In this document: one piece after another, positions 1 through 38,980 of the stretch
Position numbering within the stretch: position 1 is the stretch's first letter
Layout: each line of letters opens with the position of its first letter
Source: a virus
Length of the DNA: 38,980 bases
IMG/VR virus record: IMGVR_UViG_3300045988_065349
Reading direction: 5' to 3' (one strand)
Translations under genes and position numbers: made by a program
The notes under the pieces: generated by a model
Databases searched by the model: none
What the model saw: the letters and a program-made list of their open reading frames with translations, nothing else
What the model was told of the DNA's origin: nothing

Positions 1-119
1 CACTGCCTCTGATGCTGTGTGGACGGAGACCGTCGCCAACATCAATGAAATCGTGCTCGACTTCACACAGCTGGAAGTGGACGGCTATATGCTGGCCGGA
101 TACATGGCGATCTCCAATG
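1..119. repeat. Terminal overlap copy 1 (identical to 38862-38980)
   Basis: Base-by-base identity of cactgcctctgatgctgtg...atctccaatg at both ends. Confidence 0.95.
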
Positions 120-1081
120 CCGTGCTTGCCGACGATTCCGACCTCCAGCTCCTGACCAGCATCCTTAATGCGATGGGCGAGGCAAACGCGCGGGCACTCG
201 ACAAGTCGATTGCCTATGGTACGGGCGTGAAAATGCCTGTCGGCTTTATTACCCGCCTTGCCGCTTCGGCGAAGCCGTCCTGGTGGGGCAAGGATCAGGG
301 CGACTTTATCGCGCTGAACACCAGCCACATCCTCAAACTGGATATCGACTCCACCTCCGGCACTGCGTTCTTCGGCTCGCTGATCGAGGCGCTGGGCATT
401 GCAGATCCGAAGTATTCGGACGGCCGCGCGTTCTGGATCATGAATCGCAAGACGCACATCCGCCTGATGGCCAAGGCGCTGGCATTTGACGCCGCTGCGG
501 CGCTGGCCGCCGGCATCAATAACACCTTCCCGATTATTGGCGGCGATATTGTTGAGCTGGAATTCATGGCCGACAACGATATTGCGGGCGGATTCGGCGA
601 CATGATGCGCATGGTCGAGCGCGAGGGCGCAACGATTGCATCCTCCGATATCCCGCTGTTCCTGAGGAATATGACGGTCTACCGCTCCATTGGCCGCTAC
701 GATGGCAAGCCCGCACGCGGTGAAAGCTTCGTGCTTGTAAACTTCCACAACACGCAGCCGACCACGTCGATCTCGTTCGCGCCTGATCTTGCGAATGAAA
801 AACTGGGTACGCTGATCGTCACGACCGCAGCAGGCGCGTCGAACGGCAAGAGCATCGTCACAGTAGCCGGCAACAGCTCCGGCACTCTCAAGTACCAGAC
901 CAGCGGGCAGGCCATCGCCGTGGGCAATGGTGAGCGGCTTGGCAAGGGCTGGACGGATCTCCCCGCTACCAAGATCATCGACGGCACAACGGGTGAGACC
1001 ATCACCGTTGTCGAGGTCAACGCAGAGGGCCGCGCTGTGGCTGTCGGCTCCGGCAGCGTGACCGCCAAGACCGGCGGTTAA
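1..1081 (+). CDS. Major capsid protein (HK97 fold), C-terminal part, continuing in frame from 38254-38861 across the junction, with an Ig-like C-terminal domain
   Basis: The translation (...LEVDGYMLAGYMAISNAVL..., KSIAYGTG) is typical of HK97-family capsids. It follows the prohead protease. The last ~110 aa are a Thr/Gly/Val-rich beta-type segment. The frame is continuous with the ORF opened at 38254. Confidence 0.9.
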   Translation, partial: TASDAVWTETVANINEIVLDFTQLEVDGYMLAGYMAISNAVLADDSDLQLLTSILNAMGEANARALDKSIAYGTGVKMPVGFITRLAASAKPSWWGKDQGDFIALNTSHILKLDIDSTSGTAFFGSLIEALGIADPKYSDGRAFWIMNRKTHIRLMAKALAFDAAAALAAGINNTFPIIGGDIVELEFMADNDIAGGFGDMMRMVEREGATIASSDIPLFLRNMTVYRSIGRYDGKPARGESFVLVNFHNTQPTTSISFAPDLANEKLGTLIVTTAAGASNGKSIVTVAGNSSGTLKYQTSGQAIAVGNGERLGKGWTDLPATKIIDGTTGETITVVEVNAEGRAVAVGSGSVTAKTGG

Positions 1082-1092
1082 GGAGGGCCGAT

Positions 1093-1383
1093 ATGTCAGC
1101 GGGACTGCGTATTGATTTACTCAAGGTCGATCTCGGCCTCCTGAGCTGCGCCGAGCCACAGGAACTGTATCTGCGCAGCCTGCTGACGTCGGCTGAGAAC
1201 TTTATCCGCCGCCGGGGCGTGCCTCTGGCGGACGATGATACCGACGACGATCTGCTGGTTGCGTCGGTGGCTGCATGGATGTACCGTGCGCGCGGATCTG
1301 CCGACCGCGCACAGCTTCCCCGGAACCTGGACATCCAGATCAAGGATCGGCTGTGCGCGGCCAAGATGGGAGGCAACGAATGA
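1093..1383 (+). CDS. Head-tail connector protein (gp6-like)
   Basis: 96 aa, immediately after the capsid gene. RBS aaggaggg lies upstream. Call rests on size, position and an acidic DDDTDDDLL segment. Confidence 0.6.
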   Translation: MSAGLRIDLLKVDLGLLSCAEPQELYLRSLLTSAENFIRRRGVPLADDDTDDDLLVASVAAWMYRARGSADRAQLPRNLDIQIKDRLCAAKMGGNE

Positions 1384-1721
1384 TCTATGACAAGATTCTG
1401 ACCATCTGCACGCTGCGCCCCGGCAAATCGCCTGCTGTGCGAAAGCTTGGGAAGATCGGCCAGCAGTATTACGCGGAGCGCACCGTCTACGCCTCCCGCT
1501 ATTATGCGGGCAGGCAGGCGGGCGCGAAGCTGGTACGAATGGTGTCAGTGCCTCGCAGCGTGTACGACCCGCCAATCGAGGCCGACCAATACTGCATTCT
1601 GGACGACGGGCATGCGTACCGCATCGACCAGGCGCAGCGTGAGCTTGATGATGACGGGCTACCGGTCACGACGCTGAGCCTGGCAGAGCCGGAGGGTAAG
1701 TATGAGCTATACCAAGATTGA
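1380..1721 (+). CDS. Head closure / head-tail adaptor protein
   Basis: ATGA start-stop overlap with the previous gene. 113 aa at the conserved position. C-terminal DDGHAYRIDQ-type motif. Confidence 0.55.
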   Translation: MIYDKILTICTLRPGKSPAVRKLGKIGQQYYAERTVYASRYYAGRQAGAKLVRMVSVPRSVYDPPIEADQYCILDDGHAYRIDQAQRELDDDGLPVTTLSLAEPEGKYELYQD

Positions 1722-2037
1722 GCGCGCACTGGAAAGCGTGCTGCCGGGCGCTGTGTACAAGGTGCAGGCCCCAATCGAGGACGCCAGCGGCAACCCGATC
1801 ACCAGATATCTGGTGTGGACGCCGACCGGCGAACGGTACGAATATGCCGACGGAAAGCCGTTTGCAACCGTCCACACAGCGGTTGTGACGGTGGGTACGC
1901 AGACTGAGGACGACGACCTGCCGCGAAAGGTCACGGCGGCGCTGGCCGAGGCGCGTGTGGCGATGCAGCCGCCGGAGCATTCATATGACGATGAGCTTGC
2001 CACTTATTTTACGGATATTCCGTGTGAGGTGATCTGA
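1702..2037 (+). CDS. Neck / tail-completion-type protein (call is position-based)
   Basis: RBS ggaggg precedes the ATG. 111 aa, lying between the head closure and tail genes. Confidence 0.45.
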   Translation: MSYTKIERALESVLPGAVYKVQAPIEDASGNPITRYLVWTPTGERYEYADGKPFATVHTAVVTVGTQTEDDDLPRKVTAALAEARVAMQPPEHSYDDELATYFTDIPCEVI

Positions 2038-2495
2038 TGGCGCAGTTTGAAACACAGCTTGCATCCGCTGCTATTGCGCAGGCGATTAAAAAATTGCAAG
2101 AAAACAATATGTTTTCAGATAAAACCGTCACCGCCATCCTGACCATTGGTGCGGATGAAATGCTTGCAAGTGTAAAATCCGCTTTTATTCAGTCTGGCCA
2201 CAACAACACCTTACCGCGCCGTACTGGCGAAACGCTGCGGCATTTTACAAAGTCGCAAAAGCTGATGAAAGATAAACGCGGGACGCCATATATGTTTGTA
2301 ACGGTATCCGGGGCGGACCGGCGCGGCCAACGCTATGGCGCAAAAGCCTTTGTTCTCAACTATGGTCGCCGAAAAGGTGGAAAGATCACAGCAGATTATT
2401 ACCTATCGAACGCAGCAAAGTCTACACGTCCAAAAATCAACCAGCAAATGGCACAAAAGGCTGAAGAACTCTTTGCTTCCGGTCAGAGTAAATGA
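2037..2495 (+). CDS. HK97 gp10-like head-tail joining component
   Basis: ATG overlaps the previous TGA. 152 aa directly upstream of the major tail protein. Locally lower GC. Confidence 0.5.
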   Translation: MAQFETQLASAAIAQAIKKLQENNMFSDKTVTAILTIGADEMLASVKSAFIQSGHNNTLPRRTGETLRHFTKSQKLMKDKRGTPYMFVTVSGADRRGQRYGAKAFVLNYGRRKGGKITADYYLSNAAKSTRPKINQQMAQKAEELFASGQSK

Positions 2496-2507
2496 AAGGA
2501 GAATGAA

Positions 2508-3119
2508 ATGCCTGAATTTGATCTGCGCGGCATGAAGGCCGCAAAGTACAATTACGACAAATCGCAGAAGAAAATCACATACGGCGAGGCTATGAGTATG
2601 GGCGAGGCCATGACGGCAAACCTCGAAATGAAATTTGCCGAAGGCCGCATCTATGCTGAATCCTCGCTTTCGGAGTACATGAAGAAATGCACCGGTATGA
2701 CGACCAGCGTCGGCGTGAAGTATATTCCCGACGATTGCCAAAAGGTGCTTTATGGCTTTTATGAGCTGAGCCGGTCGGTCGGCTCTACCTCGCCGAAGAC
2801 CGTCAAGAGCATGACGGCCGGCAGGACCTCGACAGGCCAGTACGTCGGACACGGCTTTTACAGCCCCGATATGATCGACGGCGTAGAGAAATTTACCGCC
2901 GTCTTTGTCCACAAGACGCTGTTTGGCCCGCCCAGCCGTGTCCTTCAGACGATGGGCGAGTCGATCACTTTCCAGACACCGACCACAAGCGGTGAGTCCC
3001 TCGTTGACGATCTCGGCCACCTGTTCGAGTGGTACACTTTTGACACCGAGGCCGAGGCCATTGCGTGGCTCGCTGCGTGCTTCACGACCGAGCCTACGGT
3101 AGTGACGGGGGCGGGCTGA
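2508..3119 (+). CDS. Major tail protein (phi13/TP901-1-like)
   Basis: RBS aaaggag. 203 aa, located just before the chaperone and tape measure pair. The sequence pattern resembles the phi13-family major tail proteins as I recall them. Confidence 0.8.
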   Translation: MPEFDLRGMKAAKYNYDKSQKKITYGEAMSMGEAMTANLEMKFAEGRIYAESSLSEYMKKCTGMTTSVGVKYIPDDCQKVLYGFYELSRSVGSTSPKTVKSMTAGRTSTGQYVGHGFYSPDMIDGVEKFTAVFVHKTLFGPPSRVLQTMGESITFQTPTTSGESLVDDLGHLFEWYTFDTEAEAIAWLAACFTTEPTVVTGAG

Positions 3120-3529
3120 TGGATGTACGGCTCAAAACCATGCCGTATGAGATCGACGGCCACAAGCTGACGCTCTCCTGCAACATGGATGTGCTTGCAG
3201 AGCTTCAGGCACAGGACAGCAACCTTGGACAACTGCTGGACGGTGACCGCTCAATGCGGAACTATCTCCGGCTGATGGCTGCGATGATCAACAGCGAGCT
3301 TCGCCGCCAGGGTGTGGACGCGGCCTATACCGACGGAGACCTCGGCCGCCGCATCAGTTTCCAAGAGTTTCGGAAGAACAACCACGCTGTGTTTGCGATG
3401 CTCGTTTCCGCCGTCATTGTCGATGACCCGGAGGAGGCGGAGCCGAAAACGGAGCAGCCGGAGGCAGACGAAAAAAACGCAGTGACCAGCAAGGACGACG
3501 GAACGGCATCGACTTTGCCTGGTACCTGA
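3119..3529 (+). CDS. Tail assembly chaperone, short (G-like) product
   Basis: ATGA overlap with the major tail gene. Acidic C-terminus. Lies directly upstream of the tape measure. Contains the slippery heptamer. Confidence 0.8.
   Translation: MDVRLKTMPYEIDGHKLTLSCNMDVLAELQAQDSNLGQLLDGDRSMRNYLRLMAAMINSELRRQGVDAAYTDGDLGRRISFQEFRKNNHAVFAMLVSAVIVDDPEEAEPKTEQPEADEKNAVTSKDDGTASTLPGT
3472..3478 (+). promoter_or_regulatory. Programmed -1 ribosomal frameshift slippery site A_AAA_AAC
   Basis: In the zero frame of the chaperone the codons are gaA AAA AAC. The -1 frame is open from 3478 to the TGA at 3733-3735. Confidence 0.75.
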
Positions 3530-3735
3530 ATATCTGGATCAATATCCTACACAACGACGAGGCCGTTTTCTGGCGGTCCATGACGCCGGCACGGTGTGTT
3601 GCACTTTACCGAGAGTATTTCAAACTCACGGGCGCACCGTGCCGGTCTTTTGCATCTGAGACGCAGCCCGCGCCTCAGGAGCAGAAGCCCGCCCGCTTGT
3701 CGTTGTCCGAATACCTCATGGGGAGGTGTAATTGA
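3478..3735 (+). CDS. -1 frame extension of the tail chaperone (GT-like long product = 3119..3478 joined to 3478..3735)
   Basis: 85 stop-free codons (RSDQQGRRNGIDFAWYLNIWINILHNDEAVFWRSMTPARCVALYREYFKL...). There is no start codon or RBS of its own. Its TGA overlaps the tape measure ATG. Confidence 0.75.
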   Translation, partial: RSDQQGRRNGIDFAWYLNIWINILHNDEAVFWRSMTPARCVALYREYFKLTGAPCRSFASETQPAPQEQKPARLSLSEYLMGRCN

Positions 3736-5783
3736 TGGCAACACCTGTTGCAAACCTACAAATCAAACTCGCGGGTGAGCAAGAATATAAGGCAGCGGTA
3801 TCGGAAATCAACTCTACGTTGCGTCGTTTGGATTCCGAGCTGAAGAAAGCAGATGCGCAGTTCGCGGATAATGCAAGCAGCCTCGAAGCGCTTAGCCAGA
3901 AGCACAGCATACTTTCGGAAAAAATTTCTGCGCAGCAGAAAAAGGTCGATGAGCTGCGCAAAGCTGTTTCGGAGGCAGAGTCGGTCCAGGAAAAAGCAAA
4001 TAAGGCCTTTGAGAAAAACGCTTCAACGCTGGATAAGTCCAGCGATGAATATAAAGAGATGATTGAGTCGCTTCGTAAGGCGAACGTCCAAGCTGATACG
4101 TGGAAAACATCTCTAAATAACGCCGAAGCTGCGCTTGCGAAAATGCAGGGTGAGCTTGATGCCAACACAGATGCGTTGAAAAAGATGACAAGCCCTCTGG
4201 ATAAGGTCAGGAGCGCCTTTGCCGCGACCAAGGAGCAGGGCGGCGGCGTCAAGGAAGTGCTGGCAAATCTCAAGGATGAGTTTACGCTCAGCACGGATTC
4301 TGCGAATGGCCTTGGCACGGCACTGACGGATATCGCTGGGCATTTCGGCATCCAGCTTCCGGAGGGTGCATCGAAGGCTGCGAGCGCACTGAACGGCATC
4401 AACACGGGGGCTGCGCTGGCTGTGACCGGGATCGGGCTGCTGGCCGCAGCAATTGTGAAAGCTGAAAAGGCTTTGATCTCCATGACGAAGGAGAGCGCCG
4501 AATATGCCAAGGAGATTAAGACGATTTCCAGCGTTACGGGGCAGTCCGCAGAGAGCCTTCAGGAATTCGACTACGCTGCCGAGATGATCGGCGTCTCGTC
4601 CGACCGCATCCGCGACAGCCTCAAGGAAACCACCAACAAAATGCAGGAAGCCGCGACGGGCACAGGCGACGCCTACGAGGCGTACAATAAGCTCGGCGTG
4701 AAGATCACCGACGTGGACGGCCAGCTGCGCAGCGCGGAGGACGTGTTTTATGACACGATTGACGCCCTCGGCGAAATGAAAAACAAGACCGAGCGGGACG
4801 CACTGGCGATGGACCTCATGTCCGAGTCTGCGCAGGAGCTGAATCCGCTGATCGAGATCGGCAGCGACGGCCTCAAGCAGTACGCCCAGGAGGCGCACAG
4901 CATGGGCTACGTCCTCGATAATGAGGCGCTGACGGCGCTTACCGAGGTGGACGACGCATACCAGCGACTGCAAAAGTCGCAGGAGGGTGCGAAGAATCAG
5001 CTTTCTGCTGAGTTCGCGCCGTATCTCACGGAGTTTTATGAGAAGATCACGAAGCTCATCAAGGACGGCGGACAGGCGCTCAAGGACTCCGGAATCGTGG
5101 ATTCCTTTGGTATGCTGCTGGAGACTGTGGGCGACATTATTGCGCCTACCGACCAGCTCTCGTCGGATACCGTGCCAAAGCTCACGGAGGCGCTTCGCCC
5201 GCTGGCCGAGATCATGGCGGGCATTGCAGACACCATTGACTTTATCAGCGGTGCGGCGACCGTCCTCACGACCGGTATATGGGACTGGGATAAGTGGTCG
5301 GGCGGCTGGAAGCAGATGGGCAAGGCTGCGGGCTTCGGCTACTCCTACGGCAACGGCAACAACACGCAGACACTCAAGGAAAAATGGGAGCAGACAGACG
5401 TCAACCGCGCGACCAGCGCGAACGGCTACGGCCAGTATTACGCAAACGGCAAGTGGTATTCCAATTATGAGAGCTACCTCCGCGACGAATGGGAAAAGTC
5501 CGGGACAGGAACTACATTTGAGTATTGGAAAATGCAGAAGGGCTATAACGCCTCCGGCACGGACTACTGGCGAGGTGGGCGGACGCTGATCGGCGAGTAC
5601 GGCCCGGAGGAAGTTGTGCTGCCGCAGGGCACGCGCATCCTGACAGCGCAGGAAACCCGGCAGGCGGCTGGCGGCGATACGTTTTACATCACGATCCCGG
5701 CCAATACGGTAAAGGAATTCAACGACATTGTAAACATCGCGCGAAATAAGCGCCGCACAGACAGAATGGGGGTGCAGGAGTGA
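3735..5783 (+). CDS. Tail tape measure protein
   Basis: 682 aa. Long coiled-coil N-terminal half, hydrophobic Gly/Ala segment, and the canonical position after the chaperone pair. Confidence 0.9.
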   Translation: MATPVANLQIKLAGEQEYKAAVSEINSTLRRLDSELKKADAQFADNASSLEALSQKHSILSEKISAQQKKVDELRKAVSEAESVQEKANKAFEKNASTLDKSSDEYKEMIESLRKANVQADTWKTSLNNAEAALAKMQGELDANTDALKKMTSPLDKVRSAFAATKEQGGGVKEVLANLKDEFTLSTDSANGLGTALTDIAGHFGIQLPEGASKAASALNGINTGAALAVTGIGLLAAAIVKAEKALISMTKESAEYAKEIKTISSVTGQSAESLQEFDYAAEMIGVSSDRIRDSLKETTNKMQEAATGTGDAYEAYNKLGVKITDVDGQLRSAEDVFYDTIDALGEMKNKTERDALAMDLMSESAQELNPLIEIGSDGLKQYAQEAHSMGYVLDNEALTALTEVDDAYQRLQKSQEGAKNQLSAEFAPYLTEFYEKITKLIKDGGQALKDSGIVDSFGMLLETVGDIIAPTDQLSSDTVPKLTEALRPLAEIMAGIADTIDFISGAATVLTTGIWDWDKWSGGWKQMGKAAGFGYSYGNGNNTQTLKEKWEQTDVNRATSANGYGQYYANGKWYSNYESYLRDEWEKSGTGTTFEYWKMQKGYNASGTDYWRGGRTLIGEYGPEEVVLPQGTRILTAQETRQAAGGDTFYITIPANTVKEFNDIVNIARNKRRTDRMGVQE

Positions 5784-7801
5784 GCGAGAGCATTCACACT
5801 TTGACGTTTGACGAGTTTGCATTTGCGAATTACAACGACAAAACGAAAAATGACCATACGAGCACCGAGATAGATTTAAGCAATCAAAACTCCAGAATGC
5901 TCTGCAAATTCGCATCAGCAAAAAATGTCGGTTGGGGGTTTAACCGGATTAAAAAAATCCGGGCGGGAATCTATATCAAGGAGCTAACGGCAATCTCAGC
6001 TTCTGGCCCCGTAATTATAAACACTGGAACGGAGGACAGCCTATTTTCGGCTACGACGGTGACGTATGCAACAAAACCAGCAGAAACAGCGCCATTTGGG
6101 CGTGGATACGTACAGGCCCAAGGGCAAGCGTATGCGGAATTAAGCATATCAGGGACCTATGGGGAAAGAAACGTATTTACAAACGGGATTGGCCTTGCTG
6201 CACAGATGGCAAGTGTTTGCAACGCATACACACCGGCAAGCGCAAATAAGCCGAAACTGGAAATAACGGTAGACGATAACGATCTTGTAAGGGTGGAAGC
6301 GTACTACTGGGACAGCACATATGGCGGTAAAACAATAACAAAAAGCTCCGGTGCAGATGTAACGATAGATGGAATACTGACGCGACAAAATGGACTTTGT
6401 TACAGTGAGGTGGCGCAATCCGGGATTTCTGGGGTGTGGCGTGCAAACGAAAACTCTGAGGAACACGAAATCCCGATGGCGGATGGGCAAGGTCAATCGT
6501 TAGTTTTCCCGTTAGGGACATTCGGTGCGCTGACACAGGTGCAAGTGCGGCCGAAGATAACGTCAAGCAACACGCTGACGTGGACGCCGGATACTTGGTT
6601 GACGATCAACCTTGAGGACGCAATCCCGCAGGCTATCCCGGTTAGCCCTGTGGGCGAATCGGTGGACAAGAACAGCCCGACGGTATTTCGATGGTCGCAC
6701 GTCATATCAACTGGATCAGCACAGACAAAAGCGGAACTCCAAAAGTCAACGGACGGCACGACGTGGACGGCGCTGGCAACCGTGACCGGCGCAGAAAACA
6801 GCTACACAGCCCCAGCGGGAACATTTAACCTCGGTGTGAATTTTTGGCGGGTGCGGACGTATAACGCCGACAATGTTGCTGGCGAGTGGAGTGGCGCGGC
6901 GCAGTTTATCTGCATCGGCGCTCCAGATGCTCCGATTGTGACGGTTGCCGGAACGCACCCGAGGACAGTCGCCACTTGGCAAGCCAACGGACAGCTGGCA
7001 TACCAGGTAGAAATCGACGGCGTTTACAGCTCCGGCACATACTACGGCACGGACAAAACGTGGACAGCTCCGATGTACCTCGAAGATGGTGAATACATCG
7101 TGCGCGTCCGCGTGCAAAACGAATATGCCATGTGGTCGCCGTGGGGATCGGCGGCGCTGCAAGTCGCCAACACGGCGGGGCCAGCGATCAATCTGACAGC
7201 AGAGGCCGGGGACACGGTGCGCCTCTCCTGGAGCGCTGCCGGAGGGTATCACTACAACTTTTACCTGATATACCGCGATGGGAAGCTCATCGCAAAAACG
7301 ACAGAGCACACATACACGGATCTGCGTCCCATCGGCAGCGTAAGCTACCAGGTGCGCGGGTGCTTTGACACAAGCTCCAATTACCGGCTGTCCAACACAG
7401 TGACGGTGACAGTATCTGTGCCGTGTGTGACGTTGATCGATCTTGATACAGGCGATGTGCTGCCGCTTCCCTACTCGGCCAGCACACACCGCACGACGGG
7501 ACGCAATCTGAGCCGGGGCGTACAGTCCGTGCAGCTTGCCGGGCGGCGATATCCGACGATAGAGCGCAGTATGCACTATGCGGAGACGATCTCGGTTGCG
7601 TGCGCATTCCGCGAGGCGGAGAATTGCGCGGCGCTTGAGGCGCTTGTGGGCAAGATGGTAACAGTAAAAACGCCGGAGGGCAAGATGGTGAGCGGGTGCC
7701 TCTCGGTGCTTGCGGCCACTGCGGACGGCGGCTTTTACACTACGTATCAGTTCGATGTGGAACAGGCGGACGTGGAGGAGGTTGTGGACATTGATTCGTG
7801 A
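5780..7801 (+). CDS. Distal tail (Dit)-like protein with a long N-terminal extension and FN3-like repeats
   Basis: GTG start overlaps the tape measure stop. The central region has repeated W...Y...V motifs typical of FN3 domains. The C-terminal ~125 aa resemble siphovirus tail-family (Dit) proteins. It sits immediately after the tape measure. Confidence 0.7.
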   Translation: MSESIHTLTFDEFAFANYNDKTKNDHTSTEIDLSNQNSRMLCKFASAKNVGWGFNRIKKIRAGIYIKELTAISASGPVIINTGTEDSLFSATTVTYATKPAETAPFGRGYVQAQGQAYAELSISGTYGERNVFTNGIGLAAQMASVCNAYTPASANKPKLEITVDDNDLVRVEAYYWDSTYGGKTITKSSGADVTIDGILTRQNGLCYSEVAQSGISGVWRANENSEEHEIPMADGQGQSLVFPLGTFGALTQVQVRPKITSSNTLTWTPDTWLTINLEDAIPQAIPVSPVGESVDKNSPTVFRWSHVISTGSAQTKAELQKSTDGTTWTALATVTGAENSYTAPAGTFNLGVNFWRVRTYNADNVAGEWSGAAQFICIGAPDAPIVTVAGTHPRTVATWQANGQLAYQVEIDGVYSSGTYYGTDKTWTAPMYLEDGEYIVRVRVQNEYAMWSPWGSAALQVANTAGPAINLTAEAGDTVRLSWSAAGGYHYNFYLIYRDGKLIAKTTEHTYTDLRPIGSVSYQVRGCFDTSSNYRLSNTVTVTVSVPCVTLIDLDTGDVLPLPYSASTHRTTGRNLSRGVQSVQLAGRRYPTIERSMHYAETISVACAFREAENCAALEALVGKMVTVKTPEGKMVSGCLSVLAATADGGFYTTYQFDVEQADVEEVVDIDS

Positions 7802-8831
7802 TGTATATTACAAAATCAATGTGCTTCGCGGCGGCGCGGAGTTCAAACAGCTTTCGTGGGCGGCAGACGCCGCCCCGAATGTCTACGTCCGCAAGGACTC
7901 GGAGATCAAGGGCAGTTTGTCGGCGGAGGTTTATCCGGACGCCGACGTTGATCTGCTGTCCGACGAGCTGCAACCCGTTCTTGTCCTCGACGGAGCCGAG
8001 ACACCGCTCGGCGTATTTCAGGCGACCACAGTCGAGGAGATCATGGACGCATACGGGCGGCGGCTCCGGATCGAGGCATACGACCGATGCTGGCGCGTCC
8101 AGCAGAGCCGAACGGAGGGCCTCTATCACATCGCCGCGAATACGCCGTATCTGACGGCGGTGCAGCAGCTGCTTACGGCGGCGGGCATCAAGCTTGTGCT
8201 AGCCGTGCCTTCCTCGGCGGTGCTGGCAACGGATCGCGAGGACTGGGACACCGGGACGGACTACCTGACGATCTGCAACCAACTGCTGGAGGAGATCAAC
8301 TACAATCCGGTATGGTTTGACGGGCGCGGCATCTGCCACTTGGAGCCGTACAAAGCGCCGACCGGCGGCAGGATCGATCACGCATACAGCAGCACAGACT
8401 TGCAGCTTGCACCGATCACGGATGACCACACGCAGGAGCTAGACCTATTTGACGCTCCGAATGTTTTTGTGCGGATCTGCTCAAATCCTGACAGAGGCGC
8501 GCCGCTGACGGCGACTGCCGTCAACGACTCCCCTACCTCCAGCACGTCCACTTTCCGGCGCGGGCTGCGCATCGTTGACGTCGCGAAGGTAAACAACGTG
8601 GCCAGTCAGGACGAGCTTCAGGAGCTGGTAAACCGGCTGCGCAACGAGTCCATGCACGCAACCAAAACAATCACCTTTTACACGCTGGCAACCGGCGGCC
8701 ATGGAGTCGGGGATATCGTATCGATCGACGATCCGGACATCGGCGGAATATGGGAAGAGACTGAGTGGTCGCTTACGATGGCCGTCGGCGAGCTGATGCA
8801 GCACACTGCGCGAAGGGTGGTGATCGCGTGA
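7791..8831 (+). CDS. Tal-like tail-associated / baseplate hub protein
   Basis: TTG start preceded by ggaggagg. 346 aa in the slot after Dit. The exact start is uncertain (the ORF is open from 7710). Confidence 0.65.
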   Translation: MIRDVYYKINVLRGGAEFKQLSWAADAAPNVYVRKDSEIKGSLSAEVYPDADVDLLSDELQPVLVLDGAETPLGVFQATTVEEIMDAYGRRLRIEAYDRCWRVQQSRTEGLYHIAANTPYLTAVQQLLTAAGIKLVLAVPSSAVLATDREDWDTGTDYLTICNQLLEEINYNPVWFDGRGICHLEPYKAPTGGRIDHAYSSTDLQLAPITDDHTQELDLFDAPNVFVRICSNPDRGAPLTATAVNDSPTSSTSTFRRGLRIVDVAKVNNVASQDELQELVNRLRNESMHATKTITFYTLATGGHGVGDIVSIDDPDIGGIWEETEWSLTMAVGELMQHTARRVVIA

Positions 8832-9067
8832 CGGGCCTCACAGAATATACTGCAAAAGCAGCGACGAAGCCGGAGCGCATCGCACTAGCGACTGTGGCAG
8901 CCAAGTACGCGGATGGATTGTCACTGATCTTTGACGGGCAGGACGCCGCAACGACGAAGCACTACAAATGCAACACGGCGGTGACCTTTGCGGCTGGGAG
9001 CCGCGTCGTATGCCTGCGGATCTCCGGCAGCTGGGTCGTGGCGTTCGCTTTTGGAAATCCAGTATGA
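8828..9067 (+). CDS. Small tail/baseplate protein, function unknown
   Basis: GTGA overlap with the previous gene. 79 aa, lying between the hub and the fibre. Confidence 0.5.
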   Translation: MTGLTEYTAKAATKPERIALATVAAKYADGLSLIFDGQDAATTKHYKCNTAVTFAAGSRVVCLRISGSWVVAFAFGNPV

Positions 9068-9104
9068 CGGTGCCAGACTTGGACACCGAGAAGGGAGAGA
9101 CCAT

Positions 9105-11942
9105 ATGATTACAGTAAACGCAAGCAGGCGTGAGCCGATCTGTCTGCGGCATCAGGGTGAAAACGACGCGATGCGGGTAGCCTTCCCTCTTTCAGCTTTT
9201 GAGGCAGACTGGCCGGGCGGCACACCTTTGCTGCTAGTCCAGCGTCCGCGCTCCAGCAGGGACGCGGAGGCGTACCCCGTGGCGCTTTCCGTGGACGGCC
9301 ACACAGCGTATTGGACGGTAAGCGCATCGGACATAGAATACTCCGGATATGGCAAGGCGCAGCTCCAGTGGCGCGTAGAGGACGTTCTTGTAAAATCCTG
9401 CATCTATGATACGGTGTGCGTTCCGTCGCTCCATGCAGGCGCAGAGCCGCCGGACGAGCCGTCCAAGCGCTGGTTCGATGCGATTCAGGCGCAGATTGGA
9501 GATCTTTCCAAACTGACGACAAAGGCAAAGGCTAACCTTGTTGCGGCCATCAACGAGGCGGCACGCTCTGGCGGAGGCTCCGGAGGAGCGGGCACCATCG
9601 ATATGCGCGTCGCGGATGGCTACATCCAGTACAGCAACGACGGCGGCGCGACGTGGGAAAACCTCATTGCCATTGCCGATCTCAAGGGCGCAGACGGTAA
9701 AGACGGAACGAACGGTACAGATGGCACAGACGGGCACACGCCCGTTATCACGGCGTCCAAGTCCGGAAAGGTTACAACGATCAAGGTGGACGGGGAAGCT
9801 GTCGCTACGGTCAACGACGGGGCTGACGGAACAAACGGAACGGATGGTGCTCCGGGCAAGGATGGCGTGACGCCGGATATCAAGATCGGGACGGTGACGA
9901 CGCTGCCCGCAGGAAGCGAGGCTACGGCCAGCATGGGCGGAACTGCCGCACAGCCTACGCTCAACCTCGGAATTCCGAAGGGCGCAGACGGGGACGATGC
10001 GGATGACGTGCCGGTTAAAAGCGTGAATGGCCAGACTGGCGCGGTTAAAACGAGCTGGTATTTCAATGTGACCGGCAGCGTGGAGTCCCCCGCGACGACG
10101 CAGACGGTTGCTCAGATCGTGGCCGCGCAGACGGCGGGATTTGCGCCTATCTGCAAGGCGGTACTCTCGGAGTTTAACGAACTTCCGGCGACACTTCCGG
10201 CGCTGCTGATCTCCGACATGGTCTGCGTTTTCGGCGGGATCGGGACAATTAACGGCATTACTTCTTACCTCGCTGTTATGATCAACGCCTTTGGGACTCT
10301 GGAGGTGACAACGAGCGATGTTGCATCCAAGGATGATATCCCCACGCTTCCGACGGAACTCAAAAATCCTTATTCGCTCAACATCAAGATCGGCGATACG
10401 ACGACGAGCTACGACGGAAGCGCGGCGAAAACCGTGACAATTCCGGAGGGCGGCGGTGCGGATGCATCGCTCGGCATTACCGGCGCGGCTGCCGGTGAAT
10501 TTCCGAAAGTGTCGGCGGTGAACGAAAACGGTGCGCCAACATCATGGGAAACTGTGGAAAGCGAAGAGGTGACGCTCGGTGGAGACGCACCGGCTCCAAC
10601 GGATGCACAGGTGTCCTCGGCGGTGAACACTTGGCTGACGGAGCATCCGGAGGCGACGACGACTGTACAGGACGGCAGTGTCTCCGTCGAGAAGCTCGGA
10701 TACGGCAAGCATGTCTACGGCAGCAAGCCGTACTTTTGCAACAGTGTAGGCTCCGGCGCAGTATCCTACGGTTCCATCGGCGTGGTCGTGCCGTGCAAGG
10801 CTGGCGATACGATCTACTGCAATTTTAATATGTCCCCAAACGGCGCGTACAAGAAGCCGCAGCTGCTTGCCGCGCTCCCGGAAAACCAATATGGTGCAAT
10901 CGCGCCGATTGGAACAATCGAAAAGGATGATACGACAAAGGCGTATACCGTGCCGGCATCCGCAACAACAGCAAAGGCGATGTATCTACCGCAAAATTTT
11001 GTTGGAATCCCGGCAGCAAACAACGGCTCCGTTGAGGATGCACTTGCGTGGATCAACAAAACCATGGGGACGGATGGGTCAAAATGCGCACAGAACGTAC
11101 CGTTTGAAGATTATGATGCATGGTATCAGACGGCACAGGCAGAGCTTTTCGACATTGACGAGAGCTGTAATAAGCTCATGTATGCCTCGCTGTATCAGGC
11201 TGTTTCGAAGCTCGTCGGGGCGAAGGTCGCCGTCCTCGGCGACAGTCTGACGGAGCAGAGCGCGTGTTCGTTTATCACCAGTGCGTACAATGACCGCTGG
11301 ATGGAAAACGTCTTGCGGGATACGGCGCTGACTGGCGATGACGGGAAAACCTACAAAGGCTCCGGATGGTTCGCGCTGATTGCCCGGAAGTATAAGATCA
11401 AGTGGTGGTGCGCCGGACACGGAGCGCAGTGGTGGTACTCCACGACCGAGCGGCCAAATGGCGCGACGGCGATGGTGCGCAAGCTGATCGACGGAACGGA
11501 CGAATTCGATTATATCGTGCTGGAATACGGCACGAATGATATCCTTTCCGGCTACACCCACATCGGCACAGCGGCAGACGAAGCCAGCGAGACGGCGACG
11601 ACCAGCTGCGGCGCGATCAAGTGGTGCATCGAGCAGCTGCAAACGCGATTCCCCGAGGCAAGCATTGTCGTAATTTTGCCGAACATCCGCAGCGGTGCGA
11701 ACGGAGAGTCGCCAGCAATGCAGCAGACGTATCTGGATACCGTCGTACCGATACTCAAGAAGTACGGCGTGCGGCGCGTCAACATGGCCGAGGACAGCGG
11801 CATTGTCAAAAGTATGATGTCCACCGATGGCGTTCACCTGCGCTGGCCGGTTGTGTCGAACAATGTCACACACTACACGAACGATACTCCGGCGGTGCGG
11901 AAATTCAGCAAATGCCTTGAGGCAGAGCTGCTGAAAGCGTGA
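9105..11942 (+). CDS. Tail fibre / receptor-binding protein: BppU-like N-terminus, collagen-like repeats, C-terminal SGNH (GDSL) hydrolase domain
   Basis: RBS gggagag precedes the ATG at 9105. N-terminal region carries an LVAAINEA motif. Two Gly-X-Y runs are present (GADGKDGTNGTDGTDG and DGADGTNGTDGAPGKDG). SGNH blocks are readable: VAVLGDSLTEQ, EYGTNDI and DGVHL. Confidence 0.8.
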   Translation: MITVNASRREPICLRHQGENDAMRVAFPLSAFEADWPGGTPLLLVQRPRSSRDAEAYPVALSVDGHTAYWTVSASDIEYSGYGKAQLQWRVEDVLVKSCIYDTVCVPSLHAGAEPPDEPSKRWFDAIQAQIGDLSKLTTKAKANLVAAINEAARSGGGSGGAGTIDMRVADGYIQYSNDGGATWENLIAIADLKGADGKDGTNGTDGTDGHTPVITASKSGKVTTIKVDGEAVATVNDGADGTNGTDGAPGKDGVTPDIKIGTVTTLPAGSEATASMGGTAAQPTLNLGIPKGADGDDADDVPVKSVNGQTGAVKTSWYFNVTGSVESPATTQTVAQIVAAQTAGFAPICKAVLSEFNELPATLPALLISDMVCVFGGIGTINGITSYLAVMINAFGTLEVTTSDVASKDDIPTLPTELKNPYSLNIKIGDTTTSYDGSAAKTVTIPEGGGADASLGITGAAAGEFPKVSAVNENGAPTSWETVESEEVTLGGDAPAPTDAQVSSAVNTWLTEHPEATTTVQDGSVSVEKLGYGKHVYGSKPYFCNSVGSGAVSYGSIGVVVPCKAGDTIYCNFNMSPNGAYKKPQLLAALPENQYGAIAPIGTIEKDDTTKAYTVPASATTAKAMYLPQNFVGIPAANNGSVEDALAWINKTMGTDGSKCAQNVPFEDYDAWYQTAQAELFDIDESCNKLMYASLYQAVSKLVGAKVAVLGDSLTEQSACSFITSAYNDRWMENVLRDTALTGDDGKTYKGSGWFALIARKYKIKWWCAGHGAQWWYSTTERPNGATAMVRKLIDGTDEFDYIVLEYGTNDILSGYTHIGTAADEASETATTSCGAIKWCIEQLQTRFPEASIVVILPNIRSGANGESPAMQQTYLDTVVPILKKYGVRRVNMAEDSGIVKSMMSTDGVHLRWPVVSNNVTHYTNDTPAVRKFSKCLEAELLKA
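9681..9875 (+). repeat. Collagen-like Gly-X-Y coding repeats inside the fibre gene
   Basis: Two runs of 3-codon periodic ggn-nnn-nnn repeats. Confidence 0.8.
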
Positions 11943-11951
11943 GGTGAGAGT

Positions 11952-13817
11952 ATGGCATTAAAAACGCTTTACAAAGATGGGAAGCCGTTGACGCTCGGCG
12001 GAAAGACGCTGACGATAGAGATCACAGAATCGAGCGGCGCGGACTCCATCCAACACGCAGATATTCCGGATTACGTCAAGGCCGAAGCGTTGGCCGTGGC
12101 AGAGAAGGTGAACGCAGTCCGGACATCGGACAGCATTGTGTTTATTGCGGCGTCGGACGCGCACCAGCATGACAGCAGCGCGGATATCGTGGCCGGAAAC
12201 CTGAACGCGGCGCAGGCGATGAAGGCGCTGACCTACATTCTGCCGGGAATCGATTTCTGCTGCTATCTCGGCGACTACACTTGGGGAGCCAGCACAACGA
12301 CGATCGCGGAGACAAAGCAACATATTGCGGAGATCAACGCGGACATTGACGAAGCGTTTCAGGGGATACCGCAGTTTCGGACGGTGGGCAATCACGACGC
12401 GGGAGCGTATGCCGTCACGCAGAACGGGACGACGATACCGGATTCGGAGCTTTTCCAGCTTATCGGGAAATATTGCGAGGGAGCCACTTATGGCTCGACT
12501 GTCGCAGGATACTGCTACAGAGACTTCGAGAGCAAAAAGTTGCGCGTGATCTGTCTGAACACCTCGGAAAGCCTGACGGCGGACAAAGCGTCTACGGGCT
12601 ATGTATCGGATGCGCAGGCAGCATGGTTCGCGAAAACGCTGAAGGCGGTCGGAGCAAAATCCGGGTGGCGGGTGCTGACGCTTTCGCACCATCCGTTGGA
12701 TTGGAGCGTCGTGAGCGTATGCGCCAACATCGTCAAGGCGTATGTCGAGGGAGGAAGTATTGTAGTTGGCGGAGAGAGTGTGAATTTCGCGAACTCCAAC
12801 AGTGCACAGTTTCTTTGCGCATTCCACGGACATGTACATTGCTTTAAGACCGCGAAGCTGAACAGCATTTCCGGCAACACACCTACAGAATTTAACGCAT
12901 GGCGCGTGGCGATCCCCAATATGTGTTTTAGCCGGAACAATGAATATGGCCAAAACGGCAAGGGCGAGTATTACGGGATCGAATTCGGAGAAGAAACGAC
13001 GTACAACAAAACGGCGGGAACGGCAGACGATACGGCATTCGTAGTAAACGTGCTCAATCCAGCCGCGCAGAAAATCTACAGCTACTGTTTCGGCGCGGGG
13101 TACGACCGTGAGGTATTCACGGGCATTTCGTCTGTGGCGGTTACGGGCGTGACGCTCAATGCGACCTCCGGCGAGTTGACAAAGGGCGGCACGGTGACGC
13201 TCACTGCCACGGTGACTCCGGACAACGCAAGCAACAAGACGGTCACTTGGACAAGTTCTGCACCAACAGTGGCAAGCGTCGTGAATGGCGTCGTGACAGC
13301 GCTCTCCGCAGGAACAGCGGACATTACCGCGACTACAGAGGACGGCGGGTTCACTGCGACATACCATTTGACGGTAAAAGCACAGACGGTGGACGTGCTG
13401 GCGACCTATGGCTACGCAGATAATACGCGCCTGTCAACCAGCTCCGGAACGGAGAAATCGGCAGCGGGATATGTGACCATTGGCCACACCAGCAAGATAC
13501 AGATCAGCAACAAGCTTTATCCAAATGGGCTGACGATCCGGCTGAGCGGCGCAGATCAGGTAACGGGCGGCTCGACGTCAAGCCCTTACAGTGACAGCGC
13601 AATGTGCTGGTATACAGCGGCTGGCGTGTTCTCAAGCGCCGTGTACATTTACAATGCGGACAATTTCAGCCTCAATTCCAAGATGGCGGTGGATTCCGAC
13701 GCAAAGGGATTTACGCTTTCGTGGGAGGCCGGGAAAGTGCCGGAGATGCAGTATGGTATCGCATTTGCCGTAAAGGGTACAGGCGCGAACCTTACCGTTA
13801 CACTGGCTGCAAATTGA
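11952..13817 (+). CDS. Calcineurin-like metallophosphoesterase fused to a Big_2 Ig-like domain and a C-terminal beta-rich domain
   Basis: The metallophosphoesterase motif series is readable: ASDAHQH, GDYTW, GNHD, SHHP and GHVH. A Big_2-like segment follows (VTGVTLN...TVTWTSSAPTVASV...ITATTEDGG). The gene lies in the tail-tip module. Confidence 0.8.
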   Translation: MALKTLYKDGKPLTLGGKTLTIEITESSGADSIQHADIPDYVKAEALAVAEKVNAVRTSDSIVFIAASDAHQHDSSADIVAGNLNAAQAMKALTYILPGIDFCCYLGDYTWGASTTTIAETKQHIAEINADIDEAFQGIPQFRTVGNHDAGAYAVTQNGTTIPDSELFQLIGKYCEGATYGSTVAGYCYRDFESKKLRVICLNTSESLTADKASTGYVSDAQAAWFAKTLKAVGAKSGWRVLTLSHHPLDWSVVSVCANIVKAYVEGGSIVVGGESVNFANSNSAQFLCAFHGHVHCFKTAKLNSISGNTPTEFNAWRVAIPNMCFSRNNEYGQNGKGEYYGIEFGEETTYNKTAGTADDTAFVVNVLNPAAQKIYSYCFGAGYDREVFTGISSVAVTGVTLNATSGELTKGGTVTLTATVTPDNASNKTVTWTSSAPTVASVVNGVVTALSAGTADITATTEDGGFTATYHLTVKAQTVDVLATYGYADNTRLSTSSGTEKSAAGYVTIGHTSKIQISNKLYPNGLTIRLSGADQVTGGSTSSPYSDSAMCWYTAAGVFSSAVYIYNADNFSLNSKMAVDSDAKGFTLSWEAGKVPEMQYGIAFAVKGTGANLTVTLAAN

Positions 13818-13824
13818 GGAAAAA

Positions 13825-14217
13825 ATGATGGATACATGCGTATGCTGCGGGCGGGCCGTGCCGGAGGGCAGGATGGTTTGCCCGGAGTGCGAAATAGAAA
13901 GCTTTGAAAGGAGTATCAAGATGGATGATGGAATTCAGGCGCAGATCGCCTCCGTGGAGGCGCGATGCAAGAGCAACTCGCACAGGATCGACGAGCTGGA
14001 GGCAGACAACAGGGCGCTGCATCAGCTGGCAACCTCGGTGGAGGTGCTGGCGACCAAGCAGGAGGCAATTGAGGAAAACGTGAACGAGATCAAGGCCGAT
14101 GTGAAAAGCATCAAGGCGCTGCCGGGGAGCCGCTGGGAGGCGGTCGTAAAGGGAGTTGTCACGGCAATCCTTGCAGGTCTGATCGGATTTGCGCTGGCGA
14201 AGCTGGGGCTGGGCTGA
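13825..14217 (+). CDS. XhlA-like lysis-associated membrane protein, with a possible in-frame internal start at 13921
   Basis: Coiled coil plus a C-terminal TM helix (VVTAILAGLIGFALAKL). N-terminal 32-aa CxCC...CPEC zinc-ribbon-like extension. A strong RBS gaaaggag precedes the internal ATG at 13921. Confidence 0.6.
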   Translation: MMDTCVCCGRAVPEGRMVCPECEIESFERSIKMDDGIQAQIASVEARCKSNSHRIDELEADNRALHQLATSVEVLATKQEAIEENVNEIKADVKSIKALPGSRWEAVVKGVVTAILAGLIGFALAKLGLG

Positions 14218-14474
14218 TGCGCAGAGACAAAAAACGATGGACAAAGGGCCGTATGGCCCGCGAGCTTGTGTACTACTGCTTGTGGATGCTCACGGCAGTA
14301 GCCACATGGGCGATGATTCTGAAAACTGCCGCCGTCCTCCTGGACAGGACGTGCGACCTTTCGGATGTGCTGGTGTTCGCAAGCGCGGCCTTCGGCGGGG
14401 AGTTGCTTTTGCTCCTGCTCAAGAGAGTATTTGCAAAACCAAGTGATACGAATGACGAAAATGGAGGTACATAA
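14217..14474 (+). CDS. Holin-like protein with two predicted TM helices
   Basis: ATGA-type overlap with the previous gene. 85 aa. Basic N-terminus, two hydrophobic helices and a charged C-terminus. Confidence 0.55.
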   Translation: MRRDKKRWTKGRMARELVYYCLWMLTAVATWAMILKTAAVLLDRTCDLSDVLVFASAAFGGELLLLLLKRVFAKPSDTNDENGGT

Positions 14475-14477
14475 AAT

Positions 14478-14795
14478 ATGGACTACACGAACATCATCAC
14501 GGCAGTCATTACGCTGCTGACGGCGCTTGTGTCGGCGTTCCTCATCCCGTGGATGAAAGAGCGCATCGGCGCTGAAAAGCTCGCCAAATGGCAGCAGTAC
14601 GTTGATATCGCGGTCAGGGCTGCGGAGCAGCTCTACAACGCGACGGACGGCGCGGAAAAGAAAGCCTATGTGCTGCGCTATCTCGCGTCCAAGGGCATCC
14701 AGTTTGACAGTGACACCGTTGACAAAATGATCGAATCGGCGGTGCTGACGCTCCACCATGAGCTTTATGGGGGTGCTTCCGATGCCGGTAATTAA
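14478..14795 (+). CDS. Holin, LL-H-like (single N-terminal TM)
   Basis: 105 aa. N-terminal TM (IITAVITLLTALVSAFLIPW) followed by an amphipathic region. Lies directly upstream of the endolysin. Confidence 0.65.
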   Translation: MDYTNIITAVITLLTALVSAFLIPWMKERIGAEKLAKWQQYVDIAVRAAEQLYNATDGAEKKAYVLRYLASKGIQFDSDTVDKMIESAVLTLHHELYGGASDAGN

Positions 14796-15477
14796 AGACG
14801 CGCTCACGCCGATCAACCATCGAGCGGGCGGCTGCACGCCGAAATGGATCGTCGTACACTACTTCGGTGCGCTCGGCTCTGCGGCCAGCGTGGCCGAGTG
14901 GTTCAAAAACCCGCAGGCCAGAGCCAGCGCGCACTACGCCGTAGACGAGGGCGATATCATTTACCGGTGCGTCAAGGACACGGATGTTGCGTGGCACTGC
15001 GGAGACGGTACGCTGCATCCGGAGTGCCGGAACTGGAACTCCATCGGCGTGGAGCTGAGACCGAAGAAGGTCAATCCGAAGCGCATGGGAGCCTACGACA
15101 CCGACTGGTTCTTCGAGAAAAAGGTGCTGGACAATGCCGAGTGGCTCATCCGCAAGCTCATGAAGGAGCACAACATTCCGGCGGATCACATCATCCGGCA
15201 CTATGATGTGTCCGGGAAGTACTGCCCGCGCCCGTTTGTTGGAACGGACATGAACACCTACTATCACACCACTGGCAACGAGCAGTGGAAAAAATTCTTG
15301 GAAAGGTTTGAAGATGAAGTGGTAGAGAAAAGCAAAATGATCGTGGACGGCAAGGAGGTCGCCGTCGAACGCATCCTGAAAAACGGCACGAACTATGTCA
15401 AGGTGCGCGATATCGCCGCCGCGCTGGGCCTGAAGGTATCCAATAAGGGCAATATTGCCGTGCTGGACACGAAGTAA
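14758..15477 (+). CDS. Endolysin: N-acetylmuramoyl-L-alanine amidase (Amidase_2/PGRP type) with a C-terminal wall-binding-like domain
   Basis: Motifs IVVHYFG, AHYAVD, AWHCGD, SIGVEL and RHYDVSGKYCP. The start is uncertain (in-frame ATGs at 14758, 14767 and 14782). Confidence 0.9.
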   Translation: MSFMGVLPMPVIKDALTPINHRAGGCTPKWIVVHYFGALGSAASVAEWFKNPQARASAHYAVDEGDIIYRCVKDTDVAWHCGDGTLHPECRNWNSIGVELRPKKVNPKRMGAYDTDWFFEKKVLDNAEWLIRKLMKEHNIPADHIIRHYDVSGKYCPRPFVGTDMNTYYHTTGNEQWKKFLERFEDEVVEKSKMIVDGKEVAVERILKNGTNYVKVRDIAAALGLKVSNKGNIAVLDTK

Positions 15478-15486
15478 GGAGGGCGT

Positions 15487-15711
15487 ATGCTGCGGGGGCT
15501 GCCGAGTCTGAGCCGCAGCGATTGGGAGCATTTGATCGACGAATGGATTCTTTCGGAGCGATACCGGGGAATCCTGAAACGGAAGATTCTTGACGATTGG
15601 AGCCATGAGCGCATTGCCGAGCGCGAGGGCTTGAGCGTAAACGGCGTCAAGAAGATCATAGCGCGGTGCATGAATGTACTGCGGGAGCATGCAAAGGAGC
15701 CGCCCGGATAG
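15487..15711 (+). CDS. Small sigma-70 region-4-like HTH protein
   Basis: 74 aa with ...ERIAEREGLSVNGVKKIIARCM..., a helix-turn-helix of the sigma r4/LuxR type. It is the last gene of the late operon. Confidence 0.6.
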   Translation: MLRGLPSLSRSDWEHLIDEWILSERYRGILKRKILDDWSHERIAEREGLSVNGVKKIIARCMNVLREHAKEPPG

Positions 15712-15719
15712 GGCGGCTC
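15697..15719 (+). terminator. Hairpin at the end of the late operon (9-bp perfect stem GAGCCGCCC/GGGCGGCTC)
   Basis: Perfect inverted repeat spanning the stop codon. The downstream sequence is AT-rich but there is no clean U-tract. Confidence 0.4.
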
Positions 15720-15745
15720 ATGAATATTAAATTTTACTAAATGGG

Positions 15746-15774
15746 TTGACAATGAATTTTCGCTGTCATAATAT
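15746..15774 (+). promoter_or_regulatory. Sigma-70-type promoter TTGACA-17 nt-TAATAT
   Basis: Consensus -35, 17-nt spacer and near-consensus -10, in an AT-rich intergenic island about 130 nt upstream of the NYN gene. Confidence 0.7.
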
Positions 15775-15780
15775 ATAAGC

Positions 15781-15896
15781 ACAACGAAAGTAATGTTTGT
15801 TTACTACGTCCGTTGTGTCATTAACAGGCCCCCGGTATTAAGCACCCCATTCATACGGGGAATGCTGCAACCGGGGGCTTCATCATTTTTTAGGAG
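15781..15896 (+). promoter_or_regulatory. Structured 5' leader of the NYN gene (two hairpins, the second terminator-like)
   Basis: ACAACG/CGTTGT stem at 15781-15816. Long hairpin GCCCCCGGT...ACCGGGGGC at 15828-15878, with an inner CCCC/GGGG stem. This is followed by TTCATCATTTTTT and the RBS aggag. Confidence 0.5.
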
Positions 15897-15903
15897 CTGA
15901 CAT

Positions 15904-16611
15904 ATGAAAAAGACAGCAATTCTTGTAGATGGTGCGTTTTACAGAAAGCGGGCGTTTTACCTTCGGGGTGATAAAAGCCCGATTGACCGCGCAAACGAAT
16001 TGTATGCCTACTGCATGGCACACATTCGCGATGAAGGAAAGGATAGTAACCACAGAGAAGAGCGTGAACTGTATCGTATCTTCTATTACGATTGCCCGCC
16101 GCTGAAAAAGACAGTCTATCATCCTGCGTTGAAGTGCGGGATCGACTTTGGAAAATCCGATACTTATCGTTGGGCAAATGCATTTTTTGAAGAATTGAAA
16201 AAGAAACGCAAGGTCGCACTCCGAATGGGCCGGCTGTCTGATGCAGGCGCGCACTTTGCACTTTCGGCGGATGCTACAAAGGCACTGTGCAGAAAGGAAC
16301 GAAGCGTTGGGGATTTAACGGAATCAGATTTTACGATCTCCTTCAACCAGAAAGGCGTTGATATGCGCATCGGATTAGATATTGCGTCACTTGCGTATAA
16401 AAAACAAGTAGATCAGATAATTTTACTGGCAGGCGACAGCGACTTTGTGCCAGCAGCAAAACTGGCCAGACGAGAGGGAATTGACTTCATTCTTGATCCA
16501 ATGGAGGCAACCATTCCCAAGGACTTGTTCGAGCACATTGACGGGCTTAAGTCGTGCTGGAAGAAGCGGGAACATAAGAAGATGATCGTGCCAATTGAAA
16601 AACAGGATTAA
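15904..16611 (+). CDS. NYN-domain (LabA/DUF88-like, PIN-fold) predicted ribonuclease
   Basis: N-terminal AILVDGAF, KGVDMRIGLD and LLAGDSDFVPAAKLARREG match the acidic motifs of the NYN domain as I recall them. Lower GC than the flanks. Confidence 0.8.
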   Translation: MKKTAILVDGAFYRKRAFYLRGDKSPIDRANELYAYCMAHIRDEGKDSNHREERELYRIFYYDCPPLKKTVYHPALKCGIDFGKSDTYRWANAFFEELKKKRKVALRMGRLSDAGAHFALSADATKALCRKERSVGDLTESDFTISFNQKGVDMRIGLDIASLAYKKQVDQIILLAGDSDFVPAAKLARREGIDFILDPMEATIPKDLFEHIDGLKSCWKKREHKKMIVPIEKQD

Positions 16612-16628
16612 ACTATCATATGTGAAGG

Positions 16629-16666
16629 CAGCCACTCCGTAAGGGGTGGCTGTTTTTATATTTTTT
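16629..16666 (+). terminator. Rho-independent terminator after the NYN gene
   Basis: 10-bp stem CAGCCACTCC/GGGGTGGCTG, GTAA loop, then TTTTTATATTTTTT. Confidence 0.85.
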
Positions 16667-16767
16667 GTGCCCGAAAGGTGGCCGAAGAGTTGGTTTTTTG
16701 TTCTTCGTGGATGCCTCATAATGAGCATAGGAGCTGGCCAGCTTACTATTTTATCGGAGGTACTACT

Positions 16768-17403
16768 ATGGAATACGCAAGCAAGGGACTCGCGGGGACT
16801 GCGCTGGGATTTGGCATCGGCGGCGCCGCGATGAGTCTGGCAAACGGCGGGCTCGGCAATCTGCTGGGCGGCCTCGGACAGAACAACAAGCCGGCAGCCG
16901 CTGACGTCGTTGCAGCAGTTACGCCTGCCATGACGGTCGCCGCCATGCTCGCCGCGCGGCAGCAGGCGCCGACGTGCAGCGAGAACATGCCGGTCACGCG
17001 CTACGATCTCGACCGGGAGCAGAAGCTGGCCGCGAAGGACAGCGAGATCGCGCTGCTCAAGGCCAACACGTACAACGACGGCAAGATGCTGGAGGTGTAC
17101 GGTTATATCGACAGGCAGCTCAAGGACGTCCGTGAGACGCTGTGCAAGCAGGCCGTCCACAACCAGCGCACCGAGGACAGTTTCACGCTGGTAAAGCAGG
17201 ACGTCGAGTCCGTCCGCAAGGAAGCGCTTGATGCGATCAAGATGGAGGCCGAGCGCCGCTGCTGCGGTGACAACTCCATCGTCACCTACGTCAACGCGAC
17301 CTTTTATCCCAAGCAGGTCGCCGACGTCACCACGGGCACCGCGACCACGGCGCAGACGCTCTACAACCCGATCCAGAAGTGCGGCGGGTGCTGCAACAGC
17401 TAA
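16768..17403 (+). CDS. Unknown protein: Gly-zipper-like N-terminus, coiled coil, Cys-cluster C-terminus
   Basis: RBS ggagg. 211 aa. Segments: GLAGTALGFGIGGAAMSLANGGLGNLLGGLG, a heptad-like central region, then RRCCGDN ... KCGGCCNS. Confidence 0.65.
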   Translation: MEYASKGLAGTALGFGIGGAAMSLANGGLGNLLGGLGQNNKPAAADVVAAVTPAMTVAAMLAARQQAPTCSENMPVTRYDLDREQKLAAKDSEIALLKANTYNDGKMLEVYGYIDRQLKDVRETLCKQAVHNQRTEDSFTLVKQDVESVRKEALDAIKMEAERRCCGDNSIVTYVNATFYPKQVADVTTGTATTAQTLYNPIQKCGGCCNS

Positions 17404-17452
17404 GGAAAAGGGGCGGCAATAGCCGCCCCATCCTTAAAGGAGGAAATCTGCA

Positions 17453-17791
17453 ATGACAGTGACGATAGATCAGGCCATGCGCGGCGCGATGCGCTACGCA
17501 GACAATGAGGTCATCCCGCACCTGCCGGGCGGCAAGGGCATCGGGGCCGGGATCATGCTGGCCCTCATCATGGAGGGCAGCCGCGAGAAGATCCTCGCGC
17601 TGCGCGAAAATCCGGCGGTAAAGATGATGCAGATCTTCGACGAAGCCGGAAACATCGACCTCGACAAGCTCTATAACGCGGCGCGTCCGCGCTTTGAAAA
17701 CAAGCTGGCCGTATCGGTGCCGCTGCTGGGCGATCTGCGCTTTGATCAGAACGACGTGGACAAACTCTACCGATACATGCAGGAGGCGTGA
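17453..17791 (+). CDS. Unknown protein (112 aa)
   Basis: RBS aaaggagg. The coding-looking sequence carries a short hydrophobic GKGIGAGIMLALIM segment. Confidence 0.65.
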   Translation: MTVTIDQAMRGAMRYADNEVIPHLPGGKGIGAGIMLALIMEGSREKILALRENPAVKMMQIFDEAGNIDLDKLYNAARPRFENKLAVSVPLLGDLRFDQNDVDKLYRYMQEA

Positions 17792-17795
17792 CGAG

Positions 17796-18269
17796 ATGAA
17801 AGAATATATCGAAAAGCTTTACACAAAACTGCACGAGGCCATGGAGAAACCTGTGACGCTGGGCAGCGCGGAGGAAGTCGGCCTGTACGCAAAGACGATC
17901 CGCAGGCTGGAAAAGCTGAACTGCCGCGAAGACCAGCCGGAAGCGGCAGAGTTTGACCGAGAGACGGCCATGCAGTGGGCCGAGCGCATGCAGAATGCCG
18001 ACGGCTCGACCGGCCCGCACTGGACGATGGAGCAGACTTCCGCCGTCGCGGATGCGAGCGGAGCCGGGCACGGTATTCCGCAATGGGTTTTCGGCGTGAC
18101 GATGAACATGATGTACTCGGACTACTACGACGTGGCGCGGAAGTTCGGTGTCAACGTGCCGGAGTTCTACGCGGAGCTGGCGCGGGCGTTCTTGATGGAT
18201 AAGGACGGCCCCGGCCCGGAGGAAAAGCTTTGTGCGTATTACAGGTGCATTGTGAAGCAAAAACGTTAG
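17796..18269 (+). CDS. Unknown protein (157 aa)
   Basis: RBS ggagg about 10 nt upstream of the ATG at 17796. Soluble-looking, with a GPHWTMEQT...MNMMYSDYYDVARKFG motif. Confidence 0.7.
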   Translation: MKEYIEKLYTKLHEAMEKPVTLGSAEEVGLYAKTIRRLEKLNCREDQPEAAEFDRETAMQWAERMQNADGSTGPHWTMEQTSAVADASGAGHGIPQWVFGVTMNMMYSDYYDVARKFGVNVPEFYAELARAFLMDKDGPGPEEKLCAYYRCIVKQKR

Positions 18270-18283
18270 CATTTTTCGTTAGC
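18264..18283 (+). repeat. Direct repeat CGTTAGCATTTTTCGTTAGC (candidate integrase arm-type site, left of attP core)
   Basis: Matches 18494-18512 except for one extra T. Each copy contains CGTTAGC twice. Confidence 0.5.
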
Positions 18284-18386
18284 GTTTTGTGTTCTGAGCG
18301 CACAAAATTACTTGCGTAAATATAGAATATTTTCTGCGTTCGCAGAAAGGAGAAAATGCCCAAAAGCATTGATGCGCAAAGAAAAG

Positions 18387-18419
18387 CCCGCAATCTCAAT
18401 GGATTGCGGGTTTTCTTTT
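18387..18419 (+). terminator. Bidirectional rho-independent terminator
   Basis: 9-bp stem CCCGCAATC/GATTGCGGG, with an A-run upstream and TTTTCTTTT downstream. Confidence 0.8.
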
Positions 18420-18422
18420 GTG

Positions 18423-18446
18423 TGGCAGGGGATGAGGGATTCGAAC
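18423..18446 (-). other. attP core: 3' end of a tRNA gene (T-loop, T-stem 3' strand, acceptor 3' strand, discriminator G, CCA)
   Basis: The minus strand reads GTTCGAATCCCTCATCCCCTGCCA. The upstream bases cannot form the T-stem, so this is a fragment and not a tRNA gene. Confidence 0.7.
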
Positions 18447-18476
18447 AGGAATACATGCTGAAAAACACGGGAAAAA

Positions 18477-19517
18477 TCAATCGCTTTTTGAGCCGTTAGC
18501 ATTTTCGTTAGCAAGCTCGTAAAATGCGGCCATTTTATTTTGGGCTTTCAGGCGGTCGGACTTGGCGAGATGCGTATAGATATTGCGCATGGTATTGTAG
18601 TCAGACCAGCCGCCGATCTCCATTGCCTCAAGTTCTGACATGCCGAGATGATAGGCGAGGGATGCGAAGCTGTGACGCAGGCCGTGCGCACCGACATTCG
18701 GAATGCCAAGCTGCGCACAGACATCCTCCATGGTACGGTAGAGCGCACAGGGCGTACCCTCCCAAACGGGACCGGAAGTCTTGCCGGTGCGCTGCAAGGC
18801 GTCCAGAAGCTGCGGGATCATAATCGGGACATAGCGGGTGCTGGCGGCGGTCTTGGTCTGCTCCTTGCGGACGATCTTGTTATCCGCGTTTTGCACGGCG
18901 GAGGCGTGGACATGGATTGTCCTGCTCTTTATGTCGATATCAGAATAGTCAAGCGCCATGATCTCGGACCGGCGAAGAGAGTGCAGCGCAAGCAGCGCGG
19001 GAATTTCATATTTGCGGCCTTTCAGGAGCGGAAGGACTTTTAAAACGTCCTCTGGCTGCAAGAATGGCCGCTCTTTTTTCTGCCCGCGCGGGAGACGGAC
19101 ATCCGGGACGGGCACGCCGGCAGCGCGCAGGCAGGAGGCCGTAAAACCCCATGCGTTTTTCAGGGTCTTTACGGCGACCGGCTCGGCATCGATTACCTTC
19201 TGCCAGTCGATCTTAACGGGAGGCATATCCAGAACGCTCTGGAAGCGGTGTGCTTTGATGATCTCATAGCCGCGGATTGTCGCGGGAGATGTATCAGACG
19301 GAAGGGCAGCTATATAGTCCGTCATGAGGTCGCGGACGGTCTTGTCCGTCTTGTATTTGATTTCGCGCTGGTCGGCGCGGTGCTGGGCCTTGATGAGCTG
19401 CGCCTGCTTGATGCAGTCGGAGCGCGTGAGGGCGGAGACGGGGATGCTCTCGCCGCCAAGGCGGAGCTGGATGAACCATGTGCCGGATTTCAGTTTGCGA
19501 GGCTCGGGGACTTTCAT
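18477..19517 (-). CDS. int: Tyrosine integrase
   Basis: C-terminal catalytic region is readable (LALHSLRRSE, AHGLRHSFASLA, NIYTHL). ATG at 19517 has RBS gaggtgg and a 4-nt overlap with the upstream gene. The ORF-track extension to 19652 was judged non-coding. Confidence 0.9.
   Translation of the reverse strand: MKVPEPRKLKSGTWFIQLRLGGESIPVSALTRSDCIKQAQLIKAQHRADQREIKYKTDKTVRDLMTDYIAALPSDTSPATIRGYEIIKAHRFQSVLDMPPVKIDWQKVIDAEPVAVKTLKNAWGFTASCLRAAGVPVPDVRLPRGQKKERPFLQPEDVLKVLPLLKGRKYEIPALLALHSLRRSEIMALDYSDIDIKSRTIHVHASAVQNADNKIVRKEQTKTAASTRYVPIMIPQLLDALQRTGKTSGPVWEGTPCALYRTMEDVCAQLGIPNVGAHGLRHSFASLAYHLGMSELEAMEIGGWSDYNTMRNIYTHLAKSDRLKAQNKMAAFYELANENANGSKSD
18494..18512 (+). repeat. Direct repeat CGTTAGCATTTTCGTTAGC (candidate arm-type site, right of attP core, inside the int 3' end)
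   Basis: See 18264-18283. Confidence 0.5.
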
Positions 19518-20002
19518 AGCGCACCACCTCGCAGGCGCGCAAAGGCGCTTGCCGCTGCTTCTATTGGCCCGCGTATCCAGCCAACGCCGAGGTTGGACAG
19601 ATCGATAAGGAGCGCGCCCATGGCCAGCAGCACCAGTATACCGAAGATCCACGCAAGCGCCCGGTATGTTGCGAGCTGCTCCCGCGCGTGCTTCAGCTTC
19701 AACGCCGATATCTCGATTTTTGTATTGGCTTCCTGTAGCTTCTGCGTCAGCTCCTGCACAGCCTGCTGAAGCTCAGTCGGATCGACCGGGGCGTCGATGT
19801 CGCAGCAATCGTCCAGCGAGACACCGAGCATTTTGCAGATAGGGCCTGCCGTTCCCAGCGGCGGGTCTTTTGTCGCGCCGCGCAGGAAATTGTTGACGGT
19901 GGATGGGCTGAGCCCGGTTTCATCAACGATATCCTGATTTGTAATTTTAGGGTACGCGCCGCTTTTCGCTTTCTGGCATGCATCTACAACTTTTTGATTC
20001 AA
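19514..20002 (-). CDS. Membrane-anchored HTH protein (XRE-like HTH, coiled coil, C-terminal TM)
   Basis: TTG start. ITNQDIVDETGLSPSTVNNFLRG is HTH-like. TM segment ALAWIFGILVLLAMGALLI. Translationally coupled to int. Confidence 0.7.
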   Translation of the reverse strand: MNQKVVDACQKAKSGAYPKITNQDIVDETGLSPSTVNNFLRGATKDPPLGTAGPICKMLGVSLDDCCDIDAPVDPTELQQAVQELTQKLQEANTKIEISALKLKHAREQLATYRALAWIFGILVLLAMGALLIDLSNLGVGWIRGPIEAAASAFARLRGGAL

Positions 20003-20122
20003 AAAATCACTCTTTTCGGCAAAATGTTAGGATGTGAATATGGAAATTCGATGGTGCGTCTTGTAATATTTACCATGTTCGGCGTATGGTATGACTACAG
20101 GCGCTCCCAATCGTCTGGCCAC

Positions 20123-20160
20123 AAAAGCCCCGTGCCGACGCAGGCACGCCGGTACGGGGC
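20123..20160 (-). terminator. Terminator-like hairpin after the 20232-20960 gene
   Basis: GC-rich inverted repeat GCCCCGTGCC...GGTACGGGGC (one mismatch), followed on the minus strand by TTTT. Confidence 0.5.
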
Positions 20161-20231
20161 AATCTCATATGCGATCATCACATCAGCCTCTTTCTCAATA
20201 TCAGCCCGGTGGTGTCAGAATTGGGCACCGT

Positions 20232-20960
20232 CTATGGGTGGCATTTCCCACAAGGGCTATAGCCCTTGCTTATCATCTCGTCACGTGTGCCGGTAGCGGT
20301 TGATCGGTTCTTATCCTTGATGCGGTCGGCGCTGGAGCAGCCATGCGTGTGAAATACCTTCGTATTTGTGTTCAAAATATACGAATGTGCAGCTTGTTCG
20401 CTTGTATCTTCAGTCGAGTCCGATTCAATCTCCTCTTCCGCATATGGGTTTCCGCCGATGCTCTCATAATATGCCGCAGCGGCCTCCGCCTGCTCTTCCT
20501 CCGTGTAATACAAGTCGCCAGTGCCCGGCGTCACAGTGTCGGCAGATGCAAACTGATTCTCCTGCGTCAGTTTCAAATCCGGGGCATATTCCTCAACGTT
20601 GCTCGTATTCAGCCGCTCACCGCTCGGCTCTTTGCTTACGTGAGGCACCCTCTTCAGCAGGTTTGATATAGCGCCGATCAGTATGAAAGCGAAGCAAACA
20701 ATTGCAAGGACTCTAATCCATAGCGGCCGTTCCCGCACCCTCTGTGTGGAGCTGTCTTTTTGTTGGGCCGTGTCGGAATTGGACACTGCTGCACACGTTC
20801 CGGCGGCCACAGCAGTCCATAGGTGGCGTTGCATCTTACGCTTCCGGCCATCTTTTGTAGTCGGGATACCAGTTGCCCGCGCAATACGCTGCTTTGCAGC
20901 AGTTATTCCCAGCGCACGATTGAGTGAAAACCCTGGAATAAGCGATTTCTTTCGGCTCAT
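20232..20960 (-). CDS. Single-pass membrane protein with a C-terminal Ada-like ('sunset'-type) Cys/His motif
   Basis: RBS aggtga. Basic N-terminus, TM segment LWIRVLAIVCFAFILIGAI, acidic linker, then VFHTHGCSSADRI...GYSPCGKCHP. Confidence 0.7.
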   Translation of the reverse strand: MSRKKSLIPGFSLNRALGITAAKQRIARATGIPTTKDGRKRKMQRHLWTAVAAGTCAAVSNSDTAQQKDSSTQRVRERPLWIRVLAIVCFAFILIGAISNLLKRVPHVSKEPSGERLNTSNVEEYAPDLKLTQENQFASADTVTPGTGDLYYTEEEQAEAAAAYYESIGGNPYAEEEIESDSTEDTSEQAAHSYILNTNTKVFHTHGCSSADRIKDKNRSTATGTRDEMISKGYSPCGKCHP

Positions 20961-21042
20961 AGCACATCACCTGTCCATTAAACCGGACTTATTGCGTGCC
21001 CGGCTGTAGAAATTTCATGCAGAAAATTGTAAGTTCTGGCAA

Positions 21043-21071
21043 TTGATATTTTGAAACTACTGTTCTAAAAT
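21043..21071 (+). promoter_or_regulatory. Candidate promoter TTGATA-17 nt-TAAAAT pointing into the 3' end of the repressor gene
   Basis: Near-consensus hexamers with a 17-nt spacer. An ATATCTC operator half-site (21076-21082) lies at the predicted transcription start. Confidence 0.45.
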
Positions 21072-21101
21072 TAAAATATCTCACAGAAAGGATGCGACGA
21101 G

Positions 21102-21209
21102 ATGGACGAAAAACGCGAAGCGCTAAAAGCCATGATCTCCACCATGACGGAGGAGCAATTTATCTGGTTTATAGCTCAAGCGCGGCTTTTGCTAGATCAT
21201 AAAGCTTAA
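21102..21209 (+). CDS. Candidate 35-aa ORF convergent with and overlapping the repressor 3' end
   Basis: RBS gaaagga 8 nt upstream. Peptide is MDEKREALKAMISTMTEEQFIWFIAQARLLLDHKA. Too short for confidence. Confidence 0.3.
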   Translation: MDEKREALKAMISTMTEEQFIWFIAQARLLLDHKA

Positions 21210-21492
21210 GCACCTTATCGTCCGGTAACTCGTCAATCAAATTATACATAGCCTGCTTGGCCTCGCTGACGTTGTCGGCGAGGCTTACTTTTTTGCTCTC
21301 AGATAGTCCAAGAAGATAATCGACGGACACCCCAAAAAAGGATGCAATTCGCTTAATGGTTTCATCGTCGAGCCTGCGCGTCCCCGCTTCCCACTGTGAC
21401 ACTGTGTTTTGCGCTGCACCTATTTCTTTTGCAAATTGCTTTTGCGTTAAACCCGCTTCTTTTCGTAATTCTTTTAATCGCATTGGCCTCAC
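21169..21492 (-). CDS. CI-like repressor (XRE-family HTH)
   Basis: LKELRKEAGLTQKQFAKEIGAAQNTVSQWEAG is a classic XRE HTH. Divergent from the Cro-like gene. RBS aggtgagg. Confidence 0.85.
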   Translation of the reverse strand: MRPMRLKELRKEAGLTQKQFAKEIGAAQNTVSQWEAGTRRLDDETIKRIASFFGVSVDYLLGLSESKKVSLADNVSEAKQAMYNLIDELPDDKVLKLYDLAKAALEL

Positions 21493-21500
21493 CTAATTAC

Positions 21501-21529
21501 ATTATCGCCATTGGAGATATAAATGTAAA
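21501..21529 (-). promoter_or_regulatory. Candidate repressor promoter (TTTACA-17 nt-GATAAT on the minus strand)
   Basis: Hexamers and spacing were read on the reverse complement. A GAGATAT half-site lies in the spacer. Confidence 0.5.
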
Positions 21530-21559
21530 ATATTTTTTGATGAATATCTCAAAAAGAGA

Positions 21560-21588
21560 TTGACAAAATAATTGGTGTGTGGTAATAT
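21560..21588 (+). promoter_or_regulatory. Early rightward promoter TTGACA-17 nt-TAATAT (with a TG extended -10)
   Basis: Consensus -35, 17-nt spacer, TGgTAATAT. Confidence 0.7.
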
Positions 21589-21603
21589 CTCGACATGAGA
21601 TAT
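21585..21603. promoter_or_regulatory. Palindromic operator ATATCTC-N5-GAGATAT overlapping the rightward -10
   Basis: Perfect 7-5-7 inverted repeat. The same half-site recurs at 21514-21520, 21544-21550 and 21076-21082. Confidence 0.6.
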
Positions 21604-21614
21604 TTTTTTTGGGG

Positions 21615-21824
21615 GTGATTCAAACGAACGGACTTAGAAAAAAACGTCTCAACGCTGGCCTCTCGCAGGCTGAGCTTGCGGCAATGTTGGGGACTGTGCA
21701 ATCCGCAGTATCTGCGTGGGAATCTGGCGAGAAAATGCCCCGCGCCTCGCAGCTTCCGGCGCTGGCCAAGGCGCTGAGCTGCACCATCGATGAGCTGTAC
21801 GCGCCGCCGGAAAAAACTGCGTAG
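21615..21824 (+). CDS. Cro-like XRE HTH protein
   Basis: LRKKRLNAGLSQAELAAMLGTVQSAVSAWESG. The ORF-track start (21579) lies inside the promoter, so a downstream GTG (21615) or TTG (21609) start is more likely. Confidence 0.75.
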   Translation: MIQTNGLRKKRLNAGLSQAELAAMLGTVQSAVSAWESGEKMPRASQLPALAKALSCTIDELYAPPEKTA

Positions 21825-21833
21825 GAGGGTGCA

Positions 21834-22019
21834 ATGCGAAACAACAGAAAACTCCGACAACTGGAGAGGCGAGTCGCCGCGCTGGAGAAGCTCCACGCGC
21901 AACGCAGCGTCCGCGTGGAGGTATCTCCTCAGCCGGTCGATTTCGACCAAATCAGTCAGATTCTCGATTCTCGAAATAATCCGAAAGAAACTGATGATAG
22001 GCCGCAAGGTACGCAATAG
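21834..22019 (+). CDS. Hypothetical small coiled-coil protein
   Basis: Strong RBS aggaggg. The N-terminal part is heptad-like. Its 3' end overlaps a convergent minus-strand gene. Confidence 0.5.
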   Translation: MRNNRKLRQLERRVAALEKLHAQRSVRVEVSPQPVDFDQISQILDSRNNPKETDDRPQGTQ

Positions 22020-22194
22020 CCATTTTGTTCGCAACTGCCAACGTTTGACCAGCAACGTCAGAGGCAAACGCGGAAACGGACTCCGGCGTCTTGTCCTCAA
22101 GTTGGTAGATCACGAGTTTGCTTGCGTTTTGGCCAACTTCATGCTCAATCGAGCGGAGATATGGCTCGAACTCGTGGAAATTCGGAAATTGCAT
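21952..22194 (-). CDS. Hypothetical 80-aa protein encoded antisense to the early operon
   Basis: RBS gagggtg precedes the ATG at 22194. Protein-like composition in a low-GC patch. Candidate promoter TTGACT-17-TAAGAT lies at 22245-22217 on the minus strand. Confidence 0.55.
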   Translation of the reverse strand: MQFPNFHEFEPYLRSIEHEVGQNASKLVIYQLEDKTPESVSAFASDVAGQTLAVANKMAIAYLAAYHQFLSDYFENRESD

Positions 22195-22261
22195 TTTCAC
22201 ACCCTCTTTCGCCTGCATCTTAGCATAGAGGCGAAAGGAAGTCAAAGAAGGAGGCAACCGC

Positions 22262-22372
22262 TTGAGCCGAGAAGAACGTGAAAACAGGAGCTTCCTGCGG
22301 CGGCTGGTCGTCAGCTCGATCGTCGGAATCCTGTGCATCGTGAGGATGCTCCGCATCCTCGGAGTGATCTGA
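22262..22372 (+). CDS. Candidate 36-aa membrane peptide
   Basis: RBS gaaggagg 7 nt before a TTG start. Peptide is MSREERENRSFLRRLVVSSIVGILCIVRMLRILGVI. Its stop abuts the RBS of the next gene. Confidence 0.45.
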   Translation: MSREERENRSFLRRLVVSSIVGILCIVRMLRILGVI

Positions 22373-22386
22373 AAGGAGGGAACCCT

Positions 22387-22626
22387 ATGCCGAAGCTCAG
22401 AGTTGAGCGCACGACGGATTACCGGCTGACGGCAATGATTCGCGGCGAGATGGCCGCGCAGTCGGTGCCGGTTGCGACGGCATGCCGCTATGCGGGCTGC
22501 TGTACGAACACCCTGTACAAGATTTTCGAGTCGCCGACCGCATATATGGACAAGACGCTGCGCCTGATGCGCGGCCTGCACATCCCCATTGAGTCGGTAC
22601 GCGAAGCGATCACCTACCCCTATTGA
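22387..22626 (+). CDS. Hypothetical small DNA-binding-like protein (79 aa)
   Basis: RBS aaaggaggg. An HTH-like segment, VATACRYAGCCTNTLYKIF. Confidence 0.6.
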   Translation: MPKLRVERTTDYRLTAMIRGEMAAQSVPVATACRYAGCCTNTLYKIFESPTAYMDKTLRLMRGLHIPIESVREAITYPY

Positions 22627-22639
22627 GGAGATGAGAGAG

Positions 22640-22750
22640 ATGGAGGAGAAGGAAACCCGATTTGTGACGGACGCAGACGATCTGGCGATCATCCGGCGCT
22701 GGCGCGAGCTGAACGGCATCACGCCGCAGCAGCTGCCGCAGTCCGCCTGA
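22640..22750 (+). CDS. Candidate 36-aa ORF
   Basis: RBS gaggag 9 nt upstream. Short, with no recognisable motif. Confidence 0.35.
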   Translation: MEEKETRFVTDADDLAIIRRWRELNGITPQQLPQSA

Positions 22751-22782
22751 TAACATTATCCCACAAAATTGGAGAAAAAGAC

Positions 22783-23241
22783 ATGGAACAGGAATACACA
22801 AATATCTGCCGGGCGTGCAGGAATGCTGCGCATCTGAGTCAGGAGCAGTGGGCAGAGGCTCTTCATGTATCCGTCGATACGGTCAAGGGCTGGGAACGCG
22901 ATATCCGCATCCCGTCAAACTATCACGTCTGTCTGATGGTAGATCTGTGCGGCGAATCGTGGTATGCGTACAAGCACCTGCGCCAGACTTCGGACTGCCT
23001 GGGCGTGCTGCCCGATACCGAGCGCCAGCCGCTGCCGCTGGCTGTGATCCGGCTGGTCAACCGCATTATTCGCTTTGCCGACCGGAACCGCGACAAGCAG
23101 CTGCTTCAGATCGCCGAGGACGGCGCGATCGACGAAAAAGAGCGCCCGACCTACGACGAGATCGTGCGCGAACTGAATGATATCATCGGTGCGGCGTATA
23201 CGCTGCGCTACGCGGAGGGTGCCAGCCATGCGGAAAAATGA
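22783..23241 (+). CDS. XRE-type HTH regulator with a C-terminal helical domain
   Basis: CRNAAHLSQEQWAEALHVSVDTVKGWERD is HTH-like. RBS ggagaaaaag. Confidence 0.7.
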   Translation: MEQEYTNICRACRNAAHLSQEQWAEALHVSVDTVKGWERDIRIPSNYHVCLMVDLCGESWYAYKHLRQTSDCLGVLPDTERQPLPLAVIRLVNRIIRFADRNRDKQLLQIAEDGAIDEKERPTYDEIVRELNDIIGAAYTLRYAEGASHAEK

Positions 23242-23364
23242 GCATAAAAAGAACCGCCCGGCTGCTGCGAACAACCGGACGGTCGATTCCGAAAACGGAA
23301 TCACGAAAGCATATTTAGTATATCACCAGTTTTGCAAAAATGCAAGGGTGGGAGGTGAAAAGTT

Positions 23365-24117
23365 TTGAACGAAGATTTTCGGGCTTTCTGGGCAGTCGTG
23401 CCTGCGACTGTCCTGTATGACGATTCCATTCCTGCCAACGCGAAGCTTCTTTATGGGCAGATCTCCACGATGACCGGCTACACCGGCGAGGGCGGGTGCT
23501 GCACCGCGACCAATGCGCAGCTTGCCGGGCCAAACAAACTGTCCGAGGATTCGGTCAGCCGCCTTATCAAGGCGCTTGAAAAGGCCGGCCACATTGAAGT
23601 CCGGTATGCCCCTGATCCGAAGGACGGGCATCCTGTCCGCAGCATCTATCAGGTGCTGCAAGCACCCCCCCTTACCGGCAAAAATGCCGATAAGCTTATC
23701 GGCAAAAAAACCGACCCCTTATCGGCAAAAAAACCGATGAGTAATGTATTAGATAATAATATATTACCCCCTAAAAGCCCCCCAAGGGGGCGGCGCACGA
23801 AATCAACCGCAGAATGGAAGCCTGAACGCTTCGAAGGCTTCTGGAAATTCTACCCCAGAGGTGAAGGACGACAAGCTGCAATCCGAGCATGGGACAGGCT
23901 CCAGCCTAGCGACGAACTAATCCTGCGCATTGGCCGGGCCTTGACCTTGCAGAAGGCGTCGCCGGAGTGGCAGGCCGGAATCGGTATCCCCCATGCATCG
24001 ACGTACCTTAACCAGCAGCGCTGGACCGACGAGAATCGCGAGATCGCCGAGGCCGCTCCTGTGCAGGCAGTTGAGCCGACCGGGGCTATTGACACCAGCG
24101 GACTGAGGTTTGTGTGA
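23365..24117 (+). CDS. Replication initiator / replisome organizer (winged-HTH N-terminus, DnaD-like C-terminus)
   Basis: TTG start with RBS gggaggtg. NAKLLYGQIS...ATNAQLA pattern. C-terminal WKPERFEGFWKFYP...AWDRL...YLNQQRW. Lies immediately upstream of the helicase. Confidence 0.8.
   Translation: MNEDFRAFWAVVPATVLYDDSIPANAKLLYGQISTMTGYTGEGGCCTATNAQLAGPNKLSEDSVSRLIKALEKAGHIEVRYAPDPKDGHPVRSIYQVLQAPPLTGKNADKLIGKKTDPLSAKKPMSNVLDNNILPPKSPPRGRRTKSTAEWKPERFEGFWKFYPRGEGRQAAIRAWDRLQPSDELILRIGRALTLQKASPEWQAGIGIPHASTYLNQQRWTDENREIAEAAPVQAVEPTGAIDTSGLRFV
23675..23775. repeat. Candidate origin: iterons, palindrome and an AT-rich tract inside the organizer gene
   Basis: Two perfect 20-bp direct repeats CTTATCGGCAAAAAAACCGA (23695-23714 and 23718-23737). 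A degenerate copy lies at 23675-23690. A 16-bp palindrome CCGATAAGCTTATCGG is at 23687-23702. An AT-rich stretch spans 23741-23775. Confidence 0.6.
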
Positions 24118-25451
24118 TGGCTGCAAGCAGAGAAGCGCTCTTGAATGCGCAGCTTGGTGTCATCGGCTCGATGCTGATCGATGACCGCACCGTCGGCATC
24201 GCGCTTCAGGCACTCAAGCCAGAATATTTTGATAGCTCATACCGCACAATCTTCGAGGCAATGCGCGGGCTGTTCCAAGTCGGCCGTCCGGTTGACGCTG
24301 TTACGGTCCTTGGACAGATTGGCGAGGACTACACGGATCTGCTCAGGCAGATCATTGAGCTGACGCCGACGGCGGCCAACATTAAGGCGTACATCGCCGA
24401 TCTGAGGCGGCAGGCGCGAATTCGCCTGATGCAGGAAGCGGCCTCGGAGATCCTGTCCGCTGACAATGAGGACGACATCAGGCAAATGCTTGACCGCATA
24501 AACGCTGTCATGGTGGACCGGCCGGGCGTGCGTACCATGACGATGCAGGATGCGCTGACCGATTTTTACAAACGGCACGACCCGGCGGTAAAGCCTGTCT
24601 ATCTGCCGTGGAAATTTGAGAAGCTCAACGACCACCTGCGCACGATGCGCGGCGACTTTGGCATCATCGGCGGATACCCCTCGGACGGCAAAACGACACT
24701 CGCGCTAGCGACCGCCCGCGAGCAGGCAAAGACGAAGAAGGTCGGCTTTTTCAGCTTTGAGACGGACTGCGAAAAGCTGGCAGACGCAATGATCTCCGCG
24801 GCGGCGCAGATCGGCCTGCCGAAAATTCAGCTGAATGCCATGAACGATCATGACTGGGATACTCTGGCGGCAATCAGTGCCGATTTCGGCGGCCGCAACC
24901 TCGATCTGATCGAGGCGGCAGGTATGACGGCCGGGGATATCCGAATGTACTCGATGGCAAAGCACTACGACGTGATCTACATCGACTATTTGCAGCTGAT
25001 TGAGGCATCGGACAAAACGCCGTGGGGCAATCAGGAGTACGCACGTGTCACTGCCGTTTCGCGGGCGCTCAAGCAGTTCGGGCGTCAGGGCGGGCCAACA
25101 ATCATCGCGCTGTCCCAGCTCGGACGGCCGGAGCCAAACAAGAAGACCGGCAAAATCCCACCACCCACGATGTCAAGCCTGCGCAGTTCCGGTCAGATCG
25201 AGCAGGACGCGGACTTCATTTTGCTGCTCTTCCGCGAAAACCAGAAAATCGTGGACTGTGATCGCGTTGTTACAGTTGCGAAAAACAAAACCGGAATCGC
25301 TGGGAATTCGTTTTATCTGCGATTCAACGGCGAGACACAGACCTTCATGGAGTCGCGCCGCGATTGGACGCCTCCGAAGCAGACGCCTGCGGAGGAGACT
25401 GCGCAGATTGGATTTGACGAGCTTCCGAGCGACTTCCCTATCCCATTTTGA
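24117..25451 (+). CDS. dnaB: Replicative DNA helicase (DnaB family)
   Basis: DnaB-like N-terminal domain, Walker A (GYPSDGKTTLAL), Walker B (IYIDYLQL) and SQLGR. Confidence 0.9.
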   Translation: MAASREALLNAQLGVIGSMLIDDRTVGIALQALKPEYFDSSYRTIFEAMRGLFQVGRPVDAVTVLGQIGEDYTDLLRQIIELTPTAANIKAYIADLRRQARIRLMQEAASEILSADNEDDIRQMLDRINAVMVDRPGVRTMTMQDALTDFYKRHDPAVKPVYLPWKFEKLNDHLRTMRGDFGIIGGYPSDGKTTLALATAREQAKTKKVGFFSFETDCEKLADAMISAAAQIGLPKIQLNAMNDHDWDTLAAISADFGGRNLDLIEAAGMTAGDIRMYSMAKHYDVIYIDYLQLIEASDKTPWGNQEYARVTAVSRALKQFGRQGGPTIIALSQLGRPEPNKKTGKIPPPTMSSLRSSGQIEQDADFILLLFRENQKIVDCDRVVTVAKNKTGIAGNSFYLRFNGETQTFMESRRDWTPPKQTPAEETAQIGFDELPSDFPIPF

Positions 25452-25466
25452 CGAAAGGACGAAATC

Positions 25467-26279
25467 ATGAAAGCAATTGCAATTTTGAATCTCAAGGGCG
25501 GAGTCGGGAAGACCGTGACCGCCGTCAATATGGCACACATTCTGGCGTCGGAGCACAAACAGCGGGTGCTACTGATCGACTGCGACAGCCAGTGCAACGC
25601 TACCGAGTTTTTCGGCCTTGCGCCGACGGAATACGACGTCACGCTGGACGCCGTGCTGCTGGGCGAGTGCGAGCCGTATTACGCCGAGAACATCACGCCA
25701 ACGTCGTACAGCGATCTGGACATGATCCCCGCGTCGGACGGGCTTATGGATCTGGACATGTCGCACATCGCGGACAAGCGCGTGCGCGGCCGGGTGCTGG
25801 CCGATATGTGCCGCTGCATCCGGGAGGACGATGCGTATGACTACGTGATCTTTGACTGCCCGCCTGCGTTCAATGCCGCCAGCGCGGCGGCACTACTGGC
25901 CTCGGATGAGGTAATCATCCCGATCAAGCTGGATGCATTCAGCCTGCGCGGACTCGCAAATGTCAGCCGCCAGATCGACAACATTCGCCGCATCAACGGC
26001 AATATCCGCATTGCAGGCGCGCTCATCACGATGTGGCGCAATGTGCCGGTTGTGCTGGAGGCGGAAGCGAAGCTGCGGGAGTCCGGCGTGCTGCCTGTTT
26101 TCCAGACGGTTATCCGGCGCACCGACAAGGTGGACGAGATGACGTTTAAGCAGGTGCCGATCCTCGTCTCGTCGCCGTACAGCGCGGCAGGGTATGATTA
26201 CCGCAATTTCGTCCAGGAGCTGCTGGAGCCGCAGATGACGATGGAGGACGTGAAGGGAGGCGCGGGCGATGGCATTTGA
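25467..26279 (+). CDS. parA: ParA/Soj-family partition ATPase
   Basis: Deviant Walker A LKGGVGKT. LLIDCDSQ. DCPP. Confidence 0.9.
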   Translation: MKAIAILNLKGGVGKTVTAVNMAHILASEHKQRVLLIDCDSQCNATEFFGLAPTEYDVTLDAVLLGECEPYYAENITPTSYSDLDMIPASDGLMDLDMSHIADKRVRGRVLADMCRCIREDDAYDYVIFDCPPAFNAASAAALLASDEVIIPIKLDAFSLRGLANVSRQIDNIRRINGNIRIAGALITMWRNVPVVLEAEAKLRESGVLPVFQTVIRRTDKVDEMTFKQVPILVSSPYSAAGYDYRNFVQELLEPQMTMEDVKGGAGDGI

Positions 26280-27792
26280 CGTGAGCAGCGTATTTGCCGA
26301 GGAGCTGAAGAAAGTGTCCAAGTCGGACACCGGAAAGCGGCTGACCGAAGTAGACATCGACGATCTGGTGAGCAATGAGGCAAATTTCTATGCCGTGGAT
26401 ACGGACAAACTGGAGGAGCTGAAAAACAGCATCGCGCTGTCCGGCATCATGGACCCGCCGACCGTCACCGAAGCGGAGGATGGGAAATACCGCCTGATCT
26501 CCGGCCATCGGCGCACGGCCGCCGTCCGGGCGCTCGTTGCGGAAGGGCGTGCGGATCTCCGTAAGGTGCCTGTTTTTGTCCGCAGCCCGCGCAGCGCGGC
26601 AATGGAGGAGCTGGAGCTCATCATGGCAAACTCTACGGCCAGAGTGCTGAGCAGCGCGGAGGTCAGTCAGGCGGCGCAGCGTGTGGAGCGGCTGCTCTAC
26701 GAGCTGAAAGAACAGGGCGTGGAGTTTCCCGGCCGGATGCGCGACCATGTAGCCGCCGCCTGCAACGTCAGCAAGACGAAGCTCGCCAACCTGCACGCGA
26801 TCGAGAGCAATTGCATCGCGGACTTCCGGAAGATGTGGGCAGACGGCAAGATCCCGGATGCGACGGCTTTGGCGCTGTCACGGTGCGACACGGCGTTCCA
26901 GATGCGGATGCGGGACGCATTTGCCAGGCTGAAAAGCTTCCCCACGGCAGCAAGCATCGAGAGCCTGCGCGATATACAGAAAAAAGGCGCGAAGTGGCGG
27001 CCCAGCGCGTGTCTGCACTGCCCGGATGGCCGTCTATGCCCGCCCTCGCGTGACGACGCCGTGCTGCGGCACGATGCGACGTGCTGCTCGTTTGAGCCGA
27101 AATGCAAGGGCGAGATGTGCTGCATGGATTGTGCATACGGCGCGAAGGCGCGCGGGTGCTATGACGTCTGCGACCAGATGTGCAGCAGGGCCAAGCAGTA
27201 CCGCACGGACAAAAATACGGAAGCCAAGGAGAAAGAGGCCAGCGCCGAGGAAGCGCGCCAACGTTGGCGCCGGAATAAAATCCAGTATGCGGCACAGCGG
27301 ATCGCCCGTGCGGCAGATGCTGCCGGGTGCGATGATACGCTGAAGCTCAAAATTAAGGCGTTTTCCTATTATACGCCATTATCGCTTGCGACGATTCGCA
27401 GGTGGGCGAATGGAGAATTTGGCGATACGCATTTTCACGATACAGATGTGATCGCCGTGGATGCGCCGCAGATTCCAGCAGTCTGCCAGCAGCTCCACTG
27501 CTCGGCGGACTACCTGCTGGGAATGACGGACGATCTGACGCCGCATGCGGTGCCCAAGTCTGACACCGGAAACGGGTGGCAGAGCGGAACGGACTATCCG
27601 GACGGGATGATCCTCGCCGTGTTCCTCTTCCCCGGAAGTGACGATATCCGGCAGCTCATGTATGCGAAGGATGGCAAGTTATATTTTTCACGCAAATACA
27701 CCACGCGCGCGGAAGAACAACCGGTGCTGTGGCTGGCGATCCCGGCGATCCCGGCGATCCCGGAGGAGGCTGAAGTCGATGCAGCGGACTGA
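26269..27792 (+). CDS. ParB-like protein with a long Cys-rich and HTH-containing C-terminal extension
   Basis: ParB N-terminal box RLISGHRRTAAVRAL. The C-terminal half has multiple CxxC-type clusters and an XRE-like ...CSADYLLGMTDD segment. Overlaps the parA stop. Confidence 0.8.
   Translation: MAFDVSSVFAEELKKVSKSDTGKRLTEVDIDDLVSNEANFYAVDTDKLEELKNSIALSGIMDPPTVTEAEDGKYRLISGHRRTAAVRALVAEGRADLRKVPVFVRSPRSAAMEELELIMANSTARVLSSAEVSQAAQRVERLLYELKEQGVEFPGRMRDHVAAACNVSKTKLANLHAIESNCIADFRKMWADGKIPDATALALSRCDTAFQMRMRDAFARLKSFPTAASIESLRDIQKKGAKWRPSACLHCPDGRLCPPSRDDAVLRHDATCCSFEPKCKGEMCCMDCAYGAKARGCYDVCDQMCSRAKQYRTDKNTEAKEKEASAEEARQRWRRNKIQYAAQRIARAADAAGCDDTLKLKIKAFSYYTPLSLATIRRWANGEFGDTHFHDTDVIAVDAPQIPAVCQQLHCSADYLLGMTDDLTPHAVPKSDTGNGWQSGTDYPDGMILAVFLFPGSDDIRQLMYAKDGKLYFSRKYTTRAEEQPVLWLAIPAIPAIPEEAEVDAAD
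27735..27761 (+). repeat. Three perfect tandem copies of GGCGATCCC, encoding (AIP)x3
   Basis: Direct reading. In frame, at the 3' end of the ParB-like gene. Confidence 0.9.
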
Positions 27793-28198
27793 TCTGACAG
27801 GCATGGAGTTCGGCAAACTGCGCGCGACCGAATACGCGGGACGAGACGGGCATGGACACTCGCTCTGGCTCTGCCGGTGTGCATGCGGGAATGAGACGGT
27901 GGTTCCGGCATGGAGGCTCAGAAGCAAGAAAACGCAGTCCTGCGGCTGCTCCCACTTTGCGAATCGTGAGAACCGGCCCAAGCCAGAGAAGCCGCCGCGG
28001 AAACGGGCTGAGCGCGCACCTGCCGCGAAAAAGGCTGCGCGCGCGCCTGCCCCGCGTGCGGTCAGCCCCTGCTATAACGTGTACTGCGAGCTCCGCAATA
28101 ATCGCCCGCGCGGCGGCGTGTGGAGCTGCACCAATCAAAAAATCTGTCCGGACTGCCAGCGCGTCCGGAACAGCGAGAAAGGAGATCGCCATGCCTAA
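27779..28198 (+). CDS. Hypothetical Zn-ribbon protein (139 aa)
   Basis: RBS ggaggagg. LTGMEFGKL...WLCRCACGN...SCGC motif common in Firmicutes phage proteins. Basic Ala/Pro/Lys linker. Confidence 0.6.
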   Translation: MQRTDLTGMEFGKLRATEYAGRDGHGHSLWLCRCACGNETVVPAWRLRSKKTQSCGCSHFANRENRPKPEKPPRKRAERAPAAKKAARAPAPRAVSPCYNVYCELRNNRPRGGVWSCTNQKICPDCQRVRNSEKGDRHA

Positions 28199-28454
28199 TA
28201 AAATCAGCACTGTCCGCGAGTCGCTGTACCGCTGTATCGATACCACATTTTGCTGTGAAAAGTGCGCTTATCGGGGAAAGAGTAGGTGCATGCGGGCGCT
28301 AATGATCGATGCATTCGATGCTATCGGTGCCCTGAATCGAAAAAATGATCAGCTTCGGACTCAGCTTCGACAGGCCGCCGCAGGCGCAGACCGTCTTTCT
28401 GTATTTGAGCGCATCGCGCAATATTTTAGGAGGAGACGCCGCCATGACAAGTGA
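28191..28454 (+). CDS. Hypothetical Cys-rich coiled-coil protein (87 aa)
   Basis: RBS aaaggag. Overlaps both neighbours. Confidence 0.55.
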   Translation: MPNKISTVRESLYRCIDTTFCCEKCAYRGKSRCMRALMIDAFDAIGALNRKNDQLRTQLRQAAAGADRLSVFERIAQYFRRRRRHDK

Positions 28455-28845
28455 GGAAATCGTGCAGGCGCTGCGGTGCTGCCAATTTGGGGAGCCGTGC
28501 GATCGCTGCCCGGTAGTGCGCGATCAAAACTGCGTGAACGTGATGCACAAGTGCGCAGCCGACCTCATCGAGCGCCTGACCGCCGAGAACGCGGCGCTGC
28601 GGGAGAAGCAGGCGGAGGCAGAAGCCGAGAGGGACGCGCTGCTGGATATCGCTAAAAATGGAAAAGATTGTGATACGTGCAAACATTGCGAGGTGTGCGT
28701 CCAGCCCGGAATAGACGTTGCACACTGGTGTGATAGATGCGTGGAGAAATGCCCTTGTCACGGATGCGGAGGAGATCACTGGGAATGGCGCGGATTGCCG
28801 GAAGCGCCGGAGGAAGGAGACAAGCATGGAACGGCTGACAAATAA
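28444..28845 (+). CDS. Hypothetical Cys-rich protein (133 aa)
   Basis: RBS aggagg. Several CxxC pairs flank a coiled coil. Confidence 0.6.
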   Translation: MTSEEIVQALRCCQFGEPCDRCPVVRDQNCVNVMHKCAADLIERLTAENAALREKQAEAEAERDALLDIAKNGKDCDTCKHCEVCVQPGIDVAHWCDRCVEKCPCHGCGGDHWEWRGLPEAPEEGDKHGTADK

Positions 28846-29311
28846 ACGCGAAGCTGACGCGCAACGAAAAGAGTACGAGCGCCGCCTTGCAAACGGGTAT
28901 CCGCGGAATATCCCAGAGGAGCGATTTCTGCGCCTTGCGGCCTACGAGGACATCGGCCTGATGCCGGAGGAAATCAAGGCTCCATTTACGGATGACATAA
29001 TGATAAATCTAGCCGCGCAGGCGTTAAGGATGAAGCCCGACCGCCTCCGCGAGCTTGCCGAGGCCGACAAGGACGGGCGGCTGGCGGTGTGGCCGTGCAA
29101 GGTGGGTGATGTGGTGTTCGCGCGTCTGGACAACAAAAGTAAATACGTGTGTGAGTGCAAGGTAAAGCAGATCGTCGTGGGCAATATTGGGTTTGTTACT
29201 TTTGCACCAATAGGAGCCCCGGAGCGAGAATACGACGTAGCGTTGAGAGGTTTCGGCAAGACCGTATTTCTCACCCGCGAGGAAGCTGAACGGGCGCTGA
29301 TGGAGCGGTGA
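28826..29311 (+). CDS. Hypothetical protein, MERLT-type, paralog of 29913-30455
   Basis: RBS aggaga. C-terminal ~85 aa nearly identical to the paralog. Confidence 0.65.
   Translation: MERLTNKREADAQRKEYERRLANGYPRNIPEERFLRLAAYEDIGLMPEEIKAPFTDDIMINLAAQALRMKPDRLRELAEADKDGRLAVWPCKVGDVVFARLDNKSKYVCECKVKQIVVGNIGFVTFAPIGAPEREYDVALRGFGKTVFLTREEAERALMER
29051..29290 (+). repeat. Dispersed direct repeat, copy A (about 240 bp, near-identical to 30177-30416)
   Basis: Ungapped alignment at offset 1126. Includes a 78-nt perfect run (29113-29190) and a 32-nt perfect run. Confidence 0.9.
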
Positions 29312-29312
29312 G

Positions 29313-29519
29313 ATGAAAATACCGAAATACATCCGAAAGAAAATGCACCAGATTGCACTCTACGCGGGTTTGGCTGCCAAACTCGATTGCGAGGTGGGGC
29401 TATGGTTGGAACGGAACGGGATAGATGTGGAGAAATTGAGCGATGGCGGCGGCGGTGGTTACGAAGAACTCGGCTACGGCAATGACATAACGAATGAACT
29501 GTGTGCCCGGATAGAATAG
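29313..29519 (+). CDS. Hypothetical protein (68 aa)
   Basis: ORF starts 2 nt after the previous stop. A weak RBS, ggagcgg. Confidence 0.5.
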   Translation: MKIPKYIRKKMHQIALYAGLAAKLDCEVGLWLERNGIDVEKLSDGGGGGYEELGYGNDITNELCARIE

Positions 29520-29544
29520 ATGGAGGCGTAAAGGAGTTATTAAG

Positions 29545-29910
29545 ATGGAGAAATACGCGAAGAGTCTGCAAGACATCATCAATGAGCAGGATTTTTGCTT
29601 TGAGCCTGAGGAGATCAGAACGGTCGAAAAGGCGCTCGGAGTTCTGAATATGAGTCTTCAGCACGTTCTCGACCTGCTCAAAGCGGAGAGGGAGGGGCGT
29701 CTGAAGGTCAGACCCGAAAGCCTCGGCCAATGTTGCGGCCAGTGCCACCACTTCCTCAGAGAGCCTATGAAAGCGTCAGGCATCTGCGAGGTTCGCAAGA
29801 ACAAGCACTACCCGCGAGCTGGGACGCCGCTTTATTGCTATCAGTCGACAAAAGCCTGCCTTGACTTCGACGAGCGCGGCGAGCGGCCCATCCGGTATCA
29901 GGAGGCATGA
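29545..29910 (+). CDS. Hypothetical Cys-containing protein (121 aa)
   Basis: RBS aaaggag. Confidence 0.6.
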   Translation: MEKYAKSLQDIINEQDFCFEPEEIRTVEKALGVLNMSLQHVLDLLKAEREGRLKVRPESLGQCCGQCHHFLREPMKASGICEVRKNKHYPRAGTPLYCYQSTKACLDFDERGERPIRYQEA

Positions 29911-29912
29911 CG

Positions 29913-30455
29913 ATGGAGCGACTGACGAAACATAGTAAGCAAACATCGCACGAAAACGGTATCTGTTGCACACATTTTTATGGTTTTGAATGCCTCAGAG
30001 TTGGCGGGAACTGCGCCATGAATTGCAAGTGGGAAGAAGCGGCGTGGAGCCGCCTTGCCGCCTACGAGGACACGGGGCTTGAGCCGGAAGCAATAGAAAC
30101 GGTTAAGCTTGCGCTGGCCGCAAAGCACATGGTTGATCTAGAAACGCTCAACAATACGCCAATCAGCAGGCTCGTAGAGCTTGCCGAGGCCGACAAGGAC
30201 GGGCGCGTGGTGGTGCTGCCGTGCAAAGTGGGCGATACGGTGTTCGCGCGTCTGGACAACAAAAGTAAATACGTGTGTGAGTGCAAGGTAAAGCAGATCG
30301 TCGTGGGCAATATTGGATTTGTTACTTTTGCACCAATAGGAGCCCCGGAAAGAGAATACGACGTATCGTTGAGAGGTTTCGGCAAGACCGTATTCCTCAC
30401 CCGCGAAGAAGCCGAGAAGGCTTTGCAGGAAATGGAGGACAAGAAGGATGACTGA
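29913..30455 (+). CDS. Hypothetical protein, MERLT-type, paralog of 28826-29311, with an extra Cys-rich insert
   Basis: RBS ggagg 8 nt upstream of the ATG at 29913. The start was chosen by alignment with the paralog. Confidence 0.65.
   Translation: MERLTKHSKQTSHENGICCTHFYGFECLRVGGNCAMNCKWEEAAWSRLAAYEDTGLEPEAIETVKLALAAKHMVDLETLNNTPISRLVELAEADKDGRVVVLPCKVGDTVFARLDNKSKYVCECKVKQIVVGNIGFVTFAPIGAPEREYDVSLRGFGKTVFLTREEAEKALQEMEDKKDD
30177..30416 (+). repeat. Dispersed direct repeat, copy B
   Basis: See 29051-29290. Confidence 0.9.
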
Positions 30456-30675
30456 AACATACTGTACCGCATTTATGGAGGACTTGCCGCCTGAAAAGCA
30501 GGCTGAGGGTCTGGGCGTTCAGGCCGCCGTAATCCTCGGCGAATGCTTCCGGTGCAAAGACTATGCACGATGCTCAACGGATGAAACATTTGTGTTTCCG
30601 GCAGAGGCGGCCTGTATGGTACGCAGGGATATGGTTTTGAAGGAATGGGGATTGGAGGGCAAGAAGGATGGCTAA
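30448..30675 (+). CDS. Hypothetical protein (75 aa)
   Basis: Overlapping start. Coding-like composition. Confidence 0.5.
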   Translation: MTETYCTAFMEDLPPEKQAEGLGVQAAVILGECFRCKDYARCSTDETFVFPAEAACMVRRDMVLKEWGLEGKKDG

Positions 30676-30901
30676 GTGCATAACCAAAGCGCAGTTGAGC
30701 CAACTCTATCAGACTCAGCTCATCGATAACGACGAATATCTGAGACTCTTAAAAGAGTTTGCAGGGATAGAATCCCGGCCGACCACGGAGTACAACCACT
30801 ACGACGAAAATGGTGAGTTTATTGGTAGCAGCGTGGACACCGATCTTTGTGACCTGCTGGACGAGGCTGGCGTGGAGGTGCGGGACGATGGGGCAACATA
30901 A
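30668..30901 (+). CDS. Hypothetical acidic protein (77 aa)
   Basis: Overlapping start, with the same aagaaggATG context as the previous gene. Confidence 0.5.
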   Translation: MAKCITKAQLSQLYQTQLIDNDEYLRLLKEFAGIESRPTTEYNHYDENGEFIGSSVDTDLCDLLDEAGVEVRDDGAT

Positions 30902-31088
30902 GCACAACCCGACCGCTATTGCGGCGGCAAAAGGCGAGCTGCCGCCGAAGAAGCGAGAGCCGCAGTTGACCAAGAGGCAGGCGGAGCGGCTTTTGAAAGC
31001 AGAGATCCTGAGTAGATGCACGCCTCTGCTTGCACTGCCGTATGAAATGCAAAACAGGATTGTAAGGGGATATATGGATTATGACTGA
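30888..31088 (+). CDS. Hypothetical basic protein (66 aa)
   Basis: RBS ggaggtg 8 nt upstream of the ATG at 30888. Confidence 0.5.
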   Translation: MGQHKHNPTAIAAAKGELPPKKREPQLTKRQAERLLKAEILSRCTPLLALPYEMQNRIVRGYMDYD

Positions 31089-31344
31089 TTATATCAGCCG
31101 CGAAGCGGCGCTTATGAAACTAATGCAGGACGGGTGCAGCGCAAAAAACTTGCAATCCATCTCGGATGTGCCCGCCGCCGACGTTGCGGAGGTGGTGCGG
31201 TGCAGGGACTGCAAACACAAGGTGAGAACCGACGCAAACGGTATTGTCATCTGCTCTGAGGAGCACGGCATGTATTGCCCAACAGAGAGTGATTTTTGCA
31301 GATACGGAGAATATCGGACAAATACGGGAGGCGTGACCGAATGA
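31081..31344 (+). CDS. Hypothetical Zn-ribbon protein with a PAADV-EVV motif (87 aa)
   Basis: Overlapping start. Motif PAADVAEVVRCRDCKH is shared with the next gene. Confidence 0.6.
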   Translation: MTDYISREAALMKLMQDGCSAKNLQSISDVPAADVAEVVRCRDCKHKVRTDANGIVICSEEHGMYCPTESDFCRYGEYRTNTGGVTE

Positions 31345-31375
31345 GCGGGATGTAGCGCGATGATGGAGGACACAA

Positions 31376-31699
31376 ATGAGTGATAAATACATCCTACGTT
31401 CCGGCGCAATCGATGCGATCAAGCGGAACAGTGGGACTTTGTATACGAGAGAAGCGGAGTTCTTGCTTCAAAAAGTCATTTTTCTGCTCAAAAATGCTCC
31501 CGCCGCCGACGTGGTGGAGGTGGTACATGGGCAGTGGGTGCATAGTAGATATGAGGAATGCTCCGAGCGGTTTGAACTCGTGAAGTGCTCTCAATGTGGC
31601 CACGAGGCGTATGCAATGGCGTTCTATGTTCGCGGTGGCAATTACTGCCCCAACTGTGGGGTGAAGATGGATGGAGGTGAAAACGATGTTTCAGGTTGA
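31376..31699 (+). CDS. Hypothetical Zn-ribbon protein with a PAADV-EVV motif (107 aa)
   Basis: RBS ggagga. PAADVVEVVHGQW...CSQCG...CPNCG. Confidence 0.6.
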   Translation: MSDKYILRSGAIDAIKRNSGTLYTREAEFLLQKVIFLLKNAPAADVVEVVHGQWVHSRYEECSERFELVKCSQCGHEAYAMAFYVRGGNYCPNCGVKMDGGENDVSG

Positions 31700-31865
31700 G
31701 CTTTTATCTGGTGGCGTGTTCACGGTGTATGCCGTCCAGCCGGAAGCGGAAATATTTCTGATTTACCGCAACGATGCATGGGAATGGATCGATATTCCGC
31801 AATGCAGGCCGTACACATATCCATGGCCGCCGCTGGCCTCATTTGCCACGGAGGGCACGACATGA
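31686..31865 (+). CDS. Hypothetical protein (59 aa)
   Basis: RBS ggaggtg 6 nt upstream of the ATG at 31686. The ORF is open from 31671. Confidence 0.45.
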   Translation: MFQVELLSGGVFTVYAVQPEAEIFLIYRNDAWEWIDIPQCRPYTYPWPPLASFATEGTT

Positions 31866-32188
31866 GCTACATGCAGAAGCTGGAGCAGCTTGCTCAGACG
31901 AATCTGGATATTGGGTTTAACGCCGGGTTCCAGGCAGCGACAGATCTGTGGATGCTCGCGCTGGCGCAGGAGGGCTTCGGCCCAGGGCGGATGCGGCGCA
32001 CAGCACACGGTGTGGCACAGCTTTATCGTGAGTTTGGACATGCGTGGCGAAACGAGCCGGAGTCTGACTATGCGCAGGAGCAGATTGACCGCGTTCTGAA
32101 GCCGCTCTGCGGCGAGGAGTTCGTGCCGTTCCGCGAACGAAACGAATGGGTGAGGAAACTGAAATACGGGAAAGGAGCGAAGAAATGA
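31862..32188 (+). CDS. Hypothetical protein (108 aa)
   Basis: ATGA overlap. RBS ggaggg. Confidence 0.55.
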   Translation: MSYMQKLEQLAQTNLDIGFNAGFQAATDLWMLALAQEGFGPGRMRRTAHGVAQLYREFGHAWRNEPESDYAQEQIDRVLKPLCGEEFVPFRERNEWVRKLKYGKGAKK

Positions 32189-32436
32189 CGAGAAAAAGAG
32201 CCGTTAAGCTACTGATGGCGCGTGGGTGCGGCCGGAACTGTGCAAATTCTCTTATGCGCGCAAAGCATCCCGGGCATAGCAATGAGAGCCATTACATCCG
32301 CATTACATTGGCTCGCCGTCTGCGAGATAGCGCTTTAGCCTTCGCGCGGCTGTCAGCCGTGACCGCCGCCGCGCGCTGTGCAATGTCCCGATTGGCGCAG
32401 GCTATAAACGAAATCAAAGGAGGGACTGGACTTTGA
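32185..32436 (+). CDS. Hypothetical protein (83 aa)
   Basis: ATGA overlap. RBS aaaggag. Confidence 0.55.
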   Translation: MTRKRAVKLLMARGCGRNCANSLMRAKHPGHSNESHYIRITLARRLRDSALAFARLSAVTAAARCAMSRLAQAINEIKGGTGL

Positions 32437-32684
32437 CACCAAGAGAGATCGAGTTCGTTGTCAAACAGGAGCGGCGGCTCTGCAAGGTTGGCCACGAGCT
32501 TGGATATTTTCATCGCTGGGACGATACGCTTCCCGGCGGTGTGGAGGCAGTTGTAGAATTCCCGGACGGCGTTCGACGTGTCCTTCTCGGCGACATTGCT
32601 TTCTGCGATGAGGAGAACGCAGACTTGCGGCGCATGAATGAATACCACAGAATGGAGCTGATGCCGAATCAACCGGGTGATTGA
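32433..32684 (+). CDS. Hypothetical protein (83 aa)
   Basis: TTG start 7 nt after RBS aaaggaggg. Confidence 0.55.
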   Translation: MTPREIEFVVKQERRLCKVGHELGYFHRWDDTLPGGVEAVVEFPDGVRRVLLGDIAFCDEENADLRRMNEYHRMELMPNQPGD

Positions 32685-33378
32685 ACTGCGCGCGGGCAAC
32701 CGCGTTCGCGCAATTGAGCTTGCATCGCGGCCACCGAGGACCGGTGGCCGTGCGGCAAAGCAATTTGAAACCAGCCTCGTTCAGGAGGCCGTCAACATTA
32801 AAACCGCATGTATGCGTCTTGAGTTCTTATTGTATGCAAACTTCAGCCCGCAAGACTGGTTTGTGACACTCACTTATGATGCCGAGCACTTGCCGCCGAA
32901 TTATGAGGCAGCGCGCAAAAATGCACCGGCCTACTTCCGCAAGGTGCGAGAGGCGCGCCGGGTAAGGGCGCTGCCGTTTGGATATGTCTATGTCATGGAG
33001 GGCATGCACGGCGATCACCGCATCCACCATCATTTCGTGATCCAGCGGGCGGACGGCGACGAGATGCTGCTCCGCTGCTTCTGGCAGAAGGGATCGGTCG
33101 ATACCAGGACGATTGAGGACTTCGGCGGCTACCGCAAGGTGGCGAGGTATCTTACCAAGGAGCCGAGGAAAACCGGGAAGCTCCGCGTCGGGCAGCGGAT
33201 GTGGACGCCGAGTAAGGGCCTCATTAAGCCGGAACGGCTGGACGTCGAGCTGCCGCCGGGCGCGCACTATTCGCCGCCGGACAAAGCTATCCCGTTCGAG
33301 GGCGAGAAGTTCCCGGAGCGCATCGACAACAGCTTCGGAAGCTACGTGCTGTACGACTATGAAATCCCGGAAAACTGA
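32677..33378 (+). CDS. HUH-type rolling-circle Rep-like protein
   Basis: Motif order FVTLTYD, then RIHHHFVI, then ARYLTKE, as in HUH Rep endonucleases. Start uncertain: GTG 32677 or ATG 32812, neither with a good RBS. Confidence 0.65.
   Translation: MIELRAGNRVRAIELASRPPRTGGRAAKQFETSLVQEAVNIKTACMRLEFLLYANFSPQDWFVTLTYDAEHLPPNYEAARKNAPAYFRKVREARRVRALPFGYVYVMEGMHGDHRIHHHFVIQRADGDEMLLRCFWQKGSVDTRTIEDFGGYRKVARYLTKEPRKTGKLRVGQRMWTPSKGLIKPERLDVELPPGAHYSPPDKAIPFEGEKFPERIDNSFGSYVLYDYEIPEN
32687..32750 (+). other. Two GC-rich hairpins at the 5' edge of the Rep-like ORF
   Basis: TGCGCG...CGCGCA with an inner CGCGG-GCAA-CCGCG (32687-32712). A perfect 9-bp stem CGGCCACCG/CGGTGGCCG with a 5-nt loop (32728-32750). 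Confidence 0.5.
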
Positions 33379-33442
33379 ACATTGCATTTACAATTTTCCC
33401 TTGAAACAACCTATAAATAATCAGAAAGGTGGAACAAAAGTC

Positions 33443-33655
33443 TTGCAAAGCAAAAACGCGCATGATATACTATTAGTGTCAGCAGGTGGCAAGCTGATCT
33501 GCCCGCTGTGCGGACGGCCGACGCAGCAGCGTGTGCTGCCGACGACAACGCTGACAGACTTCCCGCTGTACTGCAAGGTGTGCAGACGCGAGTCCGTCGT
33601 AAACGTGAATATGAGCCTGAGCCAGAGCCTTTGCGCCAGCGCCTGCGCCAAATGA
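33443..33655 (+). CDS. Cysteine-rich KTR-like small protein (70 aa)
   Basis: TTG start after RBS gaaaggtgg. LICPLCGRPTQQRVLPTTTLTDFPLYCKVCRRESVVNV matches the Cys_rich_KTR pattern as I recall it. Confidence 0.65.
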   Translation: MQSKNAHDILLVSAGGKLICPLCGRPTQQRVLPTTTLTDFPLYCKVCRRESVVNVNMSLSQSLCASACAK

Positions 33656-33697
33656 TTTGACCGTGTGAACGGTAGATCGTTTGGCGCTTTTGTTTTG
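33645..33697 (+). terminator. Rho-independent terminator-like hairpin 1
   Basis: GCGCCAAA...TTTGGCGC outer stem with inner ACCG/CGGT, followed by TTTTGTTTTG. Confidence 0.7.
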
Positions 33698-33724
33698 CAG
33701 CCGAAATGATAGCCGGATGGCATG

Positions 33725-33766
33725 AGCGCCATGATCTCCGTCGTGAGGTCATGGCGCTTTTGCTTT
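33725..33766 (+). terminator. Rho-independent terminator-like hairpin 2
   Basis: Perfect 10-bp stem AGCGCCATGA/TCATGGCGCT with a 14-nt loop, followed by TTTGCTTT. Confidence 0.7.
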
Positions 33767-33780
33767 ATCTGCGATGCTGG

Positions 33781-34095
33781 ATGAAAGGGCGGTGATCCCA
33801 GACGGACTACAAGAGCAAGCGATGGCTGCGCCTGCGGGATGCAATCCTGCGGCGCGACGGCTACAAGTGCCGCGAGGCTGGCCGCTATGGCCGAAACGAA
33901 ACCGCGACGACAGTGCACCATGTCTACCCGGTTGAGGATTTCCCAGGCTGGCAATGGTGCCGCTGGAATCTGATTGCTGTCAGCCAGGCCGCGCACAACA
34001 GCTTCCACGATCGGACGACCGGAAAGCTGACCGAGCGAGGCCTCATGTGGCAGCGGCGAGTGATCCCCCCTCCCGATTCGCCTCCGCCGTTTTAG
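33781..34095 (+). CDS. HNH endonuclease (packaging-associated type) with an in-frame TGA at codon 5
   Basis: ...DYKSKRWLRLRDAILRRDGYKC...VHHVYPV...WNLIAV...AHNSFH. The only upstream start in this frame is ATG 33781, separated from the domain by TGA at 33793-33795. No ATG, GTG or TTG lies between that stop and the GTG at 33913. Confidence 0.7.
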
Positions 34096-34362
34096 CAAAA
34101 GCACCGGATGGGGCCGCCTCTTCCGACGGCGGGAAAACCGGCGGAGGGGGTTAAGCCGGAGGGCCAGGCGTGCGCGCGACGCGCGCGTCGTGGAATTGCG
34201 CGACGTGGGCGCAAACGACGCGGGCGCGCGAAAACAGCCGCTCGAATGGCGGTGCAAGAATACATCGGAGGCTGCGCCGGGCGCTTTTGCCTGCATGATA
34301 GTCCTTCACACCGGGCGCGGTTTGGCCGCCGCGTCTGGCGGAGCCTCCGAGGAAAGGAGACC
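34096..34362. other. GC-rich non-coding region upstream of terminase (candidate cos/packaging site)
   Basis: No convincing ORF. Contains the 12-bp palindrome GACGCGCGCGTC (34178-34189) and several GCGCGC runs. Lies between HNH and the terminase start. Confidence 0.4.
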
Positions 34363-36495
34363 ATGGCGCGCGAAGATATGATCCGGCAGGACATGAAGCT
34401 TGTCGGGACTTACAACGAAATCTTTGAGCCGACGATCAAACAGCTGGCGAAAACCGAACGTGAGCTTTCGCGTGCCGAGAAGGAGTGGAAGAAGCAGGGC
34501 GGCCAGCGCGTGTGTACGATGATCAACAAGACCGGCGCAGAATATACGGCGAAAAGCCCATACTGGACGGATGTCCAGGACTTGCGTGCCACTGTCCAGA
34601 GTCTGCGCAATCAACTCGGTCTGACGCCGACCGGCCTCAACAAGGCCCGCGGCAAGGCACCGTCGAACGGCGGCGTCGGCAAGCTGGAGCGGCTGCTTGA
34701 GGATGCGCATAATCACGCAATCGAATGCGCCGCACAGTATCAGCGCGACGTTGAGGACTTTGTGCAGTCGGTTTTATCGGGTGAATCCGGATTGTGTGAG
34801 GACGCGGTACTCGCTTGCAAACGGTACGTGTCAGACTTGGACACTGGAAAGTGGGAATTTCGCTCAGAGCCAGCGAATGACATCATTGCCATCATCGAGA
34901 CGATGATCTGCCACCAGCAGGGCGAATTTCTCGACGCGACACCACTTCGCGGGACGCCGTTTCTGCTGCTCCCTTATCACAAATTCATTGTCTACAACGT
35001 TATGGGTTTTTACCTGCCGGATACGAAAATCCGGCGCTTTAAGGAAGCTGTCGATTTCATCCCCCGCAAAAACGTCAAAACGACGTTCGCTGCGGCTCTG
35101 GCGTTTGCGCTGGCCCTGTATGAACGGGCCTCCGGCTCGAAGGTGTACGAGGTCGGCGGCGCGCTCAAGCAGGCGCTGGAAGGCTTCGACTTCCTCAAGT
35201 ACAACGCCGCGCGCCTGGGCGTGACCGTCAAGGACGATCCGGAAAACGGCCTGCGGATTATCGACAACAACATGGAACGCTCGATCTCCGGCGACATCGG
35301 CGACGGTATGATCTCCATCAATGCTCTGGCTGCGAATCCCGACAAACAGGACTCTTTCAACTGCAACATTGTCATTGCGGACGAGGCTCACACTTACAAA
35401 AGCCCGCAGCAGTATCAGATCCTGAAGGACGCGACCAAGGCGTACACCAACAAACTGGTAATCATCATTTCGTCCAACGGTCCGAATGCCCGCGGCTTCC
35501 TGTTGGGGCATTTGGAGTATTGCCGGAAGATCCTCCGCAGGACAGTCACAGGTGACGCTGCCGACTCGGTTTTCTGTTTCCTCTGCTCTGCGCCGACGCT
35601 GGAAAACGGCGACGTTGACTTGAAGGACCCAAATGTTTTGAAGGCAGCTTCCCCCGGTTGGGGCTACTCCATCCGTCCGCAGGACATGATAAACGACGCG
35701 GCAATGGCCGCAGAGAATCCAGCGCTGCGGCCGGAATTCCTCAACAAAAGCCTAAATGTTACGACAAATGCCGTTAAGGCGTGGTTCGACATTGCGGAGT
35801 TCCGTAAAAGCGACGAACGGTACAGCTGGACGCTTGCGCAGCTGGCAAAACTGCCGATCCGGTGGTATGGCGGGACGGATCTGTCCAAGCTCTACGACCT
35901 GACGACCAGCGCCCTGTTCGGGCACTACAAGGGCGTGGACATCATCATTCCGCACTGCTGGTTCCCGCGTCCGGCCGCGATGGTTAAAGCACAGCAGGAT
36001 CAAATCCCGCTGTTCGGCTGGCTTGAGGACGGCTGGCTGGACATGACCAATGACAAGGTGACCAATTACCACGACGTGGTTATGTGGTACAAGAAGCGCC
36101 GCGCGGAAGGCTTTAAGATCCGGCGCGTCGGGCATGACCGTAAATTCTGCCGCGAGTATTTCGTGGAGATGAAGCAGGAGCGATTCCCAATCAAGGATCA
36201 GCCGCAGCTTTTCACGCGGAAATCCGAGGGCTTCCGCTACATCGAGAACAGCGCGAAAAAAGGGACTCTCTACTACCTGCACGCCGAGCCGTTTGAGTAC
36301 TGCGTTCAGAATGTCGCCGGCATTGAGAAATCAGACGATATGGTAATGTACCAGAAGATCGAGCCGAATTTACGTATTGACGTATTCGACGCCGCCGTTT
36401 TCGCGGTGTGCGCCTATCTGGAGGATCTGACTGCCAGCAATAAGGCGGCCGGATGGTATGACAAGAAAGATGGAAAGGATGATGATGCCGATTGA
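34363..36495 (+). CDS. Terminase: P27-like small-subunit region fused in frame to the large subunit (710 aa)
   Basis: RBS gaaaggaga precedes the ATG at 34363. The first ~105 aa end in ...NQLGLTPTGLNKARGKAP, which is small-terminase-like. The rest is large-terminase-like (ACKRYVSDL, FIPRKNVKTTFAAAL, IADEAHTY). No stop codon lies between the two parts. Confidence 0.8.
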   Translation: MAREDMIRQDMKLVGTYNEIFEPTIKQLAKTERELSRAEKEWKKQGGQRVCTMINKTGAEYTAKSPYWTDVQDLRATVQSLRNQLGLTPTGLNKARGKAPSNGGVGKLERLLEDAHNHAIECAAQYQRDVEDFVQSVLSGESGLCEDAVLACKRYVSDLDTGKWEFRSEPANDIIAIIETMICHQQGEFLDATPLRGTPFLLLPYHKFIVYNVMGFYLPDTKIRRFKEAVDFIPRKNVKTTFAAALAFALALYERASGSKVYEVGGALKQALEGFDFLKYNAARLGVTVKDDPENGLRIIDNNMERSISGDIGDGMISINALAANPDKQDSFNCNIVIADEAHTYKSPQQYQILKDATKAYTNKLVIIISSNGPNARGFLLGHLEYCRKILRRTVTGDAADSVFCFLCSAPTLENGDVDLKDPNVLKAASPGWGYSIRPQDMINDAAMAAENPALRPEFLNKSLNVTTNAVKAWFDIAEFRKSDERYSWTLAQLAKLPIRWYGGTDLSKLYDLTTSALFGHYKGVDIIIPHCWFPRPAAMVKAQQDQIPLFGWLEDGWLDMTNDKVTNYHDVVMWYKKRRAEGFKIRRVGHDRKFCREYFVEMKQERFPIKDQPQLFTRKSEGFRYIENSAKKGTLYYLHAEPFEYCVQNVAGIEKSDDMVMYQKIEPNLRIDVFDAAVFAVCAYLEDLTASNKAAGWYDKKDGKDDDAD

Positions 36496-37679
36496 AAGTC
36501 AAAGTGCAGCGCAGGTCCGCACAGGATCTGACGCTGCAAGGATTCCTGCTGGGTGCTGTAAATCAGGATACGCTTTGCGTACCCGGCTATACACGGCTGA
36601 TTGACAGCCCGGACGTGCAGGCAGCCGTTGGCGGCCTTGCCGATATTATATCCAATGCGACAATTCAGCTCATGCAGAACACGCCGGACGGCGATGTCCG
36701 TGTCCGCAACGCTCTTTCCCGCTTCATGGACATTCAGCCGTGGGCACATGGCACACGCAAGGACCTGATTGCGTGGATCGTGTGGACAATGCTGACGAAC
36801 AGCTGTGGAAGCGCCTTTTTGCTGCCGCACACATCCGGCGGCTTGCTGACGGAGCTGGAGCCGATGCCGGATGCGGTAGCTATGAGCGACGATAACGGCC
36901 GAAGCTACTATGTCATGTGGCACGGCAACCGCTTCGATTCCGGCGCGGTGCTGCACTTCCGGCGCTGGCCGGACCCGGCACAGCCTTGGCGCGGCCTCGG
37001 TTTGCGGATGAGCCTGCACGATCTGGCAAACAGCCTGCGACAGACGTCGGCAACAAAGAAGGGATTTATGTCCGACAAGTGGAAGCCGAGCGTCATCGTC
37101 AAGGTGGACGCGCTGGCGGATGAATTTGCCGACGAGGATGGCCGAAAGCGCCTGGTCGATCAGTATCTGTCCAACAGCAGCGCAGGCGCACCGTGGATCA
37201 TCCCGGCTGATCTGATGGAGGTGCAGCAGGTGAAGCCGCTCAGCCTCACCGATCTGGCAATCCGCGATAGTGTGGAGCTGGACAAACGCGCCGTCGCATC
37301 GCTGGTCGGCGTGACTCCGTATATGCTGGGCGTGGGCGCCTATTCGGACAGTGACCACAACCACATGGTGAAAACTACCGCGACTACCATTGCAAATATT
37401 ATTTGCCAGGAACTGACGCGCAAGCTGCTGATCTCCAGCGAACTGTATTTTTCGATGTCCACAAGGCGGCTTTACAGCTACAGCACCAAGGAGCTGGCCG
37501 ACGTGGCCGAGGGCCTCTATATCCGCGGCCTGATGGACGGCAACGAGGTTCGTGACTGGGTCGGCCTGAGTCCGCGGGAGGGACTGAACGAGCTGGTTAT
37601 TCTGGAGAATTATATCCCGCGTGGAATGATCGGCAACCAGAACAAACTGACACAAGGGGGCGACGACAATGAACCGTGA
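36492..37679 (+). CDS. Portal protein (HK97 family)
   Basis: 395 aa directly after the terminase, with a start overlapping its stop. Portal-like sequence pattern. Confidence 0.85.
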   Translation: MKVKVQRRSAQDLTLQGFLLGAVNQDTLCVPGYTRLIDSPDVQAAVGGLADIISNATIQLMQNTPDGDVRVRNALSRFMDIQPWAHGTRKDLIAWIVWTMLTNSCGSAFLLPHTSGGLLTELEPMPDAVAMSDDNGRSYYVMWHGNRFDSGAVLHFRRWPDPAQPWRGLGLRMSLHDLANSLRQTSATKKGFMSDKWKPSVIVKVDALADEFADEDGRKRLVDQYLSNSSAGAPWIIPADLMEVQQVKPLSLTDLAIRDSVELDKRAVASLVGVTPYMLGVGAYSDSDHNHMVKTTATTIANIICQELTRKLLISSELYFSMSTRRLYSYSTKELADVAEGLYIRGLMDGNEVRDWVGLSPREGLNELVILENYIPRGMIGNQNKLTQGGDDNEP

Positions 37680-38253
37680 CAAGCAGTTGCGGCAGGTTCG
37701 CTGCGTGGCGCAGCCGTTTCAGACGCGGGCAGCGGACAATGACTTGTACATCGAAGGATATTTTGCGGTGTTTAACTCGGAATATCAGCTTTGGGATGGT
37801 GCAAGTGAGGTGATCAAGCCCGGCGCATTTACCGTCTCAATCTCCGGGGACGTCCGCGCGCTTATCAACCACGACACCAGTCTGGTGCTTGGCCGGACAA
37901 AGCCAGGCACGCTGGCACTCCGGCAGGACGACCGCGGCCTGTGGGGCAGCGTCCGAATCAACCGCGACGATGTGGACGCGATGAGCCTGTATGCGCGCGT
38001 GCAGCGTGGCGATGTAGACCAGTGCAGCATTGGTTTTGCAATCAAACGCGAAACCTTCGTGGATCTCGGAAATGGTAACTATCGTTGGGAAATTGAAGAG
38101 GTTGACCCGCTGTACGAGGTCAGCGTCTGCACCTTCCCGGCGTATGAGTCCACATCCGTAAGCGCAAGGCAGCAGGATCTGGCCGAAATTCAGAAGCGAC
38201 GCGCCGAGGCATGGCGCGAAAAAATGACCAAAAAGTTAGGAGGCAAATCGTAA
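37669..38253 (+). CDS. Prohead maturation protease (HK97 family, S78-like)
   Basis: YIEGYFAVFN...ALINHD...SIGF... pattern. Lies between the portal and capsid genes. Confidence 0.85.
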   Translation: MNRDKQLRQVRCVAQPFQTRAADNDLYIEGYFAVFNSEYQLWDGASEVIKPGAFTVSISGDVRALINHDTSLVLGRTKPGTLALRQDDRGLWGSVRINRDDVDAMSLYARVQRGDVDQCSIGFAIKRETFVDLGNGNYRWEIEEVDPLYEVSVCTFPAYESTSVSARQQDLAEIQKRRAEAWREKMTKKLGGKS

Positions 38254-38980
38254 ATGTCCGTACTTAGAGTATTGATGCTCAACAGTGAGATCGCAGCGCT
38301 TCGTTCGCAGCTCACGCCGCTGGAGCAGACGCGCGACGGCTTCGCCGCCCGCGAGGAACAGCTCCGACAGGCAATTTCGGAGGCAACGACCGACGAGGAG
38401 CGCGGCGTCGTATCCACGGCGATTGAAACGTTTGAGCAGGAACGCAGCACAAACGCCGCAGAAATCTCCCGTATTCATGGAGAGATCGAGCAGCGCGAGG
38501 AACAAATCCGCAGTCTGGAGGCCGCGCAGACGCCGCCTCCGGCAAACAATCCGGTGCCCAACTCTGACACCGGCAACACCAACCACGAAAGGGGCAATGT
38601 AGAAATGAGCAATCCCGAACGCCGCTGGTTCGGCATGACCTATCAGCAGCGCGATGAGCTGCTGGCACGTGACAGCACGAAGGAATTCCTTCAGCGATTC
38701 CGCCAGCTCCGCGCCCAGCAGAACAGCGCGACCGGCGCTGAGTTGGGCATTCCGACCGAGTTCATGCAGATCCTGCGCGATCTGACCTATCAGAACTCCA
38801 AACTGTGGAAGTATGTCCACAGCGAATCTCTGCGCGGCAATGCTCGCCAGAACATCGTCGGCACTGCCTCTGATGCTGTGTGGACGGAGACCGTCGCCAA
38901 CATCAATGAAATCGTGCTCGACTTCACACAGCTGGAAGTGGACGGCTATATGCTGGCCGGATACATGGCGATCTCCAATG
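38254..38980 (+). CDS. Major capsid protein, N-terminal part (coiled-coil delta/scaffold-like domain), continuing into 120-1081 after the overlap
   Basis: ATG directly follows the protease TAA. The frame is open to the window end. The N-terminal ~120 aa are heptad-rich (LRSQLTPLEQTRDGFAAREEQLRQ...). No separate scaffold gene is present. Confidence 0.9.
   Translation, partial: MSVLRVLMLNSEIAALRSQLTPLEQTRDGFAAREEQLRQAISEATTDEERGVVSTAIETFEQERSTNAAEISRIHGEIEQREEQIRSLEAAQTPPPANNPVPNSDTGNTNHERGNVEMSNPERRWFGMTYQQRDELLARDSTKEFLQRFRQLRAQQNSATGAELGIPTEFMQILRDLTYQNSKLWKYVHSESLRGNARQNIVGTASDAVWTETVANINEIVLDFTQLEVDGYMLAGYMAISN
38862..38980. repeat. Terminal overlap copy 2 (identical to 1-119)
   Basis: Same 119-nt string as 1-119. 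It lies inside the capsid reading frame. Confidence 0.95.

What the first reader, a model, noticed from the sequence alone, without database searches (positions are those of the whole stretch)
15746..16666. Self-contained NYN-nuclease moron with a consensus promoter, structured leader and its own terminator
An AT-richer island lies between the late operon and attP. It carries a TTGACA-17-TAATAT promoter and a ~120-nt leader that folds into two hairpins, the second a long GC-rich stem followed by U-rich sequence just before the RBS. It also carries a 235-aa NYN/LabA-like PIN-fold protein with the acidic motifs intact (VDGAF, KGVDMRIGLD, GDSDF) and a strong terminator. This is the layout of a lysogen-expressed moron. 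A prophage-expressed NYN RNase is a plausible single-gene abortive-infection or exclusion factor, or a host RNA modulator. I do not know of a described phage defence or conversion system built on it. The leader could be an attenuator or ligand-sensing element, and I could not match it to a riboswitch class by eye.
Basis: partly seen in the sequence, partly recalled or inferred. Interest (0 to 1): 0.7.

Follow-up and report, generated by a model that had tools for sequence, protein, structure and literature searches.

The report
Prophage NYN nuclease with conserved leader RNA
This is a self-contained prophage cassette in which a conserved structured RNA (the orphan Staphylococcus small RNA Teg147) sits directly in front of an NYN-family RNase gene, a pairing found across thousands of phages and bacteria that looks like an RNA-controlled toxin or defence module but has never been tested.

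Summary
Window 15746-16666 holds a sigma-70 promoter, a two-hairpin leader of about 123 nt, a 235-aa NYN-fold protein with its acidic residues intact, and a terminator.

The main new result is that the second leader hairpin is not a generic terminator. It is a divergent member of Rfam RF03535 (TEG147), an S. aureus small RNA of unknown function. A covariance model built here finds this element directly upstream of the NYN gene in 86 of 87 phage and genome sources and 77 of 80 viral loci. It is strand-specific and covaries strongly: 89% of cells are paired against 70% in shuffles, with 300 compensatory cells against about 82 expected. In S. aureus, TEG147 ends 18 nt before an orthologous NYN gene.

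The cassette moves as a unit. It typically sits in lysogeny modules, between the cI-like repressor and the integrase, and in the rexAB slot of E. coli lambdoid phages.

The anatomy matches the experimentally characterised RCd22-AbiF system and type III toxin-antitoxins. My best reading is a leaky terminator RNA that limits the nuclease and probably binds it. Binding, toxicity and defence are all untested. No paper in the searched library describes the pairing.

The parts
15746..15774 (+). Sigma-70-type promoter: TTGACA, 17-nt spacer, TAATAT
   Evidence: One search gives a 10 of 12 match. Across the family, 71 of 84 loci have a promoter matching at least 9 of 12 positions, with the -10 box ending a median of 37 nt before P1. 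Homology to relatives L093-L096 begins at 15767, inside the -10 box.
15779..15818 (+). Hairpin 1: a 5'-proximal stem-loop with an 8-bp outer stem (GCACAACG/CGUUGUGU). It is variable in sequence and size across the family.
   Evidence: Fold. Across 84 loci the longest uninterrupted stem in this region is only modestly longer than in shuffles (6.6 bp against 5.8 bp, Wilcoxon p = 2e-6). I treat it as a weak, non-universal feature, possibly a 5' stabiliser.
15819..15888 (+). TEG147-like leader RNA element. It consists of a UUAAC linker; P1 (15826-15836 paired with 15870-15880); an internal loop of AUUA (15837-15840) opposite GCA (15867-15869), which is sarcin-ricin-like; P2 and P3 (15841-15848 paired with 15857-15866); an apical loop AUUCAUAC (15849-15856); and a U-rich tail.
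   Evidence: Model R1 scores it 62.0 bits (E = 4.5e-13) on the + strand and 12.7 bits on the - strand, and it is the only copy in the window. Rfam RF03535 scores it 39.0 bits, below the gathering score of 56.1, with E about 1e-6. Covariation is shown.
15892..15896 (+). Ribosome-binding site AGGAG, 7 nt before the ATG
   Evidence: Read from the sequence. There is no room for a promoter between the hairpin and the RBS, so the gene can only be expressed by read-through of the hairpin.
15904..16611 (+). NYN-fold nuclease gene, 235 aa, a member of phrog_5783
   Evidence: Pfam NYN E = 1e-9. phrog_5783 E = 5.6e-89. AlphaFold2 model with pLDDT 83. Best PDB fold matches are 2qip (LabA-like) and the MARF1 NYN domain, 5yaa. 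Six acidic residues are invariant.
16629..16668 (+). Intrinsic terminator of the cassette: a 10-bp GC-rich stem, GUAA loop, then UUUUUAUAUUUUUU
   Evidence: (site 16620-16661) and the sequence.

Best explanation
Window 15746-16666 is one copy of a widespread, horizontally mobile two-component module: a structured leader RNA of the TEG147 family plus an NYN metal-dependent RNase.

Proposed mechanism:
1. Transcription starts at the cassette's own sigma-70 promoter.
2. The conserved hairpin with its U-tract, which ends 24 nt before the ATG, acts as a leaky intrinsic terminator. Most transcripts end as a small RNA of about 100 nt, and only read-through transcripts encode the nuclease.
3. The hairpin's conserved non-helical features (the sarcin-ricin-type internal loop and the A-U-A apical loop) are a specific recognition surface for the NYN protein. 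The excess RNA therefore also binds the nuclease and holds it in check or feeds back on it.
4. The module would then behave like the RCd22-AbiF system or a type III toxin-antitoxin. If transcription or RNA stability is perturbed, for example by an infecting phage, active RNase is released. This would give a lysogen-expressed exclusion or abortive-infection function.

What is shown: the anatomy, the RNA structure and its covariation, the near-obligate RNA-gene linkage, the modular mobility, the lysogeny-module context, and (from the literature) accumulation of Teg147 as a discrete small RNA in S. aureus.

What is inferred: termination efficiency, RNA-protein binding, toxicity and the defence phenotype.
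For: **The RNA structure is real**
- In a structure-blind MAFFT alignment of 82 non-redundant loci, RNAalifold recovers P1 and P3, and all 13 pairs show compensatory changes.
- With P2 added, 89.4% of cells are paired against 70.0% in shuffles (0 of 500 shuffles reach this). There are 300 double-change cells against 81.6 expected. The covariation score is 0.62 against 0.25 in shuffles, and falls to 0.15-0.18 when partners are slid by one column.
- G-U pairs outnumber A-C pairs 43 to 16 among the 13 P1/P3 pairs listed, which points to an RNA transcribed from the gene's strand.

**The RNA is linked to the gene**
- The covariance model hits 86 of 87 sources and 77 of 80 viral loci plus S. aureus. 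Every hit is on the gene's strand and directly upstream.
- No other hit with E < 0.06 occurs in the ~554 kb, and none with E <= 0.01 in the ~460 kb.
- Conversely, 17 of 20 loci found by RNA pattern alone have the NYN gene immediately downstream.

**It is the same RNA as Teg147**
- Rfam TEG147 hits above the gathering score sit upstream of NYN genes in S. hominis, Streptococcus and Peptoniphilus.
- In S. aureus the hit scores 86.6 bits and ends 18 nt before the ATG.
- Teg147 is listed as an expressed bona fide sRNA in S. aureus HG003 (PMC5826253).

**It looks like a terminator**
- At least 5 U in the 8 nt after P1 in 75 of 84 loci, ending a median of 25 nt before the start codon.

**Unpaired nucleotides are conserved**
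- A24 98%, U23 89%, G21 79%, A61 94%, A41 99%, U42 100%.
- JAR3D rates the RF03535 internal loop a strong 7x6 sarcin-ricin match (PMC13085918).

**Context**
- cI-like repressor, then NYN, then integrase at prophage edges.
- Directly downstream of cI in E. coli ev099 and Proteus phages.
- Beside a toxin-antitoxin pair and the integrase in Burkholderia phiE202.
- In the S. aureus nuSa-alpha island near a GmrSD gene.

**An experimentally characterised analogue exists**
- RCd22-AbiF has the same order of parts: SigA promoter, a ~100-nt RNA with a conserved motif, a terminator, no second promoter, an RBS, then a toxic prophage gene next to the lysis genes. The RNA acts in cis by termination and in trans by binding the protein.
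Against: - No experiment on any member shows toxicity, RNA binding or phage defence.
- The only NYN defence candidate tested in the searched literature, HEC-09, has a different architecture and protected against none of the phages tried.
- The leader has no tandem repeats, unlike classic type III antitoxins.
- NYN is not a known toxin-antitoxin toxin fold.
- Enterobacterial homologues keep a hairpin and U-run but with a different interior. What is universally conserved could therefore be termination rather than a specific binding surface.
- The window's own copy deviates at two conserved internal-loop positions (G21 to U; A61 to C, unique among 82 sequences) and has an interrupted U-tract. Control may be weaker here.
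- Three orphan RNA copies without an NYN gene exist.
- In Moraxella Mcat4 the cassette lies after the terminase, not in a lysogeny module.
Confidence: 0.45

Rival explanations
1. Pure cis-autoregulation, not a toxin-antitoxin. The NYN RNase has other primary targets, such as incoming phage or host mRNAs. It recognises or cleaves the hairpin in its own 5' leader only to keep its own level constant, as eukaryotic Regnase-1 (a related PIN/NYN-like RNase) does with a stem-loop in its own mRNA.
For: It rests on the same linkage and conserved-loop evidence as the best explanation. The hairpin is part of the mRNA of every read-through transcript. The comparison with Regnase-1 comes from general knowledge and was not tested here.
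Against: It does not explain why the element is built as a terminator with a U-tract in 75 of 84 loci. It does not explain why a discrete small RNA accumulates in S. aureus. It does not explain why orphan RNA copies persist without the gene.
Confidence: 0.25
2. An attenuator read by something other than NYN. A host protein (for example a ribosomal or other RNA-binding protein that recognises sarcin-ricin or loop-E motifs), a phage antiterminator or a small ligand controls read-through of the hairpin, and NYN never touches it.
For: Sarcin-ricin and loop-E motifs are common protein-binding platforms, and JAR3D supports that motif here. The cassette works in very different hosts, from Firmicutes to Proteobacteria, which would suit a universally conserved host factor. 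Rfam classifies TEG147 as Cis-reg.
Against: There is no alternative antiterminator pairing and no separate aptamer. Only about 7 nt separate hairpin 1 from P1, and hairpin 1 is variable. No Rfam riboswitch or protein-binding leader family matches. The RNA is found essentially only with this one gene family, which is what a cognate partner predicts rather than a general host-factor site.
Confidence: 0.12
3. A lytic-cycle accessory. The NYN RNase serves the phage's own development, for example by degrading host mRNA or processing RNA, and the leader hairpin simply insulates it from upstream late transcription. There would be no role in lysogens.
For: In the window the cassette follows the lysis genes on the same strand. 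In Moraxella Mcat4 it follows the terminase.
Against: It has its own consensus sigma-70 promoter in most loci. It usually sits between the repressor and the integrase. It also occurs in a non-phage genomic island in S. aureus, where the RNA is expressed.
Confidence: 0.1
4. A generic terminator that hitch-hikes with the gene. The hairpin would have no specific function beyond stopping upstream transcription.
For: It has the form of an intrinsic terminator.
Against: Unpaired nucleotides are conserved at 80-100%, and all 16 pairs tested show compensatory changes, across loci whose proteins share only 53-71% identity with the window's and across several phyla. The orientation and the distance to the start codon are fixed. 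Generic terminators do not retain sequence like this.
Confidence: 0.03

Closest known systems
RCd22 ncRNA and AbiF_Cd of the C. difficile phi027 prophage (abiF motif RF03085 with an Abi_2 protein); bioRxiv 10.1101/2025.04.15.648962
   Same: The order of parts is the same: a SigA-type promoter, a non-coding RNA of about 100 nt carrying a conserved motif, a Rho-independent terminator, no second promoter, an RBS, then a single prophage-borne gene predicted to target RNA, beside the lysis genes. The RNA motif is tightly linked to one protein family across phyla (for RCd22; here).
   Different: The RNA family differs (no RF03085 match). The protein fold differs (NYN, not Abi_2/HEPN-like). Here the conserved motif is the terminator hairpin itself rather than two motifs placed ahead of a separate terminator. 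Toxicity and RNA-protein binding are demonstrated for RCd22-AbiF and untested here.
Type III toxin-antitoxin/abortive-infection systems (ToxIN, CptIN, TenpIN; in the broader sense also AvcID)
   Same: RNA gene, then terminator, then nuclease gene, all from one promoter. They are carried on phages, plasmids and islands. The toxin is (here, predicted to be) an endoribonuclease.
   Different: There are no tandem repeats in the RNA. The protein is not of the ToxN/AbiQ family. No evidence shows that the nuclease processes or is bound by the RNA. AvcID (PMC10511110) shows that the class is not restricted to ToxN-like toxins.
Rfam RF03535 TEG147 (S. aureus Teg147, also called sRNA85 or srn_0960)
   Same: The structure is the same (P1, sarcin-ricin-type loop, P2, P3, U-tail), the apical sequence is nearly identical, and the position upstream of an orthologous NYN gene is the same.
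   Different: The window copy scores 39 bits, below Rfam's gathering score of 56.1. The Rfam family name and description are S. aureus-specific, and its model gave only sub-threshold scores for the clostridial, lactococcal and streptococcal phage copies. The family defined here spans Firmicutes, Actinobacteria, Spirochaetes, Akkermansia, Planctomycetes and some Proteobacteria. No function is recorded for Teg147 in the papers found.
LabA-like/NYN nucleases (VPA0982, PDB 2qip; MARF1 NYN domain, PDB 5yaa; HEC-09 defence candidate)
   Same: A PIN-like NYN core with a conserved acidic pocket.
   Different: This family has an insertion of about 70 residues (roughly aa 65-135) in the core, by my reading of the secondary-structure layout. 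It has no OST-HTH/LOTUS or N-terminal HTH domain. The PADLOC NYN and HEC-09 models match only 45 residues around the core motif, at E = 1.8e-5 and 9e-4. HEC-09 gave no protection in E. coli.
Lysogen-expressed exclusion genes in the same genomic slot (lambda rexAB downstream of cI; sie/ltp genes between the integrase and repressor of lactic-acid-bacteria phages). This comparison is from general knowledge.
   Same: The position is the same: directly downstream of cI in E. coli and Proteus phages, and between repressor and integrase in Firmicute prophages.
   Different: The proteins are unrelated, and none of those systems is known to have a dedicated structured leader RNA.

Membership tests
Pfam NYN (PF01936) / LabA-like PIN-fold nucleases | Profile match above the curated gathering score | tested here: met
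   39.5 bits against a cut-off of 24.2, E = 1e-9, although only aa 137-197 align. The precomputed Pfam hit is PF01936 for nearly all of the listed homologues.
Pfam NYN (PF01936) / LabA-like PIN-fold nucleases | NYN/PIN-like three-dimensional fold | tested here: met
   The AlphaFold2 model has pLDDT 83.4. Foldseek's top PDB hits are 2qip, a LabA-like protein (E = 3e-6), and 5yaa, the MARF1 NYN domain (E = 6e-4). Top viral hits are NYN and LabA-like proteins.
Pfam NYN (PF01936) / LabA-like PIN-fold nucleases | Conserved acidic metal-binding residues | tested here: met
   D9, D63, D153, D159, D178 and D180 are invariant in six sequences spanning 40-62% identity and in 35 closer homologues. Whether they cluster in three dimensions was not checked.
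Pfam NYN (PF01936) / LabA-like PIN-fold nucleases | Ribonuclease activity | not testable with these tools
   This needs biochemistry.
PHROG phrog_5783 (phage protein family of unknown function) | Full-length profile match | tested here: met
   E = 5.6e-89, with residues 1-218 aligned to profile positions 1-220 of 246.
Rfam RF03535 TEG147 | Covariance-model score at or above the gathering score (56.1 bits) | tested here: not met
   The window scores 39.0 bits, E about 1e-6. Relatives do pass: S. aureus 86.6, S. hominis 63.9, Streptococcus 57.6, Peptoniphilus 56.3.
Rfam RF03535 TEG147 | Same secondary structure and apical sequence | tested here: met
   All model positions 1-60 align with every helix intact. 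The broader model R1, built from 82 loci, scores the window at 62 bits, E = 4.5e-13.
Rfam RF03535 TEG147 | Same genomic position, immediately 5' of an orthologous gene | tested here: met
   In S. aureus, TEG147 lies at L206 5923-5982 and the NYN ATG is at 6001. In the window the element ends 24 nt before the ATG.
Rfam RF03535 TEG147 | AGUA/GAA sarcin-ricin internal loop | tested here: inconclusive
   The window has AUUA opposite GCA. G21 is U (3 of 82 sequences) and A61 is C (1 of 82). [quoted passage not shown]
Type III toxin-antitoxin systems (ToxIN/CptIN/TenpIN) | RNA gene and toxin gene under one promoter, separated by a Rho-independent terminator | tested here: met
   No promoter fits in the 24 nt between the hairpin and the ATG.
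Type III toxin-antitoxin systems (ToxIN/CptIN/TenpIN) | Antitoxin RNA made of tandem direct repeats | tested here: not met
   Tandem Repeats Finder finds nothing at minimum score 30. The only direct repeat in the leader region is a 16-nt, 75% pair that is probably chance.
Type III toxin-antitoxin systems (ToxIN/CptIN/TenpIN) | Toxin of the ToxN/AbiQ family (PF13958) or CptN/TenpN | tested here: not met
   Only Pfam NYN matches.
Type III toxin-antitoxin systems (ToxIN/CptIN/TenpIN) | The RNA binds and neutralises a toxic protein | not testable with these tools
   This needs toxicity, rescue and binding assays.
abiF motif / AbiF (RCd22-AbiF_Cd) | abiF RNA motif (RF03085) and an Abi_2 family protein | tested here: not met
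   Neither the permissive E-value scan of the cassette region (15600-16800) nor the gathering-score scan of the whole window gives an RF03085 match. Pfam gives no Abi_2 hit. Only the architecture is shared.
Riboswitch (ligand-sensing leader) | A conserved aptamer plus an expression platform with mutually exclusive pairings | tested here: not met
   No riboswitch family matches at E <= 10. The only strongly conserved structure is the terminator hairpin itself. The region upstream of it is a variable hairpin plus a linker of about 7 nt. I saw no antiterminator complement to the 5' arm of P1 on inspection.
Known anti-phage defence systems (PADLOC-DB 2.0) | A significant full-length match to a system component | tested here: not met
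   There are only short core-motif matches: the NYN model PDLC01154 at E = 1.8e-5 over aa 150-194, and HEC-09 at E = 9e-4.

The most novel reading that the evidence does not exclude
TEG147-NYN is a new class of RNA-antitoxin (type III-like) abortive-infection or exclusion system, and the first built on an NYN/PIN-like RNase. A single non-repeated hairpin would serve both as the transcription terminator that sets the RNA-to-protein ratio and as the inhibitor bound by the nuclease. Its sarcin-ricin-type loop might mimic the nuclease's natural target, such as a ribosomal RNA loop. The module would be carried by thousands of prophages, including Stx2a-converting phages of E. coli and the nuSa-alpha island of S. 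aureus.
Probability: 0.3. Interest if true: 0.8.

Novelty: new variant of a known kind. Interest (0 to 1): 0.62.

Why it matters
- **A function for two orphans.** It would give a job to an orphan Rfam family (the S. aureus sRNA Teg147) and to a very large protein family annotated only as "NYN domain-containing" (phrog_5783, at least 8000 clusters at 90% identity).
- **A candidate for a well-known slot.** It offers a candidate function for the gene in the rexAB-equivalent position of many lambdoid phages, including Stx2a-converting phages, and between the repressor and integrase of many Firmicute prophages.
- **A broader principle.** It would extend the idea of an RNA that both attenuates and neutralises a toxic nuclease (ToxIN, RCd22-AbiF) to a new RNA fold and a new nuclease fold.
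- **It is easy to test.** The cassette is about 900 bp, self-contained and has E. coli versions, so the hypothesis can be tested directly.

Tried and rejected
- **Riboswitch or other known RNA class.** An Rfam E-value scan of the region and a gathering-score scan of the whole window gave only the sub-threshold TEG147 hit.
- **Classic type III antitoxin repeats.** None were found.
- **Known defence systems.** PADLOC gave only weak core-motif hits.
- **Solved homologue by sequence.** None in the PDB; the fold search was needed instead.
- **Leader peptide.** An ATG at 15805 opens an ORF of about 37 codons across the hairpins. It has no RBS, and most homologous leaders have no equivalent ATG (by inspection). 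Rejected.
- **Hairpin 1 as a DNA operator palindrome** (many copies read GTAAC-N4-GTTAC). Rejected because the arms covary freely between loci (GTACA/TGTAC, TTAAC/GTTAA, CATTAC/GTAATG) and no conserved regulator gene lies nearby. Its statistical support is only modest.
- **A conserved protein partner.** Neighbouring genes differ from locus to locus, so the three ORFs downstream in the window (16768-18269) are not part of the module.
- **Truncated E. coli copies as a sign of counter-selection.** The two O157-type copies inspected are interrupted by IS1203 at the same place in a decaying prophage, and most partial matches end at the same point, so this is probably one clonal event. Not informative.
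- **Literature.** Five searches found no paper linking NYN proteins to Teg147, RNA antitoxins or prophage exclusion.
- **A wasted fold.** The L006 fold started inside the hairpin because I gave the wrong coordinates. It should be ignored.
Full report
**1. The observation**

- The promoter scan finds TTGACA, a 17-nt spacer and TAATAT at 15746-15774, a 10 of 12 match.
- The leader from about 15775 to 15903 folds into two hairpins, with z = -4.9 and no shuffle out of 200 folding as well.
- Hairpin 2 alone is -34.4 kcal/mol, z = -6.0.
- The ORF at 15904-16611 encodes 235 aa.
- It matches Pfam NYN above the curated cut-off.
- It matches PHROG family 5783, of unknown function, over its full length at E = 5.6e-89.
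- A 10-bp GC-rich stem and T-run follow the stop codon.
- GC content falls to 0.46-0.47 across the cassette, against 0.53-0.65 in the flanks.

Two details need correcting.
- The U-tract after hairpin 2 is interrupted (UUCAUCAUUUUUU).
- Three further ORFs (16768-18269) separate the cassette from the integrase at 18477-19652 on the minus strand. The layout is therefore not strictly "late operon, then moron, then attP".

**2. The protein**

- An AlphaFold2 model (pLDDT 83.4) matches LabA-like VPA0982 (2qip) and the MARF1 NYN domain best in the PDB.
- It matches NYN and LabA-like proteins among viral models.
- By my reading of the secondary-structure layout, the NYN core carries an insertion of about 70 residues, roughly aa 65-135.
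- Six acidic residues (D9, D63, D153, D159, D178, D180) are invariant between homologues from Clostridia, Streptococcus, Burkholderia, Moraxella and E. coli phages that share only 40-62% identity.
- The family is very large. At least 8000 clusters at 90% identity pass E <= 1e-5. A capped scan gave 587 confirmed hits in species-representative genomes, and 451 in IMG/VR.
- Every name a source gives is generic: "NYN domain-containing", "LabA/DUF88" or "nuclease".

**3. The leader is a conserved RNA**

*First clue.* A permissive Rfam scan gave one notable hit. Positions 15823-15884 match RF03535 (TEG147) at 39 bits, below the gathering score of 56.1, with E about 1e-6. The apical part is nearly identical to the consensus. 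The same family then appeared at the same relative position upstream of the NYN homologues in the Dorea, Lactococcus and Streptococcus phages.

*Shared architecture.* I printed the upstream regions of 124 non-redundant loci. They share:
- a UUAAY linker;
- P1, 8-11 bp and variable in sequence;
- a YAGUA strand opposite CGAA;
- P2;
- a YCCC/GGGR helix closing an A..AUAAG loop;
- a U-run.

*Covariation.* I aligned 82 de-duplicated sequences with MAFFT, without reference to any structure.
- RNAalifold recovers P1 and P3, and compensatory changes occur at all 13 pairs.
- With P2 added, 89.4% of cells pair, against 70.0% in shuffles (0 of 500 reach this).
- 300 cells have changes on both sides, against 81.6 expected.
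- The signal collapses when partners are slid by one column: 49-57% paired, and covariation 0.15-0.18 against 0.62.
- G-U pairs outnumber A-C pairs 43 to 16 among the 13 P1/P3 pairs listed. This favours an RNA made from the gene's strand.

*Conserved unpaired positions*: A24 98%, U23 89%, G21 79%, A61 94%, A41 99%, U42 100%. An independent JAR3D survey rates the RF03535 internal loop a strong 7x6 sarcin-ricin match.

**4. Linkage to the gene**

- Covariance model R1 hits 86 of 87 sources. All hits are on the gene's strand and directly upstream, and no other hit with E < 0.06 occurs in those 554 kb.
- It also hits 77 of 80 viral loci plus S. aureus. Two of the misses have no upstream sequence in the contig. 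The third, L166, carries a recognisable divergent variant.
- In the window the element is single-copy and strand-specific, at 62.0 bits against 12.7.
- E. coli and Proteus phages have a different hairpin interior but keep the AGCCC...GGGC outer stem and the U-run. One compensatory change separates the two.
- Burkholderia and Moraxella copies still match R1, at 37-39 bits.
- In the reverse test, a 23-nt degenerate pattern from the RNA core found 20 IMG/VR loci. Seventeen have the NYN gene immediately downstream. Three are orphan copies.

**5. Link to published data**

- TEG147 hits above Rfam's gathering score lie upstream of NYN genes in S. hominis, Streptococcus and Peptoniphilus.
- In S. aureus, TEG147 scores 86.6 bits and ends 18 nt before the NYN ATG, with its own promoter upstream.
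- That locus lies in the island just upstream of the ssl genes. This agrees with published descriptions of Teg147 as a genomic-island RNA.
- Teg147 is also listed as a 60-nt bona fide sRNA expressed in strain HG003.
- I did not find any paper that connects Teg147 to this gene, or NYN proteins to RNA antitoxins or prophage exclusion.

**6. Modularity and context**

*Boundaries.*
- Nucleotide homology to relatives with about 75% identity (L093-L096) spans only window 15767 to 16567-16580. That is from the -10 box to near the stop codon.
- In more distant loci homology starts at 15819-15821, which is the start of the RNA element.
- A promoter matching at least 9 of 12 consensus positions precedes the RNA in 71 of 84 loci.
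- The U-tract has at least 5 U in 8 nt in 75 of 84 loci, and ends a median of 25 nt before the start codon. Only read-through can therefore express the gene.

*Neighbours.* The neighbouring genes vary, but the slot recurs:
- cI-like repressor (HTH_3 plus Peptidase_S24), then NYN, then integrase, at the prophage edge next to host genes;
- XRE regulator, then NYN, then integrase in Streptococcus Javan85;
- directly downstream of cI in E. coli ev099 and in a Proteus phage;
- between a toxin-antitoxin pair and the integrase in Burkholderia phiE202.

These are positions where temperate phages keep lysogen-expressed exclusion genes; that statement rests on general knowledge. One exception is Moraxella Mcat4, where the cassette follows the terminase.

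**7. Mechanism**

The closest characterised system is RCd22-AbiF in a C. difficile prophage. Its parts run in the same order: a SigA promoter, an RNA of about 100 nt with conserved motifs, a terminator, no second promoter, an RBS, then a toxic gene beside the lysis genes. The RNA lowers expression in cis by termination; deleting it raises expression 17-fold. It also neutralises the protein in trans by direct binding. Classic type III systems share this order of parts, and AvcID shows that the class is not limited to ToxN-like toxins.

I therefore favour a TEG147-NYN module in which the hairpin is both a leaky terminator and the nuclease's cognate RNA partner (confidence 0.45). The main rival is cis-autoregulation only (0.25). 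Less likely are a host-factor or ligand-controlled attenuator (0.12), a lytic-cycle accessory (0.10) and a generic terminator (0.03).

Evidence against a strict type III assignment:
- no tandem repeats;
- no ToxN fold;
- a different hairpin interior in Enterobacteria;
- the one tested NYN defence candidate, HEC-09, has a different architecture and gave no protection.

**8. The window's own copy**

All helices and the AUA apical loop are intact. The internal loop reads AUUA opposite GCA instead of AGUA opposite GAA. U at position 21 is seen in 3 of 82 sequences, and C at position 61 in 1 of 82. The same variant occurs in all near-identical phages. [quoted passage not shown] Together with the interrupted U-tract, this suggests a functional but somewhat divergent and perhaps leakier member.

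**9. Verdict**

The cassette in this window is an ordinary member of a very large family. At the family level, however, an orphan Rfam RNA is the obligate leader of a prophage NYN nuclease, and the architecture matches RNA-controlled toxins. No paper in the library I could search describes this, and it is directly testable. I rate it a new variant of a known kind, with interest 0.62.

Noticed in passing
L174 9252-9569 (minus strand), motif at 9265-9287: An orphan copy of the TEG147-like RNA with no NYN gene overlaps the 3' end of a truncated ToxN-family type III toxin ORF on the opposite strand (PF13958, E = 1.6e-18), next to an integrase. This may be a hotspot where RNA-controlled toxin cassettes replace one another.
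   Followed up: partly
L183 3634-3656 and L170 433-455: Two more orphan copies of the RNA core have no NYN gene downstream. In L183 the copy abuts a convergent lysin-like gene and a small membrane-protein ORF (my reading of the translations; no family search was run). Whether these are remnants or free-standing RNAs is unknown.
   Followed up: partly
window 15487-15711: A 74-aa ORF directly after the amidase gene matches sigma-70 region 4 and YlxM-like HTH families (PF08281, E = 5e-7). By eye, a GC-rich inverted repeat (GAGCCGCCC...GGGCGGCTC, about 15697-15721) overlaps its 3' end just ahead of the cassette promoter; the terminator scan did not flag it. It could be a small late regulator and the end of the late operon.
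   Followed up: no
window 16768-18269: Three ORFs lie between the NYN cassette and the integrase. The first is a 211-aa protein with no family match, encoded in a stretch of GC 0.63-0.65. The second is 112 aa with no match. The third is a DUF7841 protein (E = 2e-22). They are conserved in near-identical phages and partly in L093, but not in other NYN loci.
   Followed up: partly
L005 3273-3473 (Moraxella phage Mcat4): Immediately downstream of the NYN gene lie Rfam hits for C4 antisense RNA (71 bits), isrK (62 bits) and the c4 a1/b1 targets. This is a P1/P7-type RNA immunity region adjacent to the cassette.
   Followed up: no
L206 4750-4850 (S. aureus nuSa-alpha island): An azaaromatic (yjdF) riboswitch (99 bits) precedes a DUF2992 gene and a 2-thiouracil desulfurase-like gene just upstream of Teg147-NYN. 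A GmrSD_N restriction-type gene lies about 3.5 kb upstream.
   Followed up: no
L203 and L204 (E. coli O157:H7-type chromosomes), NYN at about 2622-3005: In the two O157-type E. coli genomes inspected, the NYN gene downstream of cI is cut after about 120 codons by an IS1203 insertion in a decaying prophage. Overall, 275 of 5426 complete genomes match the region and only 74 have most of it, and most partial matches end at the same point.
   Followed up: yes
L006 2441-2500 and L205 1432-1490: The enterobacterial leader variant (AGCCCAGCCCCGUUCGYAGACAAUWGUUAAUAUCURCAUAACGGCUCUGGGC plus a U-run) keeps the outer stem and the terminator but has a different interior. One compensatory C-G to U-A change separates the E. 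coli and Proteus copies. It may be a second RNA class for the longer (about 275-285 aa) proteobacterial proteins.
   Followed up: partly
window 15733-15748 and 15800-15815: A 16-nt direct repeat at 75% identity (TTTACTAAATGGGTTG and TTTACTACGTCCGTTG) spans the promoter and hairpin 1. It is probably a chance match.
   Followed up: no
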